A DNA stretch of 64,000 bases from Candidatus Latescibacterota bacterium (GTDB taxonomy: Bacteria > Latescibacterota > UBA2968), in contig OZ240241.1 of assembly GCA_965198115.1 (NCBI GenBank), forward strand, positions 2,496,001-2,560,000. Reading direction: 5' to 3'. Positions 1 to 64,000 of the stretch are shown here, one piece after another. Under the pieces are notes generated by a model. The model had not been told where the DNA came from. It ran no database searches and was given only the letters and a program-made list of their open reading frames with translations. Positions within the stretch are counted from its first letter, which is position 1. Every line of letters starts with the position of its first letter. Made by a program: the position numbers and the translations under genes.

Positions 1-1384
1 CGAAGGAAGGCTCGCCGAACTCGGGCGTCATCGCACCGGGGGCCTGTATGGGCATCAACGCGTCCGGACGCGACGGTTTCGGAATCAGATAGTAGGTCTT
101 GTAGCCACACGCTGGTACGTCCCGGGCAACGAACCGAAATCCGATCTCCGCTGTTTCGACCTGCTTTCCCCGAGTCTCCTCAACATCGATGGGATCGCCA
201 CCGTCGTCCACGACGCGATAGAGGTCGTAGCGCTCGAAATCGCCGACCCGCCCCTCTCCATAGAAGACAACGTGAGCGTTCACAGGCCCCGTGGCCGTCC
301 ACGGGTTCGGGTTGAACACGACGAGCGCCAGCGTACCATCTGGCCCATCCCCGAACACCACCTGCTCGGCGATCCACGTTTCGGCCGAATCGGCCATTGC
401 CTTGGCACGACCCAGGAGGGATGCGGACGCGGATTCCATCTCTCTCAATTTGGTCTCGTCTGACGTGCCACCATAGGTCCCGTCTGATAATTCCAGCAGC
501 CGCCGCCACAGGGCGTCTGTCGATTCGGGTGACTTCCCCAGGCAGGCGGCCATCGTCAGCGTCGCCTCCGCACGCAGAAGCGCCCGCGAGATCGACGCCG
601 TCCGGAGGATCGGAATTGGGTCGACCGCCTCGGCCGACACGCACGTGCGCTCCCAATCGGTCCTCACCCCACTCGCCGTCTCCTCGTACACCGTCTCCAG
701 TGTCGTGCAGATGACCGTGTTGGGCACCCCCGCGCTCACGAGTCGATCGACGAGATCGGGCGGCGGGCACCACCCGTCCTCTCCTACCCCCAGGTCACCG
801 GATCGTGAGAACAACTCGGCCACGGCGGCCACCGCCCGCTTGGCCTTCCCGGGCTCCTGGGACAACGCCTCCAACACTTGCTCTGCGCCGGGCGTGTTCC
901 ACGCTGGCAGCACCGTGCCGTCGGGCGATTGCCAGTCGAAACGACTCGGAATGTCCTCTGCGACGGTCAGAGCGACACGACGGACACCCGAGAGCCGAAG
1001 AATCTGTGGCATCTGCGTGATTCCCGACCCTACGGGCCCCAGATAAGCGTCCTCGGAAATGCCGCCAAGATGATCCCTCAACCATCGCTGGCCAACGCAA
1101 AGACCCCTGACCAGGTCTTCGGGATCGACAGGGTTATGGTAATGGGAGGCCCACGATGCCCCCAAAGACAGGGTGCGGGCGTCACGCCGTGCCCGCAGCA
1201 GATCGCAGTGTTCGGGTCGGACGCGAAGGCAGTGAGCGAGAACGGAGAGGGATTCGACCGCGACGGGCACTATGCCGGCAGTATCGCGAACCAGTGCTCC
1301 GACGACATTGTGTCCCCGGGACAGGCAGGCGGGTTCGTCTCCAACCCCAAAGTGTCGGAGACGGGTGATGGGTATCAGACGCAC
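1..1384 (-). CDS. GH38 alpha-mannosidase-like protein, degenerate active site; runs off the left edge
   Basis: Absent from the ORF track because there is no stop in the window. Manual translation from GTG 1384 is open to base 2: VRLIPITRLRH..VDPEDLVRGLCVGQRW..TQMPQILRLSG..FDWQSPDGT..LVVFNPNPW..DVPACGYKTYYL, which follows the GH38 motif order. Confidence 0.7.
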   Translation of the reverse strand, partial: MRLIPITRLRHFGVGDEPACLSRGHNVVGALVRDTAGIVPVAVESLSVLAHCLRVRPEHCDLLRARRDARTLSLGASWASHYHNPVDPEDLVRGLCVGQRWLRDHLGGISEDAYLGPVGSGITQMPQILRLSGVRRVALTVAEDIPSRFDWQSPDGTVLPAWNTPGAEQVLEALSQEPGKAKRAVAAVAELFSRSGDLGVGEDGWCPPPDLVDRLVSAGVPNTVICTTLETVYEETASGVRTDWERTCVSAEAVDPIPILRTASISRALLRAEATLTMAACLGKSPESTDALWRRLLELSDGTYGGTSDETKLREMESASASLLGRAKAMADSAETWIAEQVVFGDGPDGTLALVVFNPNPWTATGPVNAHVVFYGEGRVGDFERYDLYRVVDDGGDPIDVEETRGKQVETAEIGFRFVARDVPACGYKTYYLIPKPSRPDALMPIQAPGAMTPEFGEPSF

Positions 1385-1506
1385 GATCGCGAAGCCTTGA
1401 AAATCCCTAGAAGTGGTTGGAATTCAAGGTACTTATGATACGGAGGGGCACATCGCGTGTAAAGGAGATTCGCTGTGGACAATCGTAGAAGGGAACGATC
1501 TATCGG

Positions 1507-2838
1507 CTAGAACTCGCCGAAATCCTGAATGACGAGACCCGTAAATACCTTCGGATAGAAAAAGGTGGATTTGGGAGGCATGCGCTCGCCGGCCAACACC
1601 ACGTCACGCAACTGTTTCATCGATACGGGACTCAAGTAGAAGCCCGCACAACCGTCGGACCTCTTTACGAGACGCTGCACCTCAGGCTCTACCTTGATGA
1701 ACCGGACCTTCTCCCCCTTCGTCAGATCGTGGTTATCCAGATCGAGCGCTCGACCGAGGACCAGTTGCAGCAGACCCGAGTCGAGTTGTCGCCAGGCGTC
1801 GGACCGGCCATCTGGATCGAGAGCGGCCAGGTCCACCGCCTCCTTCAGGGTCAAATAAGTCACGTACCGACCCGTCCCGAAGAGCGCGGCGAGGACCGTT
1901 GCCCCGACGGCGACGCGGGTCTCGAGTTGAACCTGAACGTCATCCGTCGTCGTGAACTCGGCCTCTTCGATCTCGAACCATTCCCCCAGACGATCCCGAA
2001 GCGACGTCGCCCCTCCGTCGCCGAGATCGACGACGACGCGGTGTATCGGTTTGATCGCCATGCCTTCGTCGTCGTCCATGTTTACGAGCGTCTGCATGGA
2101 ATAGGCATAGGATCGATCATCTCTACTCCCCTGCAGCTCGAAACGATCGTCACGATAGGTCACGGCCGTCTCATACCGATGATGACCATCGGCGATGAAG
2201 AGCTCCTTGTCGACGAAAAAGGTCTGAATGTCCGCCAGTGTCGTGCGGTCGCAAACGCGCCAGAACCGATGCGTCACCCCTTCGTCATCGTCGAACTCGA
2301 ACAGGGGTTCGGCCGCCTTTTGTGGCTCCAGAAGGGCAGCCACGTGGCGACCCGGGTCGCTGAAGAGAGAGAAGATCTGTCCGAAAGCCGCCTCCGTGTG
2401 TTCCATCAGCGAAAGACGGTCGGCCTTCGGACCGGGCATCGTGTGTTCGTGGGGATAGATCTGCCCCTTCCCGAAGGGCTCAATCTCGACCAGGGCAACC
2501 AGACCCTGTCGTGTTTTCTTCGTCATGCCGCGGTGGAACTCGATGTCGAACGTCTGCTCGTAAACGTAGAACGAAGGCGCGTCGTCCTGAATCAGGTCGT
2601 CGGAAGACTTCCAGGCATCGTAGTCGGCCGCCGCACGCACGTAGCGATTGGTCGCGTCACCGTCTCCTGTTGCACCCTTTCCCTGGATGATCCGAACGAT
2701 GTTGTTCGGGTGACGATCGTAAAGTATCTGCTGGTAGGCATCGTCGATCACGTCGTAGGGCGGAGACACCACATCGCCCGCCCGAACACGATCGAGATTG
2801 AAGCGAACCCCTCTGAAGGGCCTGATTCGAGCCATCAC
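1507..2838 (-). CDS. DUF1015 family protein (ParB/Srx-like core)
   Basis: IRPFRG, PPYDVI, PHEHT, IADGHHRYETA, MPPKSTFFYPK motifs; starts 23 bp after the metH stop. Confidence 0.92.
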   Translation of the reverse strand: MMARIRPFRGVRFNLDRVRAGDVVSPPYDVIDDAYQQILYDRHPNNIVRIIQGKGATGDGDATNRYVRAAADYDAWKSSDDLIQDDAPSFYVYEQTFDIEFHRGMTKKTRQGLVALVEIEPFGKGQIYPHEHTMPGPKADRLSLMEHTEAAFGQIFSLFSDPGRHVAALLEPQKAAEPLFEFDDDEGVTHRFWRVCDRTTLADIQTFFVDKELFIADGHHRYETAVTYRDDRFELQGSRDDRSYAYSMQTLVNMDDDEGMAIKPIHRVVVDLGDGGATSLRDRLGEWFEIEEAEFTTTDDVQVQLETRVAVGATVLAALFGTGRYVTYLTLKEAVDLAALDPDGRSDAWRQLDSGLLQLVLGRALDLDNHDLTKGEKVRFIKVEPEVQRLVKRSDGCAGFYLSPVSMKQLRDVVLAGERMPPKSTFFYPKVFTGLVIQDFGEF

Positions 2839-2861
2839 GTCTCCTCAACGAACACGAACAC

Positions 2862-5800
2862 TCATCCCGAATACGCGAGGTTCTGTCCGAGCCACTTTTC
2901 GGCTTCTTCGACCGACGTGCCCTTTCGCTCTGCGTAGGCCTCGACCTGATCGCGGCCGACCTTTCCGACCGAAAAGTAACGCGCATCGGGATGGGCAAAG
3001 TAGAAGCCACAGACTGACGCGGGCGGATCCATCGCGAAATTCTCGGTGAGTCGAACACCGATCGCCTCCTCGACCGAGAGCAACTCGAAGAGGCGCCGCT
3101 TTTCGGTATGGTCCGGGCAAGCCGGGTATCCCGGGGCCGGCCTGATCCCGCGGTATTTTTCATCTCCTCGTGCGTCAGATTCTCGTTCCGACCGTATCCC
3201 CAGTCTTTCCTGGCCTTCGCGTGAACCATCTCCGCGGTCGCCTCGGCGAATCGATCCGCCAGTGCCTGTACCAGGATCGCTGAGTAGTCGTCTCCCTCGC
3301 GCTGATACCGCGCGACGGGCGCCTCGATGCCCTTTGTCGTCACGCAAAAACCCCCCAGATAGTCCTTCGATCCACCATCGACCGGGGCAACGAAATCCGC
3401 GAGCGCATAGTAAGGGCCTCCGGAGCCCTTTTCCTGTTGCTGGCGTAGCGTGTGAAACCGTGTCCGTTCCGCGCCACGTCCTTCGTCGACATAGACAGCG
3501 ATGTCGTCACCCACACTACTGGCGGGAAAGAAACCGTAGACCGCATCGCACACCATCCAGCCTTCCTCCTTCACACGGTCCAGCATGTGCCGGGCATCGG
3601 CATACAGTTTCCTCGCCTCTTCGCCCTTGACGGGATCGTTCAACAGCGCAGGATAGCCACCACGCATTTCCCACGTGTGGAAGAAAGGGCCCCAATCGAT
3701 GAACGGCTTCACAGAATCCAGATCGATTCGCTGAAGAACCTGCGTCCCCAGGAATGTGGGGGGGCCGCTCTTCTCGAACGTCAACGAGGGTCCGTTCGTC
3801 ACGGCCTTTCGATACGGCAGGATCGGACGCCACGGCACCCCTTCCTCGAAGGCGGCCTGTTCCCTTTCCTGTTCCTCTCGGTTCGTGCGAACAAATTCGT
3901 CCCGTGTCTTCCCACCATCAACCTTCCGACGACGCCGGACGCGAGAGAGGCGTCCTTCACGTGGATCGTGGCGCGTGAATAGGCCGGCGCGATCTTAACG
4001 GCCGTATGTCTTCGGCTCGTCGTCGCACCCCCGATCAAGAGCGGAACCTCGAACCCTTCGCGCTCCATCTCCCCTGCCACGTGGACCATCTCGCGAAGCG
4101 ATGGTGTGATCAACCCGGACAGACCGACGATGTCGACAGACTCCTCACGAGCGGTCCTCAGAATCTGTTCGGCCGTGACCATCACCCCCAGGTCGACAAC
4201 GTCGTAGTTGTTACACCCCAGGACAACACCGACGATGTTCTTACCGATATCGTGCACGTCACCCTTCACAGTGGCCAGGAGCACCTTGCCACGCGATCGT
4301 CCACCACCCTCTCGCGATTCCTCTTCCATAAGCGGCTCGAGGATCGCGACCGCCTGCTTCATCACTCGCGCCGTCTTGACGACCTGAGGAAGAAACATCT
4401 TCCCCGCACCGAAGAGATCGCCCACGACGTTCATCCCGTCCATCAGCGGCCCTTCGATAATGTCCAGAGGCTTCGCATAGACCGTCAACGCCTCTGCGAC
4501 GTCCTTGTCGATGAACTCGCTTCGGCCGTGTCGCAGGGCATAGGCCAGTCGCTCCTCGAGTGTCCCGGAACGCCAGGCATCCTCCTCCTTCTTTGAATCC
4601 TTTTTACCCTGGACACGGCCCGCATAATCGACCAGCCGTTCGGTCGCATCCGGCCTGCGATTGAACAGCACATCCTGGATCAGTTTCAAAAGATCGGGCG
4701 GAATGTCCTCGTAAACCCCGAGCTGACCGGCATTCACGATGCCCATGTCCATGCCCGCGGCGATGGCGTGATACAGAAAAGCCGCGTGGATCGCTTCCCG
4801 CACCGTGTCGTTTCCCCGAAAAGAGAAGGAAATGTTACTCACACCCCCACTGATCTTCACGAGCGGCATGCGTGCTTTGATCTGCCTCGTCGCCTCGATG
4901 AAGTTGACCGCGTAGTCGTTGTGTTCCTCGATTCCCGTCGCGACGGTCAGGATGTTCGGATCGAAAATGATGTCGGTCGGATCCATCCCGACATCGTCGG
5001 TCAGGATGCCATACGCCCGTTCGCAGATTTCGACCTTCCTGTCGATCGACGTGGCCTGCCCCTCTTCGTCGAAAGCCATGACGACGACCGCAGCCCCGTA
5101 ACGTCGACAGATATCGGCGCCGCGCCGAAACGCCTCTTCACCCTCCTTCAAGCTGATGGAGTTCACGATCGCCTTCCCCTGAACGCACTTCAGCCCGGCG
5201 ACGATCACGTCGAAGTCGGAACTGTCGATCATGATCGGCACGCGCGAGATGTCGGGCTCGGACGCTATCAGGTTCAAAAAGCGTGTCATCACCGCGGGTG
5301 AGTCGAGCATGCCCTCATCCACGTTCACGTCGATGATGTTGGCCCCGCCTTCGACCTGGTCGCGCGCGATGTCCAGCGCCGTCCCGTAGTCCTCGTTCTT
5401 GATCAATCGGGCGAACCGACGCGACCCAGTCACGTTCGTTCGCTCACCGATCATCACGAAGTTCGTGTCGGGGCGAATCGTCAGGGGTTCCAGACCGCTG
5501 TAACGCGTCAGACGCTCCCGGGGAGGTGGACGCCTCACGGGTTTGCCCTCCATCGCCTGGCAGATCGCCTGGATGTGTTCGGGCGTCGTACCGCAACAGC
5601 CGCCAACCAGATTGAGCCATCGTTCGTCCGCGAAGGACGAAAGCACCTCCGCCATGTGCTGGGGGGTGTCGTCGTACTCCCCGAACTCATTCGGAAGCCC
5701 CGCATTCGGGTAGCAGCTGACGAAGATGTCGCTGCACGCGGCCAGTGCCTCCACATACGGACGCATCTCGGTCGCACCCAGTGCACAATTGATCCCGACG

Positions 5801-6522
5801 CACAACGGATCGACGTGAGCGACCGACTCCCAGAATGCCTCGACCGTTTGCCCCGACAACGTCCGCCCGCTCTGATCCGTGACCGTCACCGAGATCATCA
5901 GCGGAATACGTCTGCCCCCGTCACGGAAGTACTGCTCGATCCCGTAGAGCCCGGCCTTGAGGGTCAGCGTATCGAACACCGTTTCGACGAGCAGCAGATC
6001 CACGCCGCCGTCACCCAGCCCGCGAACCTGGTCGTAGTAGGCGGCCACGACCTCGTCGAACGTCCTCGATCGGTAGCCCGGGTCGTTGACGTCGGACGAC
6101 AGGGAGAGGGTGCTGTTCGTCGGACCCACGCCACCCGCCACGAACCGTGGGCGCTCCGTCGACGCGTCGAACCCATCGACCGCCCTTCTGGCGATCTGCG
6201 CGGCCGCAAGATTCAGGGCGTAGGCCCGATCGGCCAATCCATAGTCCGCCAGGGAAATGGCCGTCGAGCTGAAGCTGTTCGTCTCGATGACATCCGACCC
6301 GGCCTCCAGGAACCCCCGATGTATCTCTTCCACCGTTTCGGCGTTGGAGATAACCAGAGCCTCGTTGCACTCGGTCAGATCGCTGGGATGGTCGCAGAAC
6401 ACCTGACCACGGAAGTCCCGCTCTTCGAATTCGTAGGACTGGACCATCGTGCCCATCGCGCCGTCGAGGATCAGGATCCGGTCCTCGAGCAGTGCGCGAA
6501 GTTGTTGTTCGGTCTGAGTCAT
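2862..6522 (-). CDS. metH: Cobalamin-dependent methionine synthase (two frameshifts, at about 3915 and 3165)
   Basis: [41 protein letters not shown] (B12 His), then the activation domain [10 protein letters not shown] and [16 protein letters not shown] across three ORFs; ATG at 6522. Confidence 0.96.
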
Positions 6523-6560
6523 AAATTCTGAGGGAACGACGTCGGGTTCGTTCTGAATAG

Positions 6561-6604
6561 AAAAAAGAAACGCCTGGGCGCGCATCGTGATGGGTGCCCA
6601 GGCG
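6561..6604 (-). terminator. Intrinsic terminator (riboswitch expression platform)
   Basis: Stem CGCCUGGGC...GCCCAGGCG followed by UUUCUUUUUU; the 5' arm is part of aptamer P3; about 40 nt before the metH ATG. Confidence 0.88.
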
Positions 6605-6668
6605 GTCGGCTGCCTCTCGCTGCTACTTCCACGTAGTCGATTCCACTCATCCGCCAGTCGCAGCAGCG
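6595..6668 (-). ncRNA. ZMP/ZTP (pfl) riboswitch aptamer
   Basis: RNA reads CGCUGCUGC GACUGGCGGAUGA GUGG AAUCGA CUAC GUGGAA GUAGCAGCG AGAGGCA GCCGACCGCCUGGGCA. It has a 9-bp P1, the conserved GACUGGCG, a short P2, and the P3 GCCGACCGCCUGGGC whose loop can form the pseudoknot with GGCG. Confidence 0.9.
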
Positions 6669-6708
6669 TCGCCACACGAGGTGGCGATTTTTGTGATCGG
6701 GGGTTCTA

Positions 6709-8061
6709 TCAGCCGGCGGCTTCCTTCCGCTTTTGCGCTTCAACGCGTTTTGCGAAGGCCTTTTTCATGTTTTCGTCGACGCGCTTGCCCTTCGTCGCCT
6801 CACGGCGCTCGGAAACCTGCGCCTGGACCGAGGCGACCTTGTTCTTTTCTTCTTCGGGCTTTTGGTCGTCTCGGAGACGCTGGCCGATAGCCACGAGCAG
6901 CTTCCGGTAGGTGTTGTGATCCTCCGCGTTCGGATGAAGCGTGAACGGCGGCATGAACTTGAGCCCCAGACCGTTCCGACGCTTCTTCGGGTCCATCTCC
7001 TGAATCAGGTCCCTCGGGAAAATCTGGAACGCGATTCTTTCCTTTGGCGGATCTGCTTCTTGAATGTTTCCGAGCGTGAGCGGCAGGAAAATATCGATTT
7101 CCTTGCCCGCCTTCTGTGCGAATGTGCGCACGAGCAGCTCTTTGACTTCGTCGGAGATTTCGAAGTGAAGCAGGAAACCGATGAAGGAGTTCAACTCCAT
7201 CAGGTGGTCATTCGGTTTCTTATAATGAGAGGGCAACATCTTATCGTGCTCGATGCCGGCCAGGAGCGACCCTGGCGTGAACAGGTTGATCTGATCTACC
7301 CCGAAATCGATCAACTGAACGTTCTCGATCGTCTTCAGGTGGTCCTTGCTTTCCATATCTTCGAGGTGCTTGTAGATGTCATCCTGAATGCCCTCGAAAT
7401 AGTCGGCTACTTTCTTGGCCCACATGCCACCACCCGAAATACAATACAGCTTCGTCTTGAAAATGTAGGGGGCAAAATCTTCTGCGTTGAAGGATTCAGG
7501 CGCATTCGGGAAGCAAGTCAGCTTGTCGACGCGCAGCTGAACGACCTCTTCGCCCTGACGGATTCCGTTCTCGCCTAATTTCTTTTCTGTCAACTCACGC
7601 GAGCCCACCCAATGCTTCCCCGTCTTGTGATCGGGAACGAACAGGGCCTCTTGCAGGAACGTGCAGGCCGCGGTGAAGTAGAGCTCGTTGCCACCGGCGG
7701 CCGCCAGGGGCAGACTGTAGGAAACCTCGACCTTCTCGCCGGCTTCGAGCGGGTTGTCGGCAGGTATGAAATTTCCGCCCGGGAGGGCTTTGGGACGCGC
7801 CACGACGAGAACGGGCCTGGGTCCGCTCTTGAAGTTCATCACCTGAAGCGTGTTGATGGAGCCCGTGCCGCGGCCGGCGAGCAGGGATGCGGCTTTGAGC
7901 TTGATTCTCGCCACGCTGCTCTGAACCGGCGCGTCTCTGATTCCCTTGAGGAGCGTGCCGAGCTGTTCGGGCTTGGAGAAAACCTGAACTCGTTCCCAGT
8001 TGATCCCAGCCTTCTTGGCTTTTTTCGCTGGTGCTTTCTTTTTCCCACCAAAGAGTGCCAT
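6709..8061 (-). CDS. Hypothetical Lys-rich protein, about 450 aa
   Basis: Long ORF with protein-like composition; likely start ATG 8061; sigma70 promoter upstream. Confidence 0.8.
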   Translation of the reverse strand: MALFGGKKKAPAKKAKKAGINWERVQVFSKPEQLGTLLKGIRDAPVQSSVARIKLKAASLLAGRGTGSINTLQVMNFKSGPRPVLVVARPKALPGGNFIPADNPLEAGEKVEVSYSLPLAAAGGNELYFTAACTFLQEALFVPDHKTGKHWVGSRELTEKKLGENGIRQGEEVVQLRVDKLTCFPNAPESFNAEDFAPYIFKTKLYCISGGGMWAKKVADYFEGIQDDIYKHLEDMESKDHLKTIENVQLIDFGVDQINLFTPGSLLAGIEHDKMLPSHYKKPNDHLMELNSFIGFLLHFEISDEVKELLVRTFAQKAGKEIDIFLPLTLGNIQEADPPKERIAFQIFPRDLIQEMDPKKRRNGLGLKFMPPFTLHPNAEDHNTYRKLLVAIGQRLRDDQKPEEEKNKVASVQAQVSERREATKGKRVDENMKKAFAKRVEAQKRKEAAG

Positions 8062-8118
8062 AATGCCTCTTGGGAAAGCGCGGGATGGTCGACGGAGGCC
8101 TACTTCCTGTAACATGTG

Positions 8119-8147
8119 AACTTAAAAACCACTCGGTGGAGTGTCAA
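8119..8147 (-). promoter_or_regulatory. sigma70-type promoter
   Basis: TTGACA-N17-TAAGTT. Confidence 0.55.
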
Positions 8148-8278
8148 GTCAAATGGCCTGTCGCCTTGGCCAGAACCCGGCGACAAACCCCTTTGCATCA
8201 GGCGAAAAAGCCCGATAACAGCCTTCCAATGCCCCAGCCACGATTCCACGGCCAATTCGGGCGGGAAACGGACGCACT

Positions 8279-9010
8279 TTAAAACAGCAGCGCGACGAAC
8301 CCGCCCAGCAGCATCAATCCCATCCCCAGGGTCCTGACAGCGGCTTCGCTGATCCGGTCTCGAAGAACAACCGAAAGGAAGAATCCACCCACGATGCCAG
8401 GGACGGCCTGGGCGGCCAACCGAAACGTGAACGGTGTGATCAGACCGACGTTGAACTGCACGCAGGCCAGAGTACAGGACATCACGAGGAAAAACCCGAA
8501 AAGCGTGGCACGGAAGGATGTGAGGGCCCACCGCTGCTTCAAACCCATCAGGACGATCGGCGGGCCGGCAGCCGCCGTGGCGCCACCCGTCACTCCACCG
8601 GCCAGTCCGGCAACCCAGCGGGCGAGCGTGTCGCGCCTGAACGGAGCTCCTGGCTTGAATCGAAGCGCGATCGTCAGCGCGATCATCGCAAAACCGATGG
8701 CCCGCTTGAGCGTGACCGGGTCGACCACCTTCAGCGCCATCGTACCGGGAACGACACCGATCGCGGCACCTGCGACCCACAGGCCAAGGAGCCGCCAGTC
8801 CAAATCGCGCCTCTGCTGGTAGGTCTGTGCCACTCCGAGGGGAATGTAGACAACCGTCAGAGCGGGTACGACGATCTGGGGTGGATAGACTTGAATCAGA
8901 CCGATCAGACCCAGAAGCATGAAACCGAAACCGGCGATCCCCTGAATCGCCGTCGCAGCCCCCATCACACCCGAAGCCTGGAGGACACCCACCCACTCGA
9001 TTTCGTCCAC
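8279..9010 (-). CDS. Sulfite exporter TauE/SafE family membrane protein
   Basis: QGIAGFGF and GG..GGATAAAGPP repeats; about 8 hydrophobic segments. Confidence 0.88.
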   Translation of the reverse strand: MDEIEWVGVLQASGVMGAATAIQGIAGFGFMLLGLIGLIQVYPPQIVVPALTVVYIPLGVAQTYQQRRDLDWRLLGLWVAGAAIGVVPGTMALKVVDPVTLKRAIGFAMIALTIALRFKPGAPFRRDTLARWVAGLAGGVTGGATAAAGPPIVLMGLKQRWALTSFRATLFGFFLVMSCTLACVQFNVGLITPFTFRLAAQAVPGIVGGFFLSVVLRDRISEAAVRTLGMGLMLLGGFVALLF

Positions 9011-9017
9011 GATGCTC

Positions 9018-10070
9018 CTACGATTGCCTGGAAAAAGCGGTCTTCAAGGGGGCGTTTCGTTCCGCCCGGTCATACCACCCCTGCGCGGAAAAGTCCGTCG
9101 TGTGGAGATAGCAACGGATGTTCACCGAACATGAATCTTCGGTGAAGGTCAGAAGACGTGTCATCGAAATGTTCTTCTTTCCGTGATACTTCGAGATGGC
9201 CGCACAGTTGACGAACGTCGTGCCCCACCGACGTTCGACGTGGGACATGCCACCCGTGGTGTCGTCGGGGTGCGTATGCGTGTGGCCCCCCAACCAGAGG
9301 TCCACAGCACCGTAGTGTTCGGCCAGAAACGACTCGAAGCGCCCCGAGTCTGGCTCGCCCCCCACCCAGTAGAGGTAGGACGCTCCCACCGGAGCACCGT
9401 CGTCGAAACGTCCGTGGTAGCCTTCATCGACACCCAGCCAGTCGAGCGACGCAACCGTCGTGCCTTTGAGCATATGATGATGAATACTCACGATGATCTG
9501 ATCCTGGTTGGCGAGCACTTCGTCACACCACCAATCGAACGTCTCCATCGTCACCGCACCAGCCGGAAACCCGCCACGACTTCCTCGTCCGACCGGCGGG
9601 CCCCCATCGTTGCGATCCCCCATCAACAAAAAGACGATGTTGCCCACCTCGAATTTGTAGCGCTCCCACGTTCCTTCTATGGGAAACGGCCGTTTCGCCG
9701 CATCCACGCCCGAGCGGGCCGTGTGTTCACCCGTAGGATCGATCCACTTTCGAAACCACCACTGACACGGCTCGTCCGGGCCGCTTGCGTCATGATTGCC
9801 GACAATATTGTAAGTGTCCTCTCTCCTGTGCGCCGTCGAAACGCCATACTGCCGGACGACTTCCTCCCCCTCCGCGTCGTCGGGTGGCGTCTGCGACCCC
9901 GACGTATCCCCGATGTCGATCATGATGTCCCACTCGAACGGCGGCCCACCGTCATCGCCCCCCTGCTCCGCCTGGAGAATGACCTCGCTCAGGCTGTGAC
10001 GGCCCCCGCGGGCGATGTCCGTCCCAACGTGCGCGTCTCCGCCAGCCCACACTGTGAACGTGTCAGCCAC
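9018..10070 (-). CDS. Calcineurin-like metallophosphoesterase
   Basis: DAHVG, IGD, GNHD, HH, GHTH motifs; GTG 10070 overlaps the upstream stop. Confidence 0.88.
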   Translation of the reverse strand: MADTFTVWAGGDAHVGTDIARGGRHSLSEVILQAEQGGDDGGPPFEWDIMIDIGDTSGSQTPPDDAEGEEVVRQYGVSTAHRREDTYNIVGNHDASGPDEPCQWWFRKWIDPTGEHTARSGVDAAKRPFPIEGTWERYKFEVGNIVFLLMGDRNDGGPPVGRGSRGGFPAGAVTMETFDWWCDEVLANQDQIIVSIHHHMLKGTTVASLDWLGVDEGYHGRFDDGAPVGASYLYWVGGEPDSGRFESFLAEHYGAVDLWLGGHTHTHPDDTTGGMSHVERRWGTTFVNCAAISKYHGKKNISMTRLLTFTEDSCSVNIRCYLHTTDFSAQGWYDRAERNAPLKTAFSRQS

Positions 10071-10779
10071 GGTCGTTTCCCCTGTAGAGATGTTCGCCTG
10101 CGATGAGTATCGTCTTGGTGTCCTCCACACCCGCAAACTCATCGACAGCGTGGAAGCCGAAAGTCATGCTCATACGCGTCTCCGTCGTCGTGTTCGTCCC
10201 GATGCGGTGGTAAATGAGACTGTCGAGCAGGAGCAGACCACCTGGGGGCATCGGCACCGGCACCGACTGATCGAGGAGGCCGGATGCAGCGATGACTGGA
10301 TCGTCCCCCACGCCTCTGCCCGGATCCAGACCAGGCCAGAAGTGGGACCCGGGTACGACGCACGTAGATCCGTTCTCGACTGTCGTCCGTTCCAGAAAGA
10401 AGATGATCGTCACAATGGCACGGGTCCATTGCAGGTTGTCGCGATGGAACGCATCCGGCCGAATGTCGGAGGGGTTGAATGTCAGGTGGTTGTGCCGGTT
10501 CCGTCGGACGACAATGTTGGGCCCGAGCACCGAACGAAGCGGCTCGACGACGACGGGCAACCGGATCGACCGCTCGAAGATCGGATCGCGCTCGAGCGCC
10601 TTCGACAACCGCACGCCCCTCCCCTTTTCGTTCCGCACGACGGGTTCGACCTCCCGGGCAAGATGGTCGTACGCCAGGTTCCGGAGCTCTTCCACGAGGT
10701 TATCCGGTAGCCGGTCCCGGAGTTTCAAGTATCCGTTGTGCCTGAACAGACGGATCTCTTGGGGCGAAAGCTCAGCCAC
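10063..10779 (-). CDS. Phytanoyl-CoA dioxygenase (PhyH) family Fe(II)/2OG oxygenase
   Basis: F..NGYL, HRD, ENG.T.VVPGSH, distal H followed by N..R; GTG 10779. Confidence 0.9.
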   Translation of the reverse strand: MAELSPQEIRLFRHNGYLKLRDRLPDNLVEELRNLAYDHLAREVEPVVRNEKGRGVRLSKALERDPIFERSIRLPVVVEPLRSVLGPNIVVRRNRHNHLTFNPSDIRPDAFHRDNLQWTRAIVTIIFFLERTTVENGSTCVVPGSHFWPGLDPGRGVGDDPVIAASGLLDQSVPVPMPPGGLLLLDSLIYHRIGTNTTTETRMSMTFGFHAVDEFAGVEDTKTILIAGEHLYRGNDRG

Positions 10780-11793
10780 GGATCTCCTCGACCTGTAGAA
10801 TTGCGAATCGGAGTCGTTCGTAAGGTCCCTCGTCGCCACACTCGTAAAGACAGCCCACGCGATCGTCCGGCAGAGCGACGAGGTCCGAGTAGGCAGCTGG
10901 ACCGGCGTATAAGACGAAACCTCCGGTCCAGGAGCCGCCGCCGTCGTCACTGAATTTGAGCGTCATCTTTTCACGATCTGTGCTGGCCAGGTTCGAGAAA
11001 ACGAGCCCATCGGCGACCTCGACCAGACTGGCCTGACAGATCGGCTCGATCAGCGCATCTTCCTTCCGAAACCCCGAAAACGTCTCACCCGCGTCCGAAC
11101 TCCACGCAACACCCCGCGCGTTCCAGCCGCGGTAATTTCGACAGTTGATATAAACGCGGTCGTCCTCGAGAAGCGCAACGGCGCATTCGTTTGTCCCTTC
11201 ATCCACGATTCCCCCAATGCTCCAGGTCTCGCCACCGTCGTCGCTCACGATGACGTGCGAATGATACGGGTCGGCCTGGCGGTCGAAATAGACCCCCACC
11301 ATGTGGTCGCAAGGGATGACCAGGCGGCCCGAAGGCAATTGGATGCCGTGACCCGGGCCGGTCGCATACCAGGTCCAGGCCGCGTCCTTCGCCTCCGCCG
11401 TCACCTCCTGAGGCGATGACCAGGATGCGCCGTCGTCGCTGCGGGAGACCCAGACCGTTCGGGGTCCACGCCCCTCGGTGATCCCGTCTCCCCGATATCG
11501 CCGATGTTTTTACAAAAAGTCAGGACAACGCGACCGGACTCGTGGTCGACCACGGGACAGGGGTTCCCACACGTCATGCCCGCTTCCGTCACGACGACCC
11601 GGGAATCCGACCACGTATCCCCGCCGTCATCACTCCACCGGGACAGCAAATCGATCAGACCGGTGTCGCTTTGGCTGTCACGCCGCCCCTCGCAGAAGGC
11701 CAGGAGACGACCCGATGGGGATGCTGCCAGCGCCGGGATCCGATAGGTGTGATAGTCACCCTCGCCGCTCACCCAGAGATCCAGATCTCTCAC
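10772..11793 (-). CDS. GH33 sialidase-family protein without signal peptide (frameshift at about 11485)
   Basis: YRIP motif, four Asp boxes (SDDGG.TW), TGPGHGIQL, NECA, AYSDL, LYE. Confidence 0.9.
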
Positions 11794-11813
11794 GGTTCTG
11801 TCCTCCCGTTAGC

Positions 11814-11842
11814 TTGACACGTCCTGACACGGCGCCTACACT
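11814..11842 (+). promoter_or_regulatory. sigma70-type promoter of the MFS gene
   Basis: TTGACA-N17-TACACT. Confidence 0.6.
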
Positions 11843-11861
11843 CGGCTTGAACGGAGCCCCA

Positions 11862-13046
11862 TTGAAGCCACGAAACCCTCTCATCCTCGCCGTCTACGTC
11901 CCGAGTGCCCTGCTCGCCGTCTGTCAGGGCATGATGATCCCGGTCCTGCCGATCTTTGCCAGGACGTTCGATGCCTCCTACGGTGTCGTCGGTCTCGTCC
12001 TGGCTGCCGAGGCGATCGGACAGATCTTCGGCGACGTCCCCGTCGGCGCCCTCATCCGAAGGCTCGGACGCAACCATACGATGCGTCTGGGCGTGGGGAT
12101 CGTCTTCCTGAGCGTCGTTGCGCTCTATTGGACCTAGACCGTCTACCAGATGGTCGGCCTCCGCCTGTTGACAGGGTTCGGCCACGCCGTGTGGAACGTG
12201 TCCCGCCACACCTACCTGACCGAGGTCACCGCCACCCACAGGCGGGGTCGCGCCATCGCCATCTTCGGAGGTGTGGGCAGGATCGGCGGTTTCATCGGAC
12301 CCGCAGCGGGGGGCGCCATCGCCGCCCACGCAGGTCTGCGGGCTCCCTTTCTGGCCTTCGCCGCGGTCGCGGTCGTCGTCATCCTCATAACCCTGTTCGG
12401 GCTGGCCCCCGACCGGCGCACACCCGCTTCCGGCGGACAGAAGGTCTTTCCCATCTGGGATGTGTTCAACGCACACCGTGCGATCCTGGCCAGGGCGGGC
12501 ACCGGGCAATTTATCGCCCAGACGGTCCGTGCGGGTCGCTCGGTCATCGTCCCGCTCTACGGCGCCGACATCATTGGGCTCGACGTCCAGGCAATCGGCC
12601 TCATCCTGAGCGCGTCCTCGTTCGTCGACATGTCCCTGTTCTACCCGGCTGGACTCATCATGGATCGATTCGGACGAAAATTCGCGATCGTACCGAGTTT
12701 TTTCCTGCAGACGCTGGGCACGGCGTGCATCCCGTTCACGGGTGGATTCTTTTCTCTGATGGTGGCCACGGGGGTGATCGGTGTGGGAAACGGTCTTAGC
12801 TCGGGTTCAATGATGACACTCGGTGCAGACCTCGCCCCGAAGGACAACGTGGGAGACTTCCTGGGTGTCTGGCGTTTTGTCGGCGATGGCGGGCGGATGG
12901 GGAGTCCGCTGCTCGTGGGGGCGATATCCGACGTCGTCGGGCTCCAGCCCGCGACGCTGGCGATCGCGGGCGCCGGACTGATCAGTTGTGGAATCTTCGC
13001 CCTTCTGGTGCCCGAAACCCTCGAGCGAGCCAGCGAAATGCAATAA
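11862..13046 (+). CDS. MFS transporter with an internal in-frame TAG (12135-12137)
   Basis: ORFs 11478-12137 and 12150-13046 share one frame; motif A twice (GALIRRLGRN, GLIMDRFGRK); about 12 TM segments when joined. Confidence 0.85.
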
Positions 13047-13095
13047 TACGCCCGCGTAACTACGGTGTCAAAGCGGGGAAGGCGAAAGCAAACAG

Positions 13096-13127
13096 AAAGG
13101 CACGGAACCCGAGGGTCCCGTGCCTTT
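13096..13127. terminator. Terminator between the convergent MFS and flagellin genes
   Basis: AAAGGCACGGAACC-CGAG-GGTCCCGTGCCTTT hairpin with a U-rich tail on the minus strand. Confidence 0.75.
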
Positions 13128-13150
13128 ACCTACGCAGGGCTCGGCCAAGT

Positions 13151-14348
13151 TTACCCGAGTAGGGTCAGCGCGTTCTGCGGGAGGACGTTGGCCTGCGCCA
13201 GCAGGGCCGTCGTCGACTGCGTCAGAATCTGCGCCGTCGTGAACTCGGTGACCTCGAGCGGGACATCGGCATCACGGATGCCTGATTCGGAGGCCGTGTT
13301 GTTCTCGATCGAGTTTTCCTGGTTGCGGAGGGTGTGACCCATGCGATTCTGGAAAGCACCCAGATCGCCTCGAACCTGTGCAACGTTCGTAATCGCCAGC
13401 TCGAGCGTCGAAATCGCGGCCTGAGCAGACGGCTGCGTCGTGATCGACAAGGTGCCGAGGTTCAGGAAGGCACCTGACGCCCGCAGATCGCGAATGTTCA
13501 CCTCGATGCGGTTGGTAGAGGCGTCATCGGGGCCAATCTGGAACTGTCCACCCGTGCCAGAGTTGACGACGAAGGTCAAACCATCTAGATCGCCATCGCG
13601 GTAGCCGTCCGTGGCCGGGTTGATCCCCTCAGCCGCCTTCACACCGCTCAGCGTCAGCGACACGCCGATACGGTCGAAATTCGCGATGATCGACGATCCC
13701 GTCGCCACCACGCCACCGGTGCCGGCGTCGGCATCGAGGGCCGAACCGATGTCGATGGTTTGGGTGACGGTACCGTTGCCCCAGCGTGATCTGGTTATCC
13801 GTCGCGACGCTGTCGATGAAGGTGTAGGTTCCGGCCTGCGCGGACGAGATCGAGGCAGTGAGCAGACCCGTCGTGGGAGAGGCCAGAGACGTGGAGACCG
13901 TGGGATCCTTGTCGACCGTGTTACCGAACCCGGTCAGGATCACCTGATTGTTGTAGGACGTAACGTTCGCGATTCGATCGATTTCATTCGCGAGCTGGAC
14001 GACCTCGGCGTTGAGCGACTCTCGGTTCGTGTTGTTGATCGTCGACGATGCCGACGCAACAGCGAGTTCACGCATCCGGATGAGCATGGCGCTCACCTCG
14101 TTCAGCGCGCCTTCGGCCGTTTGGATCAGGTTGATCGCTTGCTCCGTGTTTCGGTTGGCCTGCATCATGCCGCCAATTTCGGCGCGCATCCCTTCCGAAA
14201 CACTGAGTCCGGAGGCGTCATCCGCCGCCCGGTTGATCTTCAGACCCGACGAAAGACGTTCGAGCCGCATCGCCAGGTTTTTGTTGTTAATCTTCCCGAT
14301 CCGTTGAACGTTGATGGATGGGACGTTGGTGTTGACTCTGAGTGGCAT
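13151..14348 (-). CDS. fliC: Flagellin (frameshift at about 13780)
   Basis: N-terminus RVNTN..ERLSSGLKINRAADDASGL; C-terminus RGDLGAFQNR..SGIRDAD..AQANVLPQNALTLLG; RBS AAGGAGG. Confidence 0.96.
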
Positions 14349-14353
14349 CAAAA

Positions 14354-14404
14354 CCTCCTTGTTCTCTCGCGAGCGTCAGCGCTCGCTGCCGGCGTCCGTG
14401 CCGG
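14354..14404 (-). promoter_or_regulatory. Putative CsrA-binding sites in the flagellin leader
   Basis: Hairpin CCGGC-ACGGAC-GCCGG with ANGGA in the loop, plus ACAAGGAGG overlapping the SD sequence. Confidence 0.6.
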
Positions 14405-14535
14405 ATTCCCCCTTTTGAAACCGAAGCAGTAGGTTGTGTTTTCTCCGACCAACCTCCTTTTGTGGTATCACTTAGTATTTCTTGCTTCGACGTTATTGTG
14501 TGTTAGCGATTGTTTTTCAAGCACTTACGTGTTGT

Positions 14536-14562
14536 ATATCGTCTTAGTCCCAAACTGCTTTA
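14536..14562 (-). promoter_or_regulatory. sigma28 (FliA) promoter of flagellin
   Basis: TAAA-N15-GACGATAT, compared with consensus TAAA-N15-GCCGATAA. Confidence 0.7.
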
Positions 14563-14590
14563 GGGGTTTTTCGGTATAGGCTTCAGGGCG

Positions 14591-14605
14591 TGGAACAGAA
14601 ATTGC
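14591..14605 (+). promoter_or_regulatory. sigma54-type promoter pointing toward the fliN-like gene
   Basis: TGGAAC-AGAAA-TTGC (GG-N10-GC). Confidence 0.55.
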
Positions 14606-14632
14606 CTTGATATGCATCGGCGTAGACGCTAA

Positions 14633-16261
14633 CCTGAATTATGCATAAAAAAGGTAGTCTCCTTGTACAAGTGTTTGTTTTTCCCTACATTAGGGCTGAC
14701 ACATCAAAACAACACTTGGAAGGAACTACCGTGATAGAACCTAGTCAGATCCGGTTACCATTCGCAAGCATTTCGGGCAAGGTAGTTGAGGCTGATTTTG
14801 CCGGTGGCGCCGTCAGGAGTGACGGTGGAGTTCTGTTGCTTCGCGCCCTTGAGTCTCAGATGGGATTGATCGCCAGAATGGTAGATGCTTTGCGAGATCG
14901 TCGTCACCCAAGCTATATCGATCACACGCTTTTGGATCTTGTGAAGCAGCGTGTTTTTCAGATCGCTTGCGGCTATGAAGATGCCGTCGATTGTGATGAT
15001 TTGCGCCACGATCCGGGCGTCAAGGCTGCCTGCGATCGGCTTCCTCTTTCCGGTCCTGATCTCGGGAGCCAATCAACGATGACACGACTTGAGAATGATG
15101 TGCGACGCTCGGATTTGTATCGGCTCGCACGGGCTTTTGTAGACGGGTTCATCGCATCGTATGACCAGGCACCCCCAAGCATCATTCTCGATATCGACGA
15201 CACGGATGACCCAACGCACGGTGCGCAACAATTTTCACTCTTCAACGCGTATTACAATGAACACTGCTATATGCCGCTACATATCTATGAAGGCCAAAGC
15301 GGCAAGCTCATTACGACGATCTTGAGACCCGGGCATCCGACGAACGGTAAACAGGTCGTTTCTATTCTCAAGCGCTTGGTGGAACACCTACGCGGATCTT
15401 GGCCAAACGTGGAGATCATCGTTCGCGCAGACTCAAAGTTCAGCTCACCAGAGATGCACGATTTCTGCGAAGACAACGGTATCTACTACGTTCTGGGCCA
15501 GGGCGCCAACTCCAAGCTCAAAGCGGCTGGACAAAACCTGATGGACCAAGCGCTACGTCTGAGCGAGCATAAGGAGACGATTCGCTTGTTCTCATCCTTC
15601 TCATATCAGGCTGGCACCTACCGGTAGCCTCGCCGGATCATTCACAAGGCTGAAGTCACAAACGGCGAAGCAAATCCAAGATACCGCGTGACCAATTTAC
15701 AGAGTAATCGAGACGGCTTTATCTATGATCGTATCTACTGCGCAAGGGGACGCACGGAAGGCTTCATCAAGGACCACAAAACATTCCTTCACTCCGATCG
15801 AACATCGTGCCACAAGTTTGAAGCCAACCAGTTCCGACTCTTTCTACACAGTGCTGCATACGCCTTGCTTCACGCACTCCGATCACAGGGACTCAAGGGC
15901 ACCGCGTGGACCAAACCTCAGGTCAACACGATACAGAACCGTTTCCTCAAAATCGGCGCGAGAGTCATTGAAAGCGCACGAAGAATCCGATTCCATTTTC
16001 CAACATCGTATCCACTCAAAAACGTCTTGGTGTCAATCATCACCAGGCTCGAAACGAACACGCAGTAACAACGCCGATCTATACCGGGGACAGCTATGTA
16101 CACGTCGCAAAACAACACCTGTTCCGGACGAAAATCGTGACTCTTGCGACTCGTAGAGACCGCTTACGGGACCTTGGACATCCGAAGAAGCCGAGAACAA
16201 ATCCTGTGCGTGATCACATCACTCCAAAACAACCTAAACTCAAATTCATGCATGATTCAGG
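14633..16261 (+). mobile_element. IS1380-family insertion sequence
   Basis: IRs CCTGAATTATGCATAAA / CCTGAATCATGCATGAA (15/17); 4-bp target duplication CTAA at 14629-14632 and 16262-16265; lower GC than flanks. Confidence 0.93.
14641..16068 (+). pseudogene. IS1380 DDE transposase with an in-frame TAG at 15625-15627
   Basis: SDGG, GYED..D...LRHDP, LDIDDTDD.THG.QQ, RADS, Y..RG..E..IK motifs; both ORFs in the same frame; start could be GTG 14731. Confidence 0.9.
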
Positions 16262-16315
16262 CTAAAATCATACATCCTTGATTTACAACACATTATCGAA
16301 AATGTGGAGGTCGTC

Positions 16316-16837
16316 GTGGCGGAAGAAAATGACGCCCAAGACCAAGATGTAGAAGCCGAAATGCTCCGCATGATGCAGGAGGAGCTGGGTGGAGACGACG
16401 CTGAAGGCGGAGAGGAGGCCGCTGCCGAAGGCGGTGGTGACGGCATCGACAACATGCTCGAGCAGGAAATGCTCAAGGCGATGGAAACCGAGGGGGGCGG
16501 GCTCGACGACAGCGCTGGCGGCGATCCAATGGCCGCTCTGGCCGCGCTCGGCCCTGCGATGGACGCCGCGAGCGCGCCGGAAGTCGAAGGGATCGATCGG
16601 CTGACCGACGTCGATGTGGAGATTACGGTCGAACTAGGCGAGAATCACATCGCCATCGCCGACATCATGGGGTGGACGAAGGACTCGGTGGTCGAATTGC
16701 TCGACGAGGAGAGCGAGCCGGTAAACGTGATGCTCAACGGAACGCCGTTCGCCAAGGGCGAGATCGTCGTCGTCGGCGATACGTTCGGCATCCGAATCAA
16801 GGAACTGCTCGAGCCGCCCGATCAGGCCGCGGGGTAG
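16316..16837 (+). CDS. fliN: FliM/FliN-family flagellar switch protein with an acidic N-terminus
   Basis: C-terminal SpoA domain DVDVEITVELG..PV.V.LNG..FAKGEIVVVGDTFGIRI; RBS GGAGG before GTG 16316. Confidence 0.88.
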   Translation: MAEENDAQDQDVEAEMLRMMQEELGGDDAEGGEEAAAEGGGDGIDNMLEQEMLKAMETEGGGLDDSAGGDPMAALAALGPAMDAASAPEVEGIDRLTDVDVEITVELGENHIAIADIMGWTKDSVVELLDEESEPVNVMLNGTPFAKGEIVVVGDTFGIRIKELLEPPDQAAG

Positions 16838-16847
16838 GCCTTTTACC

Positions 16848-17414
16848 TCAGTTTTCTTCGAAATAGCCGGTGTTGGCCTGCATGTAGAAAGAGGGGAAGT
16901 AGACCTCCATCACCTGCCCCTCATACAGAAAATCGTTCAACCGCTGTTTGATCTCATCTTTTACGACTTCCCTGCCCTCCCGCGTTCTGAGCTGCTGGGG
17001 TGTGGCGCCGCTAATCGCCGCAATGACCTGATCTCGAACACGGTCGATGTTGTCCTCGTGTTCGATCTCGCTTGCGGCCCCTGACGGGCCCACCGCAACC
17101 GTCACGGATGCCACCAGAAACACACGTGCGGCCGCCGCCCTCGGGTTTACGACCACTTCACCAAGATCCACGCTCGCCTCGGGTTCGTCACCCTCGGGAA
17201 GGGTGCGCACACGCCCGGACTCGTCCGCCTCAACCAGCGGCTCATCGCCCCGCGACAGCTGCCAACGGACCAGGTAGTAGCCTCCGGCTGCCTGCAGCAG
17301 CAGAACGACCAGAATCAGCGGAAGATACCGGAGTGCACTCCCCTTTTGGGACGGCGGTGGCGGTGCGGGTGGTGCCTCTTCTTCGGCTTCCTGTTCTTCC
17401 TCTTCCTCAGCCAA
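16848..17414 (-). CDS. fliL: Flagellar basal body-associated FliL family protein
   Basis: One TM segment, then LGEVVVNP, RVRDQVI..L.T.EG...VK.EI..RLN..V.EVYF. Confidence 0.88.
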   Translation of the reverse strand: MAEEEEEQEAEEEAPPAPPPPSQKGSALRYLPLILVVLLLQAAGGYYLVRWQLSRGDEPLVEADESGRVRTLPEGDEPEASVDLGEVVVNPRAAAARVFLVASVTVAVGPSGAASEIEHEDNIDRVRDQVIAAISGATPQQLRTREGREVVKDEIKQRLNDFLYEGQVMEVYFPSFYMQANTGYFEEN

Positions 17415-17429
17415 GGTTGTCCCCGGTCC

Positions 17430-17750
17430 TTATTCGTCTTCGGACGGTAAATCGACCCGGTGGCGCGTGGGCCTCCTCCCATCATCTTTCCGCAGCCCTT
17501 TCACACGACCCTTCAGTGCGGCCTCTCTGTCCTCGGCAGCCTTGACCGCATCTCGGGCTGATTGAAGCTCCTTCTGTTTCTCCTCGTTGTCCCTGTCGTA
17601 GCGATCGGCCTGAGAGCGAACATCGGCCGTCGAATTGTTCAGATTCGCGACCTGCTCGTCATAGCGCGCCAGCTGACGCTTGAAAACGACGACCATCTGA
17701 AAGGCCCAAAAGACGAACGCCAGGATGAGGACGAGCAGAATCCAGTCCAC
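17430..17750 (-). CDS. Hypothetical membrane-anchored coiled-coil protein
   Basis: N-terminal TM plus charged heptad-like region; directly upstream of fliL. Confidence 0.7.
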   Translation of the reverse strand: MDWILLVLILAFVFWAFQMVVVFKRQLARYDEQVANLNNSTADVRSQADRYDRDNEEKQKELQSARDAVKAAEDREAALKGRVKGLRKDDGRRPTRHRVDLPSEDE

Positions 17751-17768
17751 GCGGATCTCACAATGACT

Positions 17769-17797
17769 TTGACAGGATACGTCGGGCGTCCTACACT
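17769..17797 (+). promoter_or_regulatory. sigma70-type promoter
   Basis: TTGACA-N17-TACACT. Confidence 0.6.
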
Positions 17798-17859
17798 CCA
17801 ACCCCGCCTGGATAGACGCCCACGCGCATCCCGAATCCGATTACGCCTGCAACCCGACG

Positions 17860-18552
17860 ATGCCCCCACGCATATCCCTCATCATTCCCGTGTTCAACGA
17901 GCAGGATGCGATTCAGAGCGTCCTCTCGGACCTCCCCGAAGGGCTCCTCACAGAGGTCATCGTCGTCGACAACGGCTCCACCGACCGAACCGCGCAGCTC
18001 GCTCGAGAAATGGGGGCCCGCGTCGTCGTCGAAGCACGACGCGGCTACGGCAGCGCCTGCCTGGCCGGCATCGCAGCAGCGGATTCACCCGACATTCTCG
18101 CCTTCATCGACGGGGACTACAGCGATTTTCCGGGAGAAATCACGTCGGTCGTCGACCCGATTTTGGCAGGCCACGCCGACCTCGTCATCGGGTCTCGCGT
18201 GCTCGGGGAAAGGGAGCCCGGCGCCCTCCTGCCGCAGGCCCGATTCGGAAACTGGCTGGCCACGTTACTCATCGAGGCCCTCTTCGGGCTCCGGTTCACC
18301 GATCTGGGGCCGTTCAGGGCCGTGACCCGCTGCGCCTTGGAAGCCATGCGAATGGCCGACACCACGTTCGGCTGGACCGTCGAAATGCAGGTCAAGGCCG
18401 CGTTGCTGCGACTCCGAGTCTGCGAAGTTCCCACGCGCTACCGGCGTAGAATCGGTGTGTCGAAGATCACGGGGACGCTTCAAGGCACTGTCCGAGCCGG
18501 CTGTAAGATCCTTTTCACGATCTTCAAACACGCAGCCCACCCAACGGCGTAA
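17860..18552 (+). CDS. Glycosyltransferase family 2 (DPM1-like)
   Basis: IIPVFNE, VVDNGSTD, RGYG, DGD, GSR, TDLGPFRA. Confidence 0.93.
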   Translation: MPPRISLIIPVFNEQDAIQSVLSDLPEGLLTEVIVVDNGSTDRTAQLAREMGARVVVEARRGYGSACLAGIAAADSPDILAFIDGDYSDFPGEITSVVDPILAGHADLVIGSRVLGEREPGALLPQARFGNWLATLLIEALFGLRFTDLGPFRAVTRCALEAMRMADTTFGWTVEMQVKAALLRLRVCEVPTRYRRRIGVSKITGTLQGTVRAGCKILFTIFKHAAHPTA

Positions 18553-18558
18553 CGACCT

Positions 18559-18993
18559 CTATTCGGGTTGATGGCGAAGCATGTAACGAATGACCTTGGC
18601 GAATCGCTCCGCACCTTGCTTGCTGATCTTGTAGTCCTCCTGGCGGCGGGCGATCTCCCGGATGGCGAAAAGGAACCGGGATCTGGGCGGGCCATTGAGC
18701 TCGACGACCGGCAAGGAAACACGGCGGGGTTGCACCTCCACCGCCTCGGTCGGTTCGGGTTTGGCCCTGGGCTGAAGACGTTCGTCCTCTGGCCAGTAGC
18801 GCAGGAATGCGTAAACCGTCAGGGCAACCAGCACGATCGACGCGAAGGTCGAAGCAACCACGAACAGACCGTAATAGGCGGCTGCGACGGCCCCGAGTCC
18901 GACCGCGATCAGAAACCAATAGCCCAGGTGGTCGGCGAGTGTCTGGGTGACCCCCTTCGCCTCACCCTCCGGATTGCGCTTCCACCACTTCAT
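18559..18993 (-). CDS. Hypothetical two-TM membrane protein coupled to zapA
   Basis: ATG 18993 overlaps the zapA stop (ATGA); two hydrophobic segments. Confidence 0.7.
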   Translation of the reverse strand: MKWWKRNPEGEAKGVTQTLADHLGYWFLIAVGLGAVAAAYYGLFVVASTFASIVLVALTVYAFLRYWPEDERLQPRAKPEPTEAVEVQPRRVSLPVVELNGPPRSRFLFAIREIARRQEDYKISKQGAERFAKVIRYMLRHQPE

Positions 18994-19283
18994 CGGCCTG
19001 TCTCTGCCTCGTTCATCGATTGGGTAAGACGCACGCGACCCTCTTCGGCGGCCTGGACATCGGCCGTCCGTCGATCGCGGCAACTCATTATTTCATCGGC
19101 AATCTCGAGGGCGGTCATGATCGCAATCTTCCCGGTATCCGCCAGATTCTGGTGTTCGGCGACTTCGGTCATTCTACGGTCGACGTAGTCCGCGATGTCA
19201 CGCGCGTAAGTCGGATCGTGCTCGCTCAACAGGGTGTAGGTTCGACCAAAAATCTCGACGTCGATGGTGTTTTCTTCGGACAA
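18990..19283 (-). CDS. zapA: Cell division protein ZapA
   Basis: VEIFGRTYTL..IADYVDRRM..KIAIMTAL.IADE; promoter TTGACA-N17-TAAGAT at 19330-19358. Confidence 0.92.
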   Translation of the reverse strand: MSEENTIDVEIFGRTYTLLSEHDPTYARDIADYVDRRMTEVAEHQNLADTGKIAIMTALEIADEIMSCRDRRTADVQAAEEGRVRLTQSMNEAETGR

Positions 19284-19387
19284 GGAGTCACTCCGCGTAA
19301 GACGACATCAAGCCCACAATCCCGCAAAAATCTTAGCACGCCCGTTTCGGCATGTCAAGCCGGCACATTTTCTGATCGAACACTAAC

Positions 19388-19415
19388 TAAAGATTCATCT
19401 CCCTCCTGCCGATAA
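19388..19415 (+). promoter_or_regulatory. sigma28 (FliA) promoter
   Basis: TAAA-N16-GCCGATAA with a perfect -10 box. Confidence 0.7.
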
Positions 19416-19493
19416 GGAGAGAGAGGGGCCAACCACCCCTGCCTTCGCACTCGCGTGGGCAAGCTGAAAAGTCGGGTAACGAGGACAGAACAG

Positions 19494-19958
19494 ATGCCAT
19501 CTGTCTCTGCGCCTGGGTCAGGCGCATCATTCGATCGAATCGAACCCCTACCGCCTTCCGAAGAGGCCGTGGAGGGCGAAGTCGACATAGACATTTCCGG
19601 AGACCCGGCCGAAGACACCGTCGACCTCGGAAACCAGCCGCCCTCCCCCGGTGCGTACGGCCCCAATTCGACAGACGATCGCTTCCGATTCGACCTGGCC
19701 AACGGCATGCTCAACGGCGAGGGTCGCTTCAGGGCGGTCGTCAACCGATCGCGCGGCATCGCCGCGCAGACCTACGAACAACGCGCTTCGGTCGGAGTCC
19801 AGGTGACGCGTGGGCTCACGGGAAGTCGGAGCGCGATGTTCAGTCTCCTCTTTTCGAACGCTGACCCCAATCGCGCCGAGGCCGGCTCACACGTCGAAGC
19901 TCGGGCGGAATTCGCGCGAATCGCCGATCAGAATCTCGAACTGCTCAACCTGCTGTAG
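19494..19958 (+). CDS. Hypothetical protein, putative sigma28 regulon member
   Basis: ATG 19494 after GAGGA; disordered acidic N-terminus and helical C-terminus. Confidence 0.7.
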   Translation: MPSVSAPGSGASFDRIEPLPPSEEAVEGEVDIDISGDPAEDTVDLGNQPPSPGAYGPNSTDDRFRFDLANGMLNGEGRFRAVVNRSRGIAAQTYEQRASVGVQVTRGLTGSRSAMFSLLFSNADPNRAEAGSHVEARAEFARIADQNLELLNLL

Positions 19959-20033
19959 GTCGACCAACCTCTCGTGACACGAAAAAGAGCGACGGCTATG
20001 CCGTCGCTCTTCCCATTCCCGCGATCGATCTCA

Positions 20034-20315
20034 CTACCCCGTAAACGTCGTCGTATCAGCCAGCGGATCGATCCGTACCACGCCGTCGGTCGCTGGCACC
20101 GACACCTCCACGATCCATCCATCCACGGCGGCACCGGGAACGTTGACCGTGACAGGCGTCCTTTTGACCACGCGGACATCCTTCGACACGTGGGCGAAAG
20201 CGTGACAGTTTTCGTCGTCGACGCAAAAATACCAGTGAATCCGCTCGTCCGCTTGCCCTCCCAGTCGGGCGACAACACGGCCATCGTCGTTGGTTCGATT
20301 CTCGTTCACGATCAT
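20034..20315 (-). CDS. Small hypothetical protein
   Basis: ATGA overlap with the nadD stop; GGAGG upstream. Confidence 0.5.
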   Translation of the reverse strand: MIVNENRTNDDGRVVARLGGQADERIHWYFCVDDENCHAFAHVSKDVRVVKRTPVTVNVPGAAVDGWIVEVSVPATDGVVRIDPLADTTTFTG

Positions 20316-20896
20316 CCTCCATAGAGCCTGTGAGCCTCAATATACCCGGCGACCGGACGGCCTACAAGCTCGTCGATCGGCAATCCCCGCGATACCCGTT
20401 CTCTGATATCGGTCGATGAACAGTCGATCAGCGGGCTGTCGAGGAACGTCATCCGTTCTGCCAGATCGTCCGGGACCTCACCGTGCTCCCAGCCAGGCCG
20501 GCACAGCACCGTCACGTTCGCCAGGTCCAGCACACGTTCAGGGTCGTGCCAGCTGGCCATGTCGACGGCGTTGTCGGCACCGATCAACAGATACAGGATG
20601 CGCTCACCGTCACCTTCGCCCAGCACCCCGAGTGTGTCGACCGTGTAGGACTTCCCCGCACGATCGACTTCGATCCGTGAAACGGACGTATCCGGCTCGT
20701 CACGAACGGCGAGTTCGACCATCGCCAGACGATCTTCGCCGGGCGCAACGGGTCCCGGTTTATGTGGAGGGTCACCGACCGGAACGAAGACGACCTCGTC
20801 GAGTTCACACGCGCCCCGCGCGTGGCGCACGAGCGTGAGGTGTCCGACGTGAATCGGGTCGAACGAGCCGCCAAAGACTCCCAAACGCTCCGGCAT
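20312..20896 (-). CDS. nadD: Nicotinate-nucleotide adenylyltransferase
   Basis: GGSFDPIHVGH, PPHK, SYTVDTL, IGAD, SSTDIR. Confidence 0.96.
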   Translation of the reverse strand: MPERLGVFGGSFDPIHVGHLTLVRHARGACELDEVVFVPVGDPPHKPGPVAPGEDRLAMVELAVRDEPDTSVSRIEVDRAGKSYTVDTLGVLGEGDGERILYLLIGADNAVDMASWHDPERVLDLANVTVLCRPGWEHGEVPDDLAERMTFLDSPLIDCSSTDIRERVSRGLPIDELVGRPVAGYIEAHRLYGG

Positions 20897-20897
20897 G

Positions 20898-21743
20898 TCA
20901 GCGAGGCTGTGCGGGACCGACTGCGCTCGAGTCCTCCGCACCCGCCACCGTCGGTGACACGCGGTTCCGAAGTTCCCGTTCCAGCTTTCGTTCGGTGTCG
21001 GCGTAGGCCCCCTGCTCCTCTACCGGCAGGTCCTCCGCATTCGTCTGCCGCAGGGCCTCCATCGCTTCTTCGAATCCTCCCTTCGCCGTGAGCGCACGAG
21101 CCAGGATCAGCCACGCAATTCTGGCGGATGGAGATTCGGGATATTGATCGAGGATCAGGCGGCCATAAACCTCAGCCGACGAAGGTCGCCCCCACTTCAT
21201 GTAGTTGCGCGCGTTCATCAGCTGCTTGCTCGCCAGCTTGTCCCTCAGATCCTGGATCCGTTTTCGAGCTTCCGGCGCGATCTCGCTGTTCGGATAGTCC
21301 TCGACGAAGCGAGTGAACTCCTGGATGGCCCGGGTCGTCTCTTCCTGATCGTGGTGAATCGACCGTGACTGGTTGAAGTAGCACATTCCGATCTGGAATC
21401 GGGAGCGATCGACCAGCGGGCTGACGGGATATTCGTTGATCAGACGCTCGAACTCGAAAATCGCGGTGATGTAGTCGTCGTTGCACAGATACGCCTGGCC
21501 GAGTCCGAACTGAGCGTCGTCGACATAACGCGAACCGGGGAAATCCGACAAAAGATTCCGGAACAGATTCTGCGCCCTCCAGCACTTTCCGTTGAGAAGC
21601 GCCTTCTGGCCGTCCAGAAAGTAGGTTTCTGCATCATCCCGACGCATTTTGTCCTGAGCGCATCCCGTCAAACCGAGGACGACGGCAAACACACCGATCG
21701 TCCACCGCCCGTAACGACACGTCTTTACCCAACACTCGATCAA
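20898..21743 (-). CDS. bamD: Outer membrane protein assembly factor BamD (lipoprotein)
   Basis: Lipobox LTGC, TPR repeats, HDQ..T..AI.EF..F...YPNS..A; start uncertain (TTG 21743). Confidence 0.88.
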   Translation of the reverse strand: MIECWVKTCRYGRWTIGVFAVVLGLTGCAQDKMRRDDAETYFLDGQKALLNGKCWRAQNLFRNLLSDFPGSRYVDDAQFGLGQAYLCNDDYITAIFEFERLINEYPVSPLVDRSRFQIGMCYFNQSRSIHHDQEETTRAIQEFTRFVEDYPNSEIAPEARKRIQDLRDKLASKQLMNARNYMKWGRPSSAEVYGRLILDQYPESPSARIAWLILARALTAKGGFEEAMEALRQTNAEDLPVEEQGAYADTERKLERELRNRVSPTVAGAEDSSAVGPAQPR

Positions 21744-22477
21744 GGGGAAGTGGCCTTTGCCGCGCGGATCCGGCGAATCTGCTCCTGGGCTCGCAGCAGA
21801 TACTCGCTTTTGGGATAGTCGACGGTCAATCGTTTGAACTCGACGAGGGCGCTGTCCAGATCTCCCAGACGTTGGTAACAATACCCGAGCTTGATCTGTG
21901 CATCGTCGTCCTTTTCGGTCACCGCATACTGGAAGACGCGACGAAACGCCTCGATGGCAGCTGTGTAATTGCCTTCTGCGTAGGCGCATTCCCCTAGCCA
22001 GTACTGGGCGTTGTCGGCCAGATCACCCCTGGGATTGTGGTCCATCACCGCCCGGAACGCGACACGCGCTCGACCGTATCGTTCGGCGTCGAAGTGGGTC
22101 AGTCCCTCGTCGTAGAGGTCAACCGCGCTCGTGGCCGGTGCGGGTGCCCCTCCCTGCTGAACCGGCACCCCCCCACCCCTGAGCTCTACGATCTGCGCCC
22201 TCAGCGCCTCGACCTGTTCGGCCAGGGCGGACAGCCGGGCGGCTTGCTGACGCTCCGTCGCTTCCAGCCGCTCCAACCGATCGACGAGCAGGGACTCGAG
22301 ACGCTCCGTTCGTTCTGGTGGCGGTGCGCTCGCCTCGGCCACACCCGGCTCTTCTTCGGTCGTGGGAAGCGGAAGCTCGATCGGCTCTTCGATGGGGGGA
22401 CCGTACTCCTCGTATCGGGTCGATGCACAACCGGCCGTCCAGACGAGGACGGCCAGCGCAAGCGTGACGGCCTTCAC
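21740..22477 (-). CDS. cpoB: Tol-Pal TPR protein CpoB/YbgF-like lipoprotein
   Basis: Lipobox TAGC, coiled coil, LADNAQYWLGE, DAQIKLG, YPKS; GTG 22477 with RBS. Confidence 0.85.
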   Translation of the reverse strand: MKAVTLALAVLVWTAGCASTRYEEYGPPIEEPIELPLPTTEEEPGVAEASAPPPERTERLESLLVDRLERLEATERQQAARLSALAEQVEALRAQIVELRGGGVPVQQGGAPAPATSAVDLYDEGLTHFDAERYGRARVAFRAVMDHNPRGDLADNAQYWLGECAYAEGNYTAAIEAFRRVFQYAVTEKDDDAQIKLGYCYQRLGDLDSALVEFKRLTVDYPKSEYLLRAQEQIRRIRAAKATSP

Positions 22478-22708
22478 GCGATTCTCCCTCTTGGTTGACG
22501 GAGGAGATGGGTGGAGGTTCCCACGAGGTGGAAGAGAACGTCGCAGGGCGGGGAAATGCCGTGCCGAACAGTCGTAAACTTGAGGATTTGCGCCAGTTAC
22601 AGCGTGGGTCAGTTCAAAATAAGCAAAGGGCCCATGCGAGTCAAGAAACGGCCCCGGACGCGGCATTCCACCTTGACCCGCCGAATGGCCCGCGCTTACC
22701 TTCGGCGA

Positions 22709-23458
22709 ATGGATCCTCTGAAGGCGCGCGTTCGTCACGGCTATTCGAGGGCGTGGGTCGTCCGTAAATACAGCTTGATCGGACTGTGGCCATCGGAGAT
22801 GCATCTGGTACGCGCGTACTTTCCACCCGGGTCGCGTCTGCTCGACATCGGGTGCGGTGCCGGCCGCACGTCCGTTCCGCTCGCCCAGGCGGGTCACGAC
22901 GTCGTCGCGATCGATCTGGCCACGCCGATGGTCGCCCAGACCCACGCCATCGCCGACTTCGCGAGCAACCACGTCAACGGTGTCGTCGCCGACGCCGCCA
23001 CGCTCCCGTTTCCCGAAAACACGTTCGACGGTGCCCTGTTTTCCTACAACGGCATCGAGCTCGTCCCCCGCGAAGCCGGAAAACGAGCGGTCCTGTCCGA
23101 GGTCTTTCGCACACTCCGGTCTGGCGGACACTTCATCTTCACCACACACGCCTTCGAGGCATTCAACCAGTTTGCGTGGTCCCGCGTCGAGCGAGCGGTG
23201 ACTCAGGTCGGACGGACACTCACGTTCCGATCAGACCCCCACGCCGAATTCGGCGAAATCATTCCCGATCCCGAGCACAATGTCGAGGTCTACTACATGC
23301 AGATCAACTCTCCGCGTAAATACCGTCGGATGCTGCGCTCGACCGGATTCGGGCTCCGGTACTTCAACAGTCGGTCGCGCATCGACGCGGCTAAACGGCC
23401 GAGCTGGATCGCCGATTTCGACGCCGACTTCAAGTGCTATGTCGCTCGAAAACCCTGA
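22709..23458 (+). CDS. Class I SAM-dependent methyltransferase
   Basis: LLDIGCGAGR, ADAATLPF..FD, L.SGGHFIF. Confidence 0.9.
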   Translation: MDPLKARVRHGYSRAWVVRKYSLIGLWPSEMHLVRAYFPPGSRLLDIGCGAGRTSVPLAQAGHDVVAIDLATPMVAQTHAIADFASNHVNGVVADAATLPFPENTFDGALFSYNGIELVPREAGKRAVLSEVFRTLRSGGHFIFTTHAFEAFNQFAWSRVERAVTQVGRTLTFRSDPHAEFGEIIPDPEHNVEVYYMQINSPRKYRRMLRSTGFGLRYFNSRSRIDAAKRPSWIADFDADFKCYVARKP

Positions 23459-23557
23459 CTCGACGGGCGTGTTCATCCTGGGCTCGACGAACGTCGACCT
23501 CGTCGTTCAGACAGATCGTCTACCGTTGCCCGGCGAGACGGTCCTGGGTGGCGACCC
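23439..23557 (+). pseudogene. rbsK: Ribokinase N-terminal fragment (truncated)
   Basis: ILGSTNVDLVV.TDRLPLPGETVLG matches the RbsK N-terminus; similarity stops before GGKGANQA. Confidence 0.75.
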
Positions 23558-23682
23558 CTCCAGACACAATTTGTCCCCGTTCCGACAGACGCCCCTCGCT
23601 CGACGTCAAACGTTACAAAAACGAGGCGGTCATCCACGCGAAATCCTCTGAGGCGCAACCTTCGAACGTGCGCCAGCACGTT

Positions 23683-23910
23683 TGCATCACCTCAGATTCA
23701 TCGGAGACGCCGTTTTTCAGAGGATAGGTTGCGCAACTTCCCAATGGTCCCCCAGAAAGTCGGTTAGGATGGTGTCCGGGAGCAGGAGAGACCACGACTC
23801 GGAGCGGACTGCTATCGATCGAGCGAAGATTGGCTGCAGGGTAGAGACTCTTAGCAAGTGGGTGCGGGCGGGGCATTACCGGATCAAGGACTTAGAGCGA
23901 AAGGCCGAGA
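23683..23910 (+). mobile_element. Degenerate IS3-family (IS629/IS51-like) left end and orfA remnant
   Basis: VRMV..DHDSE.TAI..AKIGCRVETLSKWVR..RIKDLERK resembles IS629 OrfA; IR-like sequence at about 23683-23707. Confidence 0.65.
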
Positions 23911-24015
23911 GCTCCCCCGGACCCGTGAGATCGGCGAGCCGTGGCCATCCTACGCGCAGGCAGGGCTCGATCACGCACGGTCGGACGTCATAGCGAGCAA
24001 CTCCAGGAAGGCGTT

Positions 24016-24880
24016 ATGCGGTTCTTAGTGGCTGCTGTCTTATTGATTGGCGTATCTACCGCCTCCTTACCTTTCCAGGCTGAGAGGAACGTCTTCCATA
24101 TTCCGCTCCTGGACGACGGCTATTACGCCCTCTCGGTTGCACGGAACATTGCCCTGGGAAACGGCATCACTATCGATGGCTCCGTGCCGACGAACGGTTT
24201 CCAGCCACTGTTCGTGTTTCTTTCTGCGCCCGCCTTCTTCATGGCAGGAGGAGACAGGGTTCTGGGAATACGCTTTGTTTTGGTGATCCATTGGTTGTTC
24301 TACGCTGGCACAGCCTATTTGTTAGGCCAGATTGCTCGAGATGCTTTTTTCAGGGAAGATGCTAAGAAAGCGACTACAGCATTTTGGCTCGCTCTGTTCA
24401 TCTACGTTTCTACGCTTTCCTTGCGTTCTGATAAACTTTAACGGCCTAGAAACCGGTTGTCTCTTGTTCTTCTGCAGTCTCGTTTGGCGCTACTACCAGA
24501 TCGGCCATATGGATACCTGGACAGGTTCGGTTGTTCTGGGTCTCCTTCTGGGACTGACAATCCTCGCTCGTATAGATACGGTGTTTCTGGTCGCCATCCT
24601 TTCGGCTTTTCTGTTTTGGTCCAAGCACGGAAACGAAGTCTCCACAAGACTGGCCCACACCGGAATCACTCTGGCGATAGCTTTCCTGGTATCCTCTCCG
24701 TGGTGGGTGTACAACCTGACGGGGTTTGGATCTGTCATGCCAACGAGTGGAACGGCCACACACTCCTGGGAGTTTTCTCTGAAGAGGATAGAGGCAGCGG
24801 CACTGTCTGTTTATTGGGTGGCGATACCTCCGGTCGTGACCAACCCCATCTACCCTGTTGGGTTCGACGGAGAGCTATAA
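24016..24880 (+). pseudogene. GT-C/ArnT-like membrane glycosyltransferase, frameshifted (about 24425) and truncated
   Basis: DDGYYALSVARNIA.G.G..TNGFQPL, NGLET, ARID motifs; lower GC; ends just before ISL3. Confidence 0.7.
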
Positions 24881-24901
24881 TCAAAAGGTGTGGAAAAAGA
24901 G

Positions 24902-26321
24902 GGCTCTATCCGGGTTTCTCAACGGTGAAACTATAGAATGACAAGGTCATAGATCGTTCCCTACGCTTGGTTGTGTGTGTAGGACAATCAAAGCGAAGGG
25001 GGTGCGACCTATGACCGGGAGCAGATTACTATCGAAACTGCTGAGATTCAAGGGGTTCCGTGTTGTCAGCTGGTGGTTTGAGGGGAGAAGCTGCTTCGTC
25101 ATCGCCGTAAAGCCACATAAGAATGGTTGTTGTTGTCCGGAGTGCGGCCGTCGAGGTAAAATCGTCCGCACAATGCCCCATCCGCGTCGGTGGCGTGACA
25201 TTCCGGTGTGCGGGTGGAGGGTCTGGCTTCTCTACCATCCTCGGGAGATTCGGTGTCCTACCCACGGTCGTGTGGTCGAGGAGATTCCGTGGGCGGAGCG
25301 GTTCTCTCGGGTGACGTATCGCTTCGAGTATGCCATGCTGCGCTACTGCCAGACCATGACGCAGAAGGCGGCGTCCGAGTTACTGCGCATCTCTGCCTCG
25401 ACGCTGTCGGATCTCCTTCACCGATCCATCACGCGGCTTCGTGAAGGTCATCGTATCCGAGGGCTCAAAACCATCGGGATCGACGAGATCTCCTACGCCA
25501 AGCGTCACAGGTACGCCACGCTCGTTTACGATCTGGACCGCTCCTGCGTGGTGTGGGTTGGCCGCGGCAGGGCGCGTAAAACGATCGATCGGTTCTTCAC
25601 AGAGGCTCTCAGTCCCTACCAGAGATCCAAGATCGAGTGGGCCTGCTGCGACATGAGCGAAGCTTACATCGGAGCCATCCAGGAACACTGTCCGAATGCC
25701 AAGCTGGTCCTCGATCGCTTTCACATCGTCAAGGCTCTCAATGCCGCCGTTGACGAGGTCCGTAAGGACCAGTGGCGTAAAGCTGCCCCGGATGAGCGCA
25801 AAGCCATGAAGGGCCTCCGATGGCTCCTCTACCGGCACTCAGCGACACGCTCCAGAGGGGATACTCGGACACTCAAAGCACTGGAGAAGGCGAACTACCG
25901 AATCTATAGAGCCTGGAGACTCAAGGACGAGTTCGAGCAGTTCTGGGAATACAAAGCGCCCTGGGCTGCCGAACGCTTCCTGAAATGCTGGACGACGTCC
26001 GCACTCAGAAGTCGACTTGAACCCCTGCGAAAGTTCGTCAGGACCCTGCGACAGCACTTCTTCGGCGTCCTCGCATTCGTGAACACGCGTCTTACCAACG
26101 CCATCGCCGAAGGCCTCAACCGAATCGTCCAAATCGTCAAGAACCGAGCCAGCGGATTCCGCACACTCGACGCATTCAACGATATGATCTTCCTTACCGT
26201 CGGAGACATAAACATCCCTGAGCAGATTCCGAAGAGGTTCCGCACACTCTAACCGCGCCCCCATGCCAGGAACCACGGCACCTTCACCCACTTCATCTCG
26301 TTGAGAGATCCGGATATAGCC
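24902..26321 (+). mobile_element. ISL3-family insertion sequence
   Basis: IRs GGCTCTATCCGGGTTTCTCAACG / GGCTATATCCGGATCTCTCAACG (20/23); no target duplication. Confidence 0.92.
25011..26252 (+). CDS. ISL3 transposase (intact)
   Basis: CPECG zinc finger, IGIDE, CDM..Y, DRFHI, TNAIAEGLN. Confidence 0.96.
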   Translation: MTGSRLLSKLLRFKGFRVVSWWFEGRSCFVIAVKPHKNGCCCPECGRRGKIVRTMPHPRRWRDIPVCGWRVWLLYHPREIRCPTHGRVVEEIPWAERFSRVTYRFEYAMLRYCQTMTQKAASELLRISASTLSDLLHRSITRLREGHRIRGLKTIGIDEISYAKRHRYATLVYDLDRSCVVWVGRGRARKTIDRFFTEALSPYQRSKIEWACCDMSEAYIGAIQEHCPNAKLVLDRFHIVKALNAAVDEVRKDQWRKAAPDERKAMKGLRWLLYRHSATRSRGDTRTLKALEKANYRIYRAWRLKDEFEQFWEYKAPWAAERFLKCWTTSALRSRLEPLRKFVRTLRQHFFGVLAFVNTRLTNAIAEGLNRIVQIVKNRASGFRTLDAFNDMIFLTVGDINIPEQIPKRFRTL

Positions 26322-27607
26322 ATAAATAAACGGTCGATCTCAATGTTGAGCCATTGGCCGGATCGTGTAGTTCCAGTCGCCGTGGAAATCGTGCGGAGTG
26401 AGATCGATTTGGGTCATCTGTTCATCGGTCACCTTGACCCCGTTAGGGTAGGGTCGCTTGTCGATCTCGGAGCGTACTCGGAGACCGGCTTGAGTGGTCG
26501 TTCCGGCAATGAGATTCACGGTTGCAGCCAGGCTGACCAGGGGCTTGCCTCGCCCAGTTCATAGCGATGAAGGAGAACAGGCGATGTTCGATCTTGTTCC
26601 ACTTACTAGTGCCAGGAGGGTAGTGGCATACGGTGATCGTCAGGCCAGTGCGATTCGCAAAGCGCTGCAGCTCCCACTTCCACAGCCGCGTCTTGGCGCC
26701 GTTGCTGCCGCCTGCGTCCGCCGTGATTAGCAGATGCGTCGAAGTGCCGTAGGCGGGCCGTCCCATGTTCTTCCACCAACTTCGGATCGCATTCACGGCG
26801 AAGCTGGCCGTGTCGTGATCGATACCGACACTTACCCAGCCTTCATCACGGCTCAGATCATACACTCCATAAGGGATCGCCTTGCCCTGAGCAGGCACTA
26901 TGAAATCGTGTACCTTCACACGCTCCGGGTCTCCCTTGGGTCGCCATTCTCGGCCAGGATTCTTGAAGTCGCCGATCAACTCTTTCTTCTTGGTGTCCAC
27001 CGAGATAACGGGAAGGCCCTGCTGCTGCTGCTGGCTAATCCGATCATCGAGGTAAACGAACTGAGCGTCCCGATCCGGGTGTGCAGATCCCTCCCTTGTC
27101 TTCCGATTCGCCTGCAGCGTGTAATCGTGTTCGTGCAGGAGATTGGCAACGATCCTGGGGCTCACCGAATGCCCCATCGCTTGCAACTCGGCGGCCAGTT
27201 TGCGAGTGCTCTTCGATGTCCATCTCAGAGGATTGTCGTCAGGCGACCCCGCAGTCGTTGGCTCGACCAGATCATTCAGGTCCTGCCACAGCGTCGGGTC
27301 CGTGTCGGCCTTCCGCTTACGACCGCCGCCTGGACGCCGGATGCGAGCCGGGTCCAAAGGTTCGTCCGACCTCAACTCCTGAATGCCACGAAAGATCCGC
27401 TCTCTGGACATTCCTGTCGCCAGAGCCACAATCGCGATCCCACCGTGACCCAACGCTTCGGCTTCCGTGGCGGCCCACAGACGACGCGTGCGTTCCGTCA
27501 GCACCGGAGCCAAGGCTTCATACTTCGTTCGGAGAGTTTCGACGTCCACACTCCGAGCGTAAGATCATTACCTTGAAAAGTGCAGCACTTATTTCGTGGC
27601 AAGCCCT
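26322..27607 (-). mobile_element. ISAzo13-family element, one end clipped by ISL3
   Basis: Carries the transposase below; putative outer end AGGGCTTGCCACGAAATAAG lies 3 bp past the nucleoside hydrolase stop; the other end keeps only TTATTT before the ISL3 IR. Confidence 0.75.
26340..27549 (-). CDS. ISAzo13 transposase (frameshift at about 26550)
   Basis: PLRWTSKS, ISVDTKKKE, DAGGSN, PPGTSKWNKIEHRLF, and C-terminal FHGDWNYTI in the shifted frame. Confidence 0.93.
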
Positions 27608-27610
27608 AAC

Positions 27611-28546
27611 TCAATGGCAGCGCAACGCGCGCTCAACGAACAGCGACAGAAAGCCCGAAACATCCGCCTGGACAATGCATCGCACTGGCCGACCCACCCG
27701 CTTCTCATCCTCCACTCTTCGTCGATCCACCACGACCTGACCCGCTGTCAACGTTCCGTCCACCTCCACGTCCAACCAGAAAGACTCCGTTCCGAAAAGA
27801 TCGGGCTCGAGCGTCCACCCGACTGCGACGGGATCGTGGAGGTGAATCCCCACAAAACCGCCCGTCGACCTTCCGTGCTCCACAACGACCCTGCTCGCCT
27901 CCTCGAAAAACCGGACGCGGTCCGTCGCTCCCTGTCCGACGAGCTGCCCGATATCCTCTTCCGTCATCCTGACCTGATGGGTGACGTCGAGCGGAACGAG
28001 GGTCAGGTTCGCTCCCGACGCCAAAACCTCCTTGGCGGCCTGAGGATCGGCAAAAAAATTGTACTCGGCAGTCGGCGAAGAGTTTCCGGGTACCAGGACC
28101 GCGCCCCCCATGACCACGACCTCTTTCGCTTTGCGCAGCGTGCCGGGATGAGCACGTTCGGCCAACGCGAGATTGGTCAGTGGGCCCACCGCCACGAGGG
28201 TCGTGTCGGCAGATCCTTCGCTCAAGAACTCGATGGCCCCTTCTCTGGCCTCGACACTCGCTGACGGCAGGATGGCGGAACCCAACCCACGATGACCGTG
28301 CACCTCTCGCGTATGGACGGGTTCGCGAACGAGTGGCCGCCCCGCGCCACGGTAGACGGGAATATGGCTCGCCCCGACAAACGCCAGGACATCGAGGGCA
28401 TTCTGCGTCCCCGTCTCCACCGGGACGTTCCCGGAAACGACCGTCACACCCAGGACCTCGATCTCGGGCGACGCGACCGCCAGCAGGATCGCGAGGGCGT
28501 CGTCCACACCGGGGTCGACATCCAGAATGACGCGTGCCAGTGGCAA
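27611..28546 (-). CDS. Inosine/uridine-preferring nucleoside hydrolase
   Basis: DVDPGVDDALA, VHG..GLG, GPLTNLA, AEYNF..DP, LHDP. Confidence 0.95.
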   Translation of the reverse strand: MPLARVILDVDPGVDDALAILLAVASPEIEVLGVTVVSGNVPVETGTQNALDVLAFVGASHIPVYRGAGRPLVREPVHTREVHGHRGLGSAILPSASVEAREGAIEFLSEGSADTTLVAVGPLTNLALAERAHPGTLRKAKEVVVMGGAVLVPGNSSPTAEYNFFADPQAAKEVLASGANLTLVPLDVTHQVRMTEEDIGQLVGQGATDRVRFFEEASRVVVEHGRSTGGFVGIHLHDPVAVGWTLEPDLFGTESFWLDVEVDGTLTAGQVVVDRRRVEDEKRVGRPVRCIVQADVSGFLSLFVERALRCH

Positions 28547-28547
28547 A

Positions 28548-30056
28548 TCAGATCCCGTAGAGCGCTTCGTACTTGCGTGTCAGATGATCGATCAGCGGCT
28601 CGTGACTCAGGGGATTCCCCGTCACCTCCATCGCAAGATCGTTCGACCAGTAGCGCATGCCTGGGTGTAGACCTTGTCAGTCAGCCAGGATAAAAGCGGA
28701 GTAAACTCCCCTGCCGCGAACTGTGCATCCAGGTCCCCCACTTCTTCCAACGCCCGATCGTACAGCACCGCAGCGTAGAGGTTACCCAGTGTGTAGGTCG
28801 GAAAGTAGCCGATACCGCCGCCGCTCCAGTGGATATCCTGCAGGCATCCTTCGGCATCGTCCGCCGGTCTCATCCCCAGGTATGTTTCGAAGGTGTCGTT
28901 CCAGGCGCCCGGGACGTCACTCACGGGAAGATCATCGTTGATCAGAGCCTGCTCCAGCTCGAAACGGAGCATGATGTGGAGGTTGTAAGTCGCCTCATCC
29001 GCTTCGACACGGATGAACGATGGGCGCACATCGTTGACGGCGAGTACGAAACCCTCTTCGGCCACATCGTCCAAAACCCCGGGGAACGACGCTCGCAATT
29101 TTGGATAGAAGTGCCGCCAGAACGAGGGACTGCGCCCGACGAAGTTTTCCCACATGCGGGACTGGGATTCGTGGATGCCCAGAGACACGGCCCCGCCCAT
29201 GGGCGTACCCCAGTGCTCTTCGGCGAGCCCCTGGTCGTAGACCCCGTGCCCGGCCTCGTGCAGAATGCCGAAGAAGGCCTGGTTGAGTTCGTGCCGATCG
29301 TAGCGCGTCGTAATCCTCGTGTCTCCAGGACCCAGACCACTGCAGAAGGGGTGTGTCGTCACATCGAGCCGACCTCGCTCGAAATCAAACGATCGCGGCG
29401 GCGGCAGAGATCCCGAACGTCGCCTGCACATCCTCGGGAAAGTCCCGGTGCAGGATCGACAGATCGGGTTGTCTCGAAGAAGCCCTCACACGCTCCACGA
29501 GTGAAACGAGACCATCTCGTAAGGGCTCGAACACACGCTTCAGATTCTCGGTCGTCTCGCCGGGCTCGTAGTCCTCCAGCAGGGCATCGTAGAGTGAAGA
29601 TCCATTCGCCAGAGCCGCGGCCTCTTCCCTCTTCAAACGGACAACGTCGGTCAGCGTCGGTTCGAAGTGAGCAAAGTCCTTGTTGGCTCGTGCCTCCGTC
29701 CAAACCTGTTGTCCGACGGTTGTGACTCGGGCGATCTCCTCGACGAGTGACTTTGGCAGCTTGGTCGCGCGATCATACCAGCGGCGCCATTCCCTGACGT
29801 TCACAGCTTCGACCGACAACGGGTCCGCGATCATTTCATCCCCCTCGATCGCCGACAGCCACTCATCCATCACCGGATCCGTCAAACGCTCGTGGACCAT
29901 CCCCGCCAACAGGGCGATCTGATCACCTCGGTGAGCGGAACCGCCCTTGGGCATGTAGGTGCGTTCGTCCCAACCCAGAACCGATTCACACGATCCCAAC
30001 AGCGCGGTCTCTTTCGATCTCGCCCGCAGTTTCTCGTAGCCTTCTCTGGCTTTCAT
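28548..30056 (-). CDS. Carboxypeptidase M32 (Taq-type); frameshifts at about 29390 and 28655
   Basis: LGWDERTYMP, YDALL..YEPG, HPF, HEAGH, HESQS, IRVEADE, CLQDIHW, GYFPTY. Confidence 0.94.
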
Positions 30057-30211
30057 GGTTATCAGCACTCACTGTTTGGGTTTCTGATAGCTCGTGAGGT
30101 CATCGCAGAACTCTACGCGACAGTCGCGGCCAACGGTCACCGCCCGAATGCTACAAGACCGTCATGAATCCGTCAAGCCTGGCGGATTCAACAAATGACG
30201 ATCCCGAGTCG

Positions 30212-30240
30212 TTGATTCCGGGCACACGCCACTCTATATT
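30212..30240 (+). promoter_or_regulatory. sigma70 promoter, probably giving a leaderless mRNA
   Basis: TTGATT-N17-TATATT, 5 nt before ATG 30246, with no SD sequence. Confidence 0.55.
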
Positions 30241-30245
30241 CCGTC

Positions 30246-30974
30246 ATGACCGATGTCGAGCACGACGAACTCCAGCGTATTCGATCCAAGGTCGCCGGAT
30301 TTCCGACCACCACGATCGAAGCTCAGGTCGACAGCGTCGCCCGTGCCTATTTCGTCGATCCATCGATAGAGCAGGAAGCCCGGGACTGGGGCCTCCGTTT
30401 TTGGCTTCCCGAAGCTCGAACGTTTCGGCACTTCCTCTACGCCTACAGCGCGCTCTTTGGAATCCCGGTTTTCACGCAGGAAGCGCTCGAGCGACAGCCG
30501 GATCGCTTTTCGAGAAAACGACTCCCCCTGACGATCCGGTCGACGGCCAGTTTCATTCTCGACGCCTTCGGTTTCGACCGTCGTACGGGTCGGGAGCGAA
30601 GCGTGCTCTACGCGCCAGGCCCCGTGATCCGCCACGTTCACGCGGGAGGGTTGGGGAAAGCCCGAATCAGCGACCCGGCGATGGCCTACTTCGTCGCCCA
30701 GCTTTTCAGGGCCTCCGAACGAAACTCAGGGGCCGAAGAGGGTCACTTCGACTACGTAAAATCGTTCCTGCACGCGGGTGCGTATGCTTTTCCCGCCACA
30801 CGGGATGCTCTGGAAGACTATATCGTCGACGTCGACCGCGTCCTGGCCGGGAATCGGTTTCAGGATCTTTGGGGCAACGTTCACCACGCGGCCGTCACGC
30901 TCGGTGTCGACGTGGACCTGGCAGATTTCCTGCCTCATCACACGGCCAGCTTCTACGGCCGCCATACTCGTTAA
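30246..30974 (+). CDS. Hypothetical protein, possibly MpaB/DUF2236-like heme oxygenase fold
   Basis: R.T..FI.D...IRHVHA...IS...M.Y....F pattern; 14 bp upstream of the Rdx gene. Confidence 0.6.
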   Translation: MTDVEHDELQRIRSKVAGFPTTTIEAQVDSVARAYFVDPSIEQEARDWGLRFWLPEARTFRHFLYAYSALFGIPVFTQEALERQPDRFSRKRLPLTIRSTASFILDAFGFDRRTGRERSVLYAPGPVIRHVHAGGLGKARISDPAMAYFVAQLFRASERNSGAEEGHFDYVKSFLHAGAYAFPATRDALEDYIVDVDRVLAGNRFQDLWGNVHHAAVTLGVDVDLADFLPHHTASFYGRHTR

Positions 30975-30988
30975 CAAGGAGGGAGACC

Positions 30989-31225
30989 GTGAAATTGGAG
31001 ATCGAATACTGCGCGGCTTGAGGCTACGAAGAAAAAACCGTCAGTTTGACGGAACAGCTTCTCACGGCCTTCAAGCAAGACATCGAAGCGTTTACACTCA
31101 TCCCCTCCAGCGGGGGCCGTTTCGAAGTGACACTCGACGGCGACCTGATTTTCTCGAAGCTGGAGCAGGAGCGTTTTCCCGAGTTCGATGAGGTGGAGCC
31201 TCACCTCAAAAAGAAGGTCGCATAG
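30989..31225 (+). CDS. SelT/SelW/SelH (Rdx) family selenoprotein, CxxU
   Basis: RBS AAGGAGG, GTG start, KLEIEYCAA[TGA]GYEEK..LIPSSGGRFEVTLDGDLIFSKL..RFPE; the frame stays open past the TGA at 31019-31021. Confidence 0.93.
31038..31052 (+). promoter_or_regulatory. Bacterial SECIS hairpin
   Basis: CCGUCA-GUU-UGACGG; the loop G is 23 nt after the UGA. Confidence 0.75.
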
Positions 31226-31226
31226 A

Positions 31227-31262
31227 AATCGCCCCCGGAGTCGAACAACTTCGGGGGCGATT
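31227..31262. terminator. Terminator between the convergent Rdx and lon genes
   Basis: AATCGCCCCCGGAG...CTTCGGGGGCGATT. Confidence 0.8.
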
Positions 31263-31301
31263 CACGTAGAGGCCGAATCGAATCCGATACCCGTGAGGTG
31301 T

Positions 31302-33744
31302 CTAATTCACGACAGCCGCCGGGGATCGAGTCTCTCTCGTGGGACGTGCCCTCGGTCGGGTGGGGGACCTCGTCTTTACCAGGGCCTGGTCGAGGACCTG
31401 TCCGACGTGCGCCGCAAACCGGACCTTCAGGCTCTTGCGCACGCTCTCCGGAACATCCTCTAAGTCCTTCCTGTTGTCCTCGGGTAAAATCAACGTCTTG
31501 ATCCCCGCTCGGTGTGCGGCGAGCACTTTGTCCCGCACACCCCCGATGGGGAGCACTTTTCCGCGAAGCGTGATCTCCCCCGTCATCGCCTCGTCCTTTC
31601 TGACGGGCCTGCCGGTATAAACCGATGCCAGGACGGTGGCCATCGTCACACCGGCCGAGGGTCCGTCTTTGGGAACGGCACCTGCCGGAACGTGCACGTG
31701 GACATCCGTATCCTCCCAGAAAACGCCCTCCAGTCCGAGCGATTCACCCTGCGATCGGATGTAGGTCATCGCCGCTTCCGACGACTCCTTCATCACGTCG
31801 CCGAGCTTTCCCATCAACTTCAGTCGACCGCGACCCGGCATCTTGGTCGCCTCCACGAAAAGCACATCGCCACCCACCGGCGTCCACGCCAGTCCCGCGA
31901 CCACACCCACCTCGTGTGACGACTCGGCCGATTCGTGTCTGAACCTGGGAGGGCCCAGGTAATCGGGCAGATCCGATTCCTTCACACGGACTCGCCGCCG
32001 ACGTCCTTCGGCGAACTTGCGGGCCACCTTCCTGCAAATGGTCCCTACTTCTCGCTCCAGGTTTCGCAGCCCTGCTTCACGCGTGTACTCGCCGACCACC
32101 GATCTCAGGGCGCCCTTGTCGACGTAGATCCGCTTGGAATTCAGCCCGTGTTCCCCAACCTGTTTGGGAACGAGATAACGTCGCGCAATCTCCAGCTTCT
32201 CCACTTCCGTGTAACCCGACAACTCCAGCACTTCCATCCGGTCCAACAGGGCGGGCGGAATCGAATGAAGCGAATTCGCCGTCGCGATGAACATCACCTT
32301 CGACAGGTCGAACGCCACGTCCAGATAGTGGTCGACGAACGTGTGATTCTGCTCGGGATCCAACACCTCGAGTAGAGCGGAGGAAGGGTCGCCGCGAAAG
32401 TCGGAGCCCAGTTTGTCGATTTCGTCAAGCATGAACACGGGATTGTTCGTTCCCGCCCGACGCAGCCCCTGAATGATCCTTCCCGGCAGGGCGCCGACAT
32501 ATGTTCTCCGATGACCTCGGATTTCGGATTCGTCGCGAACGCCGCCGAGCGACATACGAACAAATTCCCGCCCCACGGCGCCGGCCACCGAGCGAAGTCT
32601 TCCCGGTTCCCGGCGGTCCAACCAGGCATAGAATGGGACCCCGAACATCGCTCTTCAGGCTTCTCACCGACAGATATCGAGGATCCGCTCCTTGGGCCGT
32701 TCGAGTCCGTAATGGTCCTTGTTCAACTGGCGCTCCGCAGCCTTGACGTCGAGGTGATCTTCGCTGGAGACCGACCACGGCACGCTCACCATCCAATCCA
32801 GGTAGGTGCGCGAGACCGAATACTCGGGACTCGCCTGAGGCATTCCCTCCATTCGTCCAAGTTCACGCTCGGCCTCTTCCCGTGCCTCGTCCGGCAGATT
32901 AGCTTTCGCGATCTGCTCGCGCAACTCGTCGATCTCTCTCGACGCTTCGCCCTCACCCAGCTCTTCCTGGATCGCCTTCATCTGCTGGCGAAGATAGAAC
33001 TCGCGCTGAGCGTCCTCGATCGTACCGGCCGCTTCCGACTGGATCTTCTGGCGCAGCTCGAGAATCTCCACCTCTCGATTGAGATAGGTGTTCACGATCT
33101 CGAACCTCCGCCGCACGCTCAACTCACCCAGAATCTTCTGGCGTTCCTGGAAATCCAGATTCACCTGTGTCGCGATGAAGTCGATCTGTTGTCCCCGCTC
33201 CGGCAGAGAAGCGACAGCCTCGCCCATTTCTTGCGGAACGTTTGGAGCAAGCTCCACCGCCTTCTGAAATTGTCCGATGACGTTCTGGAAAGAGCCTCGA
33301 AGTGCGACGTTTCCTCCTCGATGTCCTGCAATTCTTTGACCCGCGCGACCGGGTAAGGAGCATCCTGAGGAATGCGTTCGAGCAGAATGCGGGAAATGCC
33401 GTGCACGAGCAGCTGCAGCTTCCCGTCCGGTGCCCTCTGGGCTCGCACGAGCTGAATGGCCGTCCCGACTGGATGCAGATGATGTTCTCTCACATCCTTG
33501 GTGTCGAGCTTGGCGACCTCCGACTCATCATCACCCGCCAGCCTACCGAACAACGCAACGACTTTGTCCCCGTGTTCATCGCTTCTTCGACGGTGCGAAT
33601 CGTCGTTTCATCATCGATCAGGAGGGGAGCTGCCATGTAGGGATAGATCACAACCTCGCCCGAAACCAGCAGCGGCAAATCGGGAGGAAATGATCGTTTT
33701 GCGATCGCCTCGGTCGTTTCTTCGATTGGATTGTCTTCCGCCAT
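31302..33744 (-). CDS. lon: ATP-dependent Lon protease (about 4 frameshifts)
   Basis: N-domain, [45 protein letters not shown], spread over five ORF pieces. Confidence 0.95.
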
Positions 33745-34036
33745 TACCCTCTCCTTCCTATTCAGAACGACTCAATGGGGCAGACTCGTCGCAACATCCG
33801 TGCCCCGAATCGCTCCTCTTCTTACAACACCTTGTTACAACAATAGTTATAGGCAAAACGCCTCCTCAGTGTCCAGTCATACGTATCACACCTTCTCGCG
33901 AGATTTCCGAGTCAACCAGTCATATTGGCAGTCCTCTCGCGGTTCCTGACAGGCCTGGTGGCCGAATGATGATTCTGTCCAGGGGCGCCGTCGAACTGTC
34001 GCAAGTGCCTATCTGATAGGACGTTGTCCGCTATTA

Positions 34037-34065
34037 CCGAACACTGAACACCTAACACTGGACAC
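34037..34065. repeat. Tandem heptamer array
   Basis: CCGAACA CTGAACA CCTAACA CTGGACA; inverted copies at 33869-33877 and 38715-38730. Confidence 0.55.
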
Positions 34066-34154
34066 ATACCCGCACAGGGGCTACTCCGGCATACGGGGCA
34101 TCAGATTCAGCCGCTACATTCTCGTTGTAAGGTCGAGACGGACCCTTATATTGC

Positions 34155-35306
34155 GTGACCGTGTCCCAAAAAGTCTACAGACTCGCCGTCATTGGGGCTG
34201 GCATCAACGGATTGTGTGCCCTCTACCACGCCGTGCGGCGCAGTCCCGGGGAGACGGTCCTGTTGGAACAGTACCTCTTGGGTCACGACCGGGGTAGCTC
34301 ACACGGCTTTACGCGAGCAACGCGCTGCGCCTACATCGATCAAGACTACGTCAGACTGGCGCAAGTTGCGCACGATGAGGCTTGGCCAGAGCTCGAGTGC
34401 CATCTCGGACGCACGCTCATCCATCGATACGAAGTGTGCTTCTACGGGACCGAAGACAGCGAATATGGCCAATACGCCGAAGCCGTCAGGGGCGCCGGCG
34501 TAGATGTCGTCGAAGTGACACCCGATGAAGCCCGCGAGCGTTATCCACAATTCAGGTTCGAGAACACGGCCGGCGTCCTGATCGATCGGACGGGGGGTGT
34601 CGTTGCCGCTCGCGAAACGATATCTGGTCTGATCGACAATCTGAGGGCCCGCAGCGACATCCGCGAACAGACAGCCGTCATCGGCATCGACATCGATTCC
34701 GATCCGATTCGCATCTCCACCGACCGCGGGGAGCTGTCGGCTGAAAGCGTCATCGTCACCGCTGGGCCCTGGGTCGGACGGCTGTTTCCACAGCTCTGCG
34801 AGCGCCTACAGGTCGCCCGACAGACCGTTGGTTATTTCGAGCTGCAAGACGATTCGGTGAACTCGAGCTCGGGCGCTTTCCAATCTGGGCTTTCCTCACC
34901 GGCGACTCCGTCGGCTTCTACGGACTACCCGAGTATGGCCGGCCCGGCATCAAAGTCGCCCGACACATCGTCGAAGGCCGAAACGACGATCCCGAACTCG
35001 GCCCATCCAGACGCGATCGAGGATCTGCGGGCTTTCGCCGCCACCCACTTCACGGCACCCGTCAAGCGACTCGTCGACACCGAGTTCTGTCACTACACGA
35101 ACACCGTGAACGAAGACTTCATCCTCGACCACCACCCTCAAAACAAGCGTGTGGTCATCGGCACGGGATTCAGCGGTCACGGTTTCAAGTTCGGCCCGAT
35201 CACGGGACGTATCCTGGCAGACCTCGCGCTGGACGGTGGTTGTTCGCTCCCCGAGTTCGTGTCCGCCCGTCAACGTTTTCGCCTCTCAAGAGGAGGACCA
35301 TCGTGA
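34155..35306 (+). CDS. Monomeric sarcosine oxidase/SolA-like FAD oxidase
   Basis: IGAGING, GSSHG.TR, TAGPW, CHYTNT (covalent-FAD Cys position), FSGHGFKF; compensating indel pair at about 34860-35000. Confidence 0.88.
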   Translation: MTVSQKVYRLAVIGAGINGLCALYHAVRRSPGETVLLEQYLLGHDRGSSHGFTRATRCAYIDQDYVRLAQVAHDEAWPELECHLGRTLIHRYEVCFYGTEDSEYGQYAEAVRGAGVDVVEVTPDEARERYPQFRFENTAGVLIDRTGGVVAARETISGLIDNLRARSDIREQTAVIGIDIDSDPIRISTDRGELSAESVIVTAGPWVGRLFPQLCERLQVARQTVGYFELQDDSVNSSSGAFQSGLSSPATPSASTDYPSMAGPASKSPDTSSKAETTIPNSAHPDAIEDLRAFAATHFTAPVKRLVDTEFCHYTNTVNEDFILDHHPQNKRVVIGTGFSGHGFKFGPITGRILADLALDGGCSLPEFVSARQRFRLSRGGPS

Positions 35307-36088
35307 AGTGGGGATGTTGCGGCGATCATCAGGTTCTCAACACGACCGAAGAAGCCGGCTTCGATTACGCTGAGGCACCGACTCGTATGCTCGCGTCCTC
35401 TGAAGGAACCCTGCCGCAGGACGTCCAGGACGCGTTCTCATCGGTCCCGATCGCAGCAGAAGCTTTCAACGTCTTCGTTCCCGGAACGATACCCGTCGTC
35501 GGTCCGAACGTCGATTCGGAGGCGGTGCAAGCTCACGTCACCGTTTCTGCGGAGCGTGCGGCCTCTCTCGGCGCCAAGGTCATCGTGTTCGGCAGTGGGG
35601 GAGCCCGAGGGATACCCGAGGGCTTCGACAGCACCACCGCCACCGACCAGGTGCTCGCCTTCCTCGACACCGTCGCCACCCTGTTCGAGCCTCACGGAAT
35701 CACGCTCGTCATCGAACCCCTCCCCCATCGCTCGTGCAACTTTATCCACACCGTCGCGGAAGCCGCCGAGCTGGCACGCGAGGTCGACCGCCCCGAGATC
35801 CGCATTCTCACAGACCTGTCCCACGCACACGCCAACGGGGACCCTTTCGAGAAACTCGCTGACGTCGCCGATCGTCTCTCGCACGTCCACGTGCCCGTAC
35901 CCGACGTGCCCGAATGCGGCATCGAGGGGTCTGGCGTGCCACACGACGAACTATTCACAACCCTGAGGTCGATCGGCTACAGTCACCGCATCTCGATCGA
36001 GGACCACGGCAAGCGCCTCACAGAATACCCTGCGCAGGCTGCGCCCGTTCTCCGTCGACTCAAAGCGCTCTGGGAGGAAGCAGCCTAA
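35303..36088 (+). CDS. Sugar phosphate isomerase/epimerase (xylose isomerase-like TIM barrel)
   Basis: AGFDYAE, IVFGSG.AR, IEPL, D..H, HVH, ISIE; GTGA overlap with the upstream stop. Confidence 0.88.
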   Translation: MKWGCCGDHQVLNTTEEAGFDYAEAPTRMLASSEGTLPQDVQDAFSSVPIAAEAFNVFVPGTIPVVGPNVDSEAVQAHVTVSAERAASLGAKVIVFGSGGARGIPEGFDSTTATDQVLAFLDTVATLFEPHGITLVIEPLPHRSCNFIHTVAEAAELAREVDRPEIRILTDLSHAHANGDPFEKLADVADRLSHVHVPVPDVPECGIEGSGVPHDELFTTLRSIGYSHRISIEDHGKRLTEYPAQAAPVLRRLKALWEEAA

Positions 36089-36090
36089 CC

Positions 36091-37205
36091 ATGAAAGTCA
36101 CGGACGTCAGAACCATCGCCCTCCTCGGAGAGACTCCCATGACAGGATGGGAAAGCGAGCCAGGACCCGGTGTGAATCTCCACACGCTCGTCGTGATCGA
36201 AACCGACGGAGGCATTCAGGGCGTCGGCAGCTGCTTCACATCGAAGGGACTCGTCGACGGCGCAGTCGACCTGCTCCGACCCAACCTCATCGGTGAACGT
36301 GCGGACGAACCCGAACGCGTCGCCGAAAAGCTCCATCAGATGACGTTCTGGCAGGGCAGGGGTGGCGCTGTCACACACGCCATCAGCGGGATCGACATCG
36401 CCCTGTGGGACATTTTCGGAAAAGTGTGTGGACAGCCCATCGGCCGCCTCCTCGGTGGCTACTATCGAGACCGGATTAAGCCCTACGGCTCGCTCCTGTT
36501 CGAGGATCCTGCCACATTCCCAGGTGTTCTTGAGTCCGCAACTGCCCGGGGATTCAAAGCCTTGAAGCTGGGTTGGGGACCGTTCGGTCGCGTCGATGCC
36601 GCGATGGACGAAAAGCTCGTCCGAATCGCCCGCGAAACCGTAGGTCCGGATGTCGAGATCATGGTCGACGCGGGAGGCAGCGACCGGTTCTGGCCCCACG
36701 GATACAAATGGGCGGTCGAAAGAGCGCGCATGCTCGCCGACTACGACGTCGTCTGGTTCGAGGAAGCCCTCCCTCCCGACGACATCGAAGGCTTCATTCG
36801 TCTTCGCGACCACGCTCCGGTCGCCATCGCCGGCGGCGAGGTTCTGACCAGACGACAGAGCTTCATCCCGTTCATCGAACGGGGCGCCTTCGACATCATC
36901 CAGCCCGACGTGACAAAGGTCGGTGGCATCGGCGAGCTCCGACGTATCTTGTACACCGCTCTTGACCATAACGTCCTCCTCGTCACTCACGGATGGATAC
37001 GGCCATCGGTCTGGCAGCGGATCTCCACATCGCGGCCGCGCATCCCACGGCGAGATGGGTCGAATACATCACACCGTCCCCGTATATCGAAGACATCGTC
37101 ACCTCGCCCTTCGTCATCGACGAGGACGGACTCCTGGAAATTCCGACCGAACCCGGTCTCGGTATCCAACTCGACTGGGACCGGATCGCCGCTCATTCGG
37201 TTTGA
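36091..37205 (+). CDS. Mandelate racemase/MLE (enolase superfamily) enzyme; frameshift at about 36995
   Basis: SGIDIALWD..GK..P..LLGG, K.LK, MVDA, WFEE, GGE, QPD, HGW. Confidence 0.92.
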
Positions 37206-37276
37206 TTGCAGGAGTTCGCAACGAAAGCAACGATCGAGTATCAGAACAGTACACAGCCTTAACCAGGAGACCGGCC

Positions 37277-38686
37277 ATGAAAATGTATGTGGGTGGTAAA
37301 TGGATCGATAAGGACGACAAGATCGATGTGATCAACCCGTTCGACGGATCTGTCGTCGACACCGTTCCGAGGGGCGACGCGTCCGACGTCGACGCCGCCA
37401 TCGCCTCGGCCGAACGGGGTGCCGCCGCCATGGCTGCGCTAACAGGCTACGAACGCTACACGATCCTGCATCGAGCATCTGAGCTGATGGAAGAGCGGCT
37501 CGACGACCTGGGACGAACAATCACGCTCGAAGAGGGCAAGGTCATTACCGAAGGTCTCGGCGAGGCAGCACGGGCGCAGGAGACCATCACCCTCTCCGCG
37601 GAAGAAGCGAAACGGCTGGGCGGTGAAGTCGTCCCCCTCGACGGCGCCTCCAACGGCGGAGGAAAGTTCGGCTTCACGCTGAGGGTGCCCTGCGGTGTTG
37701 TCGCGGCCGTCACCCCGTTCAACTTCCCGCTGAACCTCGTCTGTCACAAAGTCGGGCCGGGTCTGGCCGCCGGGAACGCCGTCATCGTGAAACCGGCAAC
37801 CGACACCCCGCTGTCTGCGCTCAAACTTGTCGAGATTCTCTTGGAAGCAGGCTTGCCGCCCGAAGGCATTCAGTGTGTGACCGGATCGGGCGCCGTCATC
37901 GGTGATGCGCTCTGCGGCGACTCGCGTGTCCGCAAGATCAGCTTCACGGGCAGTCGCGACGTCGGCGAGCACATTTGCCAGGTCGCCGGCCTCAAGAAGG
38001 TCACGATGGAGCTGGGATCGAACGCACCATTGGTCGTCATGGAAGACGCCGACATCGACCGTGTCGCCGATGCGACGGCCGTGACCGGATTCGCGAACGC
38101 CGGACAGGTCTGCATCAGCACGCAACGGGTGCTCGCGAGCGACAAAATCTACGGGGATTTCATAGACGCGCTCGCCCCGCGCGTAGAGGCCCTCAGCACG
38201 GGAAACCCGATCGAGGATACGGTCAAAGTCGGCCCGATGATTCGGGAGCCCGACGCCGAGCGCGTCAGCGAATGGATCGGCGAGGCCGTCGACGGCGGAG
38301 CCCGGCTCGTCACGGGGGGCGGACGAGACGGTCATCTCCACGAACCGACACTCGTCGCCGATGTCGAGCCCGATATGCGCATCTCGTGTGACGAGCTCTT
38401 CGGGCCGGCGGTCGCCGTCACCCGATTCAGCGACATCGACGCCGCGATCGAGATGGCCAACGACACCAACTACGGTCTGAGCGCAGCCGTCTTCACCCAG
38501 AACATCGACTGGGCCATGGCGTTCGCCCAGCGGGTTCATTCCGGGAGCATCCACGTCAACTGGGGCACGGTGTGGCGGGCGGACCTGATGCCCTACGGCG
38601 GACTCAAAGACAGCGGGATGGGCAAGGAAGGTCCAAAATACGCCGTCGAAGAAATGACGGAGATGAAGATGGTTGTCATCCACTAA
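37277..38686 (+). CDS. Aldehyde dehydrogenase
   Basis: TPFNFP, KPA, FTGS, MELG, AGQVCIS, ELFGP, PYGGLKDSG. Confidence 0.96.
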   Translation: MKMYVGGKWIDKDDKIDVINPFDGSVVDTVPRGDASDVDAAIASAERGAAAMAALTGYERYTILHRASELMEERLDDLGRTITLEEGKVITEGLGEAARAQETITLSAEEAKRLGGEVVPLDGASNGGGKFGFTLRVPCGVVAAVTPFNFPLNLVCHKVGPGLAAGNAVIVKPATDTPLSALKLVEILLEAGLPPEGIQCVTGSGAVIGDALCGDSRVRKISFTGSRDVGEHICQVAGLKKVTMELGSNAPLVVMEDADIDRVADATAVTGFANAGQVCISTQRVLASDKIYGDFIDALAPRVEALSTGNPIEDTVKVGPMIREPDAERVSEWIGEAVDGGARLVTGGGRDGHLHEPTLVADVEPDMRISCDELFGPAVAVTRFSDIDAAIEMANDTNYGLSAAVFTQNIDWAMAFAQRVHSGSIHVNWGTVWRADLMPYGGLKDSGMGKEGPKYAVEEMTEMKMVVIH

Positions 38687-38730
38687 AAGAAGTGCGCCGC
38701 GGGTGGCCGCGGCGCCAGTGTTCGGTGTTC

Positions 38731-38768
38731 AGGAAACCCGGTGATGACCTTTAGTCACCGGGTTTCTT
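38731..38768 (+). terminator. Putative terminator hairpin
   Basis: AGGAAACCCGGTGAT...GTCACCGGGTTTCTT. Confidence 0.65.
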
Positions 38769-38788
38769 AAGTGGGGGCGGTTCTAGGC

Positions 38789-39802
38789 ATGAAAATCGGT
38801 ATTTACGGCGCACATTACGAAGTCCACATTGGCGGAATGATCCGGAAGGCACTCGAGGCGATCAACGGAAGCGTCGTTGGACTCGTGGAGCCCGACGATG
38901 CTTTCTATCAAAAGTATTCGGACGACGGCAACATCAAGCGGATCGATTCGCTCGACAACCTCGTCAATGGGGCTGGCGCAGAGATCATCCTTGGAGGTGT
39001 GAATCACGACGAGAAAGCAGACCTCGTCGAAGCGTGTGCCAGATTGGGCGTTCACGTCGTGCTCGACAAGCCTCTCTGCGGCTCACAGCAAGACTTCGAT
39101 CGCATCGTGGCTGCCGTGACGACCTCTGGTATCAAACTGTCGATCGACTATTCGTCACGGAACCGACCCGTCTTCATCACCCTTCGCAAGACGATTCAGG
39201 AAGGGGAGCTCGGTGACCTCGTCAGCTTGATCACCACGCATCCACACAAGCTCGGTCCGTTCGCGCCCGATTGGTACTTCGATCGACACCGCTACGCCGG
39301 GATCTTCCACGACCTCGCCTGTCACGGTGTCGACCAGATCCGCCATCTGACCGGCCAATCTTTCACCGGCGTCCACGCCGTCGGTTCCCTGATCAAACAC
39401 GTGGAACCACCGCGCCGGCTCCAATTCGATCACGTTCAGGCCTCATTCACGATGGACGGCGGCGCCACAGCCCTCGCGACCGCTGACTGGCTCACGCCCC
39501 AAACCTCGCCCTCCTTCGGCGATACACGCTTCATCATTATGGGCACTGAGGGATCCGCGCACCTCCGAGCCTACGCCGAAGACCATCTCCTCGTCGTCAC
39601 GAATAAAAAAGGGCGTTGCGAACCTCCCTTGGTGGAGAGCCGAAACGCCCAATTCTTCCACAACTTGATCGAAGCCTACGAACGCCACGAGGAGGCCCCG
39701 GTCAGCACCGAAGACACACTCGCTGTCGCTCAGGCGTGTATCGCCGCCGAGGCATCCGCCGCATCTGGCGGCAAGCTCGTGACCATACCGCCGGTGGGCT
39801 AG
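38789..39802 (+). CDS. Gfo/Idh/MocA oxidoreductase
   Basis: N-terminal Rossmann fold, HVVLDKP, G...DLACHGVD. Confidence 0.9.
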   Translation: MKIGIYGAHYEVHIGGMIRKALEAINGSVVGLVEPDDAFYQKYSDDGNIKRIDSLDNLVNGAGAEIILGGVNHDEKADLVEACARLGVHVVLDKPLCGSQQDFDRIVAAVTTSGIKLSIDYSSRNRPVFITLRKTIQEGELGDLVSLITTHPHKLGPFAPDWYFDRHRYAGIFHDLACHGVDQIRHLTGQSFTGVHAVGSLIKHVEPPRRLQFDHVQASFTMDGGATALATADWLTPQTSPSFGDTRFIIMGTEGSAHLRAYAEDHLLVVTNKKGRCEPPLVESRNAQFFHNLIEAYERHEEAPVSTEDTLAVAQACIAAEASAASGGKLVTIPPVG

Positions 39803-39898
39803 TTCCCTATGCCATGCACTGCACCGTGAACGATAGATGAGATCGAAAACAGCGCCCTCGTGCAGAGCGAGCGTGGCGTTTTTGTGTTCACACAAAGA

Positions 39899-39958
39899 CC
39901 CGTGCGCTCTACTCGTCCCGGAGCCTGTCCTGAGCGGAGTCGAAGGGCTCCGCACGGG
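39899..39958. repeat. REP-like palindromic intergenic element
   Basis: Nested IRs CCCGTGCG/CGCACGGG and GGAGCC/GGCTCC around CTGTCCTGAGCGGAGTCGAAGG, between convergent genes. Confidence 0.55.
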
Positions 39959-39975
39959 GACGCTGCAGCAACTTC

Positions 39976-41091
39976 TCAAGCGGCATCGAACACGTCCCTT
40001 GCGACGGTCACTCTCTCGAGACGATCCGGGACGGGATCAAACCCCACCCCAGGCGTGTCGTCCAAAACGACGCGGCATCGATCGTCCTGCTCGATCCATC
40101 GGTCCGTGATGTCTTCCGTGTAAAATCTCGAAGACGGAAAGACATCGGCAGGATAGGTGAAGCCCGGCAAGGTCCCCAGCGCGGCACAGATCCCGGCGCC
40201 CACACCACTCTCCAGCATGCCGCCGACCCACGCTTCCATGCCTTCGGCCTGCGCCATATCGTGAATCTGCTTGGCGTGGTAGAGGCCACCCACCCTTCCC
40301 GGCTTCACGTTGATCACGCGACACGCCCCCAGCTTCAACGCCAGCTTGAAATCACGCGGGCTCTTGACCGATTCATCCAGACAGACGGGCGTCTCGATCA
40401 ACGTCTGAAGCTCTGCGTGTTCGACCAGGTCCGTGTGAAACAGAGGTTGTTCGATCATCGCGAGACCGAATCGATCGAACGCCTTGAGTGTGTCGATGTC
40501 CTCGCGCAGATCGTAGCCCGAATTGCAATCGACGTGAATGACAGGATCGGGAAAAGCCGACCGCACAGCCTCGAGCACTTCAATGTCCCAGCCGTGCCTG
40601 ACCTTCAGTTTGATCCTGGGGAACCCGGTGTCGACCGCGCCCTGGATCTCCCCGAGCAGCTCGTCGATGGTGTCCTGAACACCGAAATCGGCCCCGCACA
40701 GCACCTCGGGCCCACTCCCTCCCAGAACACGCCACAGCGGCTCCCCCATCACCCGGCTCTGCAGGGCCCACCACGCCGTTTCCACAGAAGCCTTGGCGAA
40801 CGAGTTCCCCTTGAAAACCGACAGCAGGTCCAACAGTTCCGCCGCCAGATCGATCTCCTGCCCCAGAACCCGTGGCAGAAAGAAGGTTTTGACATTCTCG
40901 TAGGCCGACCGCGCCGTCTCGGGAGAGTAGGTCGGCGCGTAGAACGGTGTGGCTTCGCCCCACGCCGCGTGCCCACCTCCGACGAATCGGACCATCACCG
41001 AATGGATCGTAGGATCATCCCCGTAGGCGGTTCGCCAGGGGCTGATGAGAGGCAGTTCCACGTAGCGGACTTCGGCCGATTCGATCTTCAA
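39976..41091 (-). CDS. menC: o-succinylbenzoate synthase / N-succinylamino acid racemase family
   Basis: WGE..P.YS.ET, RIKLK, VDCN, IEQP, CLDES, INVKPGRVGG, GGMLESG. Confidence 0.85.
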   Translation of the reverse strand: MKIESAEVRYVELPLISPWRTAYGDDPTIHSVMVRFVGGGHAAWGEATPFYAPTYSPETARSAYENVKTFFLPRVLGQEIDLAAELLDLLSVFKGNSFAKASVETAWWALQSRVMGEPLWRVLGGSGPEVLCGADFGVQDTIDELLGEIQGAVDTGFPRIKLKVRHGWDIEVLEAVRSAFPDPVIHVDCNSGYDLREDIDTLKAFDRFGLAMIEQPLFHTDLVEHAELQTLIETPVCLDESVKSPRDFKLALKLGACRVINVKPGRVGGLYHAKQIHDMAQAEGMEAWVGGMLESGVGAGICAALGTLPGFTYPADVFPSSRFYTEDITDRWIEQDDRCRVVLDDTPGVGFDPVPDRLERVTVARDVFDAA

Positions 41092-41180
41092 AGCACCCTC
41101 CTCTGTGGACTTCGAACGACGACGATCCCAATATAGGATGTCAGAGCGTGCCCCGCAGGTGTCCCAAAGGGCCGCCTGTG

Positions 41181-41209
41181 TTGACTCGTACCGAGCTAAC
41201 CAGTATATT
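41181..41209 (+). promoter_or_regulatory. sigma70 promoter of the lepA operon
   Basis: TTGACT-N17-TATATT. Confidence 0.65.
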
Positions 41210-41272
41210 TGGTAGCTCTACGTCGTTGAGTTTCTTGAACTTGGCCCATTTTTAGCGTTCTCATACCCGACC

Positions 41273-43075
41273 ATGTCCGGCCCCGAAAACATCCGCAACT
41301 TCTGTATCATCGCCCACATCGACCACGGCAAGTCGACCCTCGCCGACCGTTTGCTCGAACACACCCTCACGGTGAACCGGAAGCAGATGATGGACCAGGT
41401 TCTAGACGACATGGACCTGGAGCGCGAGCGTGGCATCACCATCAAATCCCACGCCGTCCGAATGGACTATTCATCCGAGGACGGCGGCGACTACATCCTC
41501 AACTTGATCGATACGCCCGGACACGTCGACTTCTCATACGAGGTTTCACGAAGCTTGACGGCGTGCGAAGGCGCGCTGCTGCTCGTCGACGCCGGCCAGG
41601 GCGTCGAGGCCCAGACCGTCAGCAACGTCCTCCTGGCCATGGAGCACGATCTTGAGATCATCCCGGTCATCAACAAGATCGACCTCCCAGGCGCCGAGAT
41701 CGATCGTGTCGTCGTGCAGATCCACGACCTCCTCGGCGTCGAGGAACAGGACATTCTCAAAATCAGCGCAAAAAACGGCATCGGCATCCAGGACGTGCTC
41801 GATGCGATCATCGACAGGATTCCGGCGCCCGGGGGGGCCGCGGATGCCCCTCTGCAGGGCCTGGTATTCGACTCCGTGTTCGATCGGTATCGGGGCGCCG
41901 TCGCCTATGTCCGCATCTTTCAGGGCACGCTTCGCGCTCGTTCAGACATCCGTTTCTTTTCCACCGGACTCGACTACGAAGCCGAAGAGGTGGGCACGCT
42001 CCGGCTGGGTCGGGTCAAGCGAGACACGCTCGGGCCCGGCGAGGTAGGCTATCTCATCGCCGGGATCAAGGAACTGGGTAACGCACGTGTCGGCGACACG
42101 GTCACGAATGCCGAAAACCCTGCCAACGAGCCGCTACCGGGCTACAAAGACGTCAAGCCCATGGTTTTTGCCGGTCTCTATCCGGTGGAAGCGGAAAACT
42201 ACGAAAACCTGCGCACCGCCCTCGAAAAACTCAATCTCAACGACGCCTCGCTGGCCTACGAGCCCGAAACCTCGACCGCCCTCGGGTTCGGATTCCGGTG
42301 CGGCTTCCTCGGCCTGCTCCACATGGAAATCATTCAGGAAAGGCTCGCTCGGGAATTCGAGATGGAAATCATCACCACCGTCCCGAACGTCGAATACCGC
42401 GTCCTGATGACCGACGGCGAGGAGCTCGAAGTCCACAATCCCGCACAGATGCCACCCGCACAGAAGATCGAACACATCGCCGAACCGATGCTCGACGCGC
42501 AGATCCTCGTACCCTCCGAGTACGTCGGCAACATCATGAAGATCGCACAGGACCGGCGCGGCACTTACATCACGACGGAATACATCGACGCGGATCGTGC
42601 GCTCCTGCGATACGAACTTCCCCTCTCGGAGATCGTCCTCGACTTCTACGATCGCCTGAAGTCCGTCAGCAGGGGGTATGCATCGTTCGACTACGACTAC
42701 AAGGGACATTGCCCATCGCAGCTCGTGAAGCTGGATCTCATGATCAACGGCGATCCGGTCGACGCTCTATCCGCCATCGTTCATCGCGACAATGCCTACC
42801 CGTGGGGGCGGGCGCTCTGCGCGAAGCTCAAGGAACTGATTCCGCGACAGATGTTCGAGGTCGTTGTCCAGGCTGCGATCGGCGCTAAAGTCATCGCCCG
42901 GGAAACGGTTCGGCCTTACAGGAAGAACGTGACCGCCAAATGCTATGGAGGCGACGTTACGCGAAAACGGAAACTCCTCGAAAAGCAGAAAGAGGGTAAG
43001 AAGAGAATGAAGCAAGTCGGCAGCGTCGAGATACCGCAGGAGGCTTTCCTCGCCGTTCTCAGCATGGACGAATAG
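41273..43075 (+). CDS. lepA: Elongation factor 4
   Basis: [34 protein letters not shown]. Confidence 0.99.
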
Positions 43076-43079
43076 GTCC

Positions 43080-43787
43080 GTGTCGATGGTGGACCTCGCG
43101 GCCCTGCGCCCCGTAGACAAAAGGAGTTGGTTTCGACCGGTAGGGTGGATCGTCGTGGTCGCCGTGGTCTTGAGAGTATTCGTCCTTCAGGGCTACCACC
43201 TGCCTTCCACTTCCATGGAAGACAGCGTACTCGTCGGCGATTTCTTGATTGCAGGCAAGATGGCCTACGGTGCCCCGATTCCGTGGACACACTTCCGATT
43301 GCCCGGGTTCGGGACGCCAGAAGGCGGAGACCCTGTCATCGTCCGGTTTCCCCACGGCAGAAACCGCGAGATCCTGAAGCGATGCATGGCAGGGCCCGGT
43401 CAGACCGTCGAGATTCGCAACAAGATACTCTACGTCGACGGGGCACGATCCGTCGACCCCAAGCGGTCGAAGTACATCGACCCGCGCGTGCTGCCCAAGG
43501 AATCGCCCGACGGCGTTCGCGACAACTACGGCCCGGTCACGATTCCGCCGGGCCATTACTTCGTGATCGGAGACAATCGCGACAACAGCGACGACAGCAG
43601 GTTTTGGGGATTCGTCCCGGACCGCGACATCGTCGCAAAACCAGCCTTCGTCTACTTCAGCTGGCAGCCTGACCCCGAGGCACCCGTCTACGATGGTCTT
43701 GCCTCCTTGCCCAAAATCATCGGTTACAACGCGCTTCACTTCTTAGAAAGGGTTCGTTGGGAACGCATCGGCACATCGATCGAATGA
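43080..43787 (+). CDS. lepB: Signal peptidase I
   Basis: PSTSM, KRC, GDNRDNSDDSRFWG. Confidence 0.96.
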   Translation: MSMVDLAALRPVDKRSWFRPVGWIVVVAVVLRVFVLQGYHLPSTSMEDSVLVGDFLIAGKMAYGAPIPWTHFRLPGFGTPEGGDPVIVRFPHGRNREILKRCMAGPGQTVEIRNKILYVDGARSVDPKRSKYIDPRVLPKESPDGVRDNYGPVTIPPGHYFVIGDNRDNSDDSRFWGFVPDRDIVAKPAFVYFSWQPDPEAPVYDGLASLPKIIGYNALHFLERVRWERIGTSIE

Positions 43788-43814
43788 GAGACGGACCCTG
43801 AAGCGGCCGCTCCT

Positions 43815-44927
43815 ATGACCGCGTCACTCTACATCCACATTCCCTACTGTGGGTCGGCCTGTCCCTACTGCGACTTCGCGTTCGTCGTCGGTCGGGAGTA
43901 TACGGCCGATCGATACGTCGAGGCGCTGAAGCGAGAACTCGACGACCGTACGGGACTCGACACAGGCCCGTTCGAGACGGTCTACCTCGGGGGCGGAACA
44001 CCCTCTTCCCTCGATCCGGCCCTGATCGGCGAGCTGCTCGAATCAATCGACACGGTCGTGGGTATCGATGAAGACGCGGAAATCACGCTCGAAGCCGATC
44101 CGTTGCACGAGGCCCGTTATGCGGCCTACCGCGCTCGCGGCGTGACACGACTGAGCATCGGTGTCCAGAGCTTCTCCGATTGCGATCTCCGCGTACTCGG
44201 CCGCCGCCATTCCGGACATCAATCCGAAACCTCGGTCCTTTCTGCGCGTTCGGCGGGCTTCGACAGTCTGAACGTCGATCTCATTTTCGGGGCGCCGGAG
44301 CAGACGTTCGACACGTGGCGTGCCACCGTCGAAAGAGCCCTGCATCTGGGACCCGAGCATACGTCGATCTACGGTCTCACGATCGAGCCCGAGACGCCCT
44401 TCGGGCGACGTCACGCACGTGGCCGGCTGCCCATCGTGAGCGAAGAGGATCAAGCGCGCATGTTCGAATGGACGGACGGACGTCTGCGGGCGTCGGGCTA
44501 CGAGCACTACGAGATCTCCAACTACGCCCTACCCGGCTGCGAGTCACGGCACAACCTGGCCTGCTGGAGCGGCCGACCATACATAGGCCTGGGCGCCTCG
44601 GCACACAGCTTCGACGGACGGCGACGATCCTGGAACGAACGCGGGCTCGACGCCTACCTCGACGCCGTGGAAATAACCGGCCACGCCACGGTGGATGACG
44701 AAATCCTGACAGACACCCAGCGGCAGCTCGAGCGATTGATGCTCGGTCTGCGCACGTCCGAAGGCATCGATGCCGACTGGGTGGTCGAGAAAGAGGACGC
44801 CTCGACGGCCATCGATACTCTCGTCGCGCAACAGGTGATCGAGCAAAAGGCAGGACGACTGCGACTCACCTCACGTGGCCGTCTTGTCGCCGATGCCGTG
44901 TGCAAGCAGATCGCCGGGTTTCTCTGA
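43815..44927 (+). CDS. hemW: Radical SAM heme chaperone
   Basis: LYIHIPYC...CPYCDF, GGGTPS, YEISNY, HN. Confidence 0.93.
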   Translation: MTASLYIHIPYCGSACPYCDFAFVVGREYTADRYVEALKRELDDRTGLDTGPFETVYLGGGTPSSLDPALIGELLESIDTVVGIDEDAEITLEADPLHEARYAAYRARGVTRLSIGVQSFSDCDLRVLGRRHSGHQSETSVLSARSAGFDSLNVDLIFGAPEQTFDTWRATVERALHLGPEHTSIYGLTIEPETPFGRRHARGRLPIVSEEDQARMFEWTDGRLRASGYEHYEISNYALPGCESRHNLACWSGRPYIGLGASAHSFDGRRRSWNERGLDAYLDAVEITGHATVDDEILTDTQRQLERLMLGLRTSEGIDADWVVEKEDASTAIDTLVAQQVIEQKAGRLRLTSRGRLVADAVCKQIAGFL

Positions 44928-45829
44928 TGACGTTGACCCTCAGGCTTCCCGGTTCTACATCGAACCTCGGCCCGGGATTCGACGTCCTCGGTCTTGCGCT
45001 CGGAATCCACAATCGGGCCACCGTGTCCGAATCGAAGGACGGGCACACACGCGTGACGGTCACGGGCGAAGGGCAGGCATCACTGCCTGTGGACGGGACC
45101 AACCTGTTCGTCAAAGCCGCAACGCGAACGGCGAAGGAAATCGGCAAATCGCTACCCCCCCTGGAGGTGCGGACAGAAAACACGATCCCTCTTGCGCGCG
45201 GTCTGGGTAGCAGCTCGACGGCGATCGCCGGCGGCGTACTCTCAGCCAATCGACTGCTGGGGGATCCTCTCGACACTCACGATGTCGTTCAGCTCGCCTC
45301 ACGTATCGAGGGGCATCCCGACAACGTTTCTCCGTGCATCCTGGGTGGTCTCACGATCAGCTCCATGAACGAGTCAGGACGCGTCATCTATGTCCGGGCC
45401 ATCCCGGCAGGAGAACTCGAAGCCATCGTCGCCATACCCGACTTCGAACTCATCACCGAGGACGCCCGAAACGCGCTTCCCGAGGAGGTTCCTCACCAGG
45501 ATGCCGTCTACAACGTCGGCAACGCGTGCCTGGTTACGGCCGCCCTCCTGACCGGCCATCCGGACGTGCTGTGCGAAGCCATGGATGACCGTCTGCACCA
45601 ACCGTATCGAGCGGGCCTGATCCCGGGGTATCACGATGTCTGCACGGCCGCACGGGAGGCCGGGGCGTTGAACGTCACCATCAGCGGTGCGGGCCCCACG
45701 CTCTTCGCCCTCGCAGAATCCGACGGGCGACGGGTCGCAGACGCCATGGTAGCCGCCTGGCGTTCCCACGACATCATCGCGACACCCCGCGTTCTGCCCA
45801 TCGACACTGCAGGAGCCGTCTTCGAATGA
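44927..45829 (+). CDS. thrB: Homoserine kinase
   Basis: NLGPGFD, IPLARGLGSS, EGHPDN, ISGAGPT. Confidence 0.96.
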   Translation: MTLTLRLPGSTSNLGPGFDVLGLALGIHNRATVSESKDGHTRVTVTGEGQASLPVDGTNLFVKAATRTAKEIGKSLPPLEVRTENTIPLARGLGSSSTAIAGGVLSANRLLGDPLDTHDVVQLASRIEGHPDNVSPCILGGLTISSMNESGRVIYVRAIPAGELEAIVAIPDFELITEDARNALPEEVPHQDAVYNVGNACLVTAALLTGHPDVLCEAMDDRLHQPYRAGLIPGYHDVCTAAREAGALNVTISGAGPTLFALAESDGRRVADAMVAAWRSHDIIATPRVLPIDTAGAVFE

Positions 45830-47544
45830 TCGCCCGACTACACCCCAACGATCCAAGCACAATGCCGCCGTGGATTCGGGCCGTCGTCTACCTCCTAATC
45901 ACAGGTCTGCTCGGACAGCCCCTGTCCACGCTCGCCCAGTCGCGGGGCAGTCGCCGCAATCAAGATGAACGCGAGAGAACACGGAGCGCGCTCGAAACCT
46001 TTTCGTCGCGAGGTCGTCAGGGCCAGGATGAAATGACGGACCCCTTCGGCATCGACATGATGACCATCAGCAAAGGGGCCTACGATGCGGTCATCCGGAC
46101 GGGCGAGTATGTCCTCGGAACCGGTGACGCCTTCTCCATCCTCGTCGACACCGATGAGGGCGTTGTCGTCGATGAGGTGCCCGTCGGCGCCGATGGGGGT
46201 TTGGTCATCCCCTACGTCGGTGTCGTACCCGTCGCGGGCAAACGCCTCGCCGACGCCAAGGCCGCCATCGAGCGCGCCATCCAGGACCGGTTCCAGCATC
46301 TCGACATCTCGGTCAACCTCTCCAGACTCCGATCCTTCCCGATCAACGTCATCGGCGAGGTCCAGTTTCCGGGCGCTTACAAGGTCAAGGGCGTCGAACA
46401 GGTCTCCGAACTCATCCTGCGGGCCGGCGGTCTGCTGGAAGAGACCCGTGGGCGCGCCTCACTCCGTAACATCCGGATCCTCCGACGCTCCGAAACAGGC
46501 GAGCTCCTCGACAACCCGAAGCGCGCCGATCTGCTCCTGTGGAACCTGACGGGCGACCTCCACTACAACCCGTATGTGATCGATGGAGACCAGATTTTCG
46601 TACCCGTTAAGGGCGACTCGATCAGCATCGCGGGCGGCGTTCACCAGCCCGGCAACTACGAATTCGCGGTGGGTGATCGCGTGTCGGACCTCGTGAGACT
46701 CGGACGCGGCCTGATCGGCGATTCTCGCACGGTCACCGCCGAACTGCTCAGACTCGGATCGGGGCGTGCCGATGCTCGCCCGATCGATCTTGCAACCGCC
46801 CTCGCGAACGGCTCGGCGGCAAACATCGAGCTGGAGGCGGGCGACAAGCTCTTCGTGACGGGTGACAGACAGCGTGTCACCGTCGAGGGCGAAGTCCGTT
46901 TCCCGGGCGCCTATCCGATCGAGCAAGGACTCAGACTCCGCCAGCTGATCGAACGCGCCGGCGGATTCACCGAGTTCGCGTCACGCTCACAGTCCGTCGT
47001 GATCAGACGTGTCGAATACGGAGTCCGTGCCGACGAAGACGTCAGGCTCGAACGGTTGCTAAACCTCCCACGAAACCAGTTGTCCGACGGAGATCTTGCC
47101 TACATCACCATGAACACGCAACGAGTGCCGGGCCGCATTCCCGTCGACTTCGAAGCCCTCTTCGATCGAGGGGACGAGCGCCACAACGTCGAACTGCGTG
47201 GCGACGACGTCATCAGGGTCCCACGGCTCCGACCGACTGTTCTCGTCAACGGATCGGTGGCCGCACCCGCCGCCATTCCCTACGATCCTGCTTACACTGT
47301 GAACGACTATATTCGCGACGCGGGTGGATTCACGAGCACCGCCCGACGCAACGACGTCTACGTCATCCAGGGCAGTACGGGTCACTCGGTCGAAGCGTCC
47401 AAGGTCGACGATGTATCTCCAGGCGATGCGATCTTCGTCCCATCCAAGACCCAGGGTCAGGGATGGCGTACCTTCCGGGAGGTTTTGGTCATCGCTGCAC
47501 AGCTCGCCTCCCTCGCCCTCGTCATCGACGCGATACGAAGATGA
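45826..47544 (+). CDS. SLBB-repeat polysaccharide export protein (Wza/KpsD-like)
   Basis: Signal peptide, YVLG.GD export domain, repeated GEV.FPG.Y..AGG modules. Confidence 0.88.
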   Translation: MIARLHPNDPSTMPPWIRAVVYLLITGLLGQPLSTLAQSRGSRRNQDERERTRSALETFSSRGRQGQDEMTDPFGIDMMTISKGAYDAVIRTGEYVLGTGDAFSILVDTDEGVVVDEVPVGADGGLVIPYVGVVPVAGKRLADAKAAIERAIQDRFQHLDISVNLSRLRSFPINVIGEVQFPGAYKVKGVEQVSELILRAGGLLEETRGRASLRNIRILRRSETGELLDNPKRADLLLWNLTGDLHYNPYVIDGDQIFVPVKGDSISIAGGVHQPGNYEFAVGDRVSDLVRLGRGLIGDSRTVTAELLRLGSGRADARPIDLATALANGSAANIELEAGDKLFVTGDRQRVTVEGEVRFPGAYPIEQGLRLRQLIERAGGFTEFASRSQSVVIRRVEYGVRADEDVRLERLLNLPRNQLSDGDLAYITMNTQRVPGRIPVDFEALFDRGDERHNVELRGDDVIRVPRLRPTVLVNGSVAAPAAIPYDPAYTVNDYIRDAGGFTSTARRNDVYVIQGSTGHSVEASKVDDVSPGDAIFVPSKTQGQGWRTFREVLVIAAQLASLALVIDAIRR

Positions 47545-47621
47545 AGAGTCAGAAGTCATCATATGGCGACTTCAATAGTCTTTCGCTTGGCAGCTTAAAC
47601 GTCCATTGATCGATTGATCAG

Positions 47622-48809
47622 ATGACAACCAACGACAACACAGAACGTTCATTCATCGACCACCTCGGAACGGTCGTCAGATGGCGTCGCATGATCCTCT
47701 GGTGTTTCTTCGTGGTTACCGCGGGAACGGCCCTCGTGTCACTCGTGTTACCGAAGGCGTATCGCGCGACGGCTACCGTTTTTCCGCCTCAGGATTCGAG
47801 CGACGTACTCGGCGGACTCTCGTCCCTCCTGGCCGATCTTCCGGTCAACTTGCTCGGTCTTTCCGGAGGGAGCGTGTCCGCGACCGACTTCGTTCCCGTC
47901 GTCGAAAGCGAACGCGTGAAGGAAGCAGTGGCCGAACGCTTTGGCCTGATGGCCAAATACGAGGCCGAGACGCGCGAACAGTTGCTACGGGAGATGGAGG
48001 GTCGGCTCGAGGTCGAGCTCTCCCGGGAGCAGTTCTTGACGGTCTCCTATGAAGCGGAAACACCCGAACTCGCCGCGCAAATGACGAACGCCTTCGTGGA
48101 AGAGCTCGATCTGGCGCTTCGTGATCGGAAAAACCAACAGGCGGGGGCCCTGCGTCAATATTTTGAGATACGATTGGCCGAGGCCCATAGCGATGTCCGG
48201 GGTGCGGAACTGGCGTATCGTGCTTTTCAGTCCGAACACATGGCCATCGACCTCGAGACGCAGGCCAATGCCCAGATCGAAACAGCGGGGCAGGTCGTCG
48301 TGCAACTCGCCGAACTCATCATCCAGCGGGATGTCGCTACGGAGATGATGGAGGCTGGTCACCCCAAGCTCAAACAGCTCGAACTCGAGATCGACGCCAC
48401 GCGTGGAGCCATCGACCGAATGCTGATGGGCGACATCAACGGCGCCGGTGCAGATCTTCCCGACATCGTCATCCCCTTTCGCGCCGTTCCTGACCTCGGC
48501 CTGCAAGCGCTCCAGCTCATGCGGGACGTCAAAATCAACAATGCGATCTACACGTTCGTCCGGCAGGAATACGAACGGGCACGGCTCGAAGAGGACAAGG
48601 AGACCGCACTCGTCATCCCACTCGACAGCGCCAAACCACCCGACACACGGAGCCGACCGCGTCGCACCCTGATGGTCCTTATAGCCGGGGCCCTGAGCCT
48701 GGCACTCAGCACGCTTCTCGCCTTTTTCTTCGAGGCTGTGCACGGTCTGGACGACAGCCGAAGGCAGAAACTGGACTCCATCCTCGCCGAACTCCGTCGC
48801 AAGGCCTGA
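47622..48809 (+). CDS. Wzz/GumC chain-length determinant
   Basis: Two TM segments, P..Y.A.A, coiled coil, LD.A.PP...SRP.R. Confidence 0.9.
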   Translation: MTTNDNTERSFIDHLGTVVRWRRMILWCFFVVTAGTALVSLVLPKAYRATATVFPPQDSSDVLGGLSSLLADLPVNLLGLSGGSVSATDFVPVVESERVKEAVAERFGLMAKYEAETREQLLREMEGRLEVELSREQFLTVSYEAETPELAAQMTNAFVEELDLALRDRKNQQAGALRQYFEIRLAEAHSDVRGAELAYRAFQSEHMAIDLETQANAQIETAGQVVVQLAELIIQRDVATEMMEAGHPKLKQLELEIDATRGAIDRMLMGDINGAGADLPDIVIPFRAVPDLGLQALQLMRDVKINNAIYTFVRQEYERARLEEDKETALVIPLDSAKPPDTRSRPRRTLMVLIAGALSLALSTLLAFFFEAVHGLDDSRRQKLDSILAELRRKA

Positions 48810-48825
48810 AAGAAGAGACCACCGC

Positions 48826-49860
48826 GTGGAAACAGACCAAAGGGTCCCCGAAAGCTCCAGTATCCTCACAACCACGGTCGGGTCCTATCCCCTGCCGGAA
48901 TGGGTGATCGCGGCGCCCAGCGAGTCCGCCATCGTCGACGCTACACGTGTCATTCTGGACACCCAACGCCAGGGCGGCATCGATCTCCCGACCGATGGTG
49001 AGATCTATCGCTTCGACATCAACCACCCCGAAACCAACGGGATGATCGAATACTTCGTCCGTCCCATGGGTGGTACGCGAGATGACTTTGGACGGAGCGA
49101 GATCGAAGAATTCGCGGAAAAACAGACGATGGGGTTCCGTTCAAAACCGGCCGCCGTCGTCGACGAGGCACTCAACGAAGGCACCCTCGACCTCTTGACG
49201 GACTGTGCAAGGGCCGCCGACATCTCCGGAGGCCCGTTCAAGTTCACGCTCACGAGTCCGTACATGCTTGCCAGAACACTGCTCGACCATCACTACGGTG
49301 ATTTCGAAGCACTCCTGATGGGCGTGGCAGACGTCCTCGCCGCCCAGGTACGCGACCTGCCCTGCGCGTGTCTTCAGGTCGATGAAGCCAACATCCCGGG
49401 AAACCCCGACGACGGTCCGATCGCGGCCAGAGCAATCAACCGTGTCCTCGATGCCGTGTCTGACGGGACCGAGAGAGCCGTCCACTTCTGCTTCGGGAAC
49501 TACGGGGGCCAGGTCATCCAGAGCGGTACCTGGTCGGCCCTCGTTGACTTCCTGAACGACCTTCACGCGGACCACCTCGTGCTCGAAATCGCCCATCGTC
49601 CTAAGAGCGATCTCGAGGCGCTCAAGGAAGTTGACGGGAACATCAAACTCGGCATCGGCGTCGTAGACATCAAAGTCAACCACGTCGAGACAGCCGACGA
49701 GATCGCATCCCGGATCGAGGAAACGGAAAAAGTCGTGGGCCCCGGTCGTATCAGATACATTCATCCCGACTGTGGATTCTGGATGCTCAAACGCTCCGTC
49801 GCAGACCGCAAAATCGCCGCGCTGGCCCCCGGACGCGATCGGTATCTCGGTCTGTCCTGA
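48826..49860 (+). CDS. Cobalamin-independent methionine synthase family, single-barrel 'core' type
   Basis: TVGSYP, TDGE, QVDE, HFCFGN, E, PDCG Zn ligands; 344 aa, no N-terminal folate barrel. Confidence 0.88.
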   Translation: METDQRVPESSSILTTTVGSYPLPEWVIAAPSESAIVDATRVILDTQRQGGIDLPTDGEIYRFDINHPETNGMIEYFVRPMGGTRDDFGRSEIEEFAEKQTMGFRSKPAAVVDEALNEGTLDLLTDCARAADISGGPFKFTLTSPYMLARTLLDHHYGDFEALLMGVADVLAAQVRDLPCACLQVDEANIPGNPDDGPIAARAINRVLDAVSDGTERAVHFCFGNYGGQVIQSGTWSALVDFLNDLHADHLVLEIAHRPKSDLEALKEVDGNIKLGIGVVDIKVNHVETADEIASRIEETEKVVGPGRIRYIHPDCGFWMLKRSVADRKIAALAPGRDRYLGLS

Positions 49861-49879
49861 TCTTCCGATTGGACCCACC

Positions 49880-52800
49880 CTGAACACCCACTCACACACT
49901 CGCTGGTTGGTTGCCGCGCTGCTGCTACTCCTGTTTCTCGGAGAAGCCGAGGCTCAAGTCGATCCCGACAGCCTCGGTGTCATCGTCACGATCGCCGGTG
50001 GGGGCGTCGATTCCCTCAGCGAGGACATCCCGGCCACCGATGCCCTCCTCGATGTCCCACTCGGCATATCCGTCGACGTTAACGGTCACATCTTCATCAC
50101 AGAGACGGGCAACCACCGGATTCGTCGAATCGATGCAGTCACCGGGAACATCACCACCGTCGCCGGAAGCGGAACTCTGGGCAACTCCGGCGACGGCGGC
50201 CCAGCCACAGCCGCGCAGTTCAGCAGACCTCAAGGCGTCGCCGTACACTCGAGCGGCGACATCTACATCGGTGACACGGGCAACCGGGTCGTCCGACGCG
50301 TCGACGCAGCAACCGGTTTGATCGAAACGTTCGTCGGATCGGGCCAGCTGGGAGAGGTCCCCGCAGGGGTCGCGATCCCCCGAGAACTCGCCAGCTTCAG
50401 CGAGATCGTCGATGTCTGGACCACCGAGGGAGCGCTCTTCGTCGCCGATGGCGCGCTTGCAGGCGGTGGCGGAAACAACATCATCATCCAAGCGGAATTC
50501 GACAGCTTGGACGTGGTCCGTATCGCCGGTACCGGAAATGCCGAGTTTTCCGGTGACGGCAGCGCGGCCATCGATGCGGGCATGAGCGTCGAACAGATCA
50601 AGACCGCCCTCGACTTCTTTCTGTTCGCCGATTTTCTGAATCACCGCGTCAGACAGCTCGAAGTGGTCGTTCCGGAAGGAGACTCGATCCCGGTCGCGCA
50701 GATCTCGACCATCGCCGGTAGGGGACTGACGTTCGGCGACATCCTGAGCGGGTTCACTTTCTCAGGCGATGGCGGACCGGCCACGGACGCCCGGCTGAAC
50801 TTTCCCTCCGGCATCGCCGCCGACGAAACTGGTCGAGTATACATCGCCGACTCACAGAATCAGCGCGTCCGGGCAATCGAACTCGACGGCACGATCGTCA
50901 CGCTCGCGGGCACGGGCGATTTCCTGTCGGACGGCGATGGGCAGCTCGGATTCCTGGCGCCCGTCGAGAATCCCGCGCGTCTCGCCCTGGACCTGAACGG
51001 AGACCTTTTGGTCGTGGAGCCTATCGGCGGGCGCATCCGCAAGATCATCGACCCGACCTTCCGTTCCGCTTTTCTCGAAATCGCCCGGACCGAAATCAAT
51101 TTCGGGCAGGCCAGCCTGGGCATTGGGAAAGTCGACACGCTCCTGATCCAGAACTTCGGAAACAAAGTGCTCAACATCGCCGACGTCTCTTCCGACAACG
51201 AGCGGTTTTCGGTCCCACTCGAGCTACCCGCCGAAGTCTTACCCAACGAGATCTTTCGAATCCCGCTGCGCTTCGACCCCGACGCCCAGGATCCCGTCTT
51301 CGGTGAACTGATCCTCCAGACGGATGATCCCTTTCGTCCCACGATTCCGATCGCCGTGCAGGGAGCCGGCATCGTCCCTGACGCCGATCTGCTCCCTTTG
51401 TCGGCATCCTTCGAACAGACCTTCACGGACGAGACCCGAACCCAGTCATTCAGACTCACGAACGTCGATCAGGGTTTGTTAATGCTCGACGGGATCGCGC
51501 TTTCCGACACCACCAACTTCTCGGTCACGTTCAGCGACTCGACGGCCCCCTCCGGAGACGTCATCACGATTTCCGTCGTCTTTCAACCCACGATCGATGG
51601 CCAGATCGACGGCACGATGATCGTCCGAACGAACGACCCCGACGAGCCGACGTTCACGGTCTCCCTGACCGGATTTGGAAGGATCGGGAAGCCGGGAGGA
51701 TTCCTGGATGTGAGTTCAACGATGGGGGTCGGGGATGCGGGAGCCGCATTCGGCGTGTCCTGGGCGGATTACGATCGGGACGGAGATTCCGACCTCTACG
51801 TCGTTCGAAGTATGCAGACCAATCTGCTCTACAGGAACAACCAGGGCGCGTTCGCCGAAATCGGAGCGGCCGTCGGCGTGAACGGAAGCGGCGACGGAAG
51901 CGGCGCGGCCTGGGCCGACTACGATCGGGACGGAGACCTGGATCTCTACGTCACGAATTTTTCCCAGCCGAACAGACTCTACCGGAACGATGGAGGGGTC
52001 TTCAGCGACGTCGCGACGACCGCAGGGGTCGACGACAACGGGGACGGATACGGTGCGGCGTGGGGGGACTACGACAATGATGGCGATCCCGACCTCTACG
52101 TCGCCAATTTCGGTCCCAACGTCTTTTACAGAAACGTCGGAGGCCAATTCGAAGAAATAGCCGATCAGCTAGGTGTTGCCGACTCGAGCAGTGGTGTGCA
52201 ACCGGTGTTCAGCGACTTCGACAACGACGGGGACGTCGACCTCTTCCTCGCCAACAGCGGTCCGAACCGGTACTGGGTAAACGTCGAGGGCACCTTCGTC
52301 GATTCGATTTCGATCTTCTTTCCCGCCGACGACGGTCCCAGCTTCGGGGCAGCCGTCGGGGATTACAACAACGACGGACTGATGGACCTGTATGTTCCCT
52401 ACTTCGGCGAGCCCAACCGTCTCTACGAAAATTCGGGCAATGCGTTCAACGACGTGGGTCTCGCGCTCAGCATTAACGACAACAGTCGGTCCCGCGGAGC
52501 CGTCTGGGCCGACTTCAACAACGACGGATGGCTCGACATCTTCGTCACCAATTCCGGTCAGCCCAATCGCGTCTACCGAAGCGAGGGATTGGTCGGCGGG
52601 AACGTGGTCTTTACCGAAGTCGCCGAGGAGTTCGGCACGGACACGGTCGCCGACAGCCGGGGTGTTGCCCTGTCCGACTTCGACGGCGACGGTGGGTTGG
52701 ATCTCTTCGTCGCAGTACAGGGAGGTCCGGACAAACTGTTTCAAAATCAGGAGGCCGACGGAAACTGGATCCTGATCAGCCCGCGGGGAACCGTCAGCAG

Positions 52801-54655
52801 CTCGGACGCCATCGGGACACGGATCGAGTTGGTCTACGGTCGGACGAACCGTCTGATCCGCGAGATCACCGGCGGCACATCCTTCCTCTCACAGGACGCT
52901 CTTTGTGCCGCCTTCGGTCTGGCCGACGCACTGAGCATCGATACGCTCACCGTTCGCTGGCCCAGTGGCATCGTCCAGCGAACCGAAGGCTCGAACATTC
53001 CCGTCAACAGCGTCTACCCGATCGTCGAACAGGCGCCGCCACCGCCAGTCGCGGTCCTCGTGGCGACAACCACCACCGCACTCGTCGCTAACGGCGTCGC
53101 CGAGACCGAAATCACGGCAACCGTCCTCGATGTCAACGGCGACATCTCTCTCATCAGCGATCGAGACGTGAGATTCACTCTGGACTTCAATGTCGGTGAA
53201 ATCCTCGAACCATCGATCGTTCGTCTCCGAGACGGTGTCGCAAACGCCCGATACCGGGCCGGGGAGATACCTGCGCCGATTTCGATCGTCGTACAGGTCG
53301 ATGGCATTCCTGTCGAAACGATCGTGATCGAGCTCCTACGCGGGGTCCAAGATGCCGACACCTTCATCGAAACGATTGCGGGAACGGGAAGTACCGGGTT
53401 CAGCGGCGATGGTGGCCCCGCGACCGACGCTCAACTTCGACTTCCACGGGCCGTCGCAACCGATGACACGGGAATCATCTACATCGCCGATTCTGGAAAC
53501 AACCGTGTCCGCCAGGTCGGCATCGATGGTACGATCTCCCTGCTCGCCGGAACAGGCATCGTCGCCCTCGCGGGATTCGATGGCACCGACGGACCAGCCA
53601 TCGAGGCGCCTGTCAGCAACCCGTTCGGTCTCGCTCTTCTACCAGATGGAAGCCTGCTCATCAGCGAGTTCGGCGGTCATGAAGTCCGACGCATCGAGAT
53701 GGACGAATTCCGTTTCATTCGGGATTTCGCGGGGCGGGGCGTCGATGCGTTCGGGGGTGACGGAGGGCCCGCGACTCTGGGTAACCTCAGATCGCCGGCT
53801 GGAATCACCGTAGACAGCCTCGGCAATACGTACATCGCCGAGCAGTTCAACTTCCGCGTGCGTCGCATCGATGTCGACGGCATCATCAACACGGTCGCCG
53901 GGTCTTTCGACACGGGATTCGGGGGCGATGGTTTCGAAGCGACGACCGCTCGGCTGAATCAACCAACGGGTGTCGCCATCGACACCGCCGGAAACATCTA
54001 CATCGCCGATCAGGCCAATCACCGCGTGCGGCGCGTGAACGTCGACGGGGTGATCCAGACAATCGCAGGTACAGGCGAAAATGACTTTGGCGGAGACGGC
54101 GGACCGGGCGTTTTCGCGCCGCTCAGCGCGCCCAGAGACGTCGCTATCGACGCCGGCAACCGACTGTATGTCTCGGACTCGGGGAACGACCGGGTACGCG
54201 TGATCGATCTGGGCACGGGTGTCATCCAGACCGTGGCAGGATCTGGATCCAGGGGCAGCACGGGTAATCAGGGCACGGCACTCGGCTTCAGTCTCGACGA
54301 CCCGAGCGGTCTCGCGGTGGCACCCGACAGTTCCCTGCTCATCGCCGATGCCGGAAACGATCGCATCCTGCGTCTGCGTGTCGACTATTTTGGAGATTCG
54401 CCATCGATCGAGCCCCCACCCGGAGGGACGCTCGCCGGCGATTTTACGGGGGACGGTCTGGTCAACTTCAGCGACTTTCTACTGTTCGCCCCCGCCTTCG
54501 GTTCCAGCAGCGATGGCTTCGACATCGATGGAGACGGCTTCGTGGGATTCTCCGATTTCCTCTTGTTTGCAGATGCATTCAGCGCAGGCCTGACCGGTGG
54601 TGGCAGCAGGGCGAAGCCCGTTCCGACCGGCCTGTTGGTCGATAGTGTCCGCTGA
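49880..54655 (+). CDS. Giant secreted protein: NHL repeats, Ig-like x2, FG-GAP + ASPIC/UnbV, Big_1-like, NHL repeats, dockerin/EF-hand-like pair
   Basis: Signal peptide ending AEA-Q; SGDGGPA/IAD..N.RIR repeats; WADYDRDGDLDLYV repeats; AIGTRI..FGL..VRWPSG; C-terminal DF.GDG.V.FSDFL twice; start uncertain. Confidence 0.88.
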   Translation: MNTHSHTRWLVAALLLLLFLGEAEAQVDPDSLGVIVTIAGGGVDSLSEDIPATDALLDVPLGISVDVNGHIFITETGNHRIRRIDAVTGNITTVAGSGTLGNSGDGGPATAAQFSRPQGVAVHSSGDIYIGDTGNRVVRRVDAATGLIETFVGSGQLGEVPAGVAIPRELASFSEIVDVWTTEGALFVADGALAGGGGNNIIIQAEFDSLDVVRIAGTGNAEFSGDGSAAIDAGMSVEQIKTALDFFLFADFLNHRVRQLEVVVPEGDSIPVAQISTIAGRGLTFGDILSGFTFSGDGGPATDARLNFPSGIAADETGRVYIADSQNQRVRAIELDGTIVTLAGTGDFLSDGDGQLGFLAPVENPARLALDLNGDLLVVEPIGGRIRKIIDPTFRSAFLEIARTEINFGQASLGIGKVDTLLIQNFGNKVLNIADVSSDNERFSVPLELPAEVLPNEIFRIPLRFDPDAQDPVFGELILQTDDPFRPTIPIAVQGAGIVPDADLLPLSASFEQTFTDETRTQSFRLTNVDQGLLMLDGIALSDTTNFSVTFSDSTAPSGDVITISVVFQPTIDGQIDGTMIVRTNDPDEPTFTVSLTGFGRIGKPGGFLDVSSTMGVGDAGAAFGVSWADYDRDGDSDLYVVRSMQTNLLYRNNQGAFAEIGAAVGVNGSGDGSGAAWADYDRDGDLDLYVTNFSQPNRLYRNDGGVFSDVATTAGVDDNGDGYGAAWGDYDNDGDPDLYVANFGPNVFYRNVGGQFEEIADQLGVADSSSGVQPVFSDFDNDGDVDLFLANSGPNRYWVNVEGTFVDSISIFFPADDGPSFGAAVGDYNNDGLMDLYVPYFGEPNRLYENSGNAFNDVGLALSINDNSRSRGAVWADFNNDGWLDIFVTNSGQPNRVYRSEGLVGGNVVFTEVAEEFGTDTVADSRGVALSDFDGDGGLDLFVAVQGGPDKLFQNQEADGNWILISPRGTVSSSDAIGTRIELVYGRTNRLIREITGGTSFLSQDALCAAFGLADALSIDTLTVRWPSGIVQRTEGSNIPVNSVYPIVEQAPPPPVAVLVATTTTALVANGVAETEITATVLDVNGDISLISDRDVRFTLDFNVGEILEPSIVRLRDGVANARYRAGEIPAPISIVVQVDGIPVETIVIELLRGVQDADTFIETIAGTGSTGFSGDGGPATDAQLRLPRAVATDDTGIIYIADSGNNRVRQVGIDGTISLLAGTGIVALAGFDGTDGPAIEAPVSNPFGLALLPDGSLLISEFGGHEVRRIEMDEFRFIRDFAGRGVDAFGGDGGPATLGNLRSPAGITVDSLGNTYIAEQFNFRVRRIDVDGIINTVAGSFDTGFGGDGFEATTARLNQPTGVAIDTAGNIYIADQANHRVRRVNVDGVIQTIAGTGENDFGGDGGPGVFAPLSAPRDVAIDAGNRLYVSDSGNDRVRVIDLGTGVIQTVAGSGSRGSTGNQGTALGFSLDDPSGLAVAPDSSLLIADAGNDRILRLRVDYFGDSPSIEPPPGGTLAGDFTGDGLVNFSDFLLFAPAFGSSSDGFDIDGDGFVGFSDFLLFADAFSAGLTGGGSRAKPVPTGLLVDSVR

Positions 54656-55268
54656 AGTCATCGCACCGAACCCGCAGAACCACGCTCGGGCGGCCGAATG
54701 TTTGAGAGCCGGAGGTGTGGTCGTTTACCCCACCGAAACCGTCTACGGAATCGGCGTCGACCCGTACAATGACGAAGCCATAGAGCGGGTTTTCACCCTC
54801 AAGGGCCGGGAGGAAACCCAGGCGCTCCTCGTTCTGATCGCCTCCGAGGGCCAACTCGATGGCCTGGTCTCGACCATTCCACCCGACGCCAGAAGTCTCG
54901 TCAATTCTTTCTGGCCAGGCCCGCTGACCCTCGTCCTCCCAGCGCACGACGACCTTCCAGGTCTCCTGACGGGCGGGCGGGCTACGGTTGCCGTTCGACA
55001 GACGGCCTCACCCGTCGCAGCCACCCTCATCGATCGTCTCGGCCGACCGATCACCGGTACGAGCGCCAACCGATCCGGCCATCCACCCGCGCTCTCGGCC
55101 GAGGACGCCGCGGCCACGCTCGGCGAAGACGTCGACCTGATCCTCGATGGCGGCCGGTCTTCAACCACGACCCCGTCGACCCTCGTCGATGCCTCCACCT
55201 CCGCGGTTTCGGTCCTGCGACGCGGCCCCATCACGGAAACCGCCATCCACGATGCATTGAAGATCTGA
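54645..55268 (+). CDS. tsaC: L-threonylcarbamoyladenylate synthase
   Basis: PTETVYG, KGR, WPGPLT, TSANRSG, PSTLVD. Confidence 0.95.
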   Translation: MSAEVIAPNPQNHARAAECLRAGGVVVYPTETVYGIGVDPYNDEAIERVFTLKGREETQALLVLIASEGQLDGLVSTIPPDARSLVNSFWPGPLTLVLPAHDDLPGLLTGGRATVAVRQTASPVAATLIDRLGRPITGTSANRSGHPPALSAEDAAATLGEDVDLILDGGRSSTTTPSTLVDASTSAVSVLRRGPITETAIHDALKI

Positions 55269-55353
55269 CCCCACCAACGATAAACCGCCCGACGCAAAAA
55301 AGCATCGAGCGGTCGCCCCCGAGTCTCGGATCCCGGGTCACGGTTCACGAATC

Positions 55354-56920
55354 TCAAATATCGATCTGATCCGGGCGGAGAGCTTCCGCCGCGTATTTCG
55401 TCACCACCTCACCATCTTTCAGCACATCCACGATCCGCTCGTCCAATTCTCCGTCCTCAACCATGAAATTCAGGATCTTCAGCGCCTGGGAAAGAGACAT
55501 CGGCTTGCGATACGGTCGATCGGGTGCCGTCAAAGCTTCAAAGACGTCGGCCACCGCAAGAATTCGTGCCTGAAGGGCCAACTGATCGGCACTCAGCCCC
55601 TGCGGATACCCTTGACCGTTCAGTTTTTCGTGGTGCCCCCCTGCGTATTGAGGAACGTTGCTCAGCGTTTTCGAAAAAGGCAGCTGGGAGAGCATTTTAA
55701 TGCTTACGGCTGCGTGATTGTTGATCACCTGACGTTCTTCATCCGTCAAGGTACCCTTCCGGATCGACAGATTCTCGAGTTCGTCTTCCGACAGGGCCGC
55801 TACTTCCTCGCCGTTCACGGACTCGTTGTTGTGCAACCTGCTTCAGACGCTCAATATCGTCGTCGGCCATGAATTCGCCGCCTGTGTTACACCCCGTGAT
55901 GAACGCGAGCTCTTCTTCCAACCTTTCCCTCTCGCGTTGGAGGTCGCTGTCGACCTCATCAGGATCTTCGCCGAGCTGCCGCAGGCGTCCCCTCAGTACG
56001 GAAATCTCAGCATCCCGCTTCATCAGTTCCCACCGGACTCGAACCGTTTCGATCCGGTCGGAGATCGTCTCCAGCTTCGTGGACTTGTCGACCACATACT
56101 CAGGTGTCGTAATCTTGCCGACATCGTGCATCCACGCGGCGATCCTCAACTCGTTCAGCTCCTCGTCGCTGAACCGGACCTCCGCCAATGGGCCGTCAGC
56201 ACATCGGTTGATTTCTTGGGCAATCTCCATCGTTAGGTGGGCAACCCGGCGAACGTGTCCGGCGGTGTAGGGCGACTTTTCATCGATGGCGGTAGCCGTC
56301 GCCTCGATGAACGAATCGAACAGATCCTGAAGGTCGATGATGAGTTGCACGTTCGTCAACGCAACGGCGGCCTGCGAAGCCAACGAGATCACGAGATCCT
56401 CGAACTCAGTCGAGAACGCGATCACCTCCTGGTTCTCGTCGGATGCGTTGATCAGCTGAAGGACACCGATGATGTCGTCCTCGTGATTTCTCATGGGCAC
56501 GACCAGCATCGACCTCGATCGATACCCGGCGGTCTCGTCGTAGACACGCGTACCCGAAAAGTCAAAACCCTCTGCTTCGTAAACATCGGGAATATTGACG
56601 GTATCGCCTGTGTTCGCTACGTGAGCAGACACGTTCGATTGATTCGGTCGACTTTCGATCGAAAGAGGAACAGGGGGAAGGTTGATGGACTCGCCCGAGG
56701 TTCCGCCCTTTCGCGTGCCCATCGTGTCGTTCTGGAGGATCTTCCAATCCAGATGCCGGCCGTCGGAGCTCACGACATAAAGCGTACCGCCGTCGGCCAG
56801 CGTGAGCCGTCGGGATTCGTCCACGATCATCTCGAGCAGAACATCGATGTCCCGCTCACTCGAAAGTGCGATTCCGATCCGGACCAGATTCTGGATCTGA
56901 GTTTTGAGGTCTCTGTTCAT
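55354..56920 (-). CDS. GAF + HD-GYP cyclic dinucleotide phosphodiesterase (frameshift at about 55830)
   Basis: GAF (ADGGTLY, GVLQLIN), T.GH..RV, HDVGK, HHEKLNGQGYP, ADVFEALT..RPY. Confidence 0.93.
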
Positions 56921-57018
56921 TGGGGGGTCTCCGAGAACAGGTATCAGTGTACATCCTCGGAAAGGAGGCTGTCAAGAGACAGCCAAACGTCCTGCGGTTC
57001 TGCCGGAGAGATACAGCC

Positions 57019-57591
57019 TCAGTCTGCGGATCGTCCCTTGAAAACGTCGAGCCGATCGCGTGGAGCGATCGACCGATTCTGCAATAGCTGACGAAGCACC
57101 TTCGAGCTCGCGTCGAGGCCGAGCAACATCTTCGTATAGTCGCCCCCAGCCGATGCGTCGCGTATTTGGCGCCGCTCGGCGGGCGAGAATTCCGTCGGCC
57201 CACCCAATCCCCCCGTCATTCGACTGGCGAACACCGAAGGATTCGGACGAAACTCGTCGTCGATGCGAGACCGTTCGGTGTCCGTGAATTCCGTCATCCG
57301 CTCCAGGTCGGCCATCACACGTGCGCTGAACCGAGACGCGGCCGTCATCCTGGCGCTGACCTCGGCGGAATGCGCCGAGCGCCGTCCGACCGATCCTCGT
57401 TCGTCCCCTCGAACCACCGTCCGACGCTGCAATGAGCGGCGTACATCGGCCGCGTGTGTGGCCGAACGGAGCAGGGCCTCCAGATCGTTCGCGGACAGCG
57501 TCGATCCGTTTCGGATCTGTTCGCCGACGCCTGCCCCGGCCGCGCTCGCGAACAGGCCCGTCGTCAGCAGAAGGACGCAGGCTCGTTTCAA
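57019..57591 (-). CDS. Hypothetical secreted protein
   Basis: Signal-peptide-like N-terminus; TTGA overlap with the recD2 stop; GGAGG upstream. Confidence 0.65.
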   Translation of the reverse strand: MKRACVLLLTTGLFASAAGAGVGEQIRNGSTLSANDLEALLRSATHAADVRRSLQRRTVVRGDERGSVGRRSAHSAEVSARMTAASRFSARVMADLERMTEFTDTERSRIDDEFRPNPSVFASRMTGGLGGPTEFSPAERRQIRDASAGGDYTKMLLGLDASSKVLRQLLQNRSIAPRDRLDVFKGRSAD

Positions 57592-59747
57592 CGTGTTTCC
57601 TCCCTATCCAACGCGGGAAGCCTTGCCCCAAGCGTCGTGAATCGTTCCGCAACGGCGTTGTTTTTAACGGCCATAGCCAGCGCCTTTTTCGAACCCACCA
57701 TCACCACGAGCTCCCGGGCACGCGTGATCGCCGTGTAGATGAGATTGCGCTGCAGCATCACATAGTGTTGGGTCGTCACGGGCATCACCACCGCACGAAA
57801 CTCGGATCCCTGGCTCTTGTGGACGCTGATCGCGTAGGCCAGCACGACCTCATCCAGGTCCCCGAAATCGTAGGTTACGTGGCGATCGCCAAAGGCAATC
57901 GCGACCTCCTGATCCGTCGGCCGTATGTCACTCACTCGACCGATGTCTCCGTTGTAGACATCCTTGTCGTAGTTGTTCCTGATCTGCATGACCTTGTCGC
58001 CACGTCGTAGGCGGAGCTGGCCACGCACAAGCTCCTGACCGCTTCCGTTCAGCCGATCCTGGAGCTGTTCGTTCAGGGCATTCGCACCGGTCTCGCCCCT
58101 GTACATGGGCGAAAGCACCTGAATGTCCTCGATCGGGTCCAGACCGTAGCGTCCGGGGAGCCTCTCCGCGCAAAGATCTCCGATCGTTCGAGAGACGTCC
58201 TCCGGCGAATTCGATTCCAGAAAGAAGAAATCCGATTCACGGCTATGAGTGAGATCGGGCACATCGCCCTGGTTGATCTCGTGGGCGCTCATCACGATCC
58301 GACTCGACTGGGCCTGGCGGAAAATTTGGTCCAAACGAACGGTGGCCACCACACCCGAAGCGATGACATCTCGCAGCACGCTGCCGGGGCCCACCGACGG
58401 TAACTGGTCCGTATCCCCCACAAGAACGATCGACGCGCTCACCGGAACCGCCCGCAGAAGGCTGTTCATGAGCACGACATCCACCATAGAGATCTCATCG
58501 ACAACAATCGCGTCGATCTCCAATGGATTCTCGAAATCGTGGTCGAATCCGCCCCCGGGTCGAAAACCGAGGAGACGGTGGATGGTGCTCGCCACGTGTC
58601 CAGTGGCTTCCTGCATCCTCTTGGCCGCTCTGCCGGTAGGCGCCGCCAGCGCGATTCGCTTCTTTCTCGCTTCGAGCAGCCACAACAGCCCTCGCACTGT
58701 CGTCGTCTTGCCCGTTCCAGGACCACCTGTCAAGACCAGACCGTTGTGCGTGAGGGCCTTGATGAGCGCCTCCCGCTGGCGTCCTGCGAACGTAACACCG
58801 TGACGGGCCTGCATGGCTTCGATCTCGGCATCCACATCGCCCGTCTCGATGCGGCTGATCTGACTGCTCTGGTAGAGTCGGGTCGCTACCCCCTTCTCTG
58901 CATAATAGAGCGGCGGAAGGTAAACACGCGACTCCTCCTCGACGACCTCCTCGTTCTCAACGAGACGTCCCAGACCCGATTCGACGAGGTCGGCTCCCAC
59001 GTCCAGTGCACTCGAGGTCTGCTCGACCGCGATTTCGCGTGGCAGGTAGACGTGACCCTGATCGTCTGACGCCGTCGACAGAACGTGGCGGATTCCGGCG
59101 TCGACGCGCGTATCCGAGTCACGTGCGATCCCCAACTTCTGGGCAATCCGATCGGCCGTCTGAAATCCGATTCCCCAGACGTCGCTCGACAGCCGATACG
59201 GGTTCTCACGCAAAAGCGGCACAGCCTTTTGGCCGTACCGCTTCCAGATCTTGACGGCGTTTCCAGTCGCCACATCGTGTGACTGAAGGAACACCATCAC
59301 GCCGTGTATCTCCCGCTGGGCCTTCCACGCGGCCGTGATCATGCGCGCCCGCTTGGGCCCGAGCCCTTCCACTTCCTTCAAACGGCCCGGCTCGTGTTCG
59401 ATCACGCCTAGAGCGTCTTTACCGAAGCGCTCGACGATCCGTTTGGCCATCACGGGCCCGATGCCCTTGATCAGCCCCGAACCCAGGTAGCGTCGAACCC
59501 CGTCTACCGTCGACGGATGCACCGTCTCGTAGCGATCGATCTTGAACTGGCGCCCGTATTCGGCGTGTGAGCCCCAGTCCCCCTCCATCACCACGCTCTC
59601 GCCCGCCGCCAGCGACAACGTCTCGCCCACGACAGTCACCAGCCTTGCCCGTTCGGACCCCTCTTCCGGTCGGAGTCGCGCGACGGTGAACCCCGTCTCC
59701 TCGTTCTGGAACGTGATGCGCTCGATCGTGCCTTTCAGCCTGGCCAT
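57588..59747 (-). CDS. recD2: ATP-dependent RecD-like DNA helicase
   Basis: YL.SGLIKGIG, GGPGTGKT, APTGRAA, DEISM, QLPSVG, HKSQGSE, YTAITRA. Confidence 0.96.
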   Translation of the reverse strand: MARLKGTIERITFQNEETGFTVARLRPEEGSERARLVTVVGETLSLAAGESVVMEGDWGSHAEYGRQFKIDRYETVHPSTVDGVRRYLGSGLIKGIGPVMAKRIVERFGKDALGVIEHEPGRLKEVEGLGPKRARMITAAWKAQREIHGVMVFLQSHDVATGNAVKIWKRYGQKAVPLLRENPYRLSSDVWGIGFQTADRIAQKLGIARDSDTRVDAGIRHVLSTASDDQGHVYLPREIAVEQTSSALDVGADLVESGLGRLVENEEVVEEESRVYLPPLYYAEKGVATRLYQSSQISRIETGDVDAEIEAMQARHGVTFAGRQREALIKALTHNGLVLTGGPGTGKTTTVRGLLWLLEARKKRIALAAPTGRAAKRMQEATGHVASTIHRLLGFRPGGGFDHDFENPLEIDAIVVDEISMVDVVLMNSLLRAVPVSASIVLVGDTDQLPSVGPGSVLRDVIASGVVATVRLDQIFRQAQSSRIVMSAHEINQGDVPDLTHSRESDFFFLESNSPEDVSRTIGDLCAERLPGRYGLDPIEDIQVLSPMYRGETGANALNEQLQDRLNGSGQELVRGQLRLRRGDKVMQIRNNYDKDVYNGDIGRVSDIRPTDQEVAIAFGDRHVTYDFGDLDEVVLAYAISVHKSQGSEFRAVVMPVTTQHYVMLQRNLIYTAITRARELVVMVGSKKALAMAVKNNAVAERFTTLGARLPALDREETR

Positions 59748-59757
59748 ACGCCCGCCA

Positions 59758-60948
59758 TCACGATGCCTGGTAGACCACCCGCCCCTTCACCACCGTCCCG
59801 ACCACGTCCAGCTTTTCCTGACCCGGTTCCCATCGAAAGAGGCTGAGCGTCGCTTCCTTCCCCACCTCCACCGATCCGATTCGATCCTCTTGGCCGAGGA
59901 GACGCGCCGGGTTGCGCGTAGCCAGGGCAACGGCGTCCTCGAGAGTTGCATCCGTGTGGGTCACGATGTTCGGGATTCCACTATCCAGGAAGAGCGCGGC
60001 ACCCGCCAGATAGGGAGTGCCCGCGAGAGCGATCTTGCCGTTCGGAAGGAGTTCGCGGTCACTGTCGCCATACTCTTTCCCGTAGAAACCCGCCGGAAGA
60101 CCCGCGATCGAAGCCACATCGCTCACCACACAGATTCGATCCTGACCTTTAGTGCGGTAAAACGCTTTCAACACTGCCGGAGGGAGATGATGTCCGTCTG
60201 GAATGATCCCCGCCCAGAGGTCATCCGCAGCCAACTGCTCCCAAATGTAGTTCGGATGACGGGGCATCATCGCGTGCGCTCCGTTCCCCAGATGCGTGGA
60301 CATCCGTGCTCCCGCCGCCACGGCCTCCCTGATTCGTTCCGGAGCCGCCCCCGAGTGCCCGATCGAGATCACAACGCCCGTGGCCACCGCCTTTTCGATA
60401 AACTCGAGAGACCCATCCCGCTCCGGCGCCAGGGTAAAAATGCAGATGCGTCCCCCTGCGGCCTCCTGGTAGCGCTGGAACTCATCCCAGTCGGGGTCAC
60501 GCGTATGCTCCAACGGGTGGGCGCCACGTGGGCCGTCCTCCGACGCGATGTAAGGTCCTTCTACGTGAATCCCCAGAAAAGTGGAGTCGGCATCCTCCGA
60601 TTCTTCGCATGCACGGGCGATCAACGACAGACCTTGCAGGGCATCCTTCGCCGAGGACGTCGTGACTGTCGGGCACCACCGTGCCGTCCCCGTCTTGTAC
60701 ATCCACTCGGTCGTCTCGATCACTTGCTCAACGGTCAGATCTTCAGCCTTGTAGTTGATCCCGCCTACCCCGTTGACCTGCACGTCGCAGATCCCCGGAG
60801 AGATCCAAACATCTTCACCGCCAAGGCCGTTTGACGCTTCGGCCCCTTCCTCTATGCGGTCGATCTTGCCGTCTGCTTCGAAAACATTGACCAGAGTCCC
60901 ACTGCCAAGCATTTTTCCTCGAATGACCATCCTGTCTCCCTGTGACAC
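59758..60948 (-). CDS. nagA: N-acetylglucosamine-6-phosphate deacetylase
   Basis: DVQVNG, HVEGPY, GAH, TLAPE, GHS, THLGN, DGHH, NPA. Confidence 0.92.
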   Translation of the reverse strand: MSQGDRMVIRGKMLGSGTLVNVFEADGKIDRIEEGAEASNGLGGEDVWISPGICDVQVNGVGGINYKAEDLTVEQVIETTEWMYKTGTARWCPTVTTSSAKDALQGLSLIARACEESEDADSTFLGIHVEGPYIASEDGPRGAHPLEHTRDPDWDEFQRYQEAAGGRICIFTLAPERDGSLEFIEKAVATGVVISIGHSGAAPERIREAVAAGARMSTHLGNGAHAMMPRHPNYIWEQLAADDLWAGIIPDGHHLPPAVLKAFYRTKGQDRICVVSDVASIAGLPAGFYGKEYGDSDRELLPNGKIALAGTPYLAGAALFLDSGIPNIVTHTDATLEDAVALATRNPARLLGQEDRIGSVEVGKEATLSLFRWEPGQEKLDVVGTVVKGRVVYQAS

Positions 60949-61007
60949 GCCCTTCCAATCGCTGATACAAAATAGAATCAGTCGACAGATGGTGCAAGAT
61001 GGGACAC

Positions 61008-61253
61008 TCAGACCTCGAAACGCGCGCTCAGCTGTCGTGCGACTTCTTCGGGCGATCCTTCCAACGTCATACGCTCAGACCACTCCCACCCATCCAGGTA
61101 AGCTTCAGAATCCGTCACGCCCTCCTGCATCGCCACCCGATCGATCCGCTCCTGGTAGACTTCTGGGAGTTTGTAGGATCGCGCCCGTTTGCCGTCGTAG
61201 ACGCGGAATTGCGCAGGGATGTCACGCCAGTGTAGAATCTGATAGTCGGCCAT
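61008..61253 (-). CDS. 'Virulence factor' family small protein (PF13769-like)
   Basis: WRDIPAQ..L...Q..ID..AM..G..D..AYL..W. Confidence 0.82.
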   Translation of the reverse strand: MADYQILHWRDIPAQFRVYDGKRARSYKLPEVYQERIDRVAMQEGVTDSEAYLDGWEWSERMTLEGSPEEVARQLSARFEV

Positions 61254-61302
61254 TCGAGTGGGCGGTGAGCGGTCGGCCGTAGGCGGTCTCTACAGTTTCG
61301 CG

Positions 61303-62304
61303 CTATTTCCCTTCGTTTCGATCGAGTGCGACGCGGAAGCTGGCGATGTGGTCCGGGCCGGTTCCGCAGCACCCGCCGACAATCGAGGCACCCTCTGATA
61401 CCAGAGCAGCGAGATCGAGCGCCATGTCGTCCGGTGTTTGGGAATAGGTCGTTTCCATCTCCTTATTCAGTGTCGGCATCCCCGCATTGGGATAGGCGAC
61501 GATACGGTCGGGGCCTTCGCGGCCGGCAATCGCCTCCTTGGTCTGGCGGGTCCCCTCGATCGCGTAGGCCATACCGGTATGCTCGACAAGCTGCGTCTCG
61601 GCACCGCAGTTCAGACCCACTACGTCGACATACGGCAGCAAATTTTCGCCATCGGAGAACTTTCCCGAGGCAAGCGCATCGATCAACGTCTGCGGAGAAT
61701 GCCCCCAGTCGGTTCGGTAAACGATGTCCCCGGTCTTCCGGTCCTTCGTGCTCTTGTAAGTCATACTGACCGCGATCGGCAGACCGTGTCTGCGCGCCTC
61801 ATCCACTGCAATCGCAGCTTCGTTCGCCGAAAACTGCGTCTCGATCATGAAAAAGTCGACGCCACCCTCGGCCAATGCTCCGGAAAGCCGCGCGTGGGCG
61901 TCACGAACCTTCTCGTTTGCAATGCCGAACACGGTATCGCCGCTATCCGCCTCGATGGCCCCAGGGGATGGCCCTATCGACCCACCGACGTAGACGTCCG
62001 CACCACTCGCATCCACCGCCTTCCGCGCGTGCTCGGCCGCCTGCCGCGCGATGTCGTCGGCCGCCGAGCCCGTTCGATCGGCCATCTCCAGATGAAGCGC
62101 ACTTGCCACGAACGTGTTCGTCCCCACGGCCTCCGACCCGGCGTCGATGTAAGCCCTGTGTATCTCCCGAACCGCGTCGGGATGGGAGTCGTTCGCGATC
62201 GTGCTGTTGACCAGCTCGATCCCTCTTGCGAACAGCTGAGATCCGAATCCGCCATCGTAGAGCAGCGGCCGAGAATCGGTCAATCGCTCCCTGAATACTC
62301 GCAT
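61303..62304 (-). CDS. Stand-alone homocysteine S-methyltransferase domain protein
   Basis: YDGGFGSQL, TNTF, GSIGP, IETQ, GLNCG, YPNAG, GGCCGTGPDHI. Confidence 0.9.
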   Translation of the reverse strand: MRVFRERLTDSRPLLYDGGFGSQLFARGIELVNSTIANDSHPDAVREIHRAYIDAGSEAVGTNTFVASALHLEMADRTGSAADDIARQAAEHARKAVDASGADVYVGGSIGPSPGAIEADSGDTVFGIANEKVRDAHARLSGALAEGGVDFFMIETQFSANEAAIAVDEARRHGLPIAVSMTYKSTKDRKTGDIVYRTDWGHSPQTLIDALASGKFSDGENLLPYVDVVGLNCGAETQLVEHTGMAYAIEGTRQTKEAIAGREGPDRIVAYPNAGMPTLNKEMETTYSQTPDDMALDLAALVSEGASIVGGCCGTGPDHIASFRVALDRNEGK

Positions 62305-62311
62305 ACAGTCC

Positions 62312-63928
62312 TCAGTCGAAGTCGATCGGTTTGAACTGACACCCGTCGACGAAGACATCGAAAAAATCCGGTGTCGTTTCCAACTCGACGTGCTCGATGT
62401 CACGAACGTCCTTCTCGAGCTTTCGCTGAGTTTTTTGCGAGAGCAACGTCTCTCGAGCCCCCTGGAGCGCTGCGTTCCCGATCTTCACGATTCGATCCGA
62501 CGGTACCGGCGCAAGGAACCCGATCTCGATGGCGTTGGCCGCATTCACGTAATTCGCGAACCCACCCGCCAGATACAGACAATCGATCTCCTCCGGCCGC
62601 ACGCCGAAGTGACGCATCGCGATGAACTGGCCGCACGTGTTGGCTGCCTTGGCCTGGGCGAGGATGCTCGCATCCTCCCGAGAGAACGTGATTCCTTCGT
62701 CCTCTTCGATCGTCAGCTCGTATTGCTTGTCCTCGAAGACGCCCTTTTCCGTCATTCGGCCGTGACGTCTCAGTTCAGCCAGCAGATCCACCATACCCGA
62801 TCCACAGATCCCTGTCGGGGTCTGACCGTCGATCGTGCTGCACGCATAGCGGTCGCCCTCGATTCGAACCGACTCGATCGCCCCGGGGTAGCCCGGCATT
62901 CCGTAGCGCACACCGCCACCTTCGAATGCGGGACCCGCCGGACAGGATGCTGCAATCATCCGATCGCCTGTACCCACGACCACCTCCGTGTTGGTACCGA
63001 CATCGACCAGCATAAACACCGAGGTCGATGTGAACGCATCGATCGCCACGAGCGCGGCCGCTGTGTCGGCCCCCACGTGACTCGACACCAACGGCAAACC
63101 ATACGCACGTGCCCTGGGATTCACGCGAATACCCATCCTCCTCGTGCTCATCGCGAGGGCAGTTGTATCGACCTCGCCATCGATCAGCGCGTGCTCCGTC
63201 GTCGACTTGTAGGGCCGCTGACCAATCGTCTGTACGTCCAGCCGAAAGATCAGATCCCGCATCGTAGAATTGCCCGCGATCGCGATCTCATAGATCTCCT
63301 GACGGGTGAACTGGAATCGATCGCACAATGCTTCGATTTCATCATTGATGGCGGCGGTGATGGCTTTCCATAGCTCCCCGTGATGAGGCCCACCGTCGTA
63401 GGAAATCCTGTTCATCACATCGCTGCCGCCGAAGCGTTGAGGATTTCCGAATGAACTGATCGCCACCACGTCGCCCGTTAGAAGGTCGACCAACTCCATC
63501 ACCACCGTCGTCGTACCCAAGTCGATCGCCAAACCATAAACGTGTCCGCGATACGTGTCGATCGCCTCCCCTTGCAGCAGAACGTCATCCCCATCCAGAA
63601 CGACAGCCTGATCCATCTGCACCGATCGACGATCCGTCTGCTCAAGAATCTTCGGCTCCCGACGCAGGGGGGTGATCACCAGATTCGCGTCATCCGCCTC
63701 GATCACGGCCTGGCAGGACAGCCGATATCCTTCACCGAGGAAGGACTCTAATGGGCCCTTCGGCGATAACGCCTCTCCCCCTTCGAGCACTTCCACGGCA
63801 CACTCGTGACAGGACGCGGTCCTTCCGCACGACGTGGCCAAACGGATTTCCATTACGTCGGCGTGATCGAACACCGTTCGGCCGATCAAGAGTTTCGAAG
63901 TCTTCGCTTCGCACTTCATCGAGCCCAT
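62312..63928 (-). CDS. RamA/RACo-type ATP-dependent corrinoid activator (2Fe-2S + ASKHA, DUF4445)
   Basis: CG..SC.EC..RLSC, DLGTTT, NPQ.FG.DV..RI, GN.TM, DVGTNTE, AGPAFEG, GICGSG, LAGGF, GNAAL.GA. Confidence 0.92.
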   Translation of the reverse strand: MGSMKCEAKTSKLLIGRTVFDHADVMEIRLATSCGRTASCHECAVEVLEGGEALSPKGPLESFLGEGYRLSCQAVIEADDANLVITPLRREPKILEQTDRRSVQMDQAVVLDGDDVLLQGEAIDTYRGHVYGLAIDLGTTTVVMELVDLLTGDVVAISSFGNPQRFGGSDVMNRISYDGGPHHGELWKAITAAINDEIEALCDRFQFTRQEIYEIAIAGNSTMRDLIFRLDVQTIGQRPYKSTTEHALIDGEVDTTALAMSTRRMGIRVNPRARAYGLPLVSSHVGADTAAALVAIDAFTSTSVFMLVDVGTNTEVVVGTGDRMIAASCPAGPAFEGGGVRYGMPGYPGAIESVRIEGDRYACSTIDGQTPTGICGSGMVDLLAELRRHGRMTEKGVFEDKQYELTIEEDEGITFSREDASILAQAKAANTCGQFIAMRHFGVRPEEIDCLYLAGGFANYVNAANAIEIGFLAPVPSDRIVKIGNAALQGARETLLSQKTQRKLEKDVRDIEHVELETTPDFFDVFVDGCQFKPIDFD

Positions 63929-63953
63929 AACAAAACAGCCCCTTTCGGGGCTG
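63929..63953 (-). terminator. Intrinsic terminator
   Basis: CAGCCCC-GAAA-GGGGCTG-TTTTGTT. Confidence 0.75.
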
Positions 63954-63955
63954 CC

Positions 63956-64000
63956 TCACTCTTCATTCTTGCGACCGCGTTTCAGGCGATCACGCATCTT
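63956..64000 (-). CDS. 3' end of an unidentified gene entering from the right edge
   Basis: ..KMRDRLKRGRKNEE-TGA directly followed by a terminator. Confidence 0.45.
   Translation of the reverse strand, partial: KMRDRLKRGRKNEE

Follow-up and report, generated by a model that had tools for sequence, protein, structure and literature searches.

The window analysed here, a stretch of 64,000 nucleotides of the genome that we call G000, contains on its minus strand a predicted unit that starts with a conserved gene (orf450) and runs, across a ZMP/ZTP riboswitch and its terminator, into metH and a gene of the SerBK family (Table 1). The other genomes, cited by G numbers, are relatives from the same class, probably Latescibacterota.

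Table 1. Coordinates of the features discussed in the text (window positions, unless a locus prefix L is given).
Feature	Position	Strand	Basis
Predicted sigma-70-type promoter, TTGACA - 17 nt - TAAGTT	8119..8147	-	Read from sequence
orf450, conserved 450-aa gene, first of the unit	6709..8061	-	ORF
ZMP/ZTP riboswitch aptamer (RF01750)	6589..6671	-	Rfam covariance model
Intrinsic terminator, formed in part from the pseudoknot strand and the P3 3' strand	6561..6604	-	Folding versus shuffles
metH, fused B12-dependent methionine synthase, likely pseudogene	2862..6522	-	Domains spread over three frames
DUF1015 (SerBK family) gene, intact, single copy	1507..2838	-	PF06245, 277.5 bits
Homocysteine methyltransferase, RACo activase, corrinoid protein, MtaA/CmuA-family methyltransferase and 210-aa gene	Window 61303-63928, on to L290:8509-13123		
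thrC, then SAM-II riboswitch, then cystathionine gamma-synthase	L340:5309-7974		Closest to PDB 1i41

A reading made earlier from the sequence only had called a full pfl/ZTP aptamer in front of metH and had named a search with the Rfam pfl/ZMP-ZTP covariance model as a way to check it. That search returned a significant, full-length match (model positions 1-86) on the minus strand at 6671-6589, with 55.4 bits for a gathering score of 39 and an E-value of 2.8e-6. It is the sole Rfam match in the window. The aptamer comprises helices P1 (6668-6660 with 6626-6618), P2 (6646-6643 with 6636-6633) and P3 (6610-6608 with 6598-6596), and a pseudoknot between GGCG in J1/2 (6655-6652) and CGCC in the P3 loop (6604-6601). 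Both conserved stretches, ACUGGCG and GCCGACCGCCUGGGC, are found in it. Over the eight syntenic aptamers, which are kin and not independent, 92.5% of the helix cells are paired, a level reached by none of 500 shuffles and to be compared with 32-44% for slid controls. Six of the nine P1 pairs have both sides changed among these copies, and the pseudoknot cells are paired at 96.9%, with pairs that are nearly invariant. The window aptamer has kept all its pseudoknot and P3 pairs, and its P1 is better paired than that of its congener.

The 3' part of the aptamer is shared with a hairpin in which CGCCUGGGC (6604-6596) pairs perfectly over 9 bp with GCCCAGGCG (6579-6571), followed by UUUCUUUUUU (6570-6561). 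This hairpin has a folding energy of -22 kcal/mol (z -4.11, with none of 200 shuffles as good), versus -4.2 kcal/mol for P3 by itself, and it ends 38 nt before the metH ATG (6522). A simple terminator scan missed it because the loop limit of the scan is 8 nt. The U-tailed terminator overlapping P3, as had been proposed from the letters, is thus confirmed by folding, and its competition with P3 and the pseudoknot supports the transcriptional ON-switch layout. The same overlap is shared by all seven metH-type ZTP copies. As described in the accessible part of PMC10085676, the pfl ZTP switch of Clostridium beijerinckii is built likewise from P1-J1/2-P2, P3 and a pseudoknot, and its invader strand forms a terminator by annealing to the pseudoknot and to the 3' side of P3, unless ZMP is bound. 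The window invader differs in being perfectly complementary across 9 bp. Since perfect invaders reduce the ON state (PMC10085676), a tighter switch can be predicted here. No other riboswitch (SAM, SAH or B12) was detected at metH, either in the window or in six other ZTP-metH loci. A small hairpin may also form at 6667-6688, immediately before P1, followed by a plus-strand T run; a comparable hairpin is possible in G001 only.

The switch is intercistronic and lies about 1.45 kb downstream of a conserved predicted promoter. This position had escaped the sequence-only reading, as had serBK and the split of metH over three frames. TTGAC(A/T) with a -10-like hexamer is present before orf450 in all six relatives inspected too; the promoter at 8147-8119 is absent from a promoter scan demanding 4/6 matches in each hexamer. 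The orf450 product has no Pfam or NCBIfam family and no usable Atlas match. Its homologues, 56-92% identical, are encoded directly upstream of the switch or of metH in seven relatives. The gene is kept across two families and comes first wherever this operon has it. In all seven metH-type cases the aptamer starts 9-38 nt past the orf450 stop. A sigma-70-like promoter at most 90 nt before the aptamer was seen in 26 of 26 glyA, 21 of 23 purH-type and 17 of 27 folD cases, and in none of the seven metH, three folC and one dehydrogenase cases. Considering the aptamers close behind orf450, the promoter before that gene and the lack of a nearer one, we infer that the switch acts mid-transcript, even if weak promoters could exist in the 3' end of orf450. 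A long ORF running from 6675 through the aptamer was considered as the start of metH and discarded: relatives use the start codon equivalent to 6522, and other genomes have this frame closed. The genus g6 retains the order orf450-metH-serBK without the switch. In genus g4, metH is located behind another gene, also without the switch, and serBK is not adjacent to it. In G035, the place taken by orf450 in the relatives, upstream of the ZTP switch, is occupied by non-coding DNA of about 490 nt (L119:2738-3225).

The gene that follows the terminator encodes a fused MetH (TIGR02082, 1314.6 bits for a cut-off of 1010.85) with homocysteine, folate, cap, cobalamin and activation domains (PF02574, PF00809, PF02607, PF02310 and PF02965). 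It contains GINC at 243, GGCCGT at 307 and GDVHDIG at 754, which we take to be the zinc-cysteine and DxHxxG motifs of MetH. Compared with its homologues, the gene lacks about 1 nt near 3915 and about 7 nt near 3160, so that the activation domain is cut off. Contigs from the public runs X1 and X2, from which the assembly may derive and whose library type is not on record, span both breaks without a gap or a differing letter; in the public run X3, from another sample, short contigs span each break with the same letters. When compared with G001, 17 of 138 orthologous ORFs of G000 are broken, metH among them, and the other 16 are accessory or unknown-function genes. Among the 56 ORFs of the rpoB region, the six that were flagged are two galactose genes, one unclear case and three antisense shadows. 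None of 32 core information genes, hand-picked from the list for this region, is broken, versus 3.1 expected (P about 0.04). The genome carries about 400 IS copies (228 ISL3, 136 IS256-type, 18 IS1380-like and 17 IS3-like). Because three runs reproduce the frameshifts and the genome is so loaded with IS, metH is likely a pseudogene in G000, and we hold its pseudogenisation to be quite probably real. Plain assembly errors are a rather unlikely cause of the frameshifts in view of the X1-X3 letters, the intact core genes and the IS load. The damage is not confined to G000: in the G001 assembly metH has a 1.2-kb internal loss, and in that of G052 it is frameshifted. As assembled, the gene is broken in three of the seven ZTP cases and whole, with 1218-1232 aa, in the other four. 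A MetH tree, from which 2 of 10 rows were dropped, leaves its deep fork open and so gives no order of events. The IS expansion and the many broken accessory genes of G000 are also seen in the window at 14641-16068, 13151-14351 and 10772-11793; by eye, one flagellin and one sialidase gene of the window are split.

How common is a ZTP switch before metH? A search with RF01750 over 61 genomes of the class gave 88 matches in 36 of them, with 86 matches over cut-off. According to family names taken from the annotation of 15 representatives, the first downstream gene is folD in 27 cases, glyA in 26, AICAR transformylase in 23, metH in 7, folC in 3 and a 2-hydroxyacid dehydrogenase in 1, one match being followed by a contig end. 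The seven metH cases belong to four genera and two families. Of the 61 genomes, 38 have a fused metH, with a match over cut-off in all but G001; among the 31 outside the ZTP cases, 28 have readable upstream DNA, and none of these 28 is preceded by a riboswitch. A pattern scan of 46 of the 64 parts of a species-genome collection gave at least 120 stretches, of which 3 are true ZTP-metH cases and 117 are not. All three are of this lineage, being titled Latescibacterota (2) and Gemmatimonadetes (1). The same kind of scan on metagenomes yielded 20 stretches, 2 of them true, both of this lineage, and 18 not. As the patterns demand exact motifs spaced by about 90-150 nt, and two of the seven known cases would escape them, rarity is shown for this layout only. 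In a phylum-wide draw, RF01750 matched in 33 of 151 genomes, and in the sole new genome the switch precedes an AICAR transformylase-like gene. The ZTP-metH arrangement is thus rare and lineage-bound.

The count of downstream genes proposed by the sequence-only reading therefore does show an uncommon target, at 7 of 88, but the pairing put forward as its headline has been in print since 2010. Weinberg et al. (2010, PMC2864571), in the part available, name metH among the genes of the pfl RNA, with the same THF-conversion rationale. The riboswitch class and its pairing with metH are already known, and the headline is not new. Our literature searches on ZTP with metH or methionine synthase, and on Latescibacter with riboswitches, found no paper devoted to the pairing, and in the available part of PMC9481103 metH occurs only in another context. 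The window element resembles the pfl motif of Weinberg et al. in its full model match, the terminator over its 3' part and its one-carbon gene context. It differs in that it stands between operon genes instead of in a 5' leader driven by a promoter of its own, and in that its unit includes serBK. The mid-operon ZTP position and the metH-serBK unit were not found described in the literature searched.

The serBK gene starts 23 nt past the metH stop, is the only PF06245 match in G000, and is located downstream of the switch at all eight syntenic loci. SerB (TIGR00338) has no match in G000 and is over cut-off in none of 21 genomes. A 320-aa 2-hydroxyacid dehydrogenase, which scores 166.6 bits and thus below the SerA cut-off of 454, is encoded beside serBK, on its upstream side, at four of the eight loci and is absent from that of G000. 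A preprint (GapMind 2026, bioRxiv 10.1101/2024.10.14.618325) reports, in its available part, that one DUF1015 protein complemented E. coli serB. The family was named SerBK and proposed to be a serine kinase working in both directions, the synthetic one being called thermodynamically unfavourable. DUF1015 is not mentioned in the accessible part of PMC5764234. The window gene is comparable to the SerBK case in its PF06245 membership, in that SerB was not found and in the 2-hydroxyacid dehydrogenase that adjoins it in four relatives; it is different in having no serC beside it and in its place after metH under a ZTP switch. The DUF1015 gene is likely serine-supplying, although SerBK may run towards serine use. 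A ZTP/glycine tandem controlling a serine-synthesis gene has been described (PMC9481103, partial text). The likeness is that ZTP switches on serine supply for 10-formyl-THF; the differences are that the window lacks a glycine aptamer and that its serine gene is serBK, behind metH.

This published control, together with the G035 locus, where the switch is followed by the dehydrogenase and serBK without metH or orf450, could mean that the switch is really aimed at the serine genes, with metH as a passenger between the switch and serBK. The breakage of metH in three of the seven ZTP cases, with serBK whole in G000, points the same way. However, metH is the first gated gene and is intact in four of the seven cases, genus g6 lacks the switch but has kept the gene order, G002 has a split serBK, and MetH has a folate rationale of its own. 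We regard this explanation as unlikely, but as metH is lost or broken at four of the eight syntenic loci, serBK remains a rival main target.

Regarding methionine synthesis, metF, metK and ahcY are intact in G000, where full MetE, MetA, MetX and fhs were not found. The survey of the class found MetA in 4, MetX in 2 and PF01837 in none of the 61 genomes, and MetQ was found in none of five genomes. The scarcity of MetA and MetX had suggested that homocysteine is not synthesised at all, an idea that was dropped when a gamma-synthase gene gated by a SAM-II switch (42.9 bits, cut-off 36) was found adjoining thrC. The best solved match of its product is the cystathionine gamma-synthase 1i41, presumably the plant enzyme using O-phosphohomoserine. 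SAM control in G000 would therefore sit at the homocysteine step, not at metH. SAM-I was found in none of five genomes, with 150 candidates scored per genome, and a cobalamin switch is present elsewhere in G000, before a gene that by eye resembles a TonB-dependent receptor. In Proteobacteria metH is regulated by MetJ, MetR, SahR or an SAH riboswitch, as stated in the available part of PMC4239095. The enzyme family is the same, but the signal at the window locus would be purine/folate stress, with SAM sensed on the cystathionine gamma-synthase gene.

A further group of genes, at the end of the window (Table 1) and including a homocysteine methyltransferase, is a candidate folate-free corrinoid methionine synthase. 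It resembles the split methionine synthase systems presented in PMC12478193 (partial text), with the difference that the G000 cluster has no folate-binding partner; the only methyl-THF-binding methyltransferase domain found in this genome is in metH. The cluster is present in all four relatives tested, including G004, whose metH has no switch. The homocysteine methyltransferase domain has 10 matches (8 loci) in G000 and the short MetE domain 9 (7 loci), and short MetE-like genes are found in 57 of the 61 genomes. The corrinoid cluster and the short MetE-like genes occur with and without the switch, and so do not track it. None of 11 stand-alone homocysteine methyltransferase or short MetE-like proteins reaches an NCBIfam cut-off. 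One short MetE-like gene (PF01717), also below all NCBIfam cut-offs, lies on the plus strand of the window at 48826-49860.

These genes bear on the stronger claim of the sequence-only reading, according to which MetH is mainly a valve releasing THF and other enzymes make methionine. Its THF-release logic agrees with the intact metF and with the recycling of 5-methyl-THF to THF by MetH, MTHFR being irreversible in vivo (PMC5070874, partial text). For this MetH it is doubtful, the gene being twice frameshifted in three runs. A supply of methionine by other enzymes is possible, and would be needed if metH is dead in G000, which would leave the task to the corrinoid cluster and the other candidates listed above or to uptake. 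The poor scores of the stand-alone candidates, the lack of a full MetE, the cluster in the switchless G004, the near ubiquity of short MetE-like genes and the confinement of methyl-THF binding to metH all speak against this stronger claim, which we consider quite improbable.

Other ZTP elements of G000 raise the question of whether the whole regulon is decaying. Its other full ZTP switch stands before a copy of the AICAR transformylase gene with two frameshifts, the letters of which are reproduced in X1 and X2; an intact copy exists elsewhere in the genome. The elements before glyA, the second AICAR transformylase copy and folC are degenerate. Given also the 400 or so IS copies and a broken metH that could be polar on serBK, the switch could be a relic that controls nothing useful. 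Such a relic would hardly be expected to show the preserved pseudoknot and P3, the well-paired P1 and the perfect terminator stem described above, with serBK intact and single-copy behind it, and we find this very improbable.

The explanation that we favour, with a probability of roughly 0.6, is that a predicted ON switch between orf450 and metH gates metH and serBK as a one-carbon rescue unit when 10-formyl-THF is short. Low 10-formyl-THF stalls AICAR transformylase, which raises ZMP/ZTP (PMC9481103, partial text). Transcription would begin at the promoter before orf450. With the ligand absent, the 3' arm would invade P3 and the pseudoknot, and termination would occur at 6570-6561. With ZMP or ZTP bound, the pseudoknot would be stabilised, the terminator would fail and the polymerase would continue into metH and serBK. 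MetH could then free the THF trapped as 5-methyl-THF, and SerBK, with the 2-hydroxyacid dehydrogenase in four relatives, could supply serine, the one-carbon donor of GlyA. The glyA gene, too, follows a ZTP switch in 26 matches. Methionine synthesis would be under SAM control further upstream, at the plant-type cystathionine gamma-synthase. In relatives with an intact metH, MetH likely serves both methionine synthesis and THF release; in G000 metH is likely dead, which would leave serBK for the switch to serve. Against this explanation, the link between ZTP and metH is dispensable, as no ZTP switch precedes any of the 28 fused metH genes outside the seven cases whose upstream DNA could be read. 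Moreover, no MTHFR match at E 1e-30 was found in G050-G052, three of the seven, or in G002, so that a methyl trap is less obvious there.

A more complete picture, in which SAM gates homocysteine supply at the plant-type cystathionine gamma-synthase, the intercistronic ZTP switch gates metH and serBK for folate rescue, and G000 with its dead metH takes its methionine from the folate-free corrinoid system, is tentative and has in our view somewhat less than an even chance of being right in all its parts. If the rescue unit is real, it would be nature's own sensor of the methylfolate trap in bacteria, and a clean, conserved case of MetH under folate-stress instead of methionine control. Its regulation would also be evidence that SerBK, an enigmatic kinase family, works towards serine synthesis. 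The association of ZTP with serBK offers a testable hint at the direction in which the family runs physiologically, a point left open by those who described SerBK.

A few features of the remaining ZTP elements can be added. At the G000 loci of the intact AICAR transformylase (L303, C1 about 4310000-4310200) and of folC (L305, 329300-329460), neither of which has an Rfam match, only the 3' GCCUGGG part and a terminator are seen, and at L303 a different hairpin takes the place of the 5' part. In genus g2 (L085:225-2210, L075 and L087), a ZTP switch stands before a folC gene whose product is extended at the C-terminus by about 250 residues, for which no Pfam match was obtained. The element before glyA in G000 (L300:13112-13211), at 31.9 bits below cut-off and with ACGGGCG for ACUGGCG, has its own promoter and terminator, and is either a decayed copy or a variant.
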